Assembly (NCBI GenBank): GCA_043727255.1
Contig: JAYSYW010000168.1
Location: 1 to 50,639 of the forward strand
Direction of reading: 5' to 3'
DNA from: Rhizobacter sp.
GTDB taxonomy: Bacteria; Pseudomonadota; Gammaproteobacteria; Burkholderiales; Burkholderiaceae_C
DNA: 50,639 nucleotides
In this document: piece by piece, positions 1 through 50,639 of the stretch
Layout of the letters: each line of letters starts with the position of its first letter
Position numbering within the stretch: position 1 is the stretch's first letter
Made by a program: the position numbers and the translations under genes
The notes under the pieces: generated by a model
Database searches by the model: none
What the model was told of the DNA's origin: nothing
Seen by the model: the letters and a program-made list of their open reading frames with translations, nothing else

Positions 1-252
1 AAGCACCCCGCCATCCAAGAGGCCTGCATCATTTCTTCCCGCGATGCCTACCGCGGCGAGACCGTCAAGGCGGTGGTGGTGTTGCGCGCCGAAGCCAAGG
101 GCAAGACGACCGACAAAGACATCACCGACTGGGCGCGTGAGCACATGGCCGCCTACAAGGTGCCAAAAATCGTGCAGTTCGTGGAAGCGCTACCGAAGTC
201 GGGCTCGGGCAAGGTGATGTGGCGCGAGCTTCAAGACAAAGAATCCGCCTGA
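1..252 (+). CDS. C-terminal fragment of AMP-binding long-chain fatty acid--CoA ligase (5' truncated by window)
   Basis: Frame 1 translates KHPAIQEACIISSRDAYRGETVKAVVV...AAYKVPKIVQFVEALPKSGSGKVMWRELQ*, matching the AMP-binding C-terminal domain with the A10 lysine motif. Confidence 0.9.
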   Translation, partial: KHPAIQEACIISSRDAYRGETVKAVVVLRAEAKGKTTDKDITDWAREHMAAYKVPKIVQFVEALPKSGSGKVMWRELQDKESA

Positions 253-396
253 AGGTGAAGGCGAAGGTGAGGGCGGCCATGTCATGGTGAGGGTCAGCCG
301 CCCGCCACGGCTCCATGAATCACAATTGACACTCGCCCTTCGCTGAGGCATCAAGCAAGGCGTGGCCCACGCCGTGGGCGAGGCGATGCCCCCCTC

Positions 397-2664
397 ATGC
401 AGTTCATGTCATCCAATTGGTTCGACGCGCGTTCCCGACGGTCGGTGGGCACGCTTCCGACTGCGCGGGCCACGGCCTGGCGCTGGGCTGGCTTGTACGC
501 CGGGCTGGCCGGCTTGTGGATCCTGTTGTCCGACGGCTTGGTGAGCGCGTTCGTCAGCGACCCCGCATTGATGGCGCGGGTGCAGCAGATCAAGGGCCTG
601 TGCTTCGTTGCCCTGACCGGCCTGCTGGTCTACCTGGCCGTGTTGCGCACCGCGCGCACGCTGCAGGCGCAACAGAGGTTGCTGCAGCGCCGGCACGCCG
701 AAATCTCCGTGGTTGAAAGCCGCTGGCGCCACCTGATGACGAACCTGGAGGAAGTGGCCTGGTTCGCCAACCTTGATGGCCAGCAGGTGCGCTACGTCAG
801 CGCCGCCGCCGAGCGTGTTTATGGCCGCGCGGCGCAAGATTTTCTGGCCGACCCGGCCCTGTGGCTGTCACTCGTCCACCCCGACGACCTGCCGATGGTG
901 CATGAAAGCCTGCGCAAGATGCACGCCGACAGCCGGCGGCAGATCGAGTACCGGGTTCGCCACATCGACGGCTCGTGGCGCTGGGTGCGCGACCGCGCCT
1001 CTGTGCTGCACGACAGCGCCGGCGAGGCGGTCGGCATTGGCGGCATCGTCGAAGACATCACCGAGCGCCGGCTGGCGCAGTCGGCCCTGCGCCAGCGTGA
1101 GTTGCAGCTTGCCGACATCGTCAACACAGCGATGGACGCCATCATCTCGGTCGATGCGCAACACCGCGTCGTGCTGTTCAACCGCGCCGCCGAAAAGATG
1201 TTCGGCATCGAGGCCCGCTCGGCCATCGGCCACCCGATCGAACGCTTCATTCCGATGGCCCTGCAGGCAGCGTCCAACGGCCCGAACCCTGCCGGGGCGC
1301 AGGTTGAGTCGATCACCGACCGCATCGGTGGTCTGCACGACTTGCGAGGTCAGCGTGCCGATGGCGAGGTGTTTCCGTTCGAGGCTTCGATGTCCACACT
1401 CGACACCGAGCAAGGCCCGAGGATGACCGTGTTGATGCGTGACATGTCCGAGGTGCGGGCGGCCCAGGCCGCCCGCGAGGCGCAAGCCACGGCCGAAGCC
1501 GCCAGCCGCGCCAAGACCGACTTTCTTTCCCGCATGAGCCACGAACTGCGCACCCCGCTGAACGCGGTGCTCGGGTTTTCGCAGTTGCTGCAAACCACCG
1601 AAGACGAACCCCTCAGCGAACGCCAGCGTTCGCAGGTCGAGCACATCCACCAAGCCGGCTGGCACCTGCTGGCGCTCATCAACGACGTGCTCGACGTGTC
1701 GCGCATCGAAGCCGGCCAGTTGCAGGTGCAAAACGACCGGGTCGCGCTGGCGCCCCTGGTGGCCGAAGTGCTGCGCATGTGTGAATCCCAGGCCGAACAC
1801 CTCGGCGTCGTCTTGCACCCGCTGCCCGCTGGCGCGCCGGCGCTGCAAGTGCGGGGCGACCGCACCCGGCTGCGGCAGGTGCTGCTGAACCTGCTGTCCA
1901 ACGGCATCAAATACAACCGGCGCGGCGGCGAAGTGCGGGTGCGCCTGTTCCGCGAAAGGGGCTTCATCGGCATCGAAGTCATCGACAACGGCATCGGCAT
2001 GTCACGCCAGCAAACGCAGCACTTGTTCGAGCCCTTCAACCGCCTGGGCCGCGAGCGCGGCAGCATCGAAGGCACCGGCATTGGTCTGTTGCTGACCCGC
2101 GAACTCGTGCACCTGATGAACGGCCGCATCTCGCTCGACAGCGAGCAAGGCCATGGCACCCGGGTGCAGGTGTGCCTGCCCGATGTGGAACCGGCCGACG
2201 ACAACCTGCGCAGCCCGGTGCCCACGCCGCCTCCGGAGGCCGAGCCGGTGACTGAACCCGGTGCGATGGTGGGCGGCCTGGTGCTCTACATCGAAGACAA
2301 CCCCGTCAACGCGCTGGTGGTGCAAGAGCTGGTGACGCAGTGGTCGGGCGTGCGGCTGGTGACGGCTGAAGACGGCACGAGCGGCATCGCGCAGGCCCGC
2401 AAGCTGCAGCCCGATCTGGTGTTGCTCGACATGCGCCTGCCCGACATGGACGGCACGGCCGTGCTGCACACGCTGCGGGCCGACCCGGCCACGCGCGACC
2501 TGTGGGTGGTGGCGCTGTCGGCCAGCGCCATGCCTGAAGACGTGGCCGCCGCTGTCGCGGCCGGTGCGCTGGAATACTGGACCAAGCCGCTCGACTTCAA
2601 GCGTTTCGTGAGCGACATGCGGCGTTTGTTGGCGGCGCGCCGGTCAGAGTCGTGCAGGGTCTGA
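397..2664 (+). CDS. Membrane-anchored PAS-domain hybrid sensor histidine kinase with C-terminal receiver
   Basis: Two N-terminal TM segments, PAS/PAC domains, H-box FLSRMSHELRTPLNA, N-box NLLSNGIKYN, G boxes DNGIG and GTGIG, receiver LYIEDN...LLDMRLPD...KP. Confidence 0.93.
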   Translation: MQFMSSNWFDARSRRSVGTLPTARATAWRWAGLYAGLAGLWILLSDGLVSAFVSDPALMARVQQIKGLCFVALTGLLVYLAVLRTARTLQAQQRLLQRRHAEISVVESRWRHLMTNLEEVAWFANLDGQQVRYVSAAAERVYGRAAQDFLADPALWLSLVHPDDLPMVHESLRKMHADSRRQIEYRVRHIDGSWRWVRDRASVLHDSAGEAVGIGGIVEDITERRLAQSALRQRELQLADIVNTAMDAIISVDAQHRVVLFNRAAEKMFGIEARSAIGHPIERFIPMALQAASNGPNPAGAQVESITDRIGGLHDLRGQRADGEVFPFEASMSTLDTEQGPRMTVLMRDMSEVRAAQAAREAQATAEAASRAKTDFLSRMSHELRTPLNAVLGFSQLLQTTEDEPLSERQRSQVEHIHQAGWHLLALINDVLDVSRIEAGQLQVQNDRVALAPLVAEVLRMCESQAEHLGVVLHPLPAGAPALQVRGDRTRLRQVLLNLLSNGIKYNRRGGEVRVRLFRERGFIGIEVIDNGIGMSRQQTQHLFEPFNRLGRERGSIEGTGIGLLLTRELVHLMNGRISLDSEQGHGTRVQVCLPDVEPADDNLRSPVPTPPPEAEPVTEPGAMVGGLVLYIEDNPVNALVVQELVTQWSGVRLVTAEDGTSGIAQARKLQPDLVLLDMRLPDMDGTAVLHTLRADPATRDLWVVALSASAMPEDVAAAVAAGALEYWTKPLDFKRFVSDMRRLLAARRSESCRV

Positions 2665-2890
2665 GGGGCCGCCTCACCCCATTGAACTCGCCGTACAAAG
2701 GCGACCCCGTGATGCTGCCAAATGATGCGCACCCGCCTGCGCTTCGCGGCGGTTTGCCGCGCTCCCTGCGGGCATGATGCGGGCTGACCGTCGGCGCGTT
2801 TGAACTCGCCGGCTTGGGCCCCACCGGGTTTCGAGAGCCACCTCCCATGCAACGCAAGACCCCGGCCGCCGCCATGGCGGGCACTTTCCC

Positions 2891-3538
2891 ATGACCGCTC
2901 CCGTGCCAATCCCAGGCCCGGACGCCGATGCAGCGAAGGACGGCCCGGCGCTTTCCGATGTGCTGATGGCATTGGCGCGTGACACCCACCGCCAGCGCAT
3001 CTCGATCGCCGACTTGCACGGCGCGCTGGGCAACCGGGCGCAGGGCGCGCTCATGTTCTTCTTCGCGGTGCCCAACGTGCTGCCCACGCCGCCCGGCACG
3101 TCGGCGGTGCTGGGGGCTCCGCTGATCTTTCTGGCCGCGCAGTTGATGTTCGGCCAGCCCCCGTGGCTGCCGGCGTTGGTGGGGCGGCGCTCGATGGCGC
3201 ATGGCGATTTCGCGGCGGTGGTGCGCCGCATTGCGCCCTTGCTGGTGCGCGCCGAGACGCTGCTTCGGCCCCGGTTGCCCGGCGTGGTGCTGCCGCCGTC
3301 GGAATACCTGATCGGCCTGGTGTGCCTGCTGCTGGCCTTGCTGCTGGTGCTGCCCATTCCGCTGGGCAATGTGCTGCCTGCCTTGGCGATCAGCGTGCTG
3401 GCTCTCGGCCTTCTGGCCCGCGACGGGCTGTGGGTGTTGGCGGGCTTGGTGGTCGCCACGGCCTCGGTGGTGGTGGTGTCGGGCGTGGTGTTTGCGATGG
3501 CGCAGGCGGCCATCTACCTCGTCACCCGGTTCTTCTGA
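2891..3538 (+). CDS. exoD: Exopolysaccharide biosynthesis protein ExoD family
   Basis: Motifs PNVLPTPPGTSAVLGAPL and LPIPLGNVLPALAI; hydrophobic membrane protein. Confidence 0.85.
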   Translation: MTAPVPIPGPDADAAKDGPALSDVLMALARDTHRQRISIADLHGALGNRAQGALMFFFAVPNVLPTPPGTSAVLGAPLIFLAAQLMFGQPPWLPALVGRRSMAHGDFAAVVRRIAPLLVRAETLLRPRLPGVVLPPSEYLIGLVCLLLALLLVLPIPLGNVLPALAISVLALGLLARDGLWVLAGLVVATASVVVVSGVVFAMAQAAIYLVTRFF

Positions 3539-3565
3539 GCGCCCGGGGCAGGGCGCGAAGGCGGT

Positions 3566-4159
3566 TCAGAACCGCGAACCCGGCTCGGTGAGGAACGCCA
3601 GTTCCTGGGCCGAAGATTCCCGCCCCAGCACCGCGTTGCGATGGGGGAAGCGCCCGAAGCGCTGAATGATCACGCGGTGTTGGTGCGCGTAGTCGAGCAT
3701 GCTGTCGAACGCCGGCGCTTGGGCGGCCAGTTGGGTGAACAGCCGCACCGCCTCGTTTTGCAGGTCCAGGTCTTCGGCGTGTTCATACGGCATGTAGACG
3801 AAGGCGCGCTGGGTGGGTGGCAGCTCGCCGTCAAGGCCCGACGCCACCAAGGCCTGCGCTGCGGCCAGTGCGAGCGGGTCGCCGGCAAAGGCGCGTGGTG
3901 TGTCCCGAAACACGTTGCGGGCGAACTGGTCGAGCAGCACGATGAACGCGAGCGCGCCTTCGGGGCTGGCCGTCCAGCCGGCCAATTCGCCGCGCAGGGC
4001 TTGTTCGATCAGGCCGCTGAAGCGCTGGGTGATGTCGCGGTCAGTGGCTTCGCGTTTGACGAACCAGAGGTCTCGAAACTGGCCGTGTTCGGCATCACCG
4101 GGTGTGCCGAACCAGAACGCCAGCACCTGTTGTGCTTCGGGTGGCAGGGCGTTGTTCAT
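3566..4159 (-). CDS. DUF924 family protein
   Basis: VLAFWF, LLDQFARN, FVYMPYEHAE and IQRFGRFPHRN motifs; the ATG at 4159 overlaps the upstream stop (ATGA). Confidence 0.9.
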   Translation of the reverse strand: MNNALPPEAQQVLAFWFGTPGDAEHGQFRDLWFVKREATDRDITQRFSGLIEQALRGELAGWTASPEGALAFIVLLDQFARNVFRDTPRAFAGDPLALAAAQALVASGLDGELPPTQRAFVYMPYEHAEDLDLQNEAVRLFTQLAAQAPAFDSMLDYAHQHRVIIQRFGRFPHRNAVLGRESSAQELAFLTEPGSRF

Positions 4160-6231
4160 TCGGTGCGGCCGAGTTGCTGCCACAGGTAGCTGAATTCGAG
4201 CGCCTGCAGGTGGGCGCGCTGTTCGTTGTCGGCCGCGCCGGCATGGCCGCCTTCCGTGTTTTCGTAATACAGCACGTCGTGGCCTTGCTCCAGCATGCGC
4301 GCGGCCATCTTGCGGGCGTGGCCCGGGTGCACCCGGTCGTCGCGTGTGGACGTGGTGAACAGCACCTTCGGGTACAGGGATTCAAGGCGCACGTTGTGGT
4401 ACGGGCTGTAGCGCTGAATGAAGGCCCATTCAGCGGGCAGGTCGGGGTCGCCGAATTCGGCCATCCACGAGGCACCGGCCAGCAGCGTGTGGTAGCGCCG
4501 CATGTCGAGCAGCGGCACTTGGCAGACCACCGCGTTGAAGAGGTCGGGGCGCTGGGTCAGGGCCGCGCCCACCAGCAGGCCGCCGTTGCTGCCGCCGATG
4601 ATGCCGAGGTGCCGGGGCGTGGTGATGTTTTGTGCGATCAGGTCTTCGGCGACCGCGATGAAGTCGTCGTAGCTTCGTTGCTTGTGGGACTTGACGGCGG
4701 CTTGGTGCCAGGCCGGGCCGTACTCGCCGCCACCCCGGATGTTGGCCACCACCAGCACGCCGCCGGGCTCGAACCACGCGCGGCCGAAGCCTCCCGAATA
4801 CCAGGGGTGCAGCGCGATCTCAAAGCCGCCATAGCCGTACAGCATGGTCGGGTTGCGGCCGTCGGGCACCGCGCCTTTGGGCCACACCACGAAGTAGGGC
4901 ACGCGCGTGCCGTCTTTCGAGGGGGCAAAGCGTTGCTCGGCGCGCATGCCCGTCATGTCGAACTGGGCTTGGCGCGACTTCAGCAGTTGCCGTTCGTCGC
5001 TGGCGGTGTGGGCCAGGTACAGCGAGTCGGGGGTGAGGAAGTCGGTGTAGGTCAGCAGGTAGTGCTCGGCCAGCGGGTCGTCGGTCAACAGCGGGTCATG
5101 CAGGCTGCTGGCGCCCAGGCTGCCAGGGAAGGGCGCATCGATCTCGCGGCGTGTGAAGGTGGCGCCCTGCTTGTGCCATTGCTCCAGCCGGTTGGCGACG
5201 TTGTCCATCACGTTCAACAGCACGTGGTCGCGGGTGTGGGTGTAGCCGTCGAGCGAGCGCGTGGCCGTGGGCACGAACAGCGGGCGCAACTTGCGCTCGC
5301 CGAGCAGGTAGGCCTCGGCGTCGGTTTCCAGCAGTGAGCCGCTGGGGAAGGTCACGCCATCGACGGTGAGGTCGCTTCGCAGGTGAAGCAGCAGCGTGTC
5401 GCGCAGAAAGCTGGGCGTGGCGTCGCTGGGCACGTCGAGCGGCACCAGCGCGTCGCCTTGCAGCAGGAAGATCTGGTTGTTGTAGAAGTCGAGCGAGCGG
5501 CTGAAGACTGTGCGCTCGAAGCCCGGGGTTTTGTCTACGCCGACGCTCACCGACACGTCTTCGGGCTGCCCCTCGAACACCGTGGTGGCTTGCGCCAGCG
5601 GCGTGCCCCGCGGCCAGCGTTTGATGATGCGCGGGTAGCCCGACTCGGTCATCGAGCCGGGGCCGAAGTCGGTGCCGATGTAGAGCGTGTTCTCGTCGAT
5701 CCAGTCGACGTCGGTCTTGGCTTCGGGCACGTTGAAGCCCTCGGCGATGAACTGCTTGGTGACGCAGTCGAATTCGCGCATCACCTTGGCGTCTGCACCC
5801 CCACGCGACAGCGCGAGCAGGCAGCGGCGGTATTCGGGGCCGAGGGCGACGGCGCCGCCCCAGGTCCAGTTCTCACCTTCGGCCACGGCCAGGGCGTCGA
5901 GGTCGAGCATGGTTTCCCAGGCCGGGTTGGCCTGGCGATAGTCGGCCAGCGTGGTGCGCCGCCACAGGCCGCGTTTGTGGGTTTCGTCTTGCCAGAAGTT
6001 GTAAAGCCAGTCACCGCGCCGCGCCACGAACGGGATGCGGTCTTTGGCGTTCAGCACCTCCAGCAACGCGCTGCGGGTGAGGGTGTATTCGGGCCGTGCC
6101 GTCAGTTCGGCCTGCGCCAGCGCGTTGCGTTCGCGCACCCAGGCGAGGGCGCGTTCACCCTCCACCTCTTCCAGCCACAGGTAGGGGTCGGGCGATGAAT
6201 CGGTTGATGACTCGGGCAAGGCGTCAGGCAT
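4156..6231 (-). CDS. Prolyl oligopeptidase (S9A) family serine peptidase
   Basis: DPYLWLE N-terminus, YGYGGF, ANIRGGGEYG, catalytic GGSNGG, DDRVHP, GGH. Confidence 0.95.
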   Translation of the reverse strand: MPDALPESSTDSSPDPYLWLEEVEGERALAWVRERNALAQAELTARPEYTLTRSALLEVLNAKDRIPFVARRGDWLYNFWQDETHKRGLWRRTTLADYRQANPAWETMLDLDALAVAEGENWTWGGAVALGPEYRRCLLALSRGGADAKVMREFDCVTKQFIAEGFNVPEAKTDVDWIDENTLYIGTDFGPGSMTESGYPRIIKRWPRGTPLAQATTVFEGQPEDVSVSVGVDKTPGFERTVFSRSLDFYNNQIFLLQGDALVPLDVPSDATPSFLRDTLLLHLRSDLTVDGVTFPSGSLLETDAEAYLLGERKLRPLFVPTATRSLDGYTHTRDHVLLNVMDNVANRLEQWHKQGATFTRREIDAPFPGSLGASSLHDPLLTDDPLAEHYLLTYTDFLTPDSLYLAHTASDERQLLKSRQAQFDMTGMRAEQRFAPSKDGTRVPYFVVWPKGAVPDGRNPTMLYGYGGFEIALHPWYSGGFGRAWFEPGGVLVVANIRGGGEYGPAWHQAAVKSHKQRSYDDFIAVAEDLIAQNITTPRHLGIIGGSNGGLLVGAALTQRPDLFNAVVCQVPLLDMRRYHTLLAGASWMAEFGDPDLPAEWAFIQRYSPYHNVRLESLYPKVLFTTSTRDDRVHPGHARKMAARMLEQGHDVLYYENTEGGHAGAADNEQRAHLQALEFSYLWQQLGRTE

Positions 6232-6288
6232 GGGCGGCTTCAGTGCAAGGGCGGGCCGCCACTGACGGCGGTGCGGGGGATGGGCAAG

Positions 6289-6573
6289 TCAGGCAAGGAG
6301 TGCCTGGGTCTCGGGGTGGCGCTCCATGTAGACGCGCATGTACGAGCAAACGGGGTCGATTTTGAGGCCCTCGGCGCGGGCGAGTTCCACGGCCGCCGCC
6401 GCCAGCGCCGAGGCGATGCCACGGCCTTGCAGCGAGGGGTGAACGTGGGTGTGCGTCAGCCGCAGCACGTCGTCCGAGCGTTGGTAGTCGGCCACACACA
6501 GGTGCTGGTCGACCGTGCACTCGAAGCGCTGGGCGGCCGTGTTGTGATGAACCGGGAATTCAGAAGCGGGCAT
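6289..6573 (-). CDS. Small GNAT family N-acetyltransferase (YjdJ-like)
   Basis: Real gene is the C-terminal 94 aa of the 6289..7521 ORF: HTHVHPSLQGRGIA...IDPVCSY motif. Confidence 0.85.
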   Translation of the reverse strand: MPASEFPVHHNTAAQRFECTVDQHLCVADYQRSDDVLRLTHTHVHPSLQGRGIASALAAAAVELARAEGLKIDPVCSYMRVYMERHPETQALLA

Positions 6574-6671
6574 TGGGGGGCACAGGAGCCTGGGTTCACC
6601 AGATTCTGAACGAGCCCCCAGGCCGTTGTGGCGAGTGGGTTGTTCGGCCCGGCCCGCAAGCCCGCGCCGGG

Positions 6672-7229
6672 TCAGCTTTCGGCGGTCAGCCGGCGTGGGG
6701 TGACTTCGACCGAGCGCTCGCCATCGCCCACCCACACGTTGCCGTCTTGCACCGTGACCTGAAGCTGCATGGTGCGCTGCGCCAGCGCCGCGAGCGCCTG
6801 GCTTTGGTCTGAGGGAATAAGCCACACCACAAGGTTGCGTGCCCGCGTGACCTTGTTCTGCACACCGGCCCACCAGATCGGAGAGCTGTGGGTGAAGGTG
6901 TAGACCGTCAGGCGGTCGGCGCGCGGGCTCGATTTCATGATGCGCTTGTCGTCGGGCTGGCCGACGTCGATCCAGTGCACGATCTGGCCCGTGAGGTCTT
7001 TGTGCCAGAGATCGGGTTCGTCGGTGTCCCACAGGCTCTTGGCGAATTCCAGCGTGCCGCGCAGGTCGTCGGCCGGCACCTGCATCGCATAGGCCAGCAG
7101 GCGAATCATCAAGCGTTCGTCCGTCTCTGACGGGTGGCGGGCGATCGTGACGCCATGGTCGCCGTAGACGTTGCGGTCCATGTCGGCGATTTGCAGGTTG
7201 GCTTTGTAGATCGTGGCTTTGATCGCCAT
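6672..7229 (-). CDS. yaeQ: YaeQ family protein
   Basis: MAIKATIYKA...ARHPSETDERLMIRLLA, DEPDLW, WIDVGQPD, RTMQLQVTVQDG. Confidence 0.93.
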   Translation of the reverse strand: MAIKATIYKANLQIADMDRNVYGDHGVTIARHPSETDERLMIRLLAYAMQVPADDLRGTLEFAKSLWDTDEPDLWHKDLTGQIVHWIDVGQPDDKRIMKSSPRADRLTVYTFTHSSPIWWAGVQNKVTRARNLVVWLIPSDQSQALAALAQRTMQLQVTVQDGNVWVGDGERSVEVTPRRLTAES

Positions 7230-7329
7230 GGCGGAAGGGGCCCGTGAAAAGAAGTCGGGCATTGAACCACACACGCCCTGGCGGGCCGGGGGGAGAATCG
7301 CGCCCTCGATTCCCGCAACGCGACACGCC

Positions 7330-7599
7330 ATGACACTCAAAAAATTCGACCTCGAAAAGAACAAGGCCAAGAAGATCGACGGCCAGATGAAGACGGGGGG
7401 CATTCCCGGCCGCTTCGGTCAGGGTGCCGCTGTCGTCGACAAGCGCGAGCAACGCCGCATCGACACCGCCGCCGGCCTGGTGCCCTTCGCCTGCAAGCTG
7501 CCGGCCACGCTGGTCAAGCAACTCAACGACCGCGCCGCCAGCTACGAAGGCGGTGTGAACGCGCTGGTGGCCGAGGCACTGGCCAAAGCGCTGGCCTGA
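7330..7599 (+). CDS. Conserved hypothetical protein with possible C-terminal ribbon-helix-helix
   Basis: 89-aa ORF with typical host codon usage; MTLKKFDLEKNKAKKI...GLVPFACKLPATLVKQLNDRA. Confidence 0.7.
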   Translation: MTLKKFDLEKNKAKKIDGQMKTGGIPGRFGQGAAVVDKREQRRIDTAAGLVPFACKLPATLVKQLNDRAASYEGGVNALVAEALAKALA

Positions 7600-7649
7600 C
7601 GCGGCCTGGTTCAGCCTGAGTCGGGCGATTCAGTTTTCGCGGCGCCCGG

Positions 7650-8480
7650 TCAGCCGTAGACCGTGACCACCTGATAGCCCAGCGCCGCCAGTTGCCCAGA
7701 GGGCGACCACAGCTGGCTCACCTGGTTCACATACCCACCGGCGGCGGCTTGGGCCTCGGTGTCCACCCGCCACCAGCCTTCGGGCGCGAGCGCCTCGCGC
7801 GGCGGGCGAAGCTGCAACTCCCACGACACCGAACTGGCCGGTGTGGGCTTCTTGAAGTGCCCCAGCAGCGGCGTGGGCGGCACATCGGCCAACAACACCG
7901 TCAGCAGTTCGGGCGTCACCAGCGCATCAGCCGGTTCATCTTTCAAGCGCAGGTGGATGCGGCTGTGGGTTGCGTCGCTGCCGCTGAAGGGCATTGCCCC
8001 CTCGGCCCAGCGCGAATCGATGTGCTGAAGAAAGTTGGGCGCAATGCCTCGCATGAAGGGCATGGCGGTTGCGGCTTCGGGGCCGCGCGCCGTGGCGGGC
8101 ATGGCGGGTTCAATGGAAGCCAGCACCGTTTCGCGTTCGGTGCCAAACACGCCCAGCAGCAGCGCGGCGGTCTGCCCGTCTTGCCGCACCAGCGCCTGGA
8201 TCTGCCGCACGTTCTTGCCTTCGCGCAGCGTTTGCACCATCACCTGCACCGTGCCCAGCGCCACGGGGCCGATGAAGCTGGTTTGCAGCGCGCGCAGTTT
8301 CACGCCCTCGGGCCAGGCGACGCCGGCAACGTCGCGCATGGCTTGCACGGCCAGGGTGGAGATCAGGCCGCCGAAGGTGGTGCGGCCTTGCAGCCAGTCG
8401 TCGGAGATGCTGAAAGAAACGACATCGGCCTCACGTTGCCGGTCACGGATCACATCGCACAAGGGCTTGAATTCAAACAT
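7650..8480 (-). CDS. Acyl-CoA thioesterase family protein (double hotdog fold)
   Basis: WLQGRTTFGG, LREGKN, AAAGGY motifs; start codon uncertain. Confidence 0.85.
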   Translation of the reverse strand: MFEFKPLCDVIRDRQREADVVSFSISDDWLQGRTTFGGLISTLAVQAMRDVAGVAWPEGVKLRALQTSFIGPVALGTVQVMVQTLREGKNVRQIQALVRQDGQTAALLLGVFGTERETVLASIEPAMPATARGPEAATAMPFMRGIAPNFLQHIDSRWAEGAMPFSGSDATHSRIHLRLKDEPADALVTPELLTVLLADVPPTPLLGHFKKPTPASSVSWELQLRPPREALAPEGWWRVDTEAQAAAGGYVNQVSQLWSPSGQLAALGYQVVTVYG

Positions 8481-8608
8481 GCTGGTCAACCGAAGCAAGG
8501 GATGCAAAACATTATCAAACCTTGCCCTCGACTGGGCTTTTCAGTCGGGCTTTGCAGCAGGGGCGACACCTAGAATGATCCGTTCTTCGCTGCATCTTGG
8601 AGTGCCGG

Positions 8609-10678
8609 ATGAACACCGCCACGCGCAACCCTTTGTTGTCGCCCTGGGACGCTCCCCATGGCCTCCCGCCGTTCGCCGATGTGCGTGCCGAGCACTTTGC
8701 GCCAGCGTTCGAGCAGGCGCTGACAGAACACCGCGCCGACATCGACGCCATCGCCACCAACCCGGCCCCTCCGAGCTTTGACAACACGCTGGCCGCGTTC
8801 GACCGCGCCGGCCGCTTGCTGGCCCGCACCGAGGGCTTGTTCTGGAACCTCGCCAGCAGTGAGACCTCGCCTGAGCTGCAGGCGGTCGAGCGCGAACTCG
8901 CGCCCCGGTTGGCCGCGCACACCAACTCGGTGTTCCTGAACGAAGGCCTGTTTCGACGCGTCGAGGCGCTGAATGAACAGCGCGCCGCGCTCGGCCTGAA
9001 CGCTGAGCAGCAACGCCTGCTGGAACGCATCCACCTCGACTTCGTGCGCTCGGGCGCGCGGCTCGCCCCCGAAGCCAAGCAGCGGCTGGCGCAGATCGTC
9101 GAGCGGCTGGCTGGGCTCACCACCCGCTTTTCGCAAAACGTGCTGGCTGAAGAGGCTGGCTACCAATTGGTGTTGCGCGACGATGCCGAGTTGGCCGGCC
9201 TGCCCGACTTCGTGCGCGCCGTGGCGCGGCAAGCTGCGCATGAACGTGGCCTGGAAGGCGCCTGGGTGGTCACCTTGTCGCGGTCGCACATCGTGCCCTT
9301 CTTGACCTTCTCAGACCGGCGCGACCTGCGTGAGCAGGCGTGGCGGGCCTGGGTGTCGCGCGGTGAACACGACGGCGAGCACGACAACCGGCCGGTGGCG
9401 CGCGAAATCCTGAGCCTGCGCCAAGAGCAAGCCCGCCTGCTGGGCTACCTGACCTATGCCGACTACGCCTTGGCCGACACCATGGCCGGCAACCAGACGG
9501 CGGTGAACCAACTGCTGCAGCAAGTGTGGGAACCCGCCAAACGCTGCGCCGAGCAAGACCGCGAACTGCTGCAGGCCGAGGCACGTGCACGCAACGAGCC
9601 CACCACCATCGAAGCCTGGGACTGGCGCTACTACGCCGAGAAGGTGCGCCAAGCGCGCTATGAACTCGACGAAGCCGTGGTCAAGCCCTACTTCCCGCTC
9701 GAACGCATGGTGGACGCGCTGTTCGACTGCGCCCAGCGCCTGTTCGGCCTGCACTTCCGGCCCCGTGCCGACCTGGGCGCCTACCACCCCGACGTGAAGC
9801 TCTACGAGGTGCACGACGGCGACCCGGCCCAGGGCGCGCCGCTTGTCGGCATCTTCTTGCATGACAACTTTGCGCGGCCCACCAAGCGCAGCGGTGCGTG
9901 GATGGGCACCTACCGCCAGCAGACGAAGAACGCGCTCACTGCGGGCGAACGGGTGCTGCCCATCATCGTCAACAACAACAACTTCGCCAAAGCGGCGGCG
10001 GGTGAAACCACGCTGCTCAGCTTTGATGACGCGCAAACCCTGTTCCATGAGTTCGGCCACGGGCTGCACGGTTTGCTGTCAAACGTGAACTTCGAGCGGT
10101 TGGCCGGCACCAGCGTGCTGCGCGACTTTGTGGAGCTGCCGTCGCAACTGTTCGAGCACTGGCTCAGCGAGGCCGAAGTGCTGAAGCGCCACGCGCGCCA
10201 CTTCGAGACCGGCGAACCGATTCCCGATGCGCTCATCGCCAAGCTGCAGGCGGCACGCCGCTTCAACCAGGCTTACGAGACGCTGCGCTACACGGCATCG
10301 GCGCTGGTCGACATGGCGGCGCATGCGCAGAACGATCCCATCGACATCAGCGCCTTTGAAGCGGCAGAGTTGCAGCGCATCGGCCTGCCGCCGGGCATCG
10401 GTGTGAACCACCGGCTGGTGCACTTTCAGCACCTGTTTTCAGGCTCGGGTTACGCGGCGGGGTACTACGTCTACCTGTGGGCCGAGGTGCTGGACTCCGA
10501 TGGTTATGACGCCTTCACTGAAGCCGGCAACCCGTTCGACCCCGCCGTGGCCAAGCGCCTGCGCGACAACATCTATTCGGTGGGCGACAGCCGCGAGCCG
10601 CGCGAGGCGTACCGCGCGTTCCGTGGCCGCGATGCACAGGTCGAACCGATGCTGCGCGAGCGGGGCTTGGCGGGTTGA
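8609..10678 (+). CDS. dcp: M3 family metallopeptidase (peptidyl-dipeptidase Dcp-like)
   Basis: NPLL N-terminus, KRSGAWM, zinc motif HEFGHGLH, DFVELPSQLFE, YAAGYYVYLWAEVLD; GGAG RBS upstream. Confidence 0.92.
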   Translation: MNTATRNPLLSPWDAPHGLPPFADVRAEHFAPAFEQALTEHRADIDAIATNPAPPSFDNTLAAFDRAGRLLARTEGLFWNLASSETSPELQAVERELAPRLAAHTNSVFLNEGLFRRVEALNEQRAALGLNAEQQRLLERIHLDFVRSGARLAPEAKQRLAQIVERLAGLTTRFSQNVLAEEAGYQLVLRDDAELAGLPDFVRAVARQAAHERGLEGAWVVTLSRSHIVPFLTFSDRRDLREQAWRAWVSRGEHDGEHDNRPVAREILSLRQEQARLLGYLTYADYALADTMAGNQTAVNQLLQQVWEPAKRCAEQDRELLQAEARARNEPTTIEAWDWRYYAEKVRQARYELDEAVVKPYFPLERMVDALFDCAQRLFGLHFRPRADLGAYHPDVKLYEVHDGDPAQGAPLVGIFLHDNFARPTKRSGAWMGTYRQQTKNALTAGERVLPIIVNNNNFAKAAAGETTLLSFDDAQTLFHEFGHGLHGLLSNVNFERLAGTSVLRDFVELPSQLFEHWLSEAEVLKRHARHFETGEPIPDALIAKLQAARRFNQAYETLRYTASALVDMAAHAQNDPIDISAFEAAELQRIGLPPGIGVNHRLVHFQHLFSGSGYAAGYYVYLWAEVLDSDGYDAFTEAGNPFDPAVAKRLRDNIYSVGDSREPREAYRAFRGRDAQVEPMLRERGLAG

Positions 10679-10708
10679 TGAACGGGGGCTGAGCTTGCTG
10701 CGGCGGGC

Positions 10709-11989
10709 TCAGGTTGCGGGCTGGGCGTCTGGGCCTTTGGGCGCACCCAGGCCCAGTCTCCGTCCATTGAGCAGTCGCCCCACCCAGGTGGCTCGCACGC
10801 CCCAGTGGTATGTGACCAGCAAGACCAGGCAGGTCAGCACGTTGATCAAGGCGAACTTGATCGACCAGTGCAAGTCGATCGACATGAACGCGGCCTGCAG
10901 CCCCATGACCAGTGGCAAATGCATGATGTACATCCAGTACGACGCATCGGCCACATAGCGGATGACGGCGCTCTTTCCGCTCAAGTACCTCACGCCAGCG
11001 CCAACAAAGGCCAGCGTCCAGCACGTCAGCGCGAGCCCATAGGCTGCGGCATACACCGGCTTGACGAATTCAAGGGGAACCCGCGGTTGGCTTGCGGCGT
11101 CAGGCCCCAGCAGGTGCACGCACACCAGCGCGCCCACCAAGCCCAGCGCGAAGTTGAGCGGCCAGCGGCTCCCCAGTGCAGTGAGCAGTTGTCGTTGCCG
11201 ATCGAGCAGCCAACCCATGGCAAACACGTACAGGTAGACGAAGAGCGGAATCAGCGGCGGGACGAGGGTGTAGCCGGGTGTGGGAACCCCTGTTTCACGG
11301 ACCCAATCGGTGATCAGACCCAGCGCGACGGCGATTGGCAGGGCAAGCATCACGGGGCCGATGCGAGAAGAAAACGCGAACCGAAGGGCTTGGTCCGCAC
11401 GCCCAACAAGCCATTCGCTCGGGTCGATCACCCGCAATGCACTGCGTGCCGCAAGAACGATCGCGTACAGCCACAAGAGCAGGTACAAGAACCACAGATG
11501 CATGAAGCCTGGGTTGGGTGTGCGTAGGGAGTCGGGAGGTGGCAACTCGCCTCCGTTGGCCCGGGCAATCGTCCACAGCACGACGGCACCGATCAAGACC
11601 AGGCACACGACCCAACCCAACACCAGCGGTGCCACGATGCGCGCCGCGCGATTCCGCAGGAACCCCCGCGTCCCTTCACGACAAAACAGAAGGCGAGCGA
11701 AGAAGCCCGCCATGAGGAAGAACACCGACATCCTGAAGACGTGGATGACGAAGGCCGCGAGGGTCAGCGCCGTGCTCTTCTGAACGTCGCTGATGGGCCA
11801 GACCTCTGCGCTGAGTCCGGGGATGAAAGACAGGCAGGCATGAAGGCAAATGCCCAGCAGCAGGGCCGCCGTTCGAATGGCGTCCAGCGCGTGCAGGCGA
11901 GGCGGTTCGCTGTCGGGGGTTGTGCGTGTTTCGGCGTTGGGTTTTGCAGAAGAAGCGGGCATGTGCTCTGAGATGTGAGGGGGACCCAT
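10709..11989 (-). CDS. Acyltransferase-3 family membrane protein (MdoC/OpgC glucan-modification-like)
   Basis: RLHALDAIR, HVFRMSVFFLMAGFF, HLWFLY, ASYWMYIMH; many TM helices; start may be 11962. Confidence 0.85.
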   Translation of the reverse strand: MGPPHISEHMPASSAKPNAETRTTPDSEPPRLHALDAIRTAALLLGICLHACLSFIPGLSAEVWPISDVQKSTALTLAAFVIHVFRMSVFFLMAGFFARLLFCREGTRGFLRNRAARIVAPLVLGWVVCLVLIGAVVLWTIARANGGELPPPDSLRTPNPGFMHLWFLYLLLWLYAIVLAARSALRVIDPSEWLVGRADQALRFAFSSRIGPVMLALPIAVALGLITDWVRETGVPTPGYTLVPPLIPLFVYLYVFAMGWLLDRQRQLLTALGSRWPLNFALGLVGALVCVHLLGPDAASQPRVPLEFVKPVYAAAYGLALTCWTLAFVGAGVRYLSGKSAVIRYVADASYWMYIMHLPLVMGLQAAFMSIDLHWSIKFALINVLTCLVLLVTYHWGVRATWVGRLLNGRRLGLGAPKGPDAQPAT

Positions 11990-12000
11990 GGAGGATCGAT

Positions 12001-15000
12001 CTATGGAAACAATCGATCCAGCGCAGCCAGGAACGTTGTGAAGTTGATCGGCTTCGTCCAGTAGTCGTTGAAGCCCGCTGCTGAGGCGCGGGCGATGTCT
12101 TCGGGCATCGCGTTGGCCGACAAGGCGATGCACGGGATGTGCGCCGTCTCGGGCTGGCTGCGCAGGCGCTGAAGCACCTCGAAGCCGTGGATGTCGGGGA
12201 GCTGCATGTCCACCAAGATGAGGTCGGGCTTGAGCGTGCGTGCGCGTTCCACCCCCTCCATGCCGGTCAGGGTGGACTCGATCGTCAAGCCGGCGTGGGT
12301 GCGCACCAGTTCTTCCACCAGCAGCACGTTCACCGGGTTGTCTTCGATGTAGAGCAACTGCCCGGCGCGCGGGCCGGCGGGGCGTGGCATCAGGGAAAGG
12401 GCTGACGGGTCGAGTGGCGCTGGTGTGGCGCGCGTCAACGCCGGGGCATCGTCGGCATTGCGCGGCAGCCGAACCTCGAAGCACGAGCCCACGCCCGGCT
12501 CGCTTTGGGCGAGGATCGAACCGCCCATGCGCTCGACCAGCGCCTTCACCACGGCCAGGCCGATGCCGGCGCCTTCGATGCCTTCGCGCTCCATGCCGAG
12601 CCTGTTGAAGGGCTCGAACAGGTGCGCCATCTGTTGCGGGCTCATGCCCCGGCCGGTGTCTTTCACGCGCATCACCACCATGCCGTCTTCCCGGTTTGCC
12701 GACACGGTGACTTGACCCTGCGCGCGGTTGTATTTGACGGCGTTGCTCAGCAGGTTGATCAGCACCTGCCGGGTGCGGATGCGGTCCACCTTGAGCACCT
12801 CATCCATCGGCTCGGCCGAGGTGTGCACGCCGAGGCTTCGCGCATGGGGCTCGACCAGCGCCATCGCCTCGCCCAGCACCTCGCCCAGCGGCACCGGCTG
12901 CAGGTTGAGTTTGAGTTCACCGCTTTCCAGGCTGGAAAGGTCGAGCACGTCGTTGATGAGCGACAGCAAATGCTCGCCGGCCGACTGGATGTGCCCGAGC
13001 TTGTCACGTTGCTCTTCGCCCAGCAGCCCCGGGTCGAGCCGCAGCAGTTGCGCGAAGCCCAGCACCGCGTTCAGGGGCGTGCGCAGCTCGTGGCTCATGC
13101 GTGCCAGGAACTCCGACTTCGCTTTGCTCTCGCGTTGGGCGATCAGCTTTTCCTGGCGCTCGCCCTCGGCCATCACGCGTTCGTGCACGTCCCAGTTCAC
13201 ACCGATCTGGCGCGCCACCTGGCCGTTGCTGTCGTACAGCGGGATCGAGCGCGACGCCAGCCAGCGGTAGCCGCCGTCGGGCATGCGCACCCGGAATTCA
13301 TAGGTGCACATCTTGTGGTCGCGCACCGCTTGCTCGTGGAGCTGCACGATGCGTTCGATGTCGTCGGGGTGGGCCAGCTCGAAGCGCAGCTCGTTGGAGC
13401 TGCGGGTGGAGTCGGGCGGCAGCCCGCGCATCAGGTACATCTGCTGGTCCCACAGCACGGTGTTGCTGCGGATGTCGCGTTCCCAGGTGCCGATGCCCGC
13501 GCCGTGCGCGGCCAGCGCGATGCGCTCGTTGGCCTGGTGAAGCGCGGCCTCGGTGCGCACACGCTCGGTCACGTCGATCGTGATGCCGAACAGCCACGAC
13601 TGGGCGTCGCGCTTTTCGTGCCGCGCCCGGTTGACGAGCCAGCGCACCTCGCCATCGGGCAGGACGATGCGGTATTCGTGCTCGACCGTGGTGTCTTCGG
13701 TCGCGCGCAGTTCGGCATGCGCGGTGCGCATCTTGGCCCGGTCGTCCGGGTGAATGATCTGCTCGATCCATTCGTGGCGGGTCGGCACGCCAAGCGCCGG
13801 CAGGCGGCCAAGAATCTCGAACATCTCCGCGTTCCATTCGCCCCGGGGACGGTTCGGGTCGCGGCTCCAGATGCCCAGGCCGGCCGCCGCCGCCGTCACT
13901 TCGAGTCGCTTGGCCAGCTCGCTCGCGTGGCGCGTTTTCTCGACCTGCTCGGTCACGTCGAGCGCCACGCCGACAAATTCGATCGGCGTGCCCGCGTCGT
14001 CACGGCGCAGCACGCGGCGCGACAGCACGTAGCGCCACGAACCATCAGAACGCCGGTAGCGCGCTTCCATGTCCACCGGGCGGTCGGTCTGCAATGACTC
14101 TTCCGCCGCCGCCGCCACCTTGGGCAGGTCGTCGGGGTGGATGAGCGCGCGCACTTCGTCGAGTGGCAAGCCATCGGGCCGGGGCTGAATCTCGATGACT
14201 TGGAACGCCCGGTCGTTGTAGTAGATCCGGTTCGACTTCAAGTCGTGGCGCCAGATGGCGATGTTGCCCAGGTCAACCGCCAGCTTGAGTTGCGCACTCG
14301 TCTTGTTGAACGACTCGGCCAGCTCGTACACCTCGGTGTCATCGACCATCACCCCGGTCAGCAGGTACGGTGCGCCGTCGGGCGAGTTCTTGACCTCCCA
14401 CTGCGCATGCACGTGGCGAAACTGGCCGCTCGGCAGCATCAGCCTGTAGCGCTTGGAGTACTTGCCCGCCTTGAGGGCCGACGCCCGGTACAACTCGCCG
14501 GGGCGGTCGTCAGGGTGGATGCGTTTGGCGACGAGTTCGAAATCGGGCACGCCATCTCGCGGGTCGAAGCCCCACAGGCGAAACATGTGCGGGTCCCAGT
14601 GGCCCTTGCCGAGCGGCAGGTCACGCTCCCATAAACCGAGGCGGCCGAAGTCTTGCGCCGTCTCCAGCCGTTCTTTCACACGCTTGGCCTGGGCCTGCGC
14701 ATCGCGCAGTTCGGTGGTGTCTTTCATGACCCAAAGCCAGCGCGCGTCACCGGTGTCGTCACTGGCCGCCAGCGGCTTGAGCATGGCCTGAGCCCAACGC
14801 TGTTCGGCCGCGCCGTTGTGCCAGGGCAGCTCGAAGATCTCGAATGTGTCGACGCCTTCGAGCGCCGCTGCCACCTGGGTCCATTCGGGTGCCCCGCGAT
14901 CGTGCGAGCCCAGGGCCTGTGCGAGCGTCTGGCCCAGCAGACTGGTGGGGCGGTAGCCGCTGGCGCGCTCGAAGCCGGCGTTGACCCAGACGATGCGGCC

Positions 15001-15102
15001 TTTCGCATCGGCGAGGGCCATCAACTCGCTGCTGGCGTGCAGAAGTGCGAGCCAGGCACCCGGCGGAGGGCGGGGCAGCGGCGGGGTGCGACGGGTCGCC
15101 AT
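12001..15102 (-). CDS. Cytoplasmic multi-PAS hybrid sensor histidine kinase with receiver
   Basis: About five PAS/PAC repeats (IHPDD motifs), H-box FLARMSHELRTPLNA, NLLSNAVKYN, GAGIGL, receiver LYIEDN...DMQLPD. Confidence 0.93.
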   Translation of the reverse strand: MATRRTPPLPRPPPGAWLALLHASSELMALADAKGRIVWVNAGFERASGYRPTSLLGQTLAQALGSHDRGAPEWTQVAAALEGVDTFEIFELPWHNGAAEQRWAQAMLKPLAASDDTGDARWLWVMKDTTELRDAQAQAKRVKERLETAQDFGRLGLWERDLPLGKGHWDPHMFRLWGFDPRDGVPDFELVAKRIHPDDRPGELYRASALKAGKYSKRYRLMLPSGQFRHVHAQWEVKNSPDGAPYLLTGVMVDDTEVYELAESFNKTSAQLKLAVDLGNIAIWRHDLKSNRIYYNDRAFQVIEIQPRPDGLPLDEVRALIHPDDLPKVAAAAEESLQTDRPVDMEARYRRSDGSWRYVLSRRVLRRDDAGTPIEFVGVALDVTEQVEKTRHASELAKRLEVTAAAAGLGIWSRDPNRPRGEWNAEMFEILGRLPALGVPTRHEWIEQIIHPDDRAKMRTAHAELRATEDTTVEHEYRIVLPDGEVRWLVNRARHEKRDAQSWLFGITIDVTERVRTEAALHQANERIALAAHGAGIGTWERDIRSNTVLWDQQMYLMRGLPPDSTRSSNELRFELAHPDDIERIVQLHEQAVRDHKMCTYEFRVRMPDGGYRWLASRSIPLYDSNGQVARQIGVNWDVHERVMAEGERQEKLIAQRESKAKSEFLARMSHELRTPLNAVLGFAQLLRLDPGLLGEEQRDKLGHIQSAGEHLLSLINDVLDLSSLESGELKLNLQPVPLGEVLGEAMALVEPHARSLGVHTSAEPMDEVLKVDRIRTRQVLINLLSNAVKYNRAQGQVTVSANREDGMVVMRVKDTGRGMSPQQMAHLFEPFNRLGMEREGIEGAGIGLAVVKALVERMGGSILAQSEPGVGSCFEVRLPRNADDAPALTRATPAPLDPSALSLMPRPAGPRAGQLLYIEDNPVNVLLVEELVRTHAGLTIESTLTGMEGVERARTLKPDLILVDMQLPDIHGFEVLQRLRSQPETAHIPCIALSANAMPEDIARASAAGFNDYWTKPINFTTFLAALDRLFP

Positions 15103-15322
15103 GGGTGGTGGTGGTGGCGGGCGGGTCTGCGGCAGGGCTGGCTGGCAGTCTAGCCCGCAGTGCTTTCAAAGCCTACCCACCGCTGCCACGGTGCAGCAAC
15201 GCGGTGTGCCGCCTGGCACGGATGCACCACTGTCGGACGATGCCCACGGCCAGATCACCTGCGCGCCGATGCGCAACCCGAGCCCCGCTGCCTACATTCA
15301 GGTTCACTTGGAGGTAGCCCCC

Positions 15323-15931
15323 ATGCGCCGTCTTTGCATCCGAACGATTCTTGAGCGCCTGGCCGCACTCACCCTCGCCGCCTCACCCTGGTTGCCGTTG
15401 CATGCGGCGCCTGCCGTACAGAGCGTGTCGCAGGTGAACCCGCAGCGCTACGCCGGCACTTGGTACGAGGTGGCGCGTTTGCCGAACCGCTTTCAATCGC
15501 AGTGCGCGAGCGACGTGACGGCCACGTATGCCCTGCTGGAAGACGGCTCCCTGCAGGTCGTCAACCGATGCCGCCGCGCCGACCAAGCCTGGGAGAAGGT
15601 GGAAGGCCGTGCCGTTGCCGCCGAGGGTGATGCCTCGGGGGCGAGGCTCAAGGTGAGTTTCTTGCCCCGCTGGTTGCAGTGGCTGCCGCTCGGGCAGGGC
15701 GACTACTGGGTGGTGCTGCTCGACGACAACTACCGCTATTCGGTGGTCAGCGAACCCTCACGCGAATACCTGTGGGTGCTGTCGCGCACCCCAACCCTTG
15801 ACGCCGCCACCTTCGGCCAGATCAACGCCTGGCTGCGCGGCAACGGCTACCCGGTGGACAGGCTGGTGGCCACGCCACAAAGCTTGCCGGCAGGAGCGTT
15901 CACCGTCACATCACAAACCGAGCGCCCATGA
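15323..15931 (+). CDS. blc: Lipocalin family protein (Blc-like)
   Basis: Signal peptide, RYAGTWYEVARLPNRFQ, GDYWV, YLWVLSRTP; GAGGT RBS. Confidence 0.88.
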   Translation: MRRLCIRTILERLAALTLAASPWLPLHAAPAVQSVSQVNPQRYAGTWYEVARLPNRFQSQCASDVTATYALLEDGSLQVVNRCRRADQAWEKVEGRAVAAEGDASGARLKVSFLPRWLQWLPLGQGDYWVVLLDDNYRYSVVSEPSREYLWVLSRTPTLDAATFGQINAWLRGNGYPVDRLVATPQSLPAGAFTVTSQTERP

Positions 15932-15958
15932 AAAAACGCGGCCGAAGCCGCGTTTTTT
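15931..15958. terminator. Bidirectional rho-independent terminator
   Basis: AAAAAACGCGGC-CGAA-GCCGCGTTTTTT between convergent blc and csp genes. Confidence 0.9.
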
Positions 15959-15977
15959 GACGGACGATTCGCGGTGC

Positions 15978-16187
15978 TCAGAGCACGCGGATGTTCGCAG
16001 CTTGCAGGCCCTTTTGGCCTTGCTTGACTTCGAACTCGACCTTCTGGTTTTCGACCAGGGTCTTGAAGCCGTTGCCCTGAATGTCACGGAAGTGGGCGAA
16101 CAGGTCAGCACCACCTGCGTCTTGAGCGATGAAGCCATAGCCTTTGGCTTCGTTGAACCACTTCACGGTACCGGTTTGCGTCGTCAT
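15978..16187 (-). CDS. cspA: Cold-shock protein (CspA family)
   Basis: [15 protein letters not shown] (RNP1) and LFAHF (RNP2); 69 aa. Confidence 0.95.
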
Positions 16188-16357
16188 GGACGATTCCTAT
16201 CTATAAAACAATAAAAAATGTGGGGCACATGCCTCACCTGCAGAAACACTCAAGATAGTTATTTGGGGGGTTCATCACGGCGGGGACTGGAACCAGTGCC
16301 GCCCACGAAAACAACTCTCACAACCGCGCTTGCGTATAACTGTGGCGCGAATATACA
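16188..16357 (-). promoter_or_regulatory. Probable csp promoter and long AT-rich 5' UTR
   Basis: Minus-strand TATATT -10-like hexamer near 16350-16355, followed by about 150 nt of A/T-rich leader; long 5' UTRs are typical of cspA genes. Confidence 0.45.
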
Positions 16358-16473
16358 CCGCGAGTTTGCGGGCGCGAACCCGCATGCAGCCTTGCGCTCA
16401 GACTTGGTGGCTGCGCACAACAGCACCTCGCTGACACAATTGCCAGCACCATTTCCACACCCAAGGAAACCCT

Positions 16474-17580
16474 ATGAAGACACGTGCCGCCGTGGCCTGG
16501 AAAGCCGGCCAACCGCTGACCCTGGAAACCGTGGACCTCGATGGTCCGAAAGCTGGCGAGGTGCTGGTCGAAATCAAGGCCACCGGCATTTGCCACACCG
16601 ATTACTACACGCTGTCGGGTGCCGACCCGGAAGGCTTGTTCCCCGCCATCCTGGGCCACGAAGGCGCTGGCGTGGTGGTTGATGTAGGCCCCGGGGTCAC
16701 CTCGCTGCGGCGCGACGACCACGTGATTCCGCTCTACACGCCCGAGTGCCGGCAGTGCAAGTTTTGCCTGTCGCGCAAGACCAACCTGTGCCAGTCGATC
16801 CGCACCACGCAGGGCAAGGGTTTGATGCCCGACGCCACCTCGCGTTTTTCAATCGACGGCCAGCCCATCCTTCACTACATGGGCACATCCACCTTCAGCA
16901 ACTACGTGGTGGTGCCCGAGATCGCGCTGGCGAAAATTCGCCCCGACGCGCCGTTCGACAAGGTTTGCTACATCGGCTGCGGCGTCACCACCGGCATTGG
17001 CGCGGTCATCTTCACGGCGAAGGTGGAGGCAGGCGCCAACGTGGTGGTGTTCGGGCTGGGCGGCATTGGCCTGAACGTGATTCAGGGCGCCAAGATGGTG
17101 GGTGCCGACAAGATCATCGGCATTGACACCAACCCCGCCCGCGAAGCCATGGCGCGCAAGTTCGGCATGACGCACTTCATCGACCCGAAAGACGTGGGCA
17201 ACGTGGTCGATGCTGTTCAGCAGCTTACCGACGGTGGCGCCGACTACAGCTTCGAGTGCATCGGTAACACCACCACCATGCGCCAGGCGCTGGAGTGCAG
17301 CCACAAGGGCTGGGGCCGCAGCATCATCATCGGCGTGGCCGAAGCCGGTGCCGAGATCAGCACACGGCCGTTCCAGCTCGTCACAGGCCGCAAGTGGGAA
17401 GGTTCGGCCTTTGGCGGCGCGCGCGGCCGCACCGACGTGCCCAAGATCGTCGATTGGTACATGGAAGGCAAGATCAACATCGACGACCTGATCACGCACA
17501 CGCTGCCGCTCGAGAAGATCAACGAAGGCTTCGATTTGATGAAGCGCGGCGAGTCGATTCGCTCGGTCGTGCTGTTCTGA
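16474..17580 (+). CDS. frmA: S-(hydroxymethyl)glutathione dehydrogenase / class III alcohol dehydrogenase
   Basis: GICHTD, GHEGAG, CRQCKFC...C zinc ligands, TRPFQLVTGR. Confidence 0.97.
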   Translation: MKTRAAVAWKAGQPLTLETVDLDGPKAGEVLVEIKATGICHTDYYTLSGADPEGLFPAILGHEGAGVVVDVGPGVTSLRRDDHVIPLYTPECRQCKFCLSRKTNLCQSIRTTQGKGLMPDATSRFSIDGQPILHYMGTSTFSNYVVVPEIALAKIRPDAPFDKVCYIGCGVTTGIGAVIFTAKVEAGANVVVFGLGGIGLNVIQGAKMVGADKIIGIDTNPAREAMARKFGMTHFIDPKDVGNVVDAVQQLTDGGADYSFECIGNTTTMRQALECSHKGWGRSIIIGVAEAGAEISTRPFQLVTGRKWEGSAFGGARGRTDVPKIVDWYMEGKINIDDLITHTLPLEKINEGFDLMKRGESIRSVVLF

Positions 17581-17591
17581 CGGGGCAGGCC

Positions 17592-18434
17592 ATGCCGATC
17601 AAAACGCTCAGCGAACACGCCTGCTTCGGCGGCGTGCAAGGCTTCTACGCGCACGACTCAACGGCGATCGGCCTGCCGATGCGATTCGGCGTGTACCGGC
17701 CGCCGCAGGCCCAGGGCGGCCCGGTGCCGGTGCTGATGTACCTGGCCGGGCTCACCTGCAACGAAGAGACGTTTGCCATCAAGGCCGGCGCGCAGCGCCA
17801 TGCGGCCGAGCACGGGTTGATGCTGGTCACGCCCGACACCAGCCCGCGCCACACCGGCATCGAAGGCGCCGATGCGGCCTGGGACTTCGGCACTGGCGCC
17901 GGCTTCTACCTCAACGCCACCCAACCGCCTTGGAACGCGCGTTGGCAGATGGCCTCGTACATCACGCGCGAGCTGCCGGCGCTGATCGCCCAACACTTCC
18001 CGGCGCGTGCTGGCCGCCTGGGGCTGTTTGGCCACTCGATGGGCGGGCATGGCGCGCTGACCTTGGCCTTGAAGCACCCGGGGCTGTTCCAGAGCGTTTC
18101 CGCCTTCGCCCCCATCGCCGCGCCCATGCGCTGCCCCTGGGGCGAAAAAGCCTTCACCGGCTACCTGGGCGAAGACCGCGCGGCCTGGGCCTTGCACGAC
18201 GCCACCGAACTCATCAAGGCCGGGGCACGCGCACCGCACCTGTTGATCGACCAGGGCCTGGCCGACAAATTCTTGGCCGAGCAACTGAACCTTGATCTGT
18301 TCGAGGCCGCGTGCACGCGCGCCGGCCAACCACTCACGCTGCGCCGTCATGCGGGCCATGACCATGGGTATTACTTCATCTCCACGTTCATGGCCGAGCA
18401 CTTGGCGCATCACGCACACATACTTTGCGCATGA
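17592..18434 (+). CDS. fghA: S-formylglutathione hydrolase
   Basis: CFGG, YLAGLTC, PDTSPR, GHSMGGHGA, DHGYYFI. Confidence 0.95.
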   Translation: MPIKTLSEHACFGGVQGFYAHDSTAIGLPMRFGVYRPPQAQGGPVPVLMYLAGLTCNEETFAIKAGAQRHAAEHGLMLVTPDTSPRHTGIEGADAAWDFGTGAGFYLNATQPPWNARWQMASYITRELPALIAQHFPARAGRLGLFGHSMGGHGALTLALKHPGLFQSVSAFAPIAAPMRCPWGEKAFTGYLGEDRAAWALHDATELIKAGARAPHLLIDQGLADKFLAEQLNLDLFEAACTRAGQPLTLRRHAGHDHGYYFISTFMAEHLAHHAHILCA

Positions 18435-19435
18435 CTCTCAAGCTTTCCGTTCTTGACCAATCTGTGTCGCTCGCTGGCAGCACCGAAGACGCCGCCATCC
18501 GCGACACGCTCGAACTTGCGCCCTTTGTTGAAGCGCTGGGTTACCACCGCTTCTGGCTCAGCGAGCACCACAGCCTGCCCACCATCGTGGGCAGCGCGCC
18601 CGAAATTTTGATGGCGGCGATTGCCGCCCGCACCTCACGCATCCGCATCGGCAGCGCCGGGGTGATGCTGCCGCACTACTCGGCACTGAAGGTGGCCGAG
18701 CAGTTCCGCGTGCTCGAAGCCTTGGCGCCGGGCCGCATCGACCTTGGCGTGGGCCGCGCGCCTGGTGGTGACATGCGCACCGCGCAGGCGTTGAACCCGA
18801 ACGCTTATGGCGCGGCCGAGCAGTTCCCCGAGCAGATCCGCGACCTGCAAGCCTGGACGGCTGGCGAGCGCCACCGCGGCATCGTGGCCCACCCACGCGG
18901 TCAACACCCGCCCGAGTTGTGGGTGTTGGGCAGTTCAGACTACGGCGCCCGCTTGGCGGCGCACTTGGGTGTGCCCTACGCCTATGCCTACTTCTTCGTC
19001 GATGGCGAAGGTGTCGAACAAGCCCTGCACCTGTACCGCACGCTCTACCAGGGCAGCGAGCGGCACCCCAAGCCGCAGCCCACGGTCTGCGTCTGGGCGC
19101 TGGCCGCCGACACCGAAGAAGCGGCGGTGCACCACGGGCTGAGCCGCGAACGCTGGCGGTTGGACCGCGCCCAAGGCGTGCTCGGCCCTTTGCGGTCGCC
19201 GGCCGAGATTCAGGCGCGGGGCTTTACCGAAGCCGAGTGGGCGATCGTCGAGCCGATGCGCCGCAAGGCCTTCGTGGGCAGCGCGACGCAGGTCGCGCAC
19301 AAGCTGCGCGCCTTGGCCGAAGCGCTGGGTCTGGACGAGTTGGTGATCAACGCGTGGACGCACAATCCGGCCGTGCGCCGCCGTTCCTATGAACTGTTGG
19401 CGCGCGAATTCCAGCTTTCTTCCGCATCCAGATGA
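18431..19435 (+). CDS. LLM-class flavin-dependent oxidoreductase (luciferase-like, YhbW-like)
   Basis: LSVLDQS, YHRFWLSEHH, IRIGSAGVMLPHYS, GRIDLGVGRAPG, WVLGSS. Confidence 0.92.
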   Translation: MTLKLSVLDQSVSLAGSTEDAAIRDTLELAPFVEALGYHRFWLSEHHSLPTIVGSAPEILMAAIAARTSRIRIGSAGVMLPHYSALKVAEQFRVLEALAPGRIDLGVGRAPGGDMRTAQALNPNAYGAAEQFPEQIRDLQAWTAGERHRGIVAHPRGQHPPELWVLGSSDYGARLAAHLGVPYAYAYFFVDGEGVEQALHLYRTLYQGSERHPKPQPTVCVWALAADTEEAAVHHGLSRERWRLDRAQGVLGPLRSPAEIQARGFTEAEWAIVEPMRRKAFVGSATQVAHKLRALAEALGLDELVINAWTHNPAVRRRSYELLAREFQLSSASR

Positions 19436-19671
19436 ACATCATCGACTTTGAAATTCGTGGCGAGTACATCACCCTTGATGCCTTGCTGAAGGCCACCGGC
19501 ATAGCCAGCAGTGGCGGCGCCGCCAAGGCGATGGTGGGTGAGGGCAAGGTCGAGGTCGATGGCCAGACCGAACTGCGCAAGACCTGCAAGCTGCGCGCAG
19601 GCCAGGTGGTGGCCGTCACCGGCAACCGGGTGCGGTTGCACGCAGCCACCATGAACGCGCCGCTGGAATGA
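19432..19671 (+). CDS. RNA-binding S4 domain protein (YbcJ/YaaA-like)
   Basis: YITLDALLKATG...SGGAAK...VDGQTELRKTCKLRAG. Confidence 0.9.
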   Translation: MNIIDFEIRGEYITLDALLKATGIASSGGAAKAMVGEGKVEVDGQTELRKTCKLRAGQVVAVTGNRVRLHAATMNAPLE

Positions 19672-19723
19672 CGCGGGGCTGATGCCGAACGGCTGACGGG
19701 CGCGCTTGCCCTGTCGATCAGCC

Positions 19724-19756
19724 AAAAAAAACGGCGCGGTAGAAACCGCGCCGTTT
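19724..19756. terminator. Rho-independent terminator (stronger on minus strand)
   Basis: AAAAAAAACGGCGCGGT-AGAA-ACCGCGCCGTTT between convergent genes. Confidence 0.85.
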
Positions 19757-19773
19757 GCTCAAGAGAGCAAAGC

Positions 19774-21951
19774 TCAGGGAATGAAATTCAGCGTCTCGGG
19801 CAAGGCGCCAACCAGCGGCACTTCAAAGATCGGGCCGGCGCCATCGGGGTCGATGGTGGTGGTGCCGTTGGTGGCGAAGAACACCGCGATCTGCGTTTGC
19901 GCTGCAATCGCAATTGGTGCCGTGGCAGCAACCGCCACACCCGTCAGGAACGTGTGCGCCACCTTGCCGACCGCCGGGTTGGCGGCGTAGGCGAGGTCGT
20001 TGCGGTAGTAGGTGGTGCGGGCCGCAAAGTCACCAGCGCGGACCAGCGCCGTGCTGGTCGGGTTCGGCACCACTTGGTCGCCCTTGGCGATTTGCACGAT
20101 CACCGGCTTGGCGGCCTGGCCCGGGAACGGACGCTTGGTGATGTACGACGCATAGGCTGCCGGGTTGCCCGACTGCTGAACCCATTCGGCACGTTCCAGT
20201 GCCAGTTGGATCGGCAAGGCGCCGGCCACGGTGTTGGTGGACGGAGCCATGTTGCGCAGCGGGATGTTTTCGTTGAATACGATGCCCGACGGGTCGGCCA
20301 CATTGATCAACGACGGCTTGCGCAGCGCCAGGTAGGCGCCGGTCTGTGGGCGGAACACGCCCAGGCGGGCGATCTCGTTCACCGAACCACCGCCCACGTT
20401 GGGCACGCCGGCCTTGATGTTGGGCTCGACACCCAACACGATGCTGCCGTAGATGGCACCGAACGACTGGCCCGCGTAGTAGATGCGTTGCGGGTTCAGG
20501 TCGGCGGCGCCGTCGCCGTCAACGTCAACACCCACTTCGATCTGGCGCACCAACTGCATCACGTCGACGGCGGTCTGGCGCAGGCCGTCACGGCTGCTGA
20601 TGATCTGGCGCGGCGCGGCTGCCGAAACGCCTTCGGTCGAGTCGATGACGCCGTTGCCGTCGGCATCAACACCCCGGCCACCGGCTGGCACGACGACTGG
20701 CGCGGCGGGGTTCGAGTTGCGAACCACGTTCAGCGTGCCGAGCGCGCCACCACCGTGGCCCACCACGTTGATCGACACCGTGGCAATGCCTTGCGCCGCC
20801 AGCGTGGACGCGATGGTGAAGGGCGCGCCATACGAGCTGTCGGAAAAGCCGTGGCCGAAGATGGCGACCGGGTAGCCGCCTGCGGGCTTGGCACCGGCAG
20901 GCAAGAACACCTGCACCGTCAGCGCGCTGCTGCCTTGCTGCGCGGGCACGCCGCTCATCGTGGGCACGGTGGGGATGTAGCGGCCGGGTGCCAGGTAGTT
21001 GGGTGAGGTGAAGCGGCCGTAAGCCACTTGGCCCACCGAGTTCGGCGTGATGGCCAGTGCGGGCGTAGGCAGGTACGAAGCGGTGAAGGTGGGCGCCGTG
21101 CCGGTCTGGCGGCTGAACTGAATGGCGGCGATGTCAGCCAGCGGGAACACCGCACGCACCGGGCCGGCAGCCGAGAGGCCGACGTTGAAGTCGATGCCGG
21201 CGGGCGCGCTGCGCTTGATTTGATTGCGGATCTTTTCCAGATCGGCCGTGGTGCTTTGGGTGGTGAACAGGCTCAGCGCGACGATGCGCGTGGCGGCCAC
21301 GCCCGACGAGGCTTGCGCGTCGAGCAGGGCCTTGCGGTAGTTGACGATGTCGGGGTTCGTCGACTGCGAGGAATCGAGCTGCCTGCGGAAGGCGTCGAAC
21401 AGGCCGGATTCGATGGCACGGCCGGTGCTGTCTTTCACCCCGTTGGTGATGACCAGCACGTAGCGCGAGTGTTCATTCAGCAGGTCATTCGACTCGAATG
21501 ACAGCGTCTTGGTGGTGGCGTCCCATTGCACCTGGTTGATGCCGACCTTCTGGCCGAAACCGTAACCATTGAGCGTGTCGCCCAGGTTGACCAGGAACAC
21601 GGTCTGGCTGGTCACGGTGGCGGGGTTGATGGTGCCGTTGAAGGGCACCGTGATGCGCGGCTGCGAGTTGAAACCGTCGAGCGTGTTGATCACGTCGATG
21701 TCGGCGCAGTCGGAAACGAAGGTGGTGCAGTTCGGCTTGGGCAGTTGCACGCGGCGCAGCGTCTTTTGCGCGCCGTCAAACGTGGTGAAACGGTCGGTCG
21801 GGAAGGGGCTGCCGGCCGGGTCGAACAGGTTGAACTGCACGCTCACACCAGCATGGGCCAACACGGGCACGGCCAGCAAAGACATCAGGGCAGTGGACAG
21901 GCGCGTTTTTTTGACGCGCGGGGCGCGGCCAAAGGTGCCGGGGAAGGTCAT
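19774..21951 (-). CDS. Secreted Ig-like domain plus alpha/beta hydrolase (extracellular lipase-like)
   Basis: Signal peptide ending AHA, PFPTDRF and LDGFN N-terminal motifs, FGHG, nucleophile GQSFG, GDQVVPN, AHTF. Confidence 0.75.
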   Translation of the reverse strand: MTFPGTFGRAPRVKKTRLSTALMSLLAVPVLAHAGVSVQFNLFDPAGSPFPTDRFTTFDGAQKTLRRVQLPKPNCTTFVSDCADIDVINTLDGFNSQPRITVPFNGTINPATVTSQTVFLVNLGDTLNGYGFGQKVGINQVQWDATTKTLSFESNDLLNEHSRYVLVITNGVKDSTGRAIESGLFDAFRRQLDSSQSTNPDIVNYRKALLDAQASSGVAATRIVALSLFTTQSTTADLEKIRNQIKRSAPAGIDFNVGLSAAGPVRAVFPLADIAAIQFSRQTGTAPTFTASYLPTPALAITPNSVGQVAYGRFTSPNYLAPGRYIPTVPTMSGVPAQQGSSALTVQVFLPAGAKPAGGYPVAIFGHGFSDSSYGAPFTIASTLAAQGIATVSINVVGHGGGALGTLNVVRNSNPAAPVVVPAGGRGVDADGNGVIDSTEGVSAAAPRQIISSRDGLRQTAVDVMQLVRQIEVGVDVDGDGAADLNPQRIYYAGQSFGAIYGSIVLGVEPNIKAGVPNVGGGSVNEIARLGVFRPQTGAYLALRKPSLINVADPSGIVFNENIPLRNMAPSTNTVAGALPIQLALERAEWVQQSGNPAAYASYITKRPFPGQAAKPVIVQIAKGDQVVPNPTSTALVRAGDFAARTTYYRNDLAYAANPAVGKVAHTFLTGVAVAATAPIAIAAQTQIAVFFATNGTTTIDPDGAGPIFEVPLVGALPETLNFIP

Positions 21952-22249
21952 GCGGAAATCTCCAGGGGTGGACGAACGGGTTCGTGGCAACCCGCGCCAC
22001 GGCTCGTGGAATTGTTCCTGAAGCGTGTGACGGCGTGGCCGTTGGGGGCTTGCAAAAGATGCGGGTTATCCCGAACCTCCCCCCTGATCGGGTGGCTGGT
22101 TGTGAACGCGCGTTCATTCCTCGTTCATTCATGTTTCCACCGCACACACCTGGGCCGGCAGGGTGACGCGCGGCTGTTGGCTATTCCCGGCCATTCCCCC
22201 GTACGATCGCCGCCTGCATTTTTTCAAAGGCCGCCTCGGGCGCGTCGCC

Positions 22250-22885
22250 ATGAATTTGATCTACGTCGCCGATGCCATGTGCTCGTGGTGCTACGGCTTT
22301 GCACGCACGCTCGACGCCTTGCTGGCCGACCCGCGCGAAGCCCGCCCGCTGCAGCTCGCATTGGTGATGGGTGGCTTGCGGCCTTACACCGAAGAGCCAC
22401 TCAGCGCCGCGCGCGCCGAAGAAATATGGGGCCACTGGCACCACGTGCACGAAGCCACGGGCCAGCCCTTTGCCGCCGCGCCGCACACTGCCTTGCACGA
22501 GCCGGGTTTCGTCTACGACACCGAACCCGCCGCACGTGCCACGGTCACCGTGCGCAAGCATTGGCCGCAGCACACCTGGCTGTACTTTCGCGCTGTGCAA
22601 GAGGCCTTCTATGCCGAGGGCCGAAACGTCACCCGGCCCGAGGTGCTGGCCGACATCGCCGAGGCGCGTGGCCTGCCCCGGGCCGATTTCGCCAAGCTCT
22701 TCGCTTCGACCGACATGCGCGAAGCCACCCGCAACGATTTCGCGCAAACGCAGGAGTGGGGGCTCAACGGCTTCCCGGCGTTGATCGCCGAACGTGGCAC
22801 TGAACTGCACCTGGTGGCGCAGGGCTACACGCCCATCGACGAGTTGCACCAACGCCTTGCCATGCTCACCGCCGCCAGCCACTGA
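22250..22885 (+). CDS. DsbA family protein (cytoplasmic putative protein-disulfide isomerase)
   Basis: YVADAMCSWCYGF, GGL, GFP cis-Pro motif; no signal peptide. Confidence 0.85.
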   Translation: MNLIYVADAMCSWCYGFARTLDALLADPREARPLQLALVMGGLRPYTEEPLSAARAEEIWGHWHHVHEATGQPFAAAPHTALHEPGFVYDTEPAARATVTVRKHWPQHTWLYFRAVQEAFYAEGRNVTRPEVLADIAEARGLPRADFAKLFASTDMREATRNDFAQTQEWGLNGFPALIAERGTELHLVAQGYTPIDELHQRLAMLTAASH

Positions 22886-23052
22886 GGCGCTTGCTCGGCC
22901 CGCGAAAAACCTTCCTTGGTATACGCACAAGGGCGTACAAGGGCTGACAACTCACCCTGCCGGGCGGGCCTCGGCATGAAAGAATTCGCCCGCCTGCGGC
23001 CCCGGAACTGAATTCCACACCCGGCACTCAGATGGGCCTTCTTGGAGTGGCG

Positions 23053-25239
23053 ATGTTTCAAAGCACTTGGGGCCGCGTGTTCGCCGCCCTTGCCCTGGCC
23101 GCAACGGCCTTGGGTTTTTCCCCGGTTCAGGCGGCCCCCGTCAAGACCGAGCACGTCACCGCCGAACTGGTGGCCGAACGCAGCGCCGTGCACCCCGGCG
23201 AATCGCTGCAGATCGGTTTGCGGCTGAACCACATTCCGCACTGGCACACCTACTGGCGCAACCCGGGTGACTCGGGCCTGCCCACCACCGTGCAATTGAC
23301 GCTGCCCCTGGGCGCCAGCGCCGGCGAGATCGAATGGCCCACGCCCAAGCGCCTGCCGATCGGCCCGCTGGTGAACTACGGCTACGAAGACGAACTGCTG
23401 CTGCCGCTGCGCTTCACCGCCCCCAACAGCGCGCTGCCCGGCAGCACGCTCACCGTACGCGCACAGGCCAATTGGCTGGTGTGCAAAGACGTCTGCATTC
23501 CCGAGAACGCCACGCTGGAACTGCAACTGCCGGTGGTCGCCCTGGGCACCACGCCGGGCTCCACCCCGCACGGGCTGGCGTTTGAGCGCGCCGAAGCTGA
23601 ACGTGCGCTGCCCTTGAGCGGCTGGAAAGCCCAAGTGCAGACGGCAGGCCGCGACGTGCTGCTGACGCTGGAGCCTGAATCGGCCGAGCAACGGGCACAG
23701 ATCGGCACGCTGCCTGAAGTGCATGTGTTCCCGTTTGTCGAACAGGTGCTTGAACCCGCCAAACACGAGGCCTACCGCACCGCCACGGGTTACGCCGTGA
23801 AGCTGACCTTGTTGGACGGCACCCAGCTGCCCGCCACCCTAAACGGCATCGCCGTGTTGCAAGGCGATGCATCACGTGCCTGGGGGGGCCCTCAGCGAGC
23901 GGCCGAATTCAGCGCGACGGTGAAGGCCGTGGCCCGTGTGGTGCTGCCCGAGGGCGCGCAAAAGCTGGGGGGTGGATCGGCCGGCCCCGTCACCTTGGGC
24001 GGTGCGGCCGACCTGGGCTGGCTGACCGCGCTGGCGCTGGCTTTCATTGGCGGCATGGTGCTCAACCTCATGCCGTGTGTGTTCCCGGTGCTGTCGATCA
24101 AGCTGCTGAGCCTGGCCCAGCACCACGACAGCAAACCGCAGCTGCGCACCCATGCGCTGGCCTACACCGGCGGCGTGGTGCTGAGCTTTCTGGCGCTGGC
24201 CGGCGGCTTGCTGGCTTTGCGTGAAGCGGGCAGTGCGGTGGGTTGGGGCTTTCAGCTGCAAGAACCCGGCGTGGTGTTCGTGCTGGCGCTGCTGTTCTTC
24301 GTGATCGGGCTCAACCTGATGGGCGCCTTCGAGATGGGCGGCATCGTGCCGCAGTGGCTGGCGCAGTGGCGAGGCAAGCGTCCATCGGCCGATGCCTTCG
24401 CCTCGGGCGTGCTGGCGGTGGTGGCGGCCAGCCCCTGCACGGCACCGTTCATGGGCGCGGCGTTGGGCTTTGCGATCACGCAGTCGGCGGCCGTCGGGCT
24501 CAGCGTGTTTGCGGCCTTGGGGCTCGGCATGGCCTTGCCCTATGTGCTGCTGGTGTTGTCGCCCGGCTGGCGTGAACGTTTGCCGCGCCCCGGCGCATGG
24601 ATGCTGCGGCTGAAGCAGGCGCTGGCCTTCCCGATGTTTGCGACGGTGGTGTGGTTGGTCTGGGTGCTCGGCCAACAAGCAGGCATTGACGGCGCCGCAG
24701 TGGCGCTGTTGGCCTTGATTGGCGTGGCCTTTCTGGTGTGGCTGGCGGGTATGCCCGCAGCCCAGGGCTTGGCTGGCCGCGCCCTCACCCTTGCGGCGCT
24801 GGTGGGCTTGCTGGTGTGGAGCTGGCCGGCGCTGGTTCCCGCGTCGTCCGATGGCCATTCAAGCGGCACCGCCAACACAGGGGTCGAATCAGCTTGGCAA
24901 CCCTACGACGAAGCCGTGATCGAACAGCGCGTGGCCCAGGGCCAGCCAGTGTTCGTTGACTTCACCGCCGCATGGTGCGTCAGCTGCCAAGTCAACAAAC
25001 GACTGGTGCTGCACACCGACGCCACCATGCAGGCTTTCGAGAAAGCCAACGTGACGCTGATGCGCGCCGACTGGACGCATCGTGATGCGCGCATCACCGC
25101 CGCATTGGCCCGCCTGGGCCGCAACGGTGTGCCGGTGTACCTGCTGGTGCGCCCCGGACGCGAGCCTTTGCTGTTGCCGGAGGTGTTGACGGGTGGGCTG
25201 GTGCGCGAAGCCCTGGCCACCTTGTCGAACCCGTCGTAG
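23053..25239 (+). CDS. dsbD: Thiol:disulfide interchange protein DsbD family
   Basis: WHTYWRNPGDSG, CKDVC, LNLMPCVFP, SPCTAPFMG, thioredoxin WCVSC. Confidence 0.92.
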   Translation: MFQSTWGRVFAALALAATALGFSPVQAAPVKTEHVTAELVAERSAVHPGESLQIGLRLNHIPHWHTYWRNPGDSGLPTTVQLTLPLGASAGEIEWPTPKRLPIGPLVNYGYEDELLLPLRFTAPNSALPGSTLTVRAQANWLVCKDVCIPENATLELQLPVVALGTTPGSTPHGLAFERAEAERALPLSGWKAQVQTAGRDVLLTLEPESAEQRAQIGTLPEVHVFPFVEQVLEPAKHEAYRTATGYAVKLTLLDGTQLPATLNGIAVLQGDASRAWGGPQRAAEFSATVKAVARVVLPEGAQKLGGGSAGPVTLGGAADLGWLTALALAFIGGMVLNLMPCVFPVLSIKLLSLAQHHDSKPQLRTHALAYTGGVVLSFLALAGGLLALREAGSAVGWGFQLQEPGVVFVLALLFFVIGLNLMGAFEMGGIVPQWLAQWRGKRPSADAFASGVLAVVAASPCTAPFMGAALGFAITQSAAVGLSVFAALGLGMALPYVLLVLSPGWRERLPRPGAWMLRLKQALAFPMFATVVWLVWVLGQQAGIDGAAVALLALIGVAFLVWLAGMPAAQGLAGRALTLAALVGLLVWSWPALVPASSDGHSSGTANTGVESAWQPYDEAVIEQRVAQGQPVFVDFTAAWCVSCQVNKRLVLHTDATMQAFEKANVTLMRADWTHRDARITAALARLGRNGVPVYLLVRPGREPLLLPEVLTGGLVREALATLSNPS

Positions 25240-25335
25240 TGCAGGGAAATTACAGTGGTATTGCAGGGGTTGATGCGAACGGGCGGTAAACCGGCGGGGG
25301 CGGTGGGCATTGCCCCCGCCACACCGCCGTAGTCA

Positions 25336-25830
25336 TCACATCTTGCGGGGTTCGATGCTCAGCTGGTTGTCCACGCTGGTCACGCCCTTGACGGATGAGG
25401 CCAACCGCGTTGCGCGCTCGCGGGCCGATTCACTTGGCGCGGTGCCGCGCAAGACCACTCGGGCCGCGTCGGTGTCCACGTTGATCTTCACGGCGCTCAG
25501 TGAGGGGTCTTTCGCCAACTCGGCGTTCACTTCAGTCGTGATCAACGCATCGCTGACCTTGCTGCTGGTCTTGTCACTGGCTTCCTTGCTGGCGTCACGC
25601 ACATCGCGGCCGATTTCACGCGCGTTGTTCGCCGCTTGATCAATGCCACGCGACGCATCTGCCTGCAGTTCGCGGGCACGTTGCTCGCCCTGCGCCATCG
25701 TGCTGTCGGTGGTGTTGGTCGTGGCGGTGGTGTCGTCGCGCCGGTCACAGCCCACCAGAGCCAATGAAGCCATCAGCAAAGTGGCGGCCGCCGTGGCGGA
25801 GAGGGTTCGGTTCGTCGATCGCTTGTTCAT
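25336..25830 (-). CDS. BON domain-containing lipoprotein
   Basis: Lipobox LVGC; DALITTEVNAEL...INVDT...VKGVTSVDNQL; GGAG RBS. Confidence 0.88.
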   Translation of the reverse strand: MNKRSTNRTLSATAAATLLMASLALVGCDRRDDTTATTNTTDSTMAQGEQRARELQADASRGIDQAANNAREIGRDVRDASKEASDKTSSKVSDALITTEVNAELAKDPSLSAVKINVDTDAARVVLRGTAPSESARERATRLASSVKGVTSVDNQLSIEPRKM

Positions 25831-26016
25831 CAGGTCACTCCTTTGCAAGCTGCCGCTCCAGGCGGCGGGTTGGGGGCGGCCGCATTCGCAACCGGCCCAC
25901 TCGGGGTGGTGAAACCTTAAGTTGCCAAGCGCGCATCCCACGTCGGCCGCACCCGCCGGGGCGTGTCGGACGATGCCTCGCCTGCCTGTGGGTGGCCCCG
26001 GCACAATGCCGCCGCC

Positions 26017-26718
26017 ATGCACCCCGCCACATCCACGCCCACGCCTGAGCCCGTGCTCACACCCAGCCCCTTGGCTCCGCTGCACCTGGAGGGCCTGGCG
26101 CCGGGCTGGCTCGACGACTGCGTGGCCGTGATCGACAAACCTGCCGGCCTGCCCGCCGTGCCCGGCCGCGCCGAACACCTGCGTGACTGCGCCGCGTCGC
26201 GCCTGCAGGCGGTGATGCCCGATGCGCAGGTGGTGCACCGTCTCGACATGGCCACCTCGGGCCTGATGCTGTTGGCGCGCGGCGCGCATTGGCAGCGGGT
26301 GTTCAGCCGGCTCTTCGCCGAACGCCAGATGCACAAGCGCTACGTGGCCGTGGTGAGTGGGCTGATGGCGAACGACAGCGGCGAGATCGCGCTGCCGCTG
26401 ATCGCCGACTGGCCGAACCGGCCGCTGCAAAAGGTGGACGTCGTGACAGGCAAGCCTTCGCTGACACGCTACCGCGTGATCGGGCGCGACGCGTCGCGGC
26501 ACACCACCCGCGTCGAGCTCGAGCCCGTCACCGGCCGCTCGCACCAGTTGCGTGTGCACCTGCAGGCCATCGGCCACCCGATCGTGGGTGACACGCTGTA
26601 TGCCCCTGCGGGCATTGCCGCCGCGTCGCCCCGGCTGCTGCTGCATGCGCTGCGGTTGAGCTTCACGCACCCGGCGCATGGCGGGGTGGTGTGCATCGGG
26701 AGCGAGTTGCCGTTTTGA
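26017..26718 (+). CDS. rluA: RluA family pseudouridine synthase
   Basis: DKPAGL, VHRLDMATSG, TGRSHQLRVH, LLLHA; start approximate. Confidence 0.9.
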   Translation: MHPATSTPTPEPVLTPSPLAPLHLEGLAPGWLDDCVAVIDKPAGLPAVPGRAEHLRDCAASRLQAVMPDAQVVHRLDMATSGLMLLARGAHWQRVFSRLFAERQMHKRYVAVVSGLMANDSGEIALPLIADWPNRPLQKVDVVTGKPSLTRYRVIGRDASRHTTRVELEPVTGRSHQLRVHLQAIGHPIVGDTLYAPAGIAAASPRLLLHALRLSFTHPAHGGVVCIGSELPF

Positions 26719-26740
26719 TCCGCGTGCGCGGGCAGGGCCA

Positions 26741-28057
26741 TCAAGCCGGCGCCTTGTCTTCCCGCGTCGAGTCTTCCTTGATGAGCGCCAGCACCCGCCC
26801 GATGCGTTCGGCTTCTTGCGGCATCGAACGCTCAACGCGCGCACGCACCTCGCGTTCGAGCTCGCGGTAGCGCCAGTTCACCTCGCGCATCACCAGCGTC
26901 ACCTCCAGCAGCATGGCGGTGTCGCCGCCCACGTTCAGGTGGTGGAGGATGTCCTCGAAGTTTTCGGAGTCGAGCCCGGTGCTTGAAAACGCGCGCCGGA
27001 TGCGCTCGTAGCGGTTGGTGGCGTGCAGCAGCAAGTCTCGAAAGGCCGCAGTGCCACCCAAGCTTTCGTCGTGAAGCAAGCCGCGCACATCATCGATGCG
27101 GTGCCCCACCGCCGAAACCTTGCTTGCGCGCCGCACGATCTCGTCGATGGCAGGCAGCTCGGCAGTGGCGTCTTCGTCGTTCGTGCAAGCGCGGCACAAG
27201 GTAGACACCGCATCAATCAGCGGCCGGCCAAATTCACCCGGGATCAGCTTGACGGCCACTTCGGCCGCACGCAGCGGGGTGCGGCGCGACTCCAGCAGGC
27301 CGATCAGCAATTCGCTCACCGCCAACACCTGGCTGGAGATCGGCACCTTGTCGCCTTGCAGGCCGAAGGGGTAGCCGAAACCGTCGAGCCGTTCGTGGTG
27401 GCCCAGCACCGCCAGGCCCACCTTTTCGCCAACACGTGGCATGTCTTTCAGCACCCGCTGCGCAATGATCGGGTGCGCCGCGATGTGCTTCCACTGCGCC
27501 GGCTCCAACCTCACGCCTTTGCGCAGGTATTCCGGGTTGATGTACAGCTCACCGACGTCGTGGCACAGGCCCGAGACCATGGCGATGCGCGCCTGCGGGG
27601 TGTCTGACATGCCGAGTTTGTCGGTCAGCCCCATGCACAGCAGGCTGGCGCCCACCGCGTGGGCCAGCTTGTGTTCGCCGTGTTCGGCATACACGGTCAG
27701 CATCGATTCCATCGGGCCACTCACCATGCCGCTGCGCAGTTCGGCCAAGGGCGAGGCCCGGCCGCGTTTGCGGTACAGCTCGCGCAACATGGGCTGTTCG
27801 TCGAGCAGTGCTTCGGCGGTGCTGATGAGGTCGAGGCCACTCACGCTGCCCACGACCTTCATGCAGTCTTCCAGTGGCTTGCGCAGCTTGTGCTGCAGCA
27901 GGCGTTCTTTCACGCTGTCGTCAATGCGGGCGCCCTTGGCCAGCAGCTTCATGCCGTTGCCCGAGAGGATGTCTTCGCTGGCCTCGATCTCGCGCTTGCG
28001 CGCGGTCGTCATCACATGATCAAGGTAGTGTGGGTTGACATTGCCTTGGGGATCCAC
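26741..28057 (-). CDS. HD-GYP domain protein (degenerate motifs)
   Basis: HDVGE and HHERLDGFGYP; start uncertain (GTG 28057 or ATG 28096). Confidence 0.82.
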   Translation of the reverse strand: MDPQGNVNPHYLDHVMTTARKREIEASEDILSGNGMKLLAKGARIDDSVKERLLQHKLRKPLEDCMKVVGSVSGLDLISTAEALLDEQPMLRELYRKRGRASPLAELRSGMVSGPMESMLTVYAEHGEHKLAHAVGASLLCMGLTDKLGMSDTPQARIAMVSGLCHDVGELYINPEYLRKGVRLEPAQWKHIAAHPIIAQRVLKDMPRVGEKVGLAVLGHHERLDGFGYPFGLQGDKVPISSQVLAVSELLIGLLESRRTPLRAAEVAVKLIPGEFGRPLIDAVSTLCRACTNDEDATAELPAIDEIVRRASKVSAVGHRIDDVRGLLHDESLGGTAAFRDLLLHATNRYERIRRAFSSTGLDSENFEDILHHLNVGGDTAMLLEVTLVMREVNWRYRELEREVRARVERSMPQEAERIGRVLALIKEDSTREDKAPA

Positions 28058-28383
28058 AGTGGCGCCTTTGTGTGCTGATTCGTGACGTGCTTGCATTACT
28101 TGTGCAGCGGCAAAACCGGTGGCTGGGCAAAAGCGCTGTGCGCCACCCTGGCTTGCGGCAACCCATTGAGGGTCGTCTTCCGTTTTCGGCATGCGGGTGC
28201 AGACTTGAAGCCTTGATTTGCGCCCCAACGTGAGCTTTTCCCGGTTTGCGGCGTGGTTGCAGCGAGGGGCCTGAGCCTTACCATCGCGGCTCGTGAACTT
28301 TGCGCAGTGCCGTTGATCCGAGGCCTGTGCATGAAGCCACGGCGGCGCCCCGCCGCGAACTTTTAAAACCCCAAGGACCAACG

Positions 28384-29322
28384 ATGAAGCGCTTTCTTCT
28401 CAACCTGAGTGTGGCCATCCTGAGCCTGTCGGTGCTGGCCCCGCAGGTCGATGCCAAACGACTCGGTGGCGGCGGTACTTCAGGCATGCGCCGCGACATG
28501 CCGAGCAAGGCGCCCAATGCCCCCAACACCGCCCAGCAGACGCCTGCATCGCCCGGCGCTCAGCAGGCCGTACCCGGTGCAGCCGGCGCTGCAGCCGCTG
28601 CGCCCCGCCGTTCTTGGATGGGGCCGATCGCCGGTCTGGCCGCCGGCCTGGGCCTGGGCATGCTGATGAGCCACCTTGGCCTGGGCGCCGAGATGGGTAA
28701 CTTCTTGATGATGGCGTTGCTGGCCGTGGTCGCCTTCGTCGCCATCCGCTTCCTGATGAAGCGCTTTGGCCCGCAGCCGGCGCAACAACGCGGTCTGCAG
28801 TTCGCTGGCGCTGGCGCCCAACCGCATGCCGTGCCGCCCACATCGGCGCCGGGTTGGGGTTCTGGTTCCGCAAGCGCAGCCACAGGTGCAAATGCAATTG
28901 CACCAACAACGGCACCCGTCGCGCCCGCGCAGGTTTTTGCGCCACAACTGCCGGCCGGCTTTGATGCCCCGGCTTTTGAGCGCACCGCCAAGTTGATCTT
29001 CATCCGCATGCAAGCAGCCAACGATGCGGGCGACCTGAACGACCTGCGCGCGTTCACCACGCCCGAGATGTTTGCCGCCGCCCGGCTTGACCTGCAAGAG
29101 CGCAAGGGCGCGAGCCAGCAAACCGACGTGGTGCAGTTGGATGCCGAAGTGATCGACGTCAGCCAAGACGCCACGCAGCAGATCGTCAGCGTGCGCTTCC
29201 ATGGCTTGGTTCGCGAAGAGAAAGACACCGCCGCATCGGCGTTTGACGAGGTGTGGCACTTGGTCAAGCCGCTCGACGCCAGCCGCGAATGGGCAATCGC
29301 CGGCATCGCGCCGTACGCCTGA
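28384..29322 (+). CDS. Tim44 domain-containing protein
   Basis: Signal peptide, AKRLGGG, GLAAGLGL TM hairpin, FDAPAF...QAANDAGDL...FDEVWHL. Confidence 0.9.
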   Translation: MKRFLLNLSVAILSLSVLAPQVDAKRLGGGGTSGMRRDMPSKAPNAPNTAQQTPASPGAQQAVPGAAGAAAAAPRRSWMGPIAGLAAGLGLGMLMSHLGLGAEMGNFLMMALLAVVAFVAIRFLMKRFGPQPAQQRGLQFAGAGAQPHAVPPTSAPGWGSGSASAATGANAIAPTTAPVAPAQVFAPQLPAGFDAPAFERTAKLIFIRMQAANDAGDLNDLRAFTTPEMFAAARLDLQERKGASQQTDVVQLDAEVIDVSQDATQQIVSVRFHGLVREEKDTAASAFDEVWHLVKPLDASREWAIAGIAPYA

Positions 29323-29370
29323 GCGGTTTGCACCACGCGCGTTGTTGATGCACGTTGACGCGGGGGGGAG

Positions 29371-30129
29371 ATGAGCGAATCGCTGTTCATCCTCACTGGT
29401 GCCTCGCGCGGCATGGGGGCGGCCATGGCCACCCACCTGCTGCGGCCGGGGCACGTGGTGCTGTGTTTGTCGCGGGCCATGCGTGACGCGTTGGCCACGC
29501 GCGCTGCAAGCCTGGGCGTGCCCTGCGAGCAGTGGCTGGTGGACCTGGCCGACCCGCAACCCGTCGCCGAGCGGCTGCAAGCGTGGTTGGCGGCGCTCGA
29601 TGGCACGCGCTTCGGTCGCGCCAGCCTCATCAACAACGCGGGTGTCATTTCACGCCTTGGCCCGGTGGACGAAGCCGAGCCGCACGATTTGTCGAACGCC
29701 TTGCGGGTGGGCCTTGAGGCGCCGCTGCTCTTGAGCGCCGCTTTCCTGCGTGCCACGCGCGGATGGACGGCCGAACGCCGGGTGCTCAACATTTCATCGG
29801 GCCTGGGCCGCCGGGCTATGGCTGGCAGCGCGAGTTACTGCGCCGCCAAAGCCGGCATGGACCACCTCTCGCGCGCCATGGCGCTGGATGAAGCGGCTCG
29901 GCCGAACGGCGCGCGCATCGTGTCGCTGGCACCGGGTGTGGTCGACACCGACATGCAGACCCAGCTGCGCGCTGGCGACCCTGCGAGCTTCCCTGGCCGC
30001 GAGAACTTTGTTCGCCTGAAGGAAGCCGGCCAACTGACCTCGCCCGCCGACGCGGCGGCACAGGTGCTGGCTTTCCTGAACCGCGACGACTTCGGCCACA
30101 ACCCCGTGGCCGACGTGCGCGAAGCCTGA
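29371..30129 (+). CDS. SDR family oxidoreductase (benzil/sepiapterin reductase-like)
   Basis: TGASRGMG, NNAG, NISSG, YCAAK, PGVVDTDMQ. Confidence 0.92.
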   Translation: MSESLFILTGASRGMGAAMATHLLRPGHVVLCLSRAMRDALATRAASLGVPCEQWLVDLADPQPVAERLQAWLAALDGTRFGRASLINNAGVISRLGPVDEAEPHDLSNALRVGLEAPLLLSAAFLRATRGWTAERRVLNISSGLGRRAMAGSASYCAAKAGMDHLSRAMALDEAARPNGARIVSLAPGVVDTDMQTQLRAGDPASFPGRENFVRLKEAGQLTSPADAAAQVLAFLNRDDFGHNPVADVREA

Positions 30130-30422
30130 GCGTTTCAGCATCGGCCTGACGCCCATTGCGGCGTCTGTGGCGCGTCCACGGCCTGCCGATTGCGCGGCCC
30201 TGACGCTTGAGTTTGCTTGCGTTTACTTACCGCGCAGACCGATTACCCGCACGCGGCTACCCGCTCGCGCGGGCTCTGAAAGTCCCTCACCCGCCAACAA
30301 AATCACAGCGCTCTTCCGTGATGAGCGCCAGCTTGTGCCGCTGTCTTCGCAGGCAGCACGGCAAGCCAAGCGGTTCGGGCGAGAAGAGCTCAACCTTTCA
30401 ACAAATTCAGGGAGCAACGTTC

Positions 30423-31211
30423 ATGAAACGAATCATTTCAGGCATCTTCATCTTGGCCTCATTGACGGCGGGCAGCAGCGCGTTTGCGCAGAGCACCCAG
30501 ACCGTGTGCAGAAACCAGCCCAAGCCCTTCTCCGACGAATGGGTGCTGGAGCACACCTACACCGACTTCAACCAGTGCGGCGGCGGTTACCAGAACATGG
30601 CCGTGTATCGCCATGCCCCAGCCGAATTACGCCTCAACGTGTGCTCTGGCCAAGCACTGCCGCCCGGCTTTGGGGTGGAGAACGTCTACACCGACATGTC
30701 GAAGTGCCTGAACCAGAGCCAGCAGCCCCCGTCTCAGCTGTGGGGCAACGTGATGACCATCGCGAACCTGGCGGGCTTCCCGAATCTGAAGGTGTGCTCG
30801 TCCGGCACGCTGCCCAGCTGGTGGCGCATCACGGGCTATGAGTCGGGCAGCCGCTGCGCGCCGATGAACACACCGACCTCGCAGCCGCTGGCACCGAACA
30901 ACGTGGCCGTGGCCGAAAGCCTGGCTTCGTCGTGCCTGCTGACCGTCAGCGCGAACACCGTGCCCGCCGGAGGTACGTATTCCTTTACGTACTACGGCAA
31001 CCTGCCTGCGGGGCACACCGCGCACTGGTATGGCACCAAGAACGGCGTGCAAGACGCCAACCACGTTCCGTTCGGCTTCAGCTCGGCCACGGCGGCCTAT
31101 CAGTCGCAATCTAGCTGGGCCGGCACGTACACGCGCTACCTGCGCATCCGCAACAGCATCGGCATGGACATCTGCAACACGAACACCGTGACGGTGAATC
31201 TGCTGCCTTGA
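30423..31211 (+). CDS. Secreted hypothetical protein with three Cys-paired repeats and a C-terminal beta-rich domain
   Basis: Signal peptide MKRIISGIFILASLTAGSSAFA; GGGAG RBS; high GC3. Confidence 0.75.
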   Translation: MKRIISGIFILASLTAGSSAFAQSTQTVCRNQPKPFSDEWVLEHTYTDFNQCGGGYQNMAVYRHAPAELRLNVCSGQALPPGFGVENVYTDMSKCLNQSQQPPSQLWGNVMTIANLAGFPNLKVCSSGTLPSWWRITGYESGSRCAPMNTPTSQPLAPNNVAVAESLASSCLLTVSANTVPAGGTYSFTYYGNLPAGHTAHWYGTKNGVQDANHVPFGFSSATAAYQSQSSWAGTYTRYLRIRNSIGMDICNTNTVTVNLLP

Positions 31212-31253
31212 TTCAGTACGGGTCGTGACACGGGCGGACTGGGGCGCTGCGCC

Positions 31254-31550
31254 TCAGTCCCCCGGCAGGCGCTTGATGCGTTCTGCTTCGGGCACCACGC
31301 GGGCGTCGATGTCGATCACGTCGCCCGACGACCGCGCTGCAGGCCCGGCCGTCTGTGGCTTCATGCGGAAGCGGAAGCTGCCGATCGTCACCGGCCGCCC
31401 GCGCAGACGGCTCCACAGCACCAGGCCTGACGCAACCAGCACGCCCACGATCACCAGCAGAACGGCCAAGGCCGCACCCAGCAACACGACGGCCAGCCGC
31501 AGCAGCACGCGCAACAGTGTGCGCAGCAAGCGGGTCAGTGCGTCAAGCAC
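31254..31550 (-). CDS. Small membrane hypothetical protein
   Basis: Long hydrophobic helix and C-terminal GDVIDIDARVV motif; overlaps the stop of the upstream gene. Confidence 0.65.
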   Translation of the reverse strand: MLDALTRLLRTLLRVLLRLAVVLLGAALAVLLVIVGVLVASGLVLWSRLRGRPVTIGSFRFRMKPQTAGPAARSSGDVIDIDARVVPEAERIKRLPGD

Positions 31551-32292
31551 CGGCAGGCCCCTGGAACGACCCTGAGCGGAAGGTCAGCACCAGCGTGTCG
31601 CGGTGGCTGCAGGGGGCGCCAGGCAAGGGCTGGATCGGCGTGCTCTCGTGGATCACGCGGGCGTCGTCCAGCATCAGCAAGGTCCAGGGCTGGGTCATCG
31701 TGAAACGCAAGCCGCTGGGGCCGTCGGCCTCGAACACGCGTGACTCGCCGCCTTTCACGCCTTCGCGCGACACCAACAACACCGCCACGAAATCAACGCC
31801 GTCGCGGTGGGCGCCTTCAGGTGTGGGCCGGCCGATGCCATCGGTGGTGTCGATGCGGAACTGGTGTGCTTCCACGAACCAGGCTTGGTCGCCCTTCAAT
31901 GACGAGCAGGTGGCGCTCAGCATGCGCAGCAGGCTCGGCCACACCGGCTGGGACAGCACGCTGGTGTCCATCGGCTCGAACCAGCGTTCCAGGCCCCCGT
32001 GCAGGGCGTTGTATTCCAGCGGTTGCCAGTGGGCGCGATGAGGCGCCGGGTTCACTTCGTCGCCGTGGACGACGAAGCTCGCATGGCGTCGGCGCCGGTA
32101 GCGGCCGCCGTCGCGCAGGTAGGTGTCGGGCGGCAGGTCGTCCCAGCTGGGTTGCAGGGCTTGCAACTCGCTCAACGTCGCGGGCAACAAGCTGCAAAGC
32201 CCTTCGGGTTTCACAACGGCGTGGCCTTGCGCGCGCAGCGCGGCGGCCAGTTCGGATGGGTGCGCCCATGGGGGCGAAAAGCTGACGGTCAT
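31543..32292 (-). CDS. 2OG-Fe(II) dioxygenase family protein
   Basis: DGGRYRRRR, PTPEGAHRDG (HxD), HESTP, RDTLV. Confidence 0.88.
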   Translation of the reverse strand: MTVSFSPPWAHPSELAAALRAQGHAVVKPEGLCSLLPATLSELQALQPSWDDLPPDTYLRDGGRYRRRRHASFVVHGDEVNPAPHRAHWQPLEYNALHGGLERWFEPMDTSVLSQPVWPSLLRMLSATCSSLKGDQAWFVEAHQFRIDTTDGIGRPTPEGAHRDGVDFVAVLLVSREGVKGGESRVFEADGPSGLRFTMTQPWTLLMLDDARVIHESTPIQPLPGAPCSHRDTLVLTFRSGSFQGPAGA

Positions 32293-32442
32293 GGGGCCGA
32301 ATGATGCCAGCCCGGCAGGGCACCCCGGTGCACCGGCCCACCCGCCTGACCCTCGTCAAATGCAGGGCCAAAGTCTTTGTGATGACATTGCCCTCTGTTA
32401 GCTTCAGCGGCTGCTGACTTCTGGCGATGCGAGGGATTTGCG

Positions 32443-33057
32443 ATGTACCACGGCGAACGGTTCAACAGCTTCACCCACCTGGCCGGCCTGCTGCTGGCGG
32501 TGGCCGGCGCGGCGGTGCTCATCACGCATGCGGCGCTGGTGGGCGACGTGTGGCAGGTGGTGAGCTTCAGCGTCTTCGCGGCCACGATGGTGTTGCTGTA
32601 TGGGGCGTCCACCCTGTACCACAGCGTGCGGGGCGCGTCGAAGAAGCTGCTGGTGAAGCTCGACCACTGCGCCATTTACCTGCTGATCGCCGGCACCTAC
32701 ACGCCGTTCACGCTGGTCACCTTGCGCGGCCCCTGGGGTTGGTCGTTGTTCGGCACGGTGTGGGGGCTGGCGGTCATCGGCATCGTGAAAGAACTGTGGC
32801 TGGCCCGCGAGCGGGTGCCTTCGGTGCCGCTGTACGTGGCGATGGGCTGGCTGGCGCTGGTGGCGGCCGTGCCGTTGGTCGAGTCGCTCTCAACCGGGGG
32901 CTTGGCCTGGTTGGTGGGGGGCGGGTTGTTCTACACGGTGGGCATCTTGTTTTATGCCAACGACGAACGCTGGCGCCATGCCCACGGCGTGTGGCACCTG
33001 TTTGTGGTGGCCGGCACGGTGTGCCACTACATCACGGTGCTGTACTTCGTGGAGTGA
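32443..33057 (+). CDS. Hemolysin III (PAQR) family membrane protein
   Basis: ERFNSFTH, STLYH, DHCAIYLLIAGTYTPF, HGVWHLFV. Confidence 0.93.
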   Translation: MYHGERFNSFTHLAGLLLAVAGAAVLITHAALVGDVWQVVSFSVFAATMVLLYGASTLYHSVRGASKKLLVKLDHCAIYLLIAGTYTPFTLVTLRGPWGWSLFGTVWGLAVIGIVKELWLARERVPSVPLYVAMGWLALVAAVPLVESLSTGGLAWLVGGGLFYTVGILFYANDERWRHAHGVWHLFVVAGTVCHYITVLYFVE

Positions 33058-33058
33058 C

Positions 33059-33227
33059 CTAGGAGCCTGTCGGGCTGGGGGAGCGTCGGCTGCAATTGGG
33101 CCGCAGCGGTCCATTTTTCACCGGCTTCTTGTCCCATAGCTACGGCTATGGGCCTGCGAACCCGGCAAAAACTGTCCTCGCTGAGCCCAAATCTCGCTTC
33201 GACGCCCCAAGCCCGACAGGCTCCTAG
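33059..33227. mobile_element. MITE-like non-autonomous element, fully palindromic, CTAG at both ends
   Basis: 18-bp perfect terminal inverted repeat CTAGGAGCCTGTCGGGCT / AGCCCGACAGGCTCCTAG; central hairpin CCCATAGC-TACG-GCTATGGG at 33133-33152; no ORF of its own. Confidence 0.8.
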
Positions 33228-33258
33228 AATCCGACCCACCTTTTCAGCCCGCTTCCAA

Positions 33259-34452
33259 ATGAACGTCCTCCGCTTTGAAGACTTGGTGGCCCAAGGCCGC
33301 GCCACTGGCAAACGTGTGTTCATCCGCGCCGACCTGAACGTGCCGATGGATGACGCCGGCCGCATCACCGAAGACACGCGCATCCGCGCTTCCATCCCGT
33401 GCATCGAGCTGGCCCTGAAGGCGGGCGCCGCCGTGATGGTCACCTCGCACCTGGGCCGCCCCACCGAGGGTGAGTTCAAGCCCGAGGATTCGCTGGCACC
33501 TGTCGCCAAGCGCCTGTCTGAACTGATGGGCCGCGAGGTGCCGGTGGTCGCCAACTGGGTGGACGGCGTGAACGTCGAACCCGGCCAGCTGGTGTTGCTG
33601 GAAAACGTGCGAGTCAACAAGGGCGAGAAGAAGAACAACGAAGAGTTGAGCAAGAAGATGGCCGCACTGTGCGACGTCTTCGTGCACGACGCCTTCGGCA
33701 CCGCGCACCGCGCCGAAGCCTCCACCTACGGCATCGCGCAGTTCGCGCCCATCGCGTGCGCCGGCCCGTTGTTGGCCGCCGAGATCGACGCGATCAGCAA
33801 GGCGCTGGCCAACCCGAAGCGCCCGCTGGTCGCCATCGTGGCTGGCAGCAAGGTCAGCACCAAGCTGACGATCCTGAAGGCGCTGTCTGAGAAGGTGGAC
33901 GGCTTGATCGTCGGCGGCGGCATCGCCAACACCTTCTTGCTGGCGGCTGGGCTGCCCATCGGCAAGTCGCTGGCCGAGCCCGACCTGCTGGCCGAAGCCC
34001 GGGCCGTGATCGAAGCCATGAAAGCGCGTGGCGCCGCCGTGCCCATTCCGGTGGACGTGGTGACCGCCAAGTCCTTCTCAGCCGACGCACCGGCCACGGT
34101 GAAGGCGTCGGCCGACGTGCAAGCCGACGACCTGATCCTCGACATCGGCCCCCAGACCGCCGCCATGCTGGCCGAGCAGTTGAAGGCCGCCGGAACCATC
34201 GTCTGGAACGGCCCGGTGGGCGTGTTCGAGTTCGACGCCTTTGCCCATGGCACCGAAACGCTGGCCCGTGCCATCGCTGAATCGAGCGCCTTCAGCATTG
34301 CGGGCGGTGGCGACACGCTCGCAGCCATCGCCAAGTACGGCATTGAAAAAGACGTGGGCTACATCTCGACCGGTGGCGGCGCCTTCCTGGAAGTGTTGGA
34401 AGGCAAGACGCTGCCGGCGTTTGAAATTCTGCAAAAGCGCGCCCTGGGCTGA
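33259..34452 (+). CDS. pgk: Phosphoglycerate kinase
   Basis: [43 protein letters not shown]. Confidence 0.98.
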
Positions 34453-34501
34453 GTGCTCTCAGGCTCTGAACCGCCCAACCTCGAATCCGGAGACCCCCTC
34501 A

Positions 34502-35932
34502 ATGCCTCGTGCCACCAAGATCGTCGCCACCCTCGGCCCCGCGTCCAGCTCTCCCGAGGTGCTGCAACGCATGCTGTTGGCGGGGGTCGATGTCGTCCGC
34601 CTCAACTTCTCGCACGGCACCGCACAAGACCACATCGACCGTGCCCGGCTGGTGCGCGAGGTGGCGGCGGCGGTGGGCAAAGAGGTCGCCATCATGGCCG
34701 ACCTGCAGGGCCCGAAGATCCGCGTGGGCAAGTTCGAAGGCGGGAAGACGATCCTTGAACCCGGGCAAAAGTTCGTGCTCGACGCCAGCTACAAAGAGCT
34801 GGGCACCAACGATCTGGTGGGGCTTGACTACAAAGAGCTGCCGCGCGATGTGCGCCCCGGCGACACCCTGCTGTTGAACGACGGCCTGCTGCGCCTCACG
34901 GTCGATTCGGTCAAGGGCGACCAGGTCATCACCACCGTTGTGATCGGTGGCGAGCTGTCGAACAACAAGGGCATCAACAAGGCCGGTGGCGGCCTGACGG
35001 CGCCCGCGTTGACCGCGAAGGACATGGAAGACATCAAGACGGCGATGAGCTTCCAGTGCCAGTACCTGGCCGTCAGCTTCCCGAAGAGCGCGACCGACAT
35101 GGAGATGGCGCGCCAACTGGCCAACGTGGCCGGCGAGCCCTGGAAGCACAAGCCGGCGTTGATCGCCAAGATCGAGCGCAGCGAAGCCATACCGGCGCTG
35201 GAGAGCATCTTGCGCGCCAGCGACGGCATCATGGTCGCGCGTGGCGACCTGGCGGTTGAGGTGGGCAACGCCACCGTGCCGGCGCTGCAAAAACGCATGA
35301 TCAAGATGGCGCGCGAGATGGACCGCATCGTCATCACCGCCACGCAGATGATGGAGTCGATGATCGTCAACCCGGTGCCCACCCGCGCCGAGGTGAGCGA
35401 CGTGGCCAACGCCGTGCTCGACGGCACCGACGCCGTGATGCTGAGCGCCGAAACCGCCGCTGGCCGCTACCCGGTCGAGACGGTGGAAATGATGGCCGCC
35501 GTGTGCGTTGAGGCCGAGCGCGCGGAAGAGATCTCGCTCGACGCCAGCTTCACCAACAAGAAGTACGGCCGCATCGACCAGTCGATTGCGATGGGCGCGC
35601 TGTTCACCGCTTATCACCTGGGTTGCAAGGCGATCCTGGCGTTGACGGACTCGGGTTCGACCGCGCTCTTCATGAGCCGCCACAAGATTCACGTCCCCAT
35701 CTTCGGCCTGACTTCACAGGTGACCACCCAGCGCCGGATGATGCTGTACCGCAACGTGCGCCCCGTGCTGATGCCCAACTTCACCGACCGCGACGAAGCG
35801 CTGTCGCACGCCGAATCGTTGCTGGTGGCGCAAGGGGTGTTGAAGCCCGGCGACACCTACGCCATCACCTGCGGCGAACCCATGGGCTACCCGGGTGGCA
35901 CCAACATGCTGAAGGTCTGCCGCGTCAACTGA
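34502..35932 (+). CDS. pyk: Pyruvate kinase
   Basis: TKIVATLGP, RLNFSHG, DLQGPKIR, MVARGDL, PTRAEVSDVANA. Confidence 0.98.
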   Translation: MPRATKIVATLGPASSSPEVLQRMLLAGVDVVRLNFSHGTAQDHIDRARLVREVAAAVGKEVAIMADLQGPKIRVGKFEGGKTILEPGQKFVLDASYKELGTNDLVGLDYKELPRDVRPGDTLLLNDGLLRLTVDSVKGDQVITTVVIGGELSNNKGINKAGGGLTAPALTAKDMEDIKTAMSFQCQYLAVSFPKSATDMEMARQLANVAGEPWKHKPALIAKIERSEAIPALESILRASDGIMVARGDLAVEVGNATVPALQKRMIKMAREMDRIVITATQMMESMIVNPVPTRAEVSDVANAVLDGTDAVMLSAETAAGRYPVETVEMMAAVCVEAERAEEISLDASFTNKKYGRIDQSIAMGALFTAYHLGCKAILALTDSGSTALFMSRHKIHVPIFGLTSQVTTQRRMMLYRNVRPVLMPNFTDRDEALSHAESLLVAQGVLKPGDTYAITCGEPMGYPGGTNMLKVCRVN

Positions 35933-35949
35933 GAAGCCTCTGACCCCGG

Positions 35950-36708
35950 TCAGTTCAGCCTGACCATGATGCCGGTCAGCAGCATCGCGTCGCCGGTTTT
36001 CACGCCTGCGCCGGGGTTGCTGTTGTGGCGGTAGATCAACCCGGCGGTCAGGCTCATCCAGGTCGTCATCGACACCGACAGGCTGGAGTCGAGCACCCAG
36101 CGGTATTCGCCGTTGCGGCGCAGGTCGGGATAGAACTCGACCTTCTGCCGGAACGCGGTGTTGCCCGTCAGCTTGTGGTTCGAGTTTTGACTCAGCAGCA
36201 TCTCGGTGCGCCCATAGCGCTTGAGCAGTTCGCCTGACACGGCGGTCGGCTCCACATAGCGGTCGTCGGTGTAGCCGAAGCCGACGATGGCGTCCCAGGT
36301 GTGCTGGTTCGTGCGCAGCAGGTGGCGCCCCACGCCGCCGTAGGCCGACAGGCGCGACACCAGGTTGGCCGGTTTGTCGCGCAGGAAGTCGATCTTGGTG
36401 AAGCCGAACACGTCGCGTGTGACGTCTTGGTCGTACTGCGTGCCCAGCGCCAGGCTGGCGGCGCTCACGGTGTTTTGGCTCTCGGCGTAGAGCGAGCGGC
36501 CGAGCAGCGTCCACTTGCTGCGGTCGGTGAGCCGGATGGCTTCACCGTTCAGGCTGATGCTGGTGGACTTGGTGTTGCCGGTGATCACGCTGGTCGAAAC
36601 GCCGAAGATGGAACGCAGCACGCCGTCGGGCTGCACCATGATCTGGGCCTGCGCCAGCGGGGCGTGAATCAGCAGGCACCAGGTGGCCAGCGGCAGGGAA
36701 CGAGGCAT
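35950..36708 (-). CDS. DUF481 family outer-membrane beta-barrel protein
   Basis: Signal peptide, TGNT motif, alternating beta strands. Confidence 0.75.
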   Translation of the reverse strand: MPRSLPLATWCLLIHAPLAQAQIMVQPDGVLRSIFGVSTSVITGNTKSTSISLNGEAIRLTDRSKWTLLGRSLYAESQNTVSAASLALGTQYDQDVTRDVFGFTKIDFLRDKPANLVSRLSAYGGVGRHLLRTNQHTWDAIVGFGYTDDRYVEPTAVSGELLKRYGRTEMLLSQNSNHKLTGNTAFRQKVEFYPDLRRNGEYRWVLDSSLSVSMTTWMSLTAGLIYRHNSNPGAGVKTGDAMLLTGIMVRLN

Positions 36709-36846
36709 CGTCGGGGTCTCCAGTCGTGAGCCTGCGGCCACTATAGGGATGCGTCTCCGAGGCGCTGCCGCAAGCCCCGGTCAACCCCAGGGTTCGCCCG
36801 CTTATTCGGCCGCACGGGGTGGCGGCGCAGCGGGACAATCCGGCGC

Positions 36847-38055
36847 ATGAGCCCCATCGTGTTTGCCGACATCGAAGCCGCCGCCCAACGCCTGCGTGGC
36901 CAGATCATCGAAACCCCGTGCTGGCCTTCGCGCACGCTGGGTGAACTGGCCGGCTGCGAGGTGTTCCTCAAGTTCGAGAACCTGCAGTTCACCGCCTCGT
37001 TCAAGGAGCGCGGCGCGCTCAACAAGATCGCCCAGTTGACGGCCGACGAACGCGCGCGTGGCGTGTTGGCGGTGTCGGCCGGCAACCATGCGCAGGGCGT
37101 GGCGTACCACGCGCAGCGGCACGGCATTCCGGCCACCATCGTGATGCCGCGTTTCGCGTCACCCGTGAAGGTGGAACGCACCCGGGGCTTTGGCGCCGAG
37201 GTGCTGTTGCAGGGCGATACCTTCGACGACGCCCGCGCCCTGGGCGTGGAATTGGCGCAAGAGCGCGGGCTGGTGCTGATCCACCCTTACGACGATGCGG
37301 CGGTGATCGCGGGGCAGGGCACGGTCGGCCTGGAGATGCTGGCCCAGCAGCCCGAACTCGACACGCTGCTGGTGGCCATTGGCGGCGGCGGGTTGATCGG
37401 TGGCATCACCTTGGCGGCACGGGCGCTGAAGCCGGGCATCGAAGTCATCGGCGTGCAGACCGAGCGTTTCCCCGCCGCATGGAACGCCAAGCACGGCGGC
37501 ACGCGGGAGGTGGCGCAGGCCACCATCGCCGACGGCATCGGGGTCAAGTCGCCCGGCGCATTGACCCTGCCCATCATTCAGCGGCAGGTGGACGACGTGT
37601 TGCTGGTGGCCGAAGACGAGATCGAGCAAGCCATCGTGCTGCTGCTTGAAATTGAGAAGACGGTGGTCGAAGGCGCCGGCGCGGTCGGCCTGGCCGCGTT
37701 GCTGAAACACAAGGAACGCTTCGCCGGCCGCAAGGTCGGGCTGGTGCTGTGCGGCGGCAACATCGAGCCACTGGTGCTGGCCGAGATCATTCAGCGCGGC
37801 ATGGTCAAGTCGGGCCGGCTGGCGCGGTTGCGCTTCGACGTGCGCGACGTGCCCGGCGCGCTGGCCGACGTGGCCACGCTGTTGGGTGAGCTGGGCGCCA
37901 ACATCGAAGAGGTGCAGCACCAGCGGGCGTTCAACTCGCTGTCGGTCGAGCGGGTTCAGATCGACGTGGTGGTGCACACGCGGGGTGCCGAACATGTGGC
38001 CCAGATCCTGGCCACCATGCAAACGCGCGGCTACCGGGTCGAACGCGCAGGCTGA
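36847..38055 (+). CDS. ilvA: Threonine ammonia-lyase with C-terminal ACT domain
   Basis: KFENLQFTASFKERGA (PLP lysine), SAGNHAQG, GGGGLIGG, DVPGAL ACT start. Confidence 0.9.
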   Translation: MSPIVFADIEAAAQRLRGQIIETPCWPSRTLGELAGCEVFLKFENLQFTASFKERGALNKIAQLTADERARGVLAVSAGNHAQGVAYHAQRHGIPATIVMPRFASPVKVERTRGFGAEVLLQGDTFDDARALGVELAQERGLVLIHPYDDAAVIAGQGTVGLEMLAQQPELDTLLVAIGGGGLIGGITLAARALKPGIEVIGVQTERFPAAWNAKHGGTREVAQATIADGIGVKSPGALTLPIIQRQVDDVLLVAEDEIEQAIVLLLEIEKTVVEGAGAVGLAALLKHKERFAGRKVGLVLCGGNIEPLVLAEIIQRGMVKSGRLARLRFDVRDVPGALADVATLLGELGANIEEVQHQRAFNSLSVERVQIDVVVHTRGAEHVAQILATMQTRGYRVERAG

Positions 38056-38093
38056 CGCTCGTTCAGACGGAGTTCAAACGGGATGGGGCGTGA

Positions 38094-39116
38094 TCAGGCG
38101 GTGCCGTTGCGCACGCTGTTCACCAGCGCGGCCACGGCGAGGCTCATGTTGATCGGCACCAACTCCATCACCTGCTGGCCGGGCTGCACGCGGAACAGTT
38201 CATCGGCAAAGCTGTGCCCGATCTGCGGCACGCCATGAAAGTCGATCTCGGCGCGGCGGAACTGCTGCAAGCGGCCGGCCACACGTTTGGCCTGTGCGCG
38301 TGACTCCAAGCCGTTGAGCGCCGACGCCATCAGGCGCAGCGGCACCACGGTGCGGTCGAACCCGGCCGCGTGGCCTTCCACGTTGTAGGCGTTGAGCACC
38401 GAATCGAGCGTGCGCGGGGTGTCGAGCGCGATGGCGGCGTAGACCGAGGTGCCGGCGTGCTTCAAGGGGCGGCCGGGTTGCCATGCGCCGGCGTCCCAGT
38501 CGCGTCGCTGGAAGGCCGCGTGGTTGGCGTGCAGGTCGAACACATCGGCCAGCCGTGAGGTGAAGAAGAGGCCCCGGCCGCTGTGGCGGTCGGGCTGGCT
38601 GGTGAGCTTGCCCTTGCTGAGTTCGAGCATCGCCAAGGTCGGGTCGTCGAGTGCGAACGACTGGTGGATGCGCTCGAACAGGCCGCAGCCGTCATCGGAC
38701 ACCAGCAACTGCACATGGGCCTGCGTTTGTCGCAACGAGACGGTGACGCTCGTGCCGCCGCTGTGGTCAATGGCGTTGTTGAGCAGTTCGCTGAAGCTGT
38801 GCTGCGTCATGCGGCGCACTTCACGCGGCAGGTGAAAGAAGGGCGCGAAGTCGCGTGACCAGGGCAGGTCTTCGTCCAGCCCGGCCAGCGCATAGCGCCG
38901 CACCACCTGGCGCAGCAGGCCGGCCTTGAAATGCGGCTTGCGGGGTGTGCCCTCGCGGGTCAGCCAGTTCAGCTCGATCAGGCGCTTCAGGGCCTTGTTG
39001 GCGGTGGCACGCTTCACGCCCAGGTGCGCGGCCAGCGCGTCGGCCAGATCGTGTGGGTGCTGCGCCGCAGCCGGGGTGACCCATTGGGTCAATGCGTTGA
39101 TGTCGATGCGCGCCAT
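38094..39116 (-). CDS. HTH + HATPase + DUF4325 (STAS-like) protein
   Basis: N-terminal helix-turn-helix, ELLNNAIDHS, DDGCG, HSGRGLFF, C-terminal SRAQAKR...IDFHGV..IGHSFADELF. Confidence 0.8.
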   Translation of the reverse strand: MARIDINALTQWVTPAAAQHPHDLADALAAHLGVKRATANKALKRLIELNWLTREGTPRKPHFKAGLLRQVVRRYALAGLDEDLPWSRDFAPFFHLPREVRRMTQHSFSELLNNAIDHSGGTSVTVSLRQTQAHVQLLVSDDGCGLFERIHQSFALDDPTLAMLELSKGKLTSQPDRHSGRGLFFTSRLADVFDLHANHAAFQRRDWDAGAWQPGRPLKHAGTSVYAAIALDTPRTLDSVLNAYNVEGHAAGFDRTVVPLRLMASALNGLESRAQAKRVAGRLQQFRRAEIDFHGVPQIGHSFADELFRVQPGQQVMELVPINMSLAVAALVNSVRNGTA

Positions 39117-39396
39117 GGTGTTCGCTCCACTCCAGTCCAGGTGGACAGTGTCGACGCCGGGGTGGCCGACTTGAACCGGAAAAGCGCCGCTTTTGGCGCC
39201 CATTTCGGTTCACGAAACGGCGCTTGGCGCGGGTGGCGACCCCGCAGACCGGGAGGGGGGAATGCGGGTTGCACCGGGGGTGCGTCGCTACAATCTGCGC
39301 AGTTTTGGCGCGGTCCACGCCGGCTGCGGTTGCCTTCGCGCACCGCCCTCACGCCGCCACGCGCCCCCACCGTTTCGTCACTTCCTGGGGATAGCC

Positions 39397-40461
39397 ATGC
39401 CACTCGTTTCAATGCGCCAACTGCTCGACCACGCCGCCGAATGCGGCTACGGCATTCCGGCATTCAACGTCAACAACCTCGAACAAGTGCAGGCGGTGAT
39501 GCAAGCCGCCGACGAGGTCGGCGCCCCGGTGATCCTGCAAGCCAGCGCGGGTGCCCGCAAGTACGCCGGCGAGGCCTTCATCAAGCACCTGATCCAGGCC
39601 GCGATCGAGGCTTACCCGCACATCCCGCTGGTCATGCACCAAGACCACGGCCAGTCGCCCGCCATCTGCCAGGGGGCCATCGACCTGGGCTTTGGCTCGG
39701 TGATGATGGACGGCTCGCTGCGTGAAGACGGCAAGACCCCCGCCGACTTCAACTACAACGTCGAAGTCACCCGCAAGGTCGTGCAAATGGCCCACAAGGT
39801 TGGCGTGACGGTCGAAGGCGAACTTGGTTGCCTGGGCAACTTGGAGACGGGTGACGCCGGCGAAGAAGACGGCATCGGCGCAGTGGGCAAGCTTGACCAC
39901 AGCCAGATGCTCACCGACCCCGAAGAGGCGGCGGTCTTCGTGCGCGAAACCCAGCTCGACGCGCTGGCCATCGCCATCGGCACCAGCCACGGCGCCTACA
40001 AGTTCTCGCGCAAGCCCACGGGCGACATCTTGGCGATCTCGCGTGTGAAAGAGATCCACAAGCGCATCCCCAACACCCACCTGGTGATGCACGGTTCGTC
40101 GTCGGTGCCGGCCGACCTGCTGGCGATCATCAACCAGTACGGCGGCAAGATGAAAGAGACCTATGGCGTGCCGGTCGAAGAGATCCAGGAAGCCATCAAA
40201 CACGGCGTGCGCAAGATCAACATCGACACCGACATCCGCTTGGCGATGACCGGTGCGGTGCGCAAGTTCTTGTTCGAGAACCCCGACAAGTTCGACGCCC
40301 GCGAGTGGCTCAAGCCCGCCCGCGAAGCCGCCAAGGCCATCTGCAAGCAGCGCTACATCGAGTTCGGCTGCGAAGGCCAGGCCGGCAAGATCAAGCCGTT
40401 GACGCTCGCGCAGATCGCGCAGAAGTACCAACAAGGCGAGCTGGCCCAGCTTGTGGCCTGA
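39397..40461 (+). CDS. fba: Fructose-bisphosphate aldolase class II
   Basis: [41 protein letters not shown]. Confidence 0.98.
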
Positions 40462-40493
40462 TCCGCTTGGCATACCGCGTTTGCCTGACCCAC

Positions 40494-40518
40494 AGGCCGC
40501 CAGCAGGCGGCCTTTTTT
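40494..40518 (+). terminator. Rho-independent terminator after fba
   Basis: AGGCCGCC-AGCA-GGCGGCCT followed by a T run. Confidence 0.85.
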
Positions 40519-40567
40519 ACGTGCGCGCCCAACGTAAACTACCCGCCACACGAAACCAGAGATCGCG

Positions 40568-43500
40568 ATGACTGGCAAAAAAGTCCGAGGCGGTTCCAGG
40601 GATGAGACTCCTATTCTGAATGGCCCTTACGACGAGCCCCAGTTTCACTACGCGACCACGCCTGACGGCAACCTCGACTACCGCGACAAACGCCCTGGCC
40701 GACGCATCTTTGCGCCCGAGACGCCCCAAGTTCCCTTGGGGTCTGAGGCTCAAGGCGGGATGTTCGACATCAACGACTTCTCTGCCAGGTACCGCGACCA
40801 ACTGGTCAATCAGCTCCGCGAGCAAGTGACCGCGTGGCGCAAAGAGGGCTATGCCGGCGTGACCAGCCGGGTGACCCGAGACTTGCTTTCGTTCTGGTTC
40901 GAGAACCCTGAGCGGCCCGCGTGGCAGCGCCTTTTCTACGCCCAGAGAGAGGCGGTCGAAACGGCCATCTGGCTCAACGAAGTCGCCGAGAAGTCCAACG
41001 CGGGCACCCATTTGCTGAACCAGCTTCGCGAGGCTCGGCAAACCGTGGGCACGGGTGACGATGTGCTGCCCCGCATGGCCTTCAAGATGGCCACTGGCAC
41101 GGGCAAGACCGTGGTCATGGCCTGCCTGATCGTCTACCACTACCTCAACCGCAACCAGTACCGCAACGACGCGCGATACGCCGACTACTTTTTGTTGATC
41201 GCCCCCGGGGTCACCATCCGTGACCGGCTGAGTGTGTTGCGGGTGGACACCCATGCCGCCAGCGACATCGACGCGCAGGACTACTACCGGCAACGCAAGT
41301 TGGTGCCTCCTGCCTATGCCGGTTTGCTGGAAGGTTTGAACGCCCGCATCGTCATCACCAACTACCACGCCTTCGAGCAGCGTCTGATAGGGGGCAACAA
41401 AAAGAGCCCGCTCGACGGAAAGATCGGTGCCGACGGCAAGAAGGTCGAAGCGCGCGAAGACGAAGCACTGATGCTCAAGCGTGTGCTGGGCCCATTCAAG
41501 CCCGGGCGACGTCTGCTGGTGCTCAACGACGAGGCCCACCACTGCTACCTGCCCCGGGCCAAGGGCCGAGACACCGAAGAAGAACAAAGCGCCACTGAAA
41601 ACGAACGTGCGGCGGTCTGGTTTTCGGGTGTTCGTGCCATTGCCAGGCGCTGGCAGGTGCGCAGTGTGTATGACCTGTCTGCAACGCCTTACTACCTGTC
41701 CGGCTCTGGGTGGCCTGCGTACAGCTACTTCCCTTGGGTCGTCACCGATTTCAGTCTGATCGAAGCCATCGAGGCCGGCTTGGTCAAGATTCCCTTTCTG
41801 CCGGTGGATGACAGCTCGCAGGCCATCGGCGAGCCGGTGTTGCGTCATCTTTATGAGCACTGCAAAGAGTCGCTGCCACGCAAGGGCCAACGAACGACGC
41901 GCAAAGAAGCCGCAGACACGACCGAGAAAAAAGCCAAACCACGCAAAGGTGGGCAAACGGCTTTTGAGGCCCCACCTGAGCTGCCGGCCTTGCTGCGCAA
42001 TGCACTTGAGCAGTTCTACCGGCACTACGAAGCCTACGAACAAGGCTTGCGCGAGCAAGGTGAACAGTCTCGCGACTTGTACAGCGCTCCGCCCGTCTTC
42101 ATCGTGGTGTGCAGCAACACCACCGTCTCGAAAGAAATCTACAAACTGCTTGCGGGCTATGAAACCCTCGACGAACGCGGCAACCCCTTTGCCGTGCCGG
42201 GCACGCTGCCCCTGTTCTCGAATTTCGACCCGGTGACGCGGGCCGCGCGTCGCAAGCCACCCACCTTGCTGATCGACTCCGATGCGCTTGAGCACTCGGG
42301 GCAGATTGACGAAGACTTCAAACGTGTTTTTGCGCCCGAGATTCAGGCTTTCAAACGCGACTACCGGGTGACCCACCCCGAGAAATCGCTTGATGCGCTG
42401 TCAGACGCAGACATCCTGCGCGAAGTGGTCAACACCGTGGGCCGCGAGGGCAAGCTGGGCCAGCACATTCGTTGCGTGGTCAGCGTGGGCATGCTGACGG
42501 AGGGCTGGGATGCCAACACCGTCACCCACATCGTCGGTGTGCGTGCGTTCGGCTCACAACTGCTGTGCGAGCAAGTGGCCGGTCGGGCGTTGCGCAGGCG
42601 TCAGTACTTCATCGACCCCAAGACCGGCAAGTTCCCGCCCGAGTACGCGCACATCATCGGCGTGCCCTTCAAGTTTTTCAAAGGCGGGCAGACCGAGCTG
42701 CCCCCGCCGCAAGACATCAAGTTGCTGCGGGCACTCGACGAGCGCAGCGAACTGGCGATTGAGTTCCCCAACCTCGTGGGCTACCGCATCGAACATGCGC
42801 ACGACGTGGTGCGTGCCGACTTTTCGGGCACACCGAAGTTTGCGATCGACCTGCACCGCATGCCCGTGCGCACCGAACTCGGCAATGCGTTTTCATCAGA
42901 ACGCGACGAACTGCGGGCCGACCCCTCCCGCGTGCGCGACCAAGAGGTGGTGTACTGGATCGCCAGCCGTGTGCTCTCGCGCTACTTCCGCGACGAAGCC
43001 GGCCGTCCCCAATTGGAAAAGTTCGGTGACCTGCGTCGCATCGCGCAAGTCTGGTACGACACAAAGATCGAACTCATCGGCGAGACCGACCCCCGCTTCA
43101 AGCGCCTCGTGCGCTTTGAAGACGAAGCCCGTGTCATCGCCAGTGTTCACCAAGGCATTGAAGCCGCCGCCGTTGAAGAAGGGTTGCAGGGTCAGGCCAG
43201 CATCGTGCCCTTGCTCAACCGCTACAACCCCCGGGGCTCGACCCACCACGTGCACGCGGCCACCATCAAGCCGGTGTTCCCCACCAAAAAGAGCCACGTC
43301 AACCTCGTGGTCGCCGACACCGGCAGTTGGGAGCAGATCGCAGCCAAAACCTTCGAGCAGATCGACGCCGTTGAGAGCTACGTCAAAAACGCCTTTCTCG
43401 GTTTTGACGTGCCCTACGTTGACAACACCGGGGCAGAGCGGCGCTACCAGCCCGACTTTCTCTGCCGGGTGCGCACCCCGGGCGGTGAGCTTTTCAACCT

Positions 43501-43825
43501 CATCGTCGAGATCACTGGTTTTGCCAAAGACAAAGAAGCCAAGCGCTACTACGTGCAGCAACGTTGGCTGCCGGCCGTGAACACACAGCGCGAGCGCCTG
43601 GGCCTTGCCCCTTGGCACTTTGTCGAAGTGACAGACATCGAGCGCATCAAAAACCAGCTCACCGACGAGATTGAACGCGTCTCACGACAGATCGACTACG
43701 CGATAGACAACTCTGCATGGGGAGTGTTCAAACTGTTGTTGGCATTGCCTGACGACATGTTCCCCACGGAACGCCACGACCCATTCCCTGAAGTTCGCCC
43801 TGGCCTGCTGGACGACGACACATGA
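40568..43825 (+). CDS. res: Type III-like restriction subunit (Res; SF2 helicase plus PD-(D/E)xK nuclease, BPTD_3080-like) with VapB-like C-terminal tail
   Basis: KMATGTGKT (Walker A), LNDEAHH, LSATP, LTEGWD, EQVAGRALRR, YVKN, YQPDF...VEITG. Confidence 0.9.
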   Translation: MTGKKVRGGSRDETPILNGPYDEPQFHYATTPDGNLDYRDKRPGRRIFAPETPQVPLGSEAQGGMFDINDFSARYRDQLVNQLREQVTAWRKEGYAGVTSRVTRDLLSFWFENPERPAWQRLFYAQREAVETAIWLNEVAEKSNAGTHLLNQLREARQTVGTGDDVLPRMAFKMATGTGKTVVMACLIVYHYLNRNQYRNDARYADYFLLIAPGVTIRDRLSVLRVDTHAASDIDAQDYYRQRKLVPPAYAGLLEGLNARIVITNYHAFEQRLIGGNKKSPLDGKIGADGKKVEAREDEALMLKRVLGPFKPGRRLLVLNDEAHHCYLPRAKGRDTEEEQSATENERAAVWFSGVRAIARRWQVRSVYDLSATPYYLSGSGWPAYSYFPWVVTDFSLIEAIEAGLVKIPFLPVDDSSQAIGEPVLRHLYEHCKESLPRKGQRTTRKEAADTTEKKAKPRKGGQTAFEAPPELPALLRNALEQFYRHYEAYEQGLREQGEQSRDLYSAPPVFIVVCSNTTVSKEIYKLLAGYETLDERGNPFAVPGTLPLFSNFDPVTRAARRKPPTLLIDSDALEHSGQIDEDFKRVFAPEIQAFKRDYRVTHPEKSLDALSDADILREVVNTVGREGKLGQHIRCVVSVGMLTEGWDANTVTHIVGVRAFGSQLLCEQVAGRALRRRQYFIDPKTGKFPPEYAHIIGVPFKFFKGGQTELPPPQDIKLLRALDERSELAIEFPNLVGYRIEHAHDVVRADFSGTPKFAIDLHRMPVRTELGNAFSSERDELRADPSRVRDQEVVYWIASRVLSRYFRDEAGRPQLEKFGDLRRIAQVWYDTKIELIGETDPRFKRLVRFEDEARVIASVHQGIEAAAVEEGLQGQASIVPLLNRYNPRGSTHHVHAATIKPVFPTKKSHVNLVVADTGSWEQIAAKTFEQIDAVESYVKNAFLGFDVPYVDNTGAERRYQPDFLCRVRTPGGELFNLIVEITGFAKDKEAKRYYVQQRWLPAVNTQRERLGLAPWHFVEVTDIERIKNQLTDEIERVSRQIDYAIDNSAWGVFKLLLALPDDMFPTERHDPFPEVRPGLLDDDT

Positions 43826-44298
43826 CCCCCCTTCGTTACCTGCTCGACACCAACGCCTGCATCGCAATTCGCAACAACCTCAAGGGTCAAACGAGCAAAG
43901 ACCCCACACGGCAGGCCGCCGCCCAGCGGCTCATCGACAAATGCAAGGCCTTGCCGGCATCGACCCTGGCCATGTCGTTCATCACCTTGGGTGAACTGTC
44001 GCTGTGGGCGCAAAAGCACCGCGACGCTGCCCAGGCCCGGCAACTGCTCGGCCAGCTGCAAGCGAAAGTCACCGTGCTTGGCCTGCCCGTCGGGCCGGGC
44101 GGGGCGGGGCAGGCCGCCGATGTGGCCGAGCACTACGGCGCCGTGCGTGCCGAACTCGAAACCGCCGGCGAACGCATCGGTGCCAATGACCTGTGGATTG
44201 CCGCTCATGCGCGGTCGCTCGGGCTGACCGTGGTCACGGGCAACACCCGCGAGTTCAAGCGCGTGAATGGCCTCACGGTCGAAGACTGGACGGCCTGA
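43822..44298 (+). CDS. vapC: VapC family PIN-domain ribonuclease toxin
   Basis: YLLDTN (D9), ITLGEL (E58), IGANDLWIAAHA (D123), VTGNTREF (N141/E144), VEDW; ATGA overlap with res. Confidence 0.93.
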   Translation: MTPLRYLLDTNACIAIRNNLKGQTSKDPTRQAAAQRLIDKCKALPASTLAMSFITLGELSLWAQKHRDAAQARQLLGQLQAKVTVLGLPVGPGGAGQAADVAEHYGAVRAELETAGERIGANDLWIAAHARSLGLTVVTGNTREFKRVNGLTVEDWTA

Positions 44299-44300
44299 GC

Positions 44301-46949
44301 ATGGCAACAAAACCCCGCACTCCGAAGAAGCCCGCCGCGCCTAAGGCCAGCGCGGGCGACAGCGCCAAGGGCAGCCACCAGCCCGTCGATGCCATCGAGC
44401 ATGCGGCCGAACGGCCGTTCATCCCCAGCCGCGAAGAAGCGGGCTGGGAAGCCGAAGCCATTGCCGGGCGGCCTACGGTCAAGAGCGTGCCCTTGAACCC
44501 CGTGACCCACCGCGGGCAAGACCCCGAGCTGTACTGGCTGGGCAAATACGGCAGCACCGACGCGCAAACCGCGCTTGACGTGGACATTCGCAGCCTCTAC
44601 CGCCACGAGCACATCGCCCCCGAGACCTTGATCTCGCGGCTTTACCGCTTCAAAAACCGCGAGGCTTCGCAGAACGACCTGTTCGTCAACGAGTTGCATG
44701 GCAACCCGCTGGCACTCGACGAAGACCAGAAGCCGGGGGCCTATTACCACCGCAAAGACAAGTGGCAAAACCGGCTGATTCAGGGTGACAGCCTGCTGGT
44801 GATGACCAGCCTGCTCGAACGCGAAGGCATGGCCGGCCAGGTGCAATGCATCTACATCGACCCGCCGTATGGCATCAAGTACGGCAGCAACTGGCAGATG
44901 CGCATGAACGACCGCAACGTCAAAGACGGCGCGGACGACAACCTCAGCGGTGAGGGCGAAGTCATCAAGGCCTTCCGCGACACCTGGGAGCTGGGCATCC
45001 ACTCATACCTCAGCTATCTGCGGGACCGTTTGCTGGTGGCGAAGGAGTTGTTGACAGCGAGCGGATCGTGTTTTGTGCAGATCAACGATGAGAACGTGCA
45101 CCTTGTGCGAAATCTCGCCGACGAAGTTTTCGGCAGTGAGAACTACGTCGTGACCTTGGTCGTTAAGAAAAAGTCCGCTACGAGTCAGACTGAATCAGTC
45201 AACGACTTCATTTTGTGGTGTACGAAAAACTTTGAAGAGGCGAGGAAGAAGTTTCGGAAGCTCACTGTCGCGAAGGATCCGTTTGCTGAAAAGAGCCGCT
45301 ACAAATGGATCGAGTTTTTAGACGGCGAGAGGAAGTTGGTGAAGGAGTGCTCCGACGATGAATTGCGAGCCCCTGGTATTCGTCTCCTCAATGATGACTA
45401 CCCGTTGGTCAGCCAGGACGAGAGCGAAGCACGTAGCAAGCCCTACTACCTTGAAGGCGATCCCCAGCCGTACAACCCAGGGAAGGGGCGGCACTGGACT
45501 TATGACCCTGAGGTCGGGATGAAGCGCCTTGAGACGCTCAACCGGCTTCGAGCCGCCAATAAGACCCTCAGAGGGGTCGTGTATCACGACGACTACCCGC
45601 GTGAAGCGCTCTCGAACATCTGGGACTTTCATGGCGAGCGTGCACCACAGTATGTTGTGCAAACAAACAGGGGAATCGTTGAGCGCTGCATTTTGATGAC
45701 CACCGACCCGGGTGATTTAGTACTGGACCCCACCTGCGGCTCTGGAACGACCGCCTACGTTGCTGAGCAGTGGGGACGGCGCTGGATCACAACCGATACG
45801 TCACGTATCGCGCTCAACATTGCGAAGACTCGGCTGATGACAGCGGTCTTTCCCTGGTATCGACTGAAGGACCCCGCAGGCGAAGATATTCGTTTTGGGT
45901 TTGACTACAAGCAAGTGACGAACATTACGCTGAAGTCGCTAGCGAACGATCAGTTACCGGATGTTGAGGACTTGTTTGATGCCCCGCATGAAGACAAGAA
46001 AAAGCTGCGTGTCGCCGGCCCGTTCACCGTCGAAACCTTGCAAGGTTTCGAGCCACTGCCCCCCGACGCCATCGACGAAGCCAACACCTCGACGGACAAC
46101 GTGCAGCGCTTCACCGAACGGGTGTTCGAGCACCTCAAACATGCGGGCATCAAAAACGGTCTGAAGAACGAAACCGCCGTCTTCAACCGGGTCGACATGC
46201 TCAATGAAGACTCGGGCAGCCTGCACGCCGAGGGCTGGTACGGCAGTGCCGAGGGCGAGCGCAAGGCTTACTTCCACATCGGCCCGCAGTTCGGCACGGT
46301 GAGCCGCAAGTCGGTGAACGACGCCATTCGGGCGTGCAGCCGGCGGGCCGATGCCGACTGGCTGGTGATTTTGGGCTTTGGCTTCGAGAGCGATGTGGAC
46401 AACCGGCAGGTCACGCTCAAGGTCGGCAGCTTCGAGGTCACCAAGGTGCGCATGCACGACGACCTGATGCAAGACGGCCTGATCAAAAAAGACAAAAAGG
46501 CCGCCAGCTTTGTGACCATCGGCGAGCCCGAGATCGGCCTCATCGATGCCACCCTGCCCGACGGCCGCGCCGCCAAGCAGGTTGAAATCTTGGGCCTCGA
46601 CATCTACGACCCGATTGCCGACGAGGTGAAGCCACGCAGCGCGGCCGACATCTCTTACTGGATGGTGGACGACGACTACGACGGGGCCAGCTTCATCGCG
46701 CGGCAGGTGTTTTTCTGCGGCGGCGACCACGACGAGTTCGACAAGTACAAGCGTGGCCTGTCGCAACTGGCCGCCGCGAGCGTGAAGGCGAAGGTCGAGC
46801 GCACCTTGAAGGTCGAGATCGACGACGAGGCTTTCGAGCGGGTGTATGGCTTCAAGTCGCACCCCATCGAGGCCACACGCGGGCGTCGAGTGGCTGTGCG
46901 GGTGGTGAGCCAGTTTGGTGAGGAAAGCACCAAGGTGTTGAGCATCTGA
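44301..46949 (+). CDS. mod: Type III-like site-specific DNA methyltransferase (Mod, beta-class amino-MTase)
   Basis: NRLIQGDSL, catalytic IYIDPPY, then variable TRD, then SAM-binding [11 protein letters not shown]; C-terminal [12 protein letters not shown]. Confidence 0.92.
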
Positions 46950-47026
46950 CCCCGCTTGCCACAGGCGCCTCTTTACAATTCACCCCAATGCCGGGATCAA
47001 CCAACGGGCTCCGCGCAAAACACACC

Positions 47027-47935
47027 ATGACTCCATCCGTTCTCGAATCCACGCTCACTTCTTTGCCGCTGCTCGCCCGCGGCAAGGTGCGCGACAACTA
47101 CGCGGTGGGTGACGACCGCATTCTCATGATCGCCAGCGACCGGCTCAGCGCCTTCGACGTGATCATGGGCGAGCCGATTCCCGGCAAGGGCGCCTTGCTC
47201 ACGCAGATGGCGCTGTTCTGGTTCGACAAGCTCGGCAGCATCGTGCCGAACCACCTGACTGGCGACGACCCGGTGGGCGTGGTGACCGAAGCCGAACGTG
47301 CCCAAGTGGCCGGCCGATCGATGCTGGTCAAGCGCCTGAAGCCGCTGCCTGTTGAGGCCGTGGTGCGCGGCTACCTCGCCGGCAGTGGCTGGGCCGAGTA
47401 CCAGGCGAACCAGCAGGTGTGTGGCGTGAAGCTGCCGGCCGGTTTGAAGAACGCCAGCAAGCTGCCCGAACCCATCTTCACGCCCGCGACCAAGGCCGAG
47501 ATGGGCGACCACGACGAGAACATCGCGTTCGACCGCATGGAAAGCATCGTCGGCCCCGAGTTGGCGAAGCGGGTGCGCGAAGTGTCGATCCAGCTCTACA
47601 AGACGGCGGCCGACTTCGCGCTGACCCAGGGCATCATCATTGCCGACACCAAGTTTGAATTCGGGCTCGATGCCGACGGCACGCTGACCTTGATGGACGA
47701 GGTGCTCACGCCCGACTCATCGCGCTTCTGGCCGGTTGAAGGTTATGAAGCGGCATTCCAGGCTGGCAAGAATCCGCCCAGCTACGACAAGCAGTTCGTG
47801 CGCGATTGGTTGGAGCAGGCACGCGTGAACGGCGAGCCCTGGAACAAGCAGGCACCCGCACCGGCCTTGCCGCCGGACGTCATCGCCCACACCGCCGCGA
47901 AATACCGCGAAGCGCTGCAACGGCTGACTGGCTGA
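47027..47935 (+). CDS. purC: Phosphoribosylaminoimidazole-succinocarboxamide synthase
   Basis: [42 protein letters not shown]. Confidence 0.98.
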
Positions 47936-47943
47936 GGCTCCAC

Positions 47944-49053
47944 GTGGCCACCTCGCGCCTGCTGACCCAACTCGACGCCGCCATCGCGGCGGCCAGCCAC
48001 CCGGTCAAGGCCGATTGCCTGCGGGCCGAACGCGCCGGTTTCCTGGCCCGGCAAGGGCGGCTCGACGAAGCCCGGCAGGTGCTGTCGTCGCTGCACATGC
48101 AGTACGCCAGCCACCCCACAGCCACCGTCAGCGCGTGGCTGGCGCTGGCCGACGGTTTGCTCGGTTACTTCAGCGACATGAACGACATGGCGCGCGACAA
48201 GATGCGCCGCGCCTATGCACTCAGCGGGGCCGCCCGCGATTTGCCGCTGCATGCGCTGTCGGCCGCATGGTTGGCCCTGATGGATTTCGTGCATCACGAC
48301 TTCGGCGCGCTCGGGCGCCATGTCGCCGACGCGTTGCAGTTCGCGGCGCCCGACCACCACGCCGTGCATACCCGTGTGTCTTTGCTGCTGGGGCAGGTCT
48401 ACCACTTCGCCGGTCGGTTTGATCTGGCCCAACCCTGGTACGCCAAGGCACGGCAGCACGCCAGCGCCGAAGGCGACGAAGTGACGCAGGCGGCGATCAT
48501 CCACAACATGGCGTGGATGCACTTGAACCAGTCGCGCCAGGCGCTGCTGGGCGGCATATCACCTGAAGGTGGCTCGACGCGTCAGGCCGCGTTGGGGGCT
48601 GAATCAAGCTTCAACTTCGACGCCTTGCTGGGCGTGTCGTCACTCGATTCGTTGGTGCCAATGCTTCGTGCGCAGGTGTTGACGCTGCAAGGCCAGTGGG
48701 AAGCGGCGCTGGCGCTCTTCGATGGTCATTTGGCGCACGCCGTGGCCCAAGGCCTGGGGCGCATGCAGGCGAACCTGCGTGCCGAGATGGCGTGGTGCCG
48801 GCTTCAGCTGGGCCAGATCGACGCGGCGCGGGCCGATGCGCGCGCGGCCCTGATGGCGCTCGAAGAAGAATGCGACATCGATGACCGCGCCGCCACACAC
48901 AGCCGCTTGGCGATGTTCTATCGGGCACTCAACGACGAAGAAACGGCGCAGCGGCATGCCCAACAAGCGCCGCTCGACTGGACCCAGCATGTGGCCGATC
49001 AAGCCCTGGCCATTGCGACGCTCGACAAAGCGCTGAACATCAAGCCCAACTGA
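47944..49053 (+). CDS. All-alpha TPR-like hypothetical protein
   Basis: GTG start 8 nt after the purC stop; repeated Ala/Leu-rich helix pairs (GRLDEARQVL, GRFDLAQPWY, GQWEAALALF, GQIDAARADA). Confidence 0.7.
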   Translation: MATSRLLTQLDAAIAAASHPVKADCLRAERAGFLARQGRLDEARQVLSSLHMQYASHPTATVSAWLALADGLLGYFSDMNDMARDKMRRAYALSGAARDLPLHALSAAWLALMDFVHHDFGALGRHVADALQFAAPDHHAVHTRVSLLLGQVYHFAGRFDLAQPWYAKARQHASAEGDEVTQAAIIHNMAWMHLNQSRQALLGGISPEGGSTRQAALGAESSFNFDALLGVSSLDSLVPMLRAQVLTLQGQWEAALALFDGHLAHAVAQGLGRMQANLRAEMAWCRLQLGQIDAARADARAALMALEEECDIDDRAATHSRLAMFYRALNDEETAQRHAQQAPLDWTQHVADQALAIATLDKALNIKPN

Positions 49054-49095
49054 ACGTGCGGCGCTCCGGGCGGCACGGGCCGCCCACTGGCCGGG

Positions 49096-50040
49096 TCAGA
49101 ACAAGGCCATGCTCAGCTTGCGGCGGTATTGGTCCACCACCGGGTCGGCGGACGCGGTGTTCACCTTGCCAGCCAATTCAAGCGTGCCCTTGGCCGCGGC
49201 GGCCTCGGGTTTGGCGGGGGTCGCCGGCTTGCTCATCAGCTCAAGGATCGCCACGTAGGTTTTGCGCGCCAACTCGTCGCGCCAGCCTTTGTCGCGCATC
49301 ACGATTTCCAGCAACTCGTCCATCGCAGCAGTGAATCGCTGGGCGGCGAAATGGGTTTGCGCCAACTCGTAGCGCGCATCGAAGTCACGCCGGTTCGTGG
49401 CGATGGCGGCGGCCAGCGCCTCTTCACTGCGGGCCGAGGCTGCTTTCTCGATGGCATCAAGCCACAGGCCGGCTGCGGCCAGGCGGGGGTCGAGCAACAC
49501 CTTGCTGGCCACGGGCTCGAACGCGCGGCGCGCATCGTCGGCGCGGTGGGCCATCAGCAGGGCGCGAAGGTAGTCGTAACGGGCGTTGTTGTTGGCCGGG
49601 TCGATGGCAACGGCTTCCTGAAGCTTCTCGATCGCGCTGTCGGCGTCTCCGCCGGCCAGCAACTCCTCGGCGGCGGCCAGGTCTTCGTCGGCCGCCATTT
49701 CTTCGGCGGTGGGCACGTGCTTGTCGAGGAACTCGCGCAGTTTTGCCTCGGGCAACGCGCCCACGAAACCATCGACCGGCTGGCCGTCTTTGAACATCAC
49801 GCAGAACGGGATGCTGCGCACGCCGAACATCTGCGACAGCTGGCCCGAGATCTCGGGTTGTTCGTCGGCGTTCAGCTTGGCCAGCTTGAAACGGCCGGCA
49901 TAGGCCACTTCGAGTTTTTCAAGCACCGGGGTGAGCGCCTTGCAGGGGCCGCACCACGGCGCCCAGATGTCGAGCAGCACCGGCTGCGTGAGAGATGCGG
50001 TGATGAGGTCGCTCTCGAAGTTTTGAATCGAAATGTCCAT
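49096..50040 (-). CDS. ybbN: Thioredoxin/TPR chaperedoxin (YbbN/CnoX family)
   Basis: [19 protein letters not shown]-terminus ending [10 protein letters not shown]. Confidence 0.9.
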
Positions 50041-50123
50041 CGTTTCTGCTGCCGGGTTTGGGGGGCGGGGCGGGGTGGCTCGCCGCCTACAATTCAAGGT
50101 TCTTCAAGCACCTGGAGCGAGCT

Positions 50124-50639
50124 GTGAACAGCGCCCCCGTGGTTGGCGTGGTGATGGGGTCCAGCAGTGACTGGGAAACCCTGCGCATCGCCACCGAGAT
50201 TCTCGCCGAGTTCGGCGTTCCCTTTGAAGCCCGCGTGGTCTCTGCGCACCGCATGCCCGACGACATGTTCGCCTATGCCGAAGCCGCCCGCGGCCGCGGC
50301 CTGCGCGCTCTCATCGCCGGGGCAGGCGGCGCGGCGCACCTGCCCGGCATGCTGGCCGCCAAGACCAGCCTGCCGGTGCTCGGCGTGCCGGTTGCCAGCC
50401 GCCACCTGCAGGGCGTCGACTCGCTGTATTCGATCGTGCAGATGCCCCAAGGCATTCCGGTTGCCACATTCGCCATCGGCGCCGCCGGTGCCGCCAATGC
50501 CGCCCTTTTCGCCGTGGCGTTGCTGGCCAATGAAGACGCAGACCTGCACGCACGGCTCGAGGCGTTCGCGCAGCGCGTCGTCGTGGTTGGCCAGCATCGC
50601 CACGGCGAACAGCGCGGCGTTGGCAGCGCCGGCGCCGCC
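50124..50639 (+). CDS. purE: N5-CAIR mutase PurE (3' incomplete; native sequence appears to end near 50567)
   Basis: Not in the ORF track because it has no stop; translates [11 protein letters not shown]...VVSAHRMPD...[13 protein letters not shown]...[13 protein letters not shown]...NAALFA. Confidence 0.95.
50568..50639 (-). other. Inverted, diverged copy of a purE segment (probable chimeric contig end)
   Basis: Reverse complement encodes [24 protein letters not shown], homologous to [24 protein letters not shown] at 50478-50549. Confidence 0.8.

Follow-up and report, generated by a model that had tools for sequence, protein, structure and literature searches.

The window analyzed here is a 50,639-nt stretch of Rhizobacter sp. 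DNA (GenBank assembly GCA_043727255.1, contig JAYSYW010000168.1, positions 1 to 50,639 of the forward strand). It carries a restriction-modification (R-M) cassette (40462 to 47029, with no strand assigned to the unit as a whole) that is flanked by fba and purC and contains three plus-strand genes in the order res, vapC, mod. The first gene, res (40568 to 43825), encodes a 1,085-aa Type III-like restriction subunit of the BPTD_3080 family with a C-terminal antitoxin tail. The second, vapC (43822 to 44298), encodes a 158-aa PIN-domain toxin, and its start overlaps the res stop, with the two sharing the ATGA at 43822 to 43825. The third, mod (44301 to 46949), encodes an 882-aa N6-adenine-type DNA methyltransferase with DPPY at aa 187; it matches PADLOC MTase_III (E = 7.5e-149) and Pfam N6_N4_Mtase and overall is a Type III-like methyltransferase. 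The locus combines an SF2 ATPase Res with a neighboring N6-adenine Mod, as expected of a Type III-like R-M system, and has a toxin gene inside the R-M locus, in an order that its relatives keep.

A terminator-like hairpin on the plus strand (40494 to 40523; a pattern match only) lies 3' of fba at the left edge of the cassette. A consensus scan found no promoter-like site on the plus strand, and no integrase lies within 40462 to 47029. The cassette is a patchy insertion, because fba and purC are at most 216 nt apart in most congeneric loci (20 of 25) and because, among 151 related genomes, the only Res with >40% identity is the window's own. In one relative, L002, the fba-purC site is occupied as well, there by a cassette with a DUF2281/PemK pair (L002, 4749 to 14971). 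In two other loci (L004 and L006), a long gene lies upstream of res, and judging by its N terminus we take it to resemble metH. The res-vapC junction is covered by two Logan contigs with zero differences, both of which may be the source of the window DNA. Since these contigs agree and orthologs elsewhere have the same fusion, we conclude that the fusion is not an assembly artifact.

Two other open reading frames in the window were recorded. One, of 334 aa (30207 to 31211), lies where the GC content is slightly lower and combines cysteine-rich repeats with a signal-peptide-like stretch. The other (38094 to 39203, minus strand) adjoins fba and has an HTH-like start and an ATPase-like middle; its assignment to a family is presumptive on our part.

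The Res protein and its nuclease domain

Res scores 992.7 bits against the NCBIfam BPTD_3080 model NF046055 (cutoff, 800), and the match covers aa 13 to 1034 only. It also matches Pfam ResIII and has the Walker A motif TGTGKT at aa 176 and DEAH at aa 321. The AlphaFold model has a PD-(D/E)xK-like nuclease domain at ~aa 936 to 1038 (43373 to 43681, plus strand), with P962-D963 and E981-I-T. A Foldseek search with the nuclease-plus-tail model gave nothing at E ≤ 0.001 and only weak matches (E > 0.01), which were to PD-(D/E)xK nucleases.

In the window nuclease, PD...E-I-T replaces PD...E-x-K, and a D-K is present downstream (43508 to 43534). Threonine or serine is found at the ExK lysine site in all 63 loci that bear a linker or a tail and also in most tail-less loci. 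Among the 146 aligned rows that have the Glu, 109 have T, S, or N at the ExK site together with the downstream Lys, while 25 have Lys at the ExK site and a non-Lys residue downstream; both lysines are present in 1 row and neither in 11. Since lysine is found at either site and almost never at both, the catalytic lysine seems to have migrated, and K989 is probably the relocated catalytic lysine of the Res nuclease. Given this proposed relocation, the nuclease is probably still active, so that Res would not be a mere decoy.

The C-terminal extension of Res

A preliminary description of this DNA, made from the sequence alone, had proposed that a VapB-like C-terminal peptide is joined in frame to Res behind the nuclease domain. 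The peptide is in frame, as part of the 1,085-aa open reading frame from 40568 to 43825. For comparison, we fetched 79 genome loci of Res relatives from the best 80 of 594 confirmed stretches. In the alignment of homologs, which the preliminary description had suggested as a check, homology with the closest tail-less Res proteins ends at ~aa 1038 (nt 43681), where those proteins stop, so 43682 to 43822 is a true extension. Some relatives continue past the end of the nuclease with a short helix followed by 25 to 45 more residues.

The extension has two parts. The first is a linker (43682 to 43705, plus strand; ~aa 1039 to 1046) that prolongs the last nuclease helix and is common to all tail types of the clade; the proposed helical linker is thus borne out both by the model, in which it is a helix, and by its conservation in the alignment. 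The second is the VapB-derived, putatively toxin-neutralizing tail (43706 to 43822, plus strand; aa 1047 to 1085), delimited by profile searches and by the predicted VapC interface. In our reading, the antitoxin-derived part starts close to nt 43706, since sister loci that differ in their tails are no longer alike in DNA sequence beyond the linker and since the match of the tail to a solved VapB begins at ~aa 1047. The junction had originally been put near 43680. Tail-less Res proteins do end there, but the VapB-like part begins some way downstream, at ~43706.

The tail consists of an amphipathic helix (W1051 to L1060), the stretch P1061 to F1065, a two-arginine motif, and an acidic end. In the motif, R1069-H-D-P-F-P-E-V-R1077 (43772 to 43798, plus strand), the arginines are eight residues apart; R1069 is present in 24 of 27 aligned tails and R1077 in 22 of 27. 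In an AlphaFold model of the last 150 aa, the nuclease helix continues into the linker and is followed by a helix at ~aa 1050 to 1059 and a low-confidence end, as expected for an antitoxin tail modeled without its partner.

Low G+C content had been read as a sign that this segment has a separate origin. The count on which this was based (29 of 60 at 43681 to 43740) is correct, but it is not distinctive: within res, 41 of 3,199 60-nt windows contain no more G+C than this (minimum, 27), and GC3 is no higher than that of the tail in 89 of 992 47-codon windows. Among 59 relatives, 46 have a lower GC3 in the tail than in the rest of res. Since the dip in the window falls inside the range of the res gene, we rejected composition as weak evidence of separate origin.

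Relationship of the tail to VapB antitoxins

To represent free VapBs, we collected 24 AbrB-type antitoxins from the 28 loci examined upstream of the closest free VapC homologs in 300 genomes and made an HMM from their last 34 residues, using as the null the 4,722 long-ORF C termini of the host's own genome. The window tail scores 8.5 bits and ranks 3rd against the 4,722 (best null, 11.6 bits). Only 2 of 17 tails of the window type (A1) beat the best null with this profile, while all 22 tails of a second type (A2) score 17.8 to 28.9 bits. In the reverse test, a profile of 14 A1 tails places 3 of the 24 free VapBs above the best null. With hhalign, the tail profile matches free VapB C termini with a probability of 78 to 93%. 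A search of 5.8 billion proteins with a 27-tail profile gave 7 matches at E ≤ 10 among 400 candidates, and 4 of these are AbrB/MazE antitoxins (E = 1.9e-5, 9e-5, 0.10, and 0.19), the top two of which exceed the NCBIfam VapB cutoff. The best PDB match of the tail profile is the VapB 3zvk_E (E = 0.0011). The tail alone matched no antitoxin or VapB model in Pfam or NCBIfam.

The similarity to VapB C termini is therefore weak for the single window sequence and clear for the tail family, and the link between the window tail and VapB is partly transitive, by way of the A2 tails. At the level of sequence profiles, these searches show that the tail is homologous to VapB C termini. Together with the two-arginine motif and a complex prediction that passes, they uphold the proposed VapB-like C terminus. 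The proposed absence of the DNA-binding half also stands, in that Res has no match to PF04014 (MazE/AbrB) or to NCBIfam VapB models, which free VapBs do match. In PMC5389673, arginines eight residues apart let one VapB block both sites of the VapC dimer, and the third residue of the arginine motif is acidic or an amide; the R-x-D...E-x-R spacing of the tail equals the spacing given there. Aromatic anchors and an active-site arginine of VapB are described in PMC3384007.

The antitoxin segment overlaps vapC from upstream but is fused to Res rather than being a small free-standing antitoxin. A six-frame HMM search found no free VapB elsewhere in the genome assembly, which is 81% complete. We likewise rejected the production of a short antitoxin by internal initiation, because no start with a ribosome-binding motif is shared among the loci; an in-frame start of this kind is present in only 4 of 60 tail-bearing loci, at differing positions, and the window has none. 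With neither a free VapB nor an internal start, the Res tail is the only visible neutralizer of an intact VapC. One protein, P0201, is a free AbrB-type VapB that matches A2 Res tails nearly perfectly over its final 27 residues; it is possibly a donor or recipient of an A2 tail, or else a chimeric contig.

VapC and the predicted tail-VapC complex

VapC matches Pfam PIN with 49.8 bits, above the cutoff, and matches VapCs in the PDB down to E = 5e-16, although it falls below the cutoffs of two named NCBIfam VapC subfamilies. Its acidic residues D9, E58, D123, and E144 are intact; among 27 VapCs the first three are invariant, and E144 is present in at least 90%. When the tail was folded with VapC, the complex scored 0.80, compared with 0.00 for the best of three controls, and at least 97% of contacts recur between runs, with a partner pLDDT of at least 72. 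The pass mark used is reached by 116 of 157 solved pairs and by 2 of 215 mismatched pairs. The preliminary description had named a lack of profile similarity to VapB together with a lack of predicted or measured binding to VapC as a result that would speak against it; binding is instead predicted, although the score may stem from likeness to solved VapBC structures.

The predicted interface consists of VapC residues 10 to 11, 58 to 59, and 118 to 124, which surround D9, E58, and D123. In the model, the tail helix is predicted to pack on the side of VapC, with R1069-x-D1071 entering the active site, and R1077 may reach the second site of the VapC dimer. VapCs that accompany window-type tails have an insertion of 13 to 14 residues after the first helix (43870 to 43930 in the window), which is missing from A2-paired and free VapCs and accompanies two features of the tail, the invariant W1051 and the acidic end.

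Association of tail type with the downstream gene

We enlarged the set of genome loci with a metagenome scan seeded with ten tail-bearing C termini, which added 80 loci (the best 80 of 253). The Res end was readable in 136 of 159 loci. The 23 left out are genome loci in which the contig ended, the nuclease was unmatched, or the stop was misplaced; locus L132 was excluded from all analyses. The next 600 nt after Res were scanned with profiles made from free toxins only, and tail classes were assigned by eye with the downstream open reading frames in view. A VapB-like tail is followed by VapC in 34 of 38 loci, the other four being two contig ends and two remnants, and a DUF2281-like (B) tail is followed by PemK/MazF in 21 of 21, one of them truncated and one cut by a contig end. 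In contrast, VapC or PemK follows tail-less Res in 0 of 73 loci (one of which is a contig end). These loci are not independent, since tail-bearing sequences served as seeds for the metagenome scan and many of the loci are near-copies.

The B tails match the C termini of free antitoxins encoded upstream of free PemK genes. All four of the scanned antitoxins of this kind match DUF2281, two of them above the cutoff, and PMC4963859 lists DUF2281 as an antitoxin type. With a profile of free DUF2281-like antitoxins, 16 of 21 B tails score above the best null; none of 39 A tails and none of 38 tail-less ends does. As judged from these sequence comparisons, the window tail belongs to a set of antitoxin tails that can replace one another, each with its cognate toxin.

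At three loci, a Res with only the linker is followed by a complete TacA-type gene pair, and a TacA1-type antitoxin gene lies directly after the linker-only Res (L163, 817 to 1125; L185, 4364 to 4672; L187, 767 to 1075). This arrangement is possibly a reversion or a state that precedes fusion.

Exchange, selection, and decay of tail and toxin

A tree of Res cores, with linker and tail removed, was built from 100 rows after omission of 14 short, 1 motif-less, and 5 duplicate sequences. In it, 47 Res cores group together (support, 98) that belong only to A1, A2, and B proteins and to one linker-only protein. All 47 have the linker and 46 have an antitoxin tail, and the cassette has been replaced repeatedly at the same junction. 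The B label changes 9 times on this tree, and at least 7 of these changes are forced by supported branches. Clusters formed at 90% hold proteins with different tails, with 977 of 1,039 core positions identical in a B versus A1 comparison and 907 of 1,005 in a B versus A2 comparison. These alignments show that tail and toxin have been swapped as a cassette on Res backbones that are up to 94% identical.

The 31 fused VapCs lie on one side of a branch that separates them from 28 free VapCs (support, 84). This fits a single capture followed by movement among Res backbones and does not support separate capture of VapC by A1 and A2. Pooled dN/dS is 0.185 for the tail (14 chosen pairs), 0.24 for the toxin (13 pairs), and 0.17 for the nuclease (14 pairs), values that indicate purifying selection on both tail and toxin. 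At five loci (L023, L144, L157, L166, and L174), the tail is intact and the toxin is broken, though L174 may be a sequencing error. At two of them (L144, 3872 to 4069; L157, 4417 to 4560), deletions have left only the beginning of the toxin gene, now fused to part of mod, behind an intact tail; in L144 that part is the 3' end of mod. The reverse, loss of the tail with VapC or PemK kept, was found at none of 73 tail-less loci.

Function of the fusion

We put the probability that the tail is a working neutralizer of VapC, with Res serving as the antitoxin, at roughly 0.9. In the mechanism we propose, the tail of Res would bind and inhibit the VapC encoded directly downstream, and expression would come from the res-mod operon by translational coupling, without the autoregulation normal for toxin-antitoxin (TA) systems. 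When a phage attacks, the RNase would be set loose by anti-restriction proteins, by host shut-off, or by proteases acting on Res or on the disordered tail; this release is the step that we infer. Freed VapC would then arrest translation and lead to abortive infection or dormancy, like PrrC behind EcoPrrI. If the nuclease is active, the cell would have restriction as a first line of defense and a second line covalently attached to it. That the purpose of VapC is such a back-up defense, freed when Res is disabled or lost, has in our judgment slightly better than an even chance. We favor it because of the precedents of PrrC and Ronin, the selection on the toxin, and the repeated exchange of toxin type. 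Against it, the tail has no visible sensor. In addition, the Res-Mod spacer gains many unrelated cargo genes, whole TA pairs included, and the fusions could have recurred simply because this site is a hotspot.

The tail could instead neutralize VapC and be selected, with no phage trigger, for retaining the cassette and an untruncated res. In that case any deletion, nonsense change, or insertion in res would remove the antitoxin and the cell would be killed. The position of the tail at the extreme C terminus suits this explanation, since it is lost in every truncation, as does a patchy cassette that lies beside housekeeping genes without an integrase. A swap of toxin type could evade cross-neutralization by resident antitoxins, and Type III systems are not known to be addictive on their own. 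However, because vapC overlaps the res stop, truncation of res should reduce VapC synthesis as well, and a 1,085-aa enzyme is not obviously labile as an antitoxin. Escape from addiction is also easy, because single deletions remove the toxin, in some cases with part of mod (L144, L157, and L023). We therefore regard selection for retention as unlikely, though worth keeping in view.

Another explanation involves no benefit at all. A TA operon would land in the Res-Mod site, a deletion would join the C-terminal half of the antitoxin to res, and the pair would be kept only because the toxin needs neutralizing, with decay to follow. Raw material for such events is visible in the same spacer, where unfused TA pairs are found (TacA/GNAT in L163, L185, and L187; others in L030 and L076), and the broken toxins at five loci look like the expected decay. 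P0201 suggests traffic between free and fused VapB, unless it is a chimeric contig. However, a useless toxin would be expected to be lost, not exchanged. Purifying selection acts on the toxin itself (dN/dS, 0.24), all 31 fused VapCs belong to a single group that diversified together with the fusion, and the 47-member Res clade has kept its linker throughout, and its tail in all but one member, while the cassette was replaced repeatedly at one junction. These points make a purely neutral origin and maintenance distinctly improbable. Finally, that the tail is unrelated or a relic, with VapC controlled otherwise or harmless, is very improbable: the single window tail is weak by profile, matches no curated VapB model, and a free VapB could be missing from the incomplete assembly, but tail and toxin are paired almost perfectly in two toxin families, the tail is conserved in its arginines and its dN/dS, and its predicted complex scores far above the controls.

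Antitoxin parts in other Res clades

L023 lies outside the supported group and has its own VapB-like tail, followed by an internally deleted vapC; this tail does not score with the free-VapB profile. To survey other extensions, we inspected the best 150 matches from a profile search of 1.84 billion representatives. Full-length BPTD_3080 Res proteins that end in a nucleotidyltransferase (MNT) domain were found (P0205, with 79 members, P0207, and P0209 to P0211), and the three Res-MNT proteins that were scanned match the MntA antitoxin model, below its cutoff. The genomic context of Res-MNT was not found in 301 genomes of one phylum or in phages. A fragment, P0027, has Res, a partial MNT, and HEPN in one frame. 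In another Res fragment, P0071, the tail matches the ends of CopG/RHH-type genes that lie upstream of vapC in plasmids (E of ~3e-3). The tail of a third fragment, P0138, is acidic and then helical and presumably resembles a RelB-like antitoxin end; it had no match in plasmids or among short proteins, and since both searches were empty, P0138 was not counted as a RelB-like fusion. The C-terminal 150 aa of the window Res matched 24 plasmid records, mostly through the nuclease only.

One tentative generalization, to which we give a little less than an even chance, is that the C terminus of BPTD_3080-family Res is a plug-in socket for antitoxin parts of the AbrB-VapB, DUF2281, MntA-like, and CopG types. 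Neutralizing parts of unrelated TA systems would have been added to Res again and again; the toxin would then be a tripwire for the condition of the enzyme, and its type would change, cassette by cassette, in an arms race with phage counterdefenses.

Relation to known systems

Like the AbrB-type VapBC systems of Shigella flexneri (PMC3384007), Caulobacter crescentus VapBC1 (PMC5389673), and PDB 3zvk, the window locus has a PIN toxin with an acidic quartet, an antitoxin C-terminal helix and extended tail with two arginines eight residues apart, and an antitoxin coding sequence immediately upstream that overlaps the toxin start. Unlike them, the Res tail lacks the AbrB half, and with it operator binding and conditional cooperativity. 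The neutralizing half forms the end of a 1,085-aa restriction subunit, where a DUF2281-type tail, then with PemK/MazF, can take its place.

PrrC and its Type IC partner system EcoPrrI are also similar, in that an RNase toxin gene lies in the R-M locus and R-M proteins keep the toxin inactive, as is predicted for the window; according to PMC12707154 and PMC3710099, a block of restriction is proposed or shown to trigger PrrC. PrrC as described there is an ABC-ATPase/HEPN protein held noncovalently by a Type I enzyme. In contrast, the putative inhibitor in the window is a peptide of TA origin that forms the end of a Type III-like Res. The effectors of these loci are standard toxins, VapC (PIN) or PemK, and not an ABC-HEPN anticodon nuclease or RonA.

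Ronin and EcoR22I are both described in 10.1101/2023.04.06.535777. In Ronin, the R-M proteins HsdMS suppress the toxin RonA, and in EcoR22I a Type III system couples restriction to cell death upon sensing Ocr. Unlike the window, Ronin has no nuclease subunit and its toxin is a 61-aa membrane protein, EcoR22I has no known death domain, and neither is described as using a fused antitoxin. The embedded defense genes of 10.1101/2024.01.29.577857 and the Pez-Ham system (PMC13064477) likewise have variable cargo in or beside a core defense operon, and this cargo includes PIN and RelE proteins or whole TA pairs. There the cargo is separate, while in the window half of it is joined in frame to the core enzyme. 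HEPN fusions to restriction endonucleases and helicases (PMC3710099) are convergent fusions of TA domains to R-M subunits, and fused toxin-antitoxin genes (PMC11980606) are TA-type domain fusions in which antitoxin is joined with toxin. Those fusions attach the toxin to the enzyme or to its antitoxin; in the window the antitoxin is attached to the enzyme and the toxin is a separate protein that could be released.

Full-text literature searches (with supplements and most subscription papers outside their scope) gave no description of an antitoxin fused to a restriction subunit, and BPTD_3080 is not mentioned in the literature searched. The supplementary candidate lists of 10.1101/2024.01.29.577857, which fall outside the search, could include such loci. 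The principle of a toxin caged by an R-M system is thus known, and its construction by a fused antitoxin tail, of which we could not find a description, is apparently new.

R-M back-up toxins are known from a few cases (PrrC and Ronin), each with specialized proteins, and the way in which the R-M enzyme holds the toxin is understood only in outline. In the window, the predicted holding element is a defined peptide of 39 residues that belongs to a known structural type and is part of the enzyme. Nature also offers variants with 90 to 94% identical Res proteins that are set apart by tail and toxin alone. The choice between defense and addiction, and the question of how the state of the enzyme is converted to arrest, are therefore directly testable. 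The fusion also explains seemingly orphan vapC and pemK genes within R-M operons; TA finders would miss such pairs, because a small antitoxin gene is what they look for. If the C terminus of Res is indeed a socket for antitoxin parts, any ordinary TA toxin would become a reporter of the state of the restriction enzyme.
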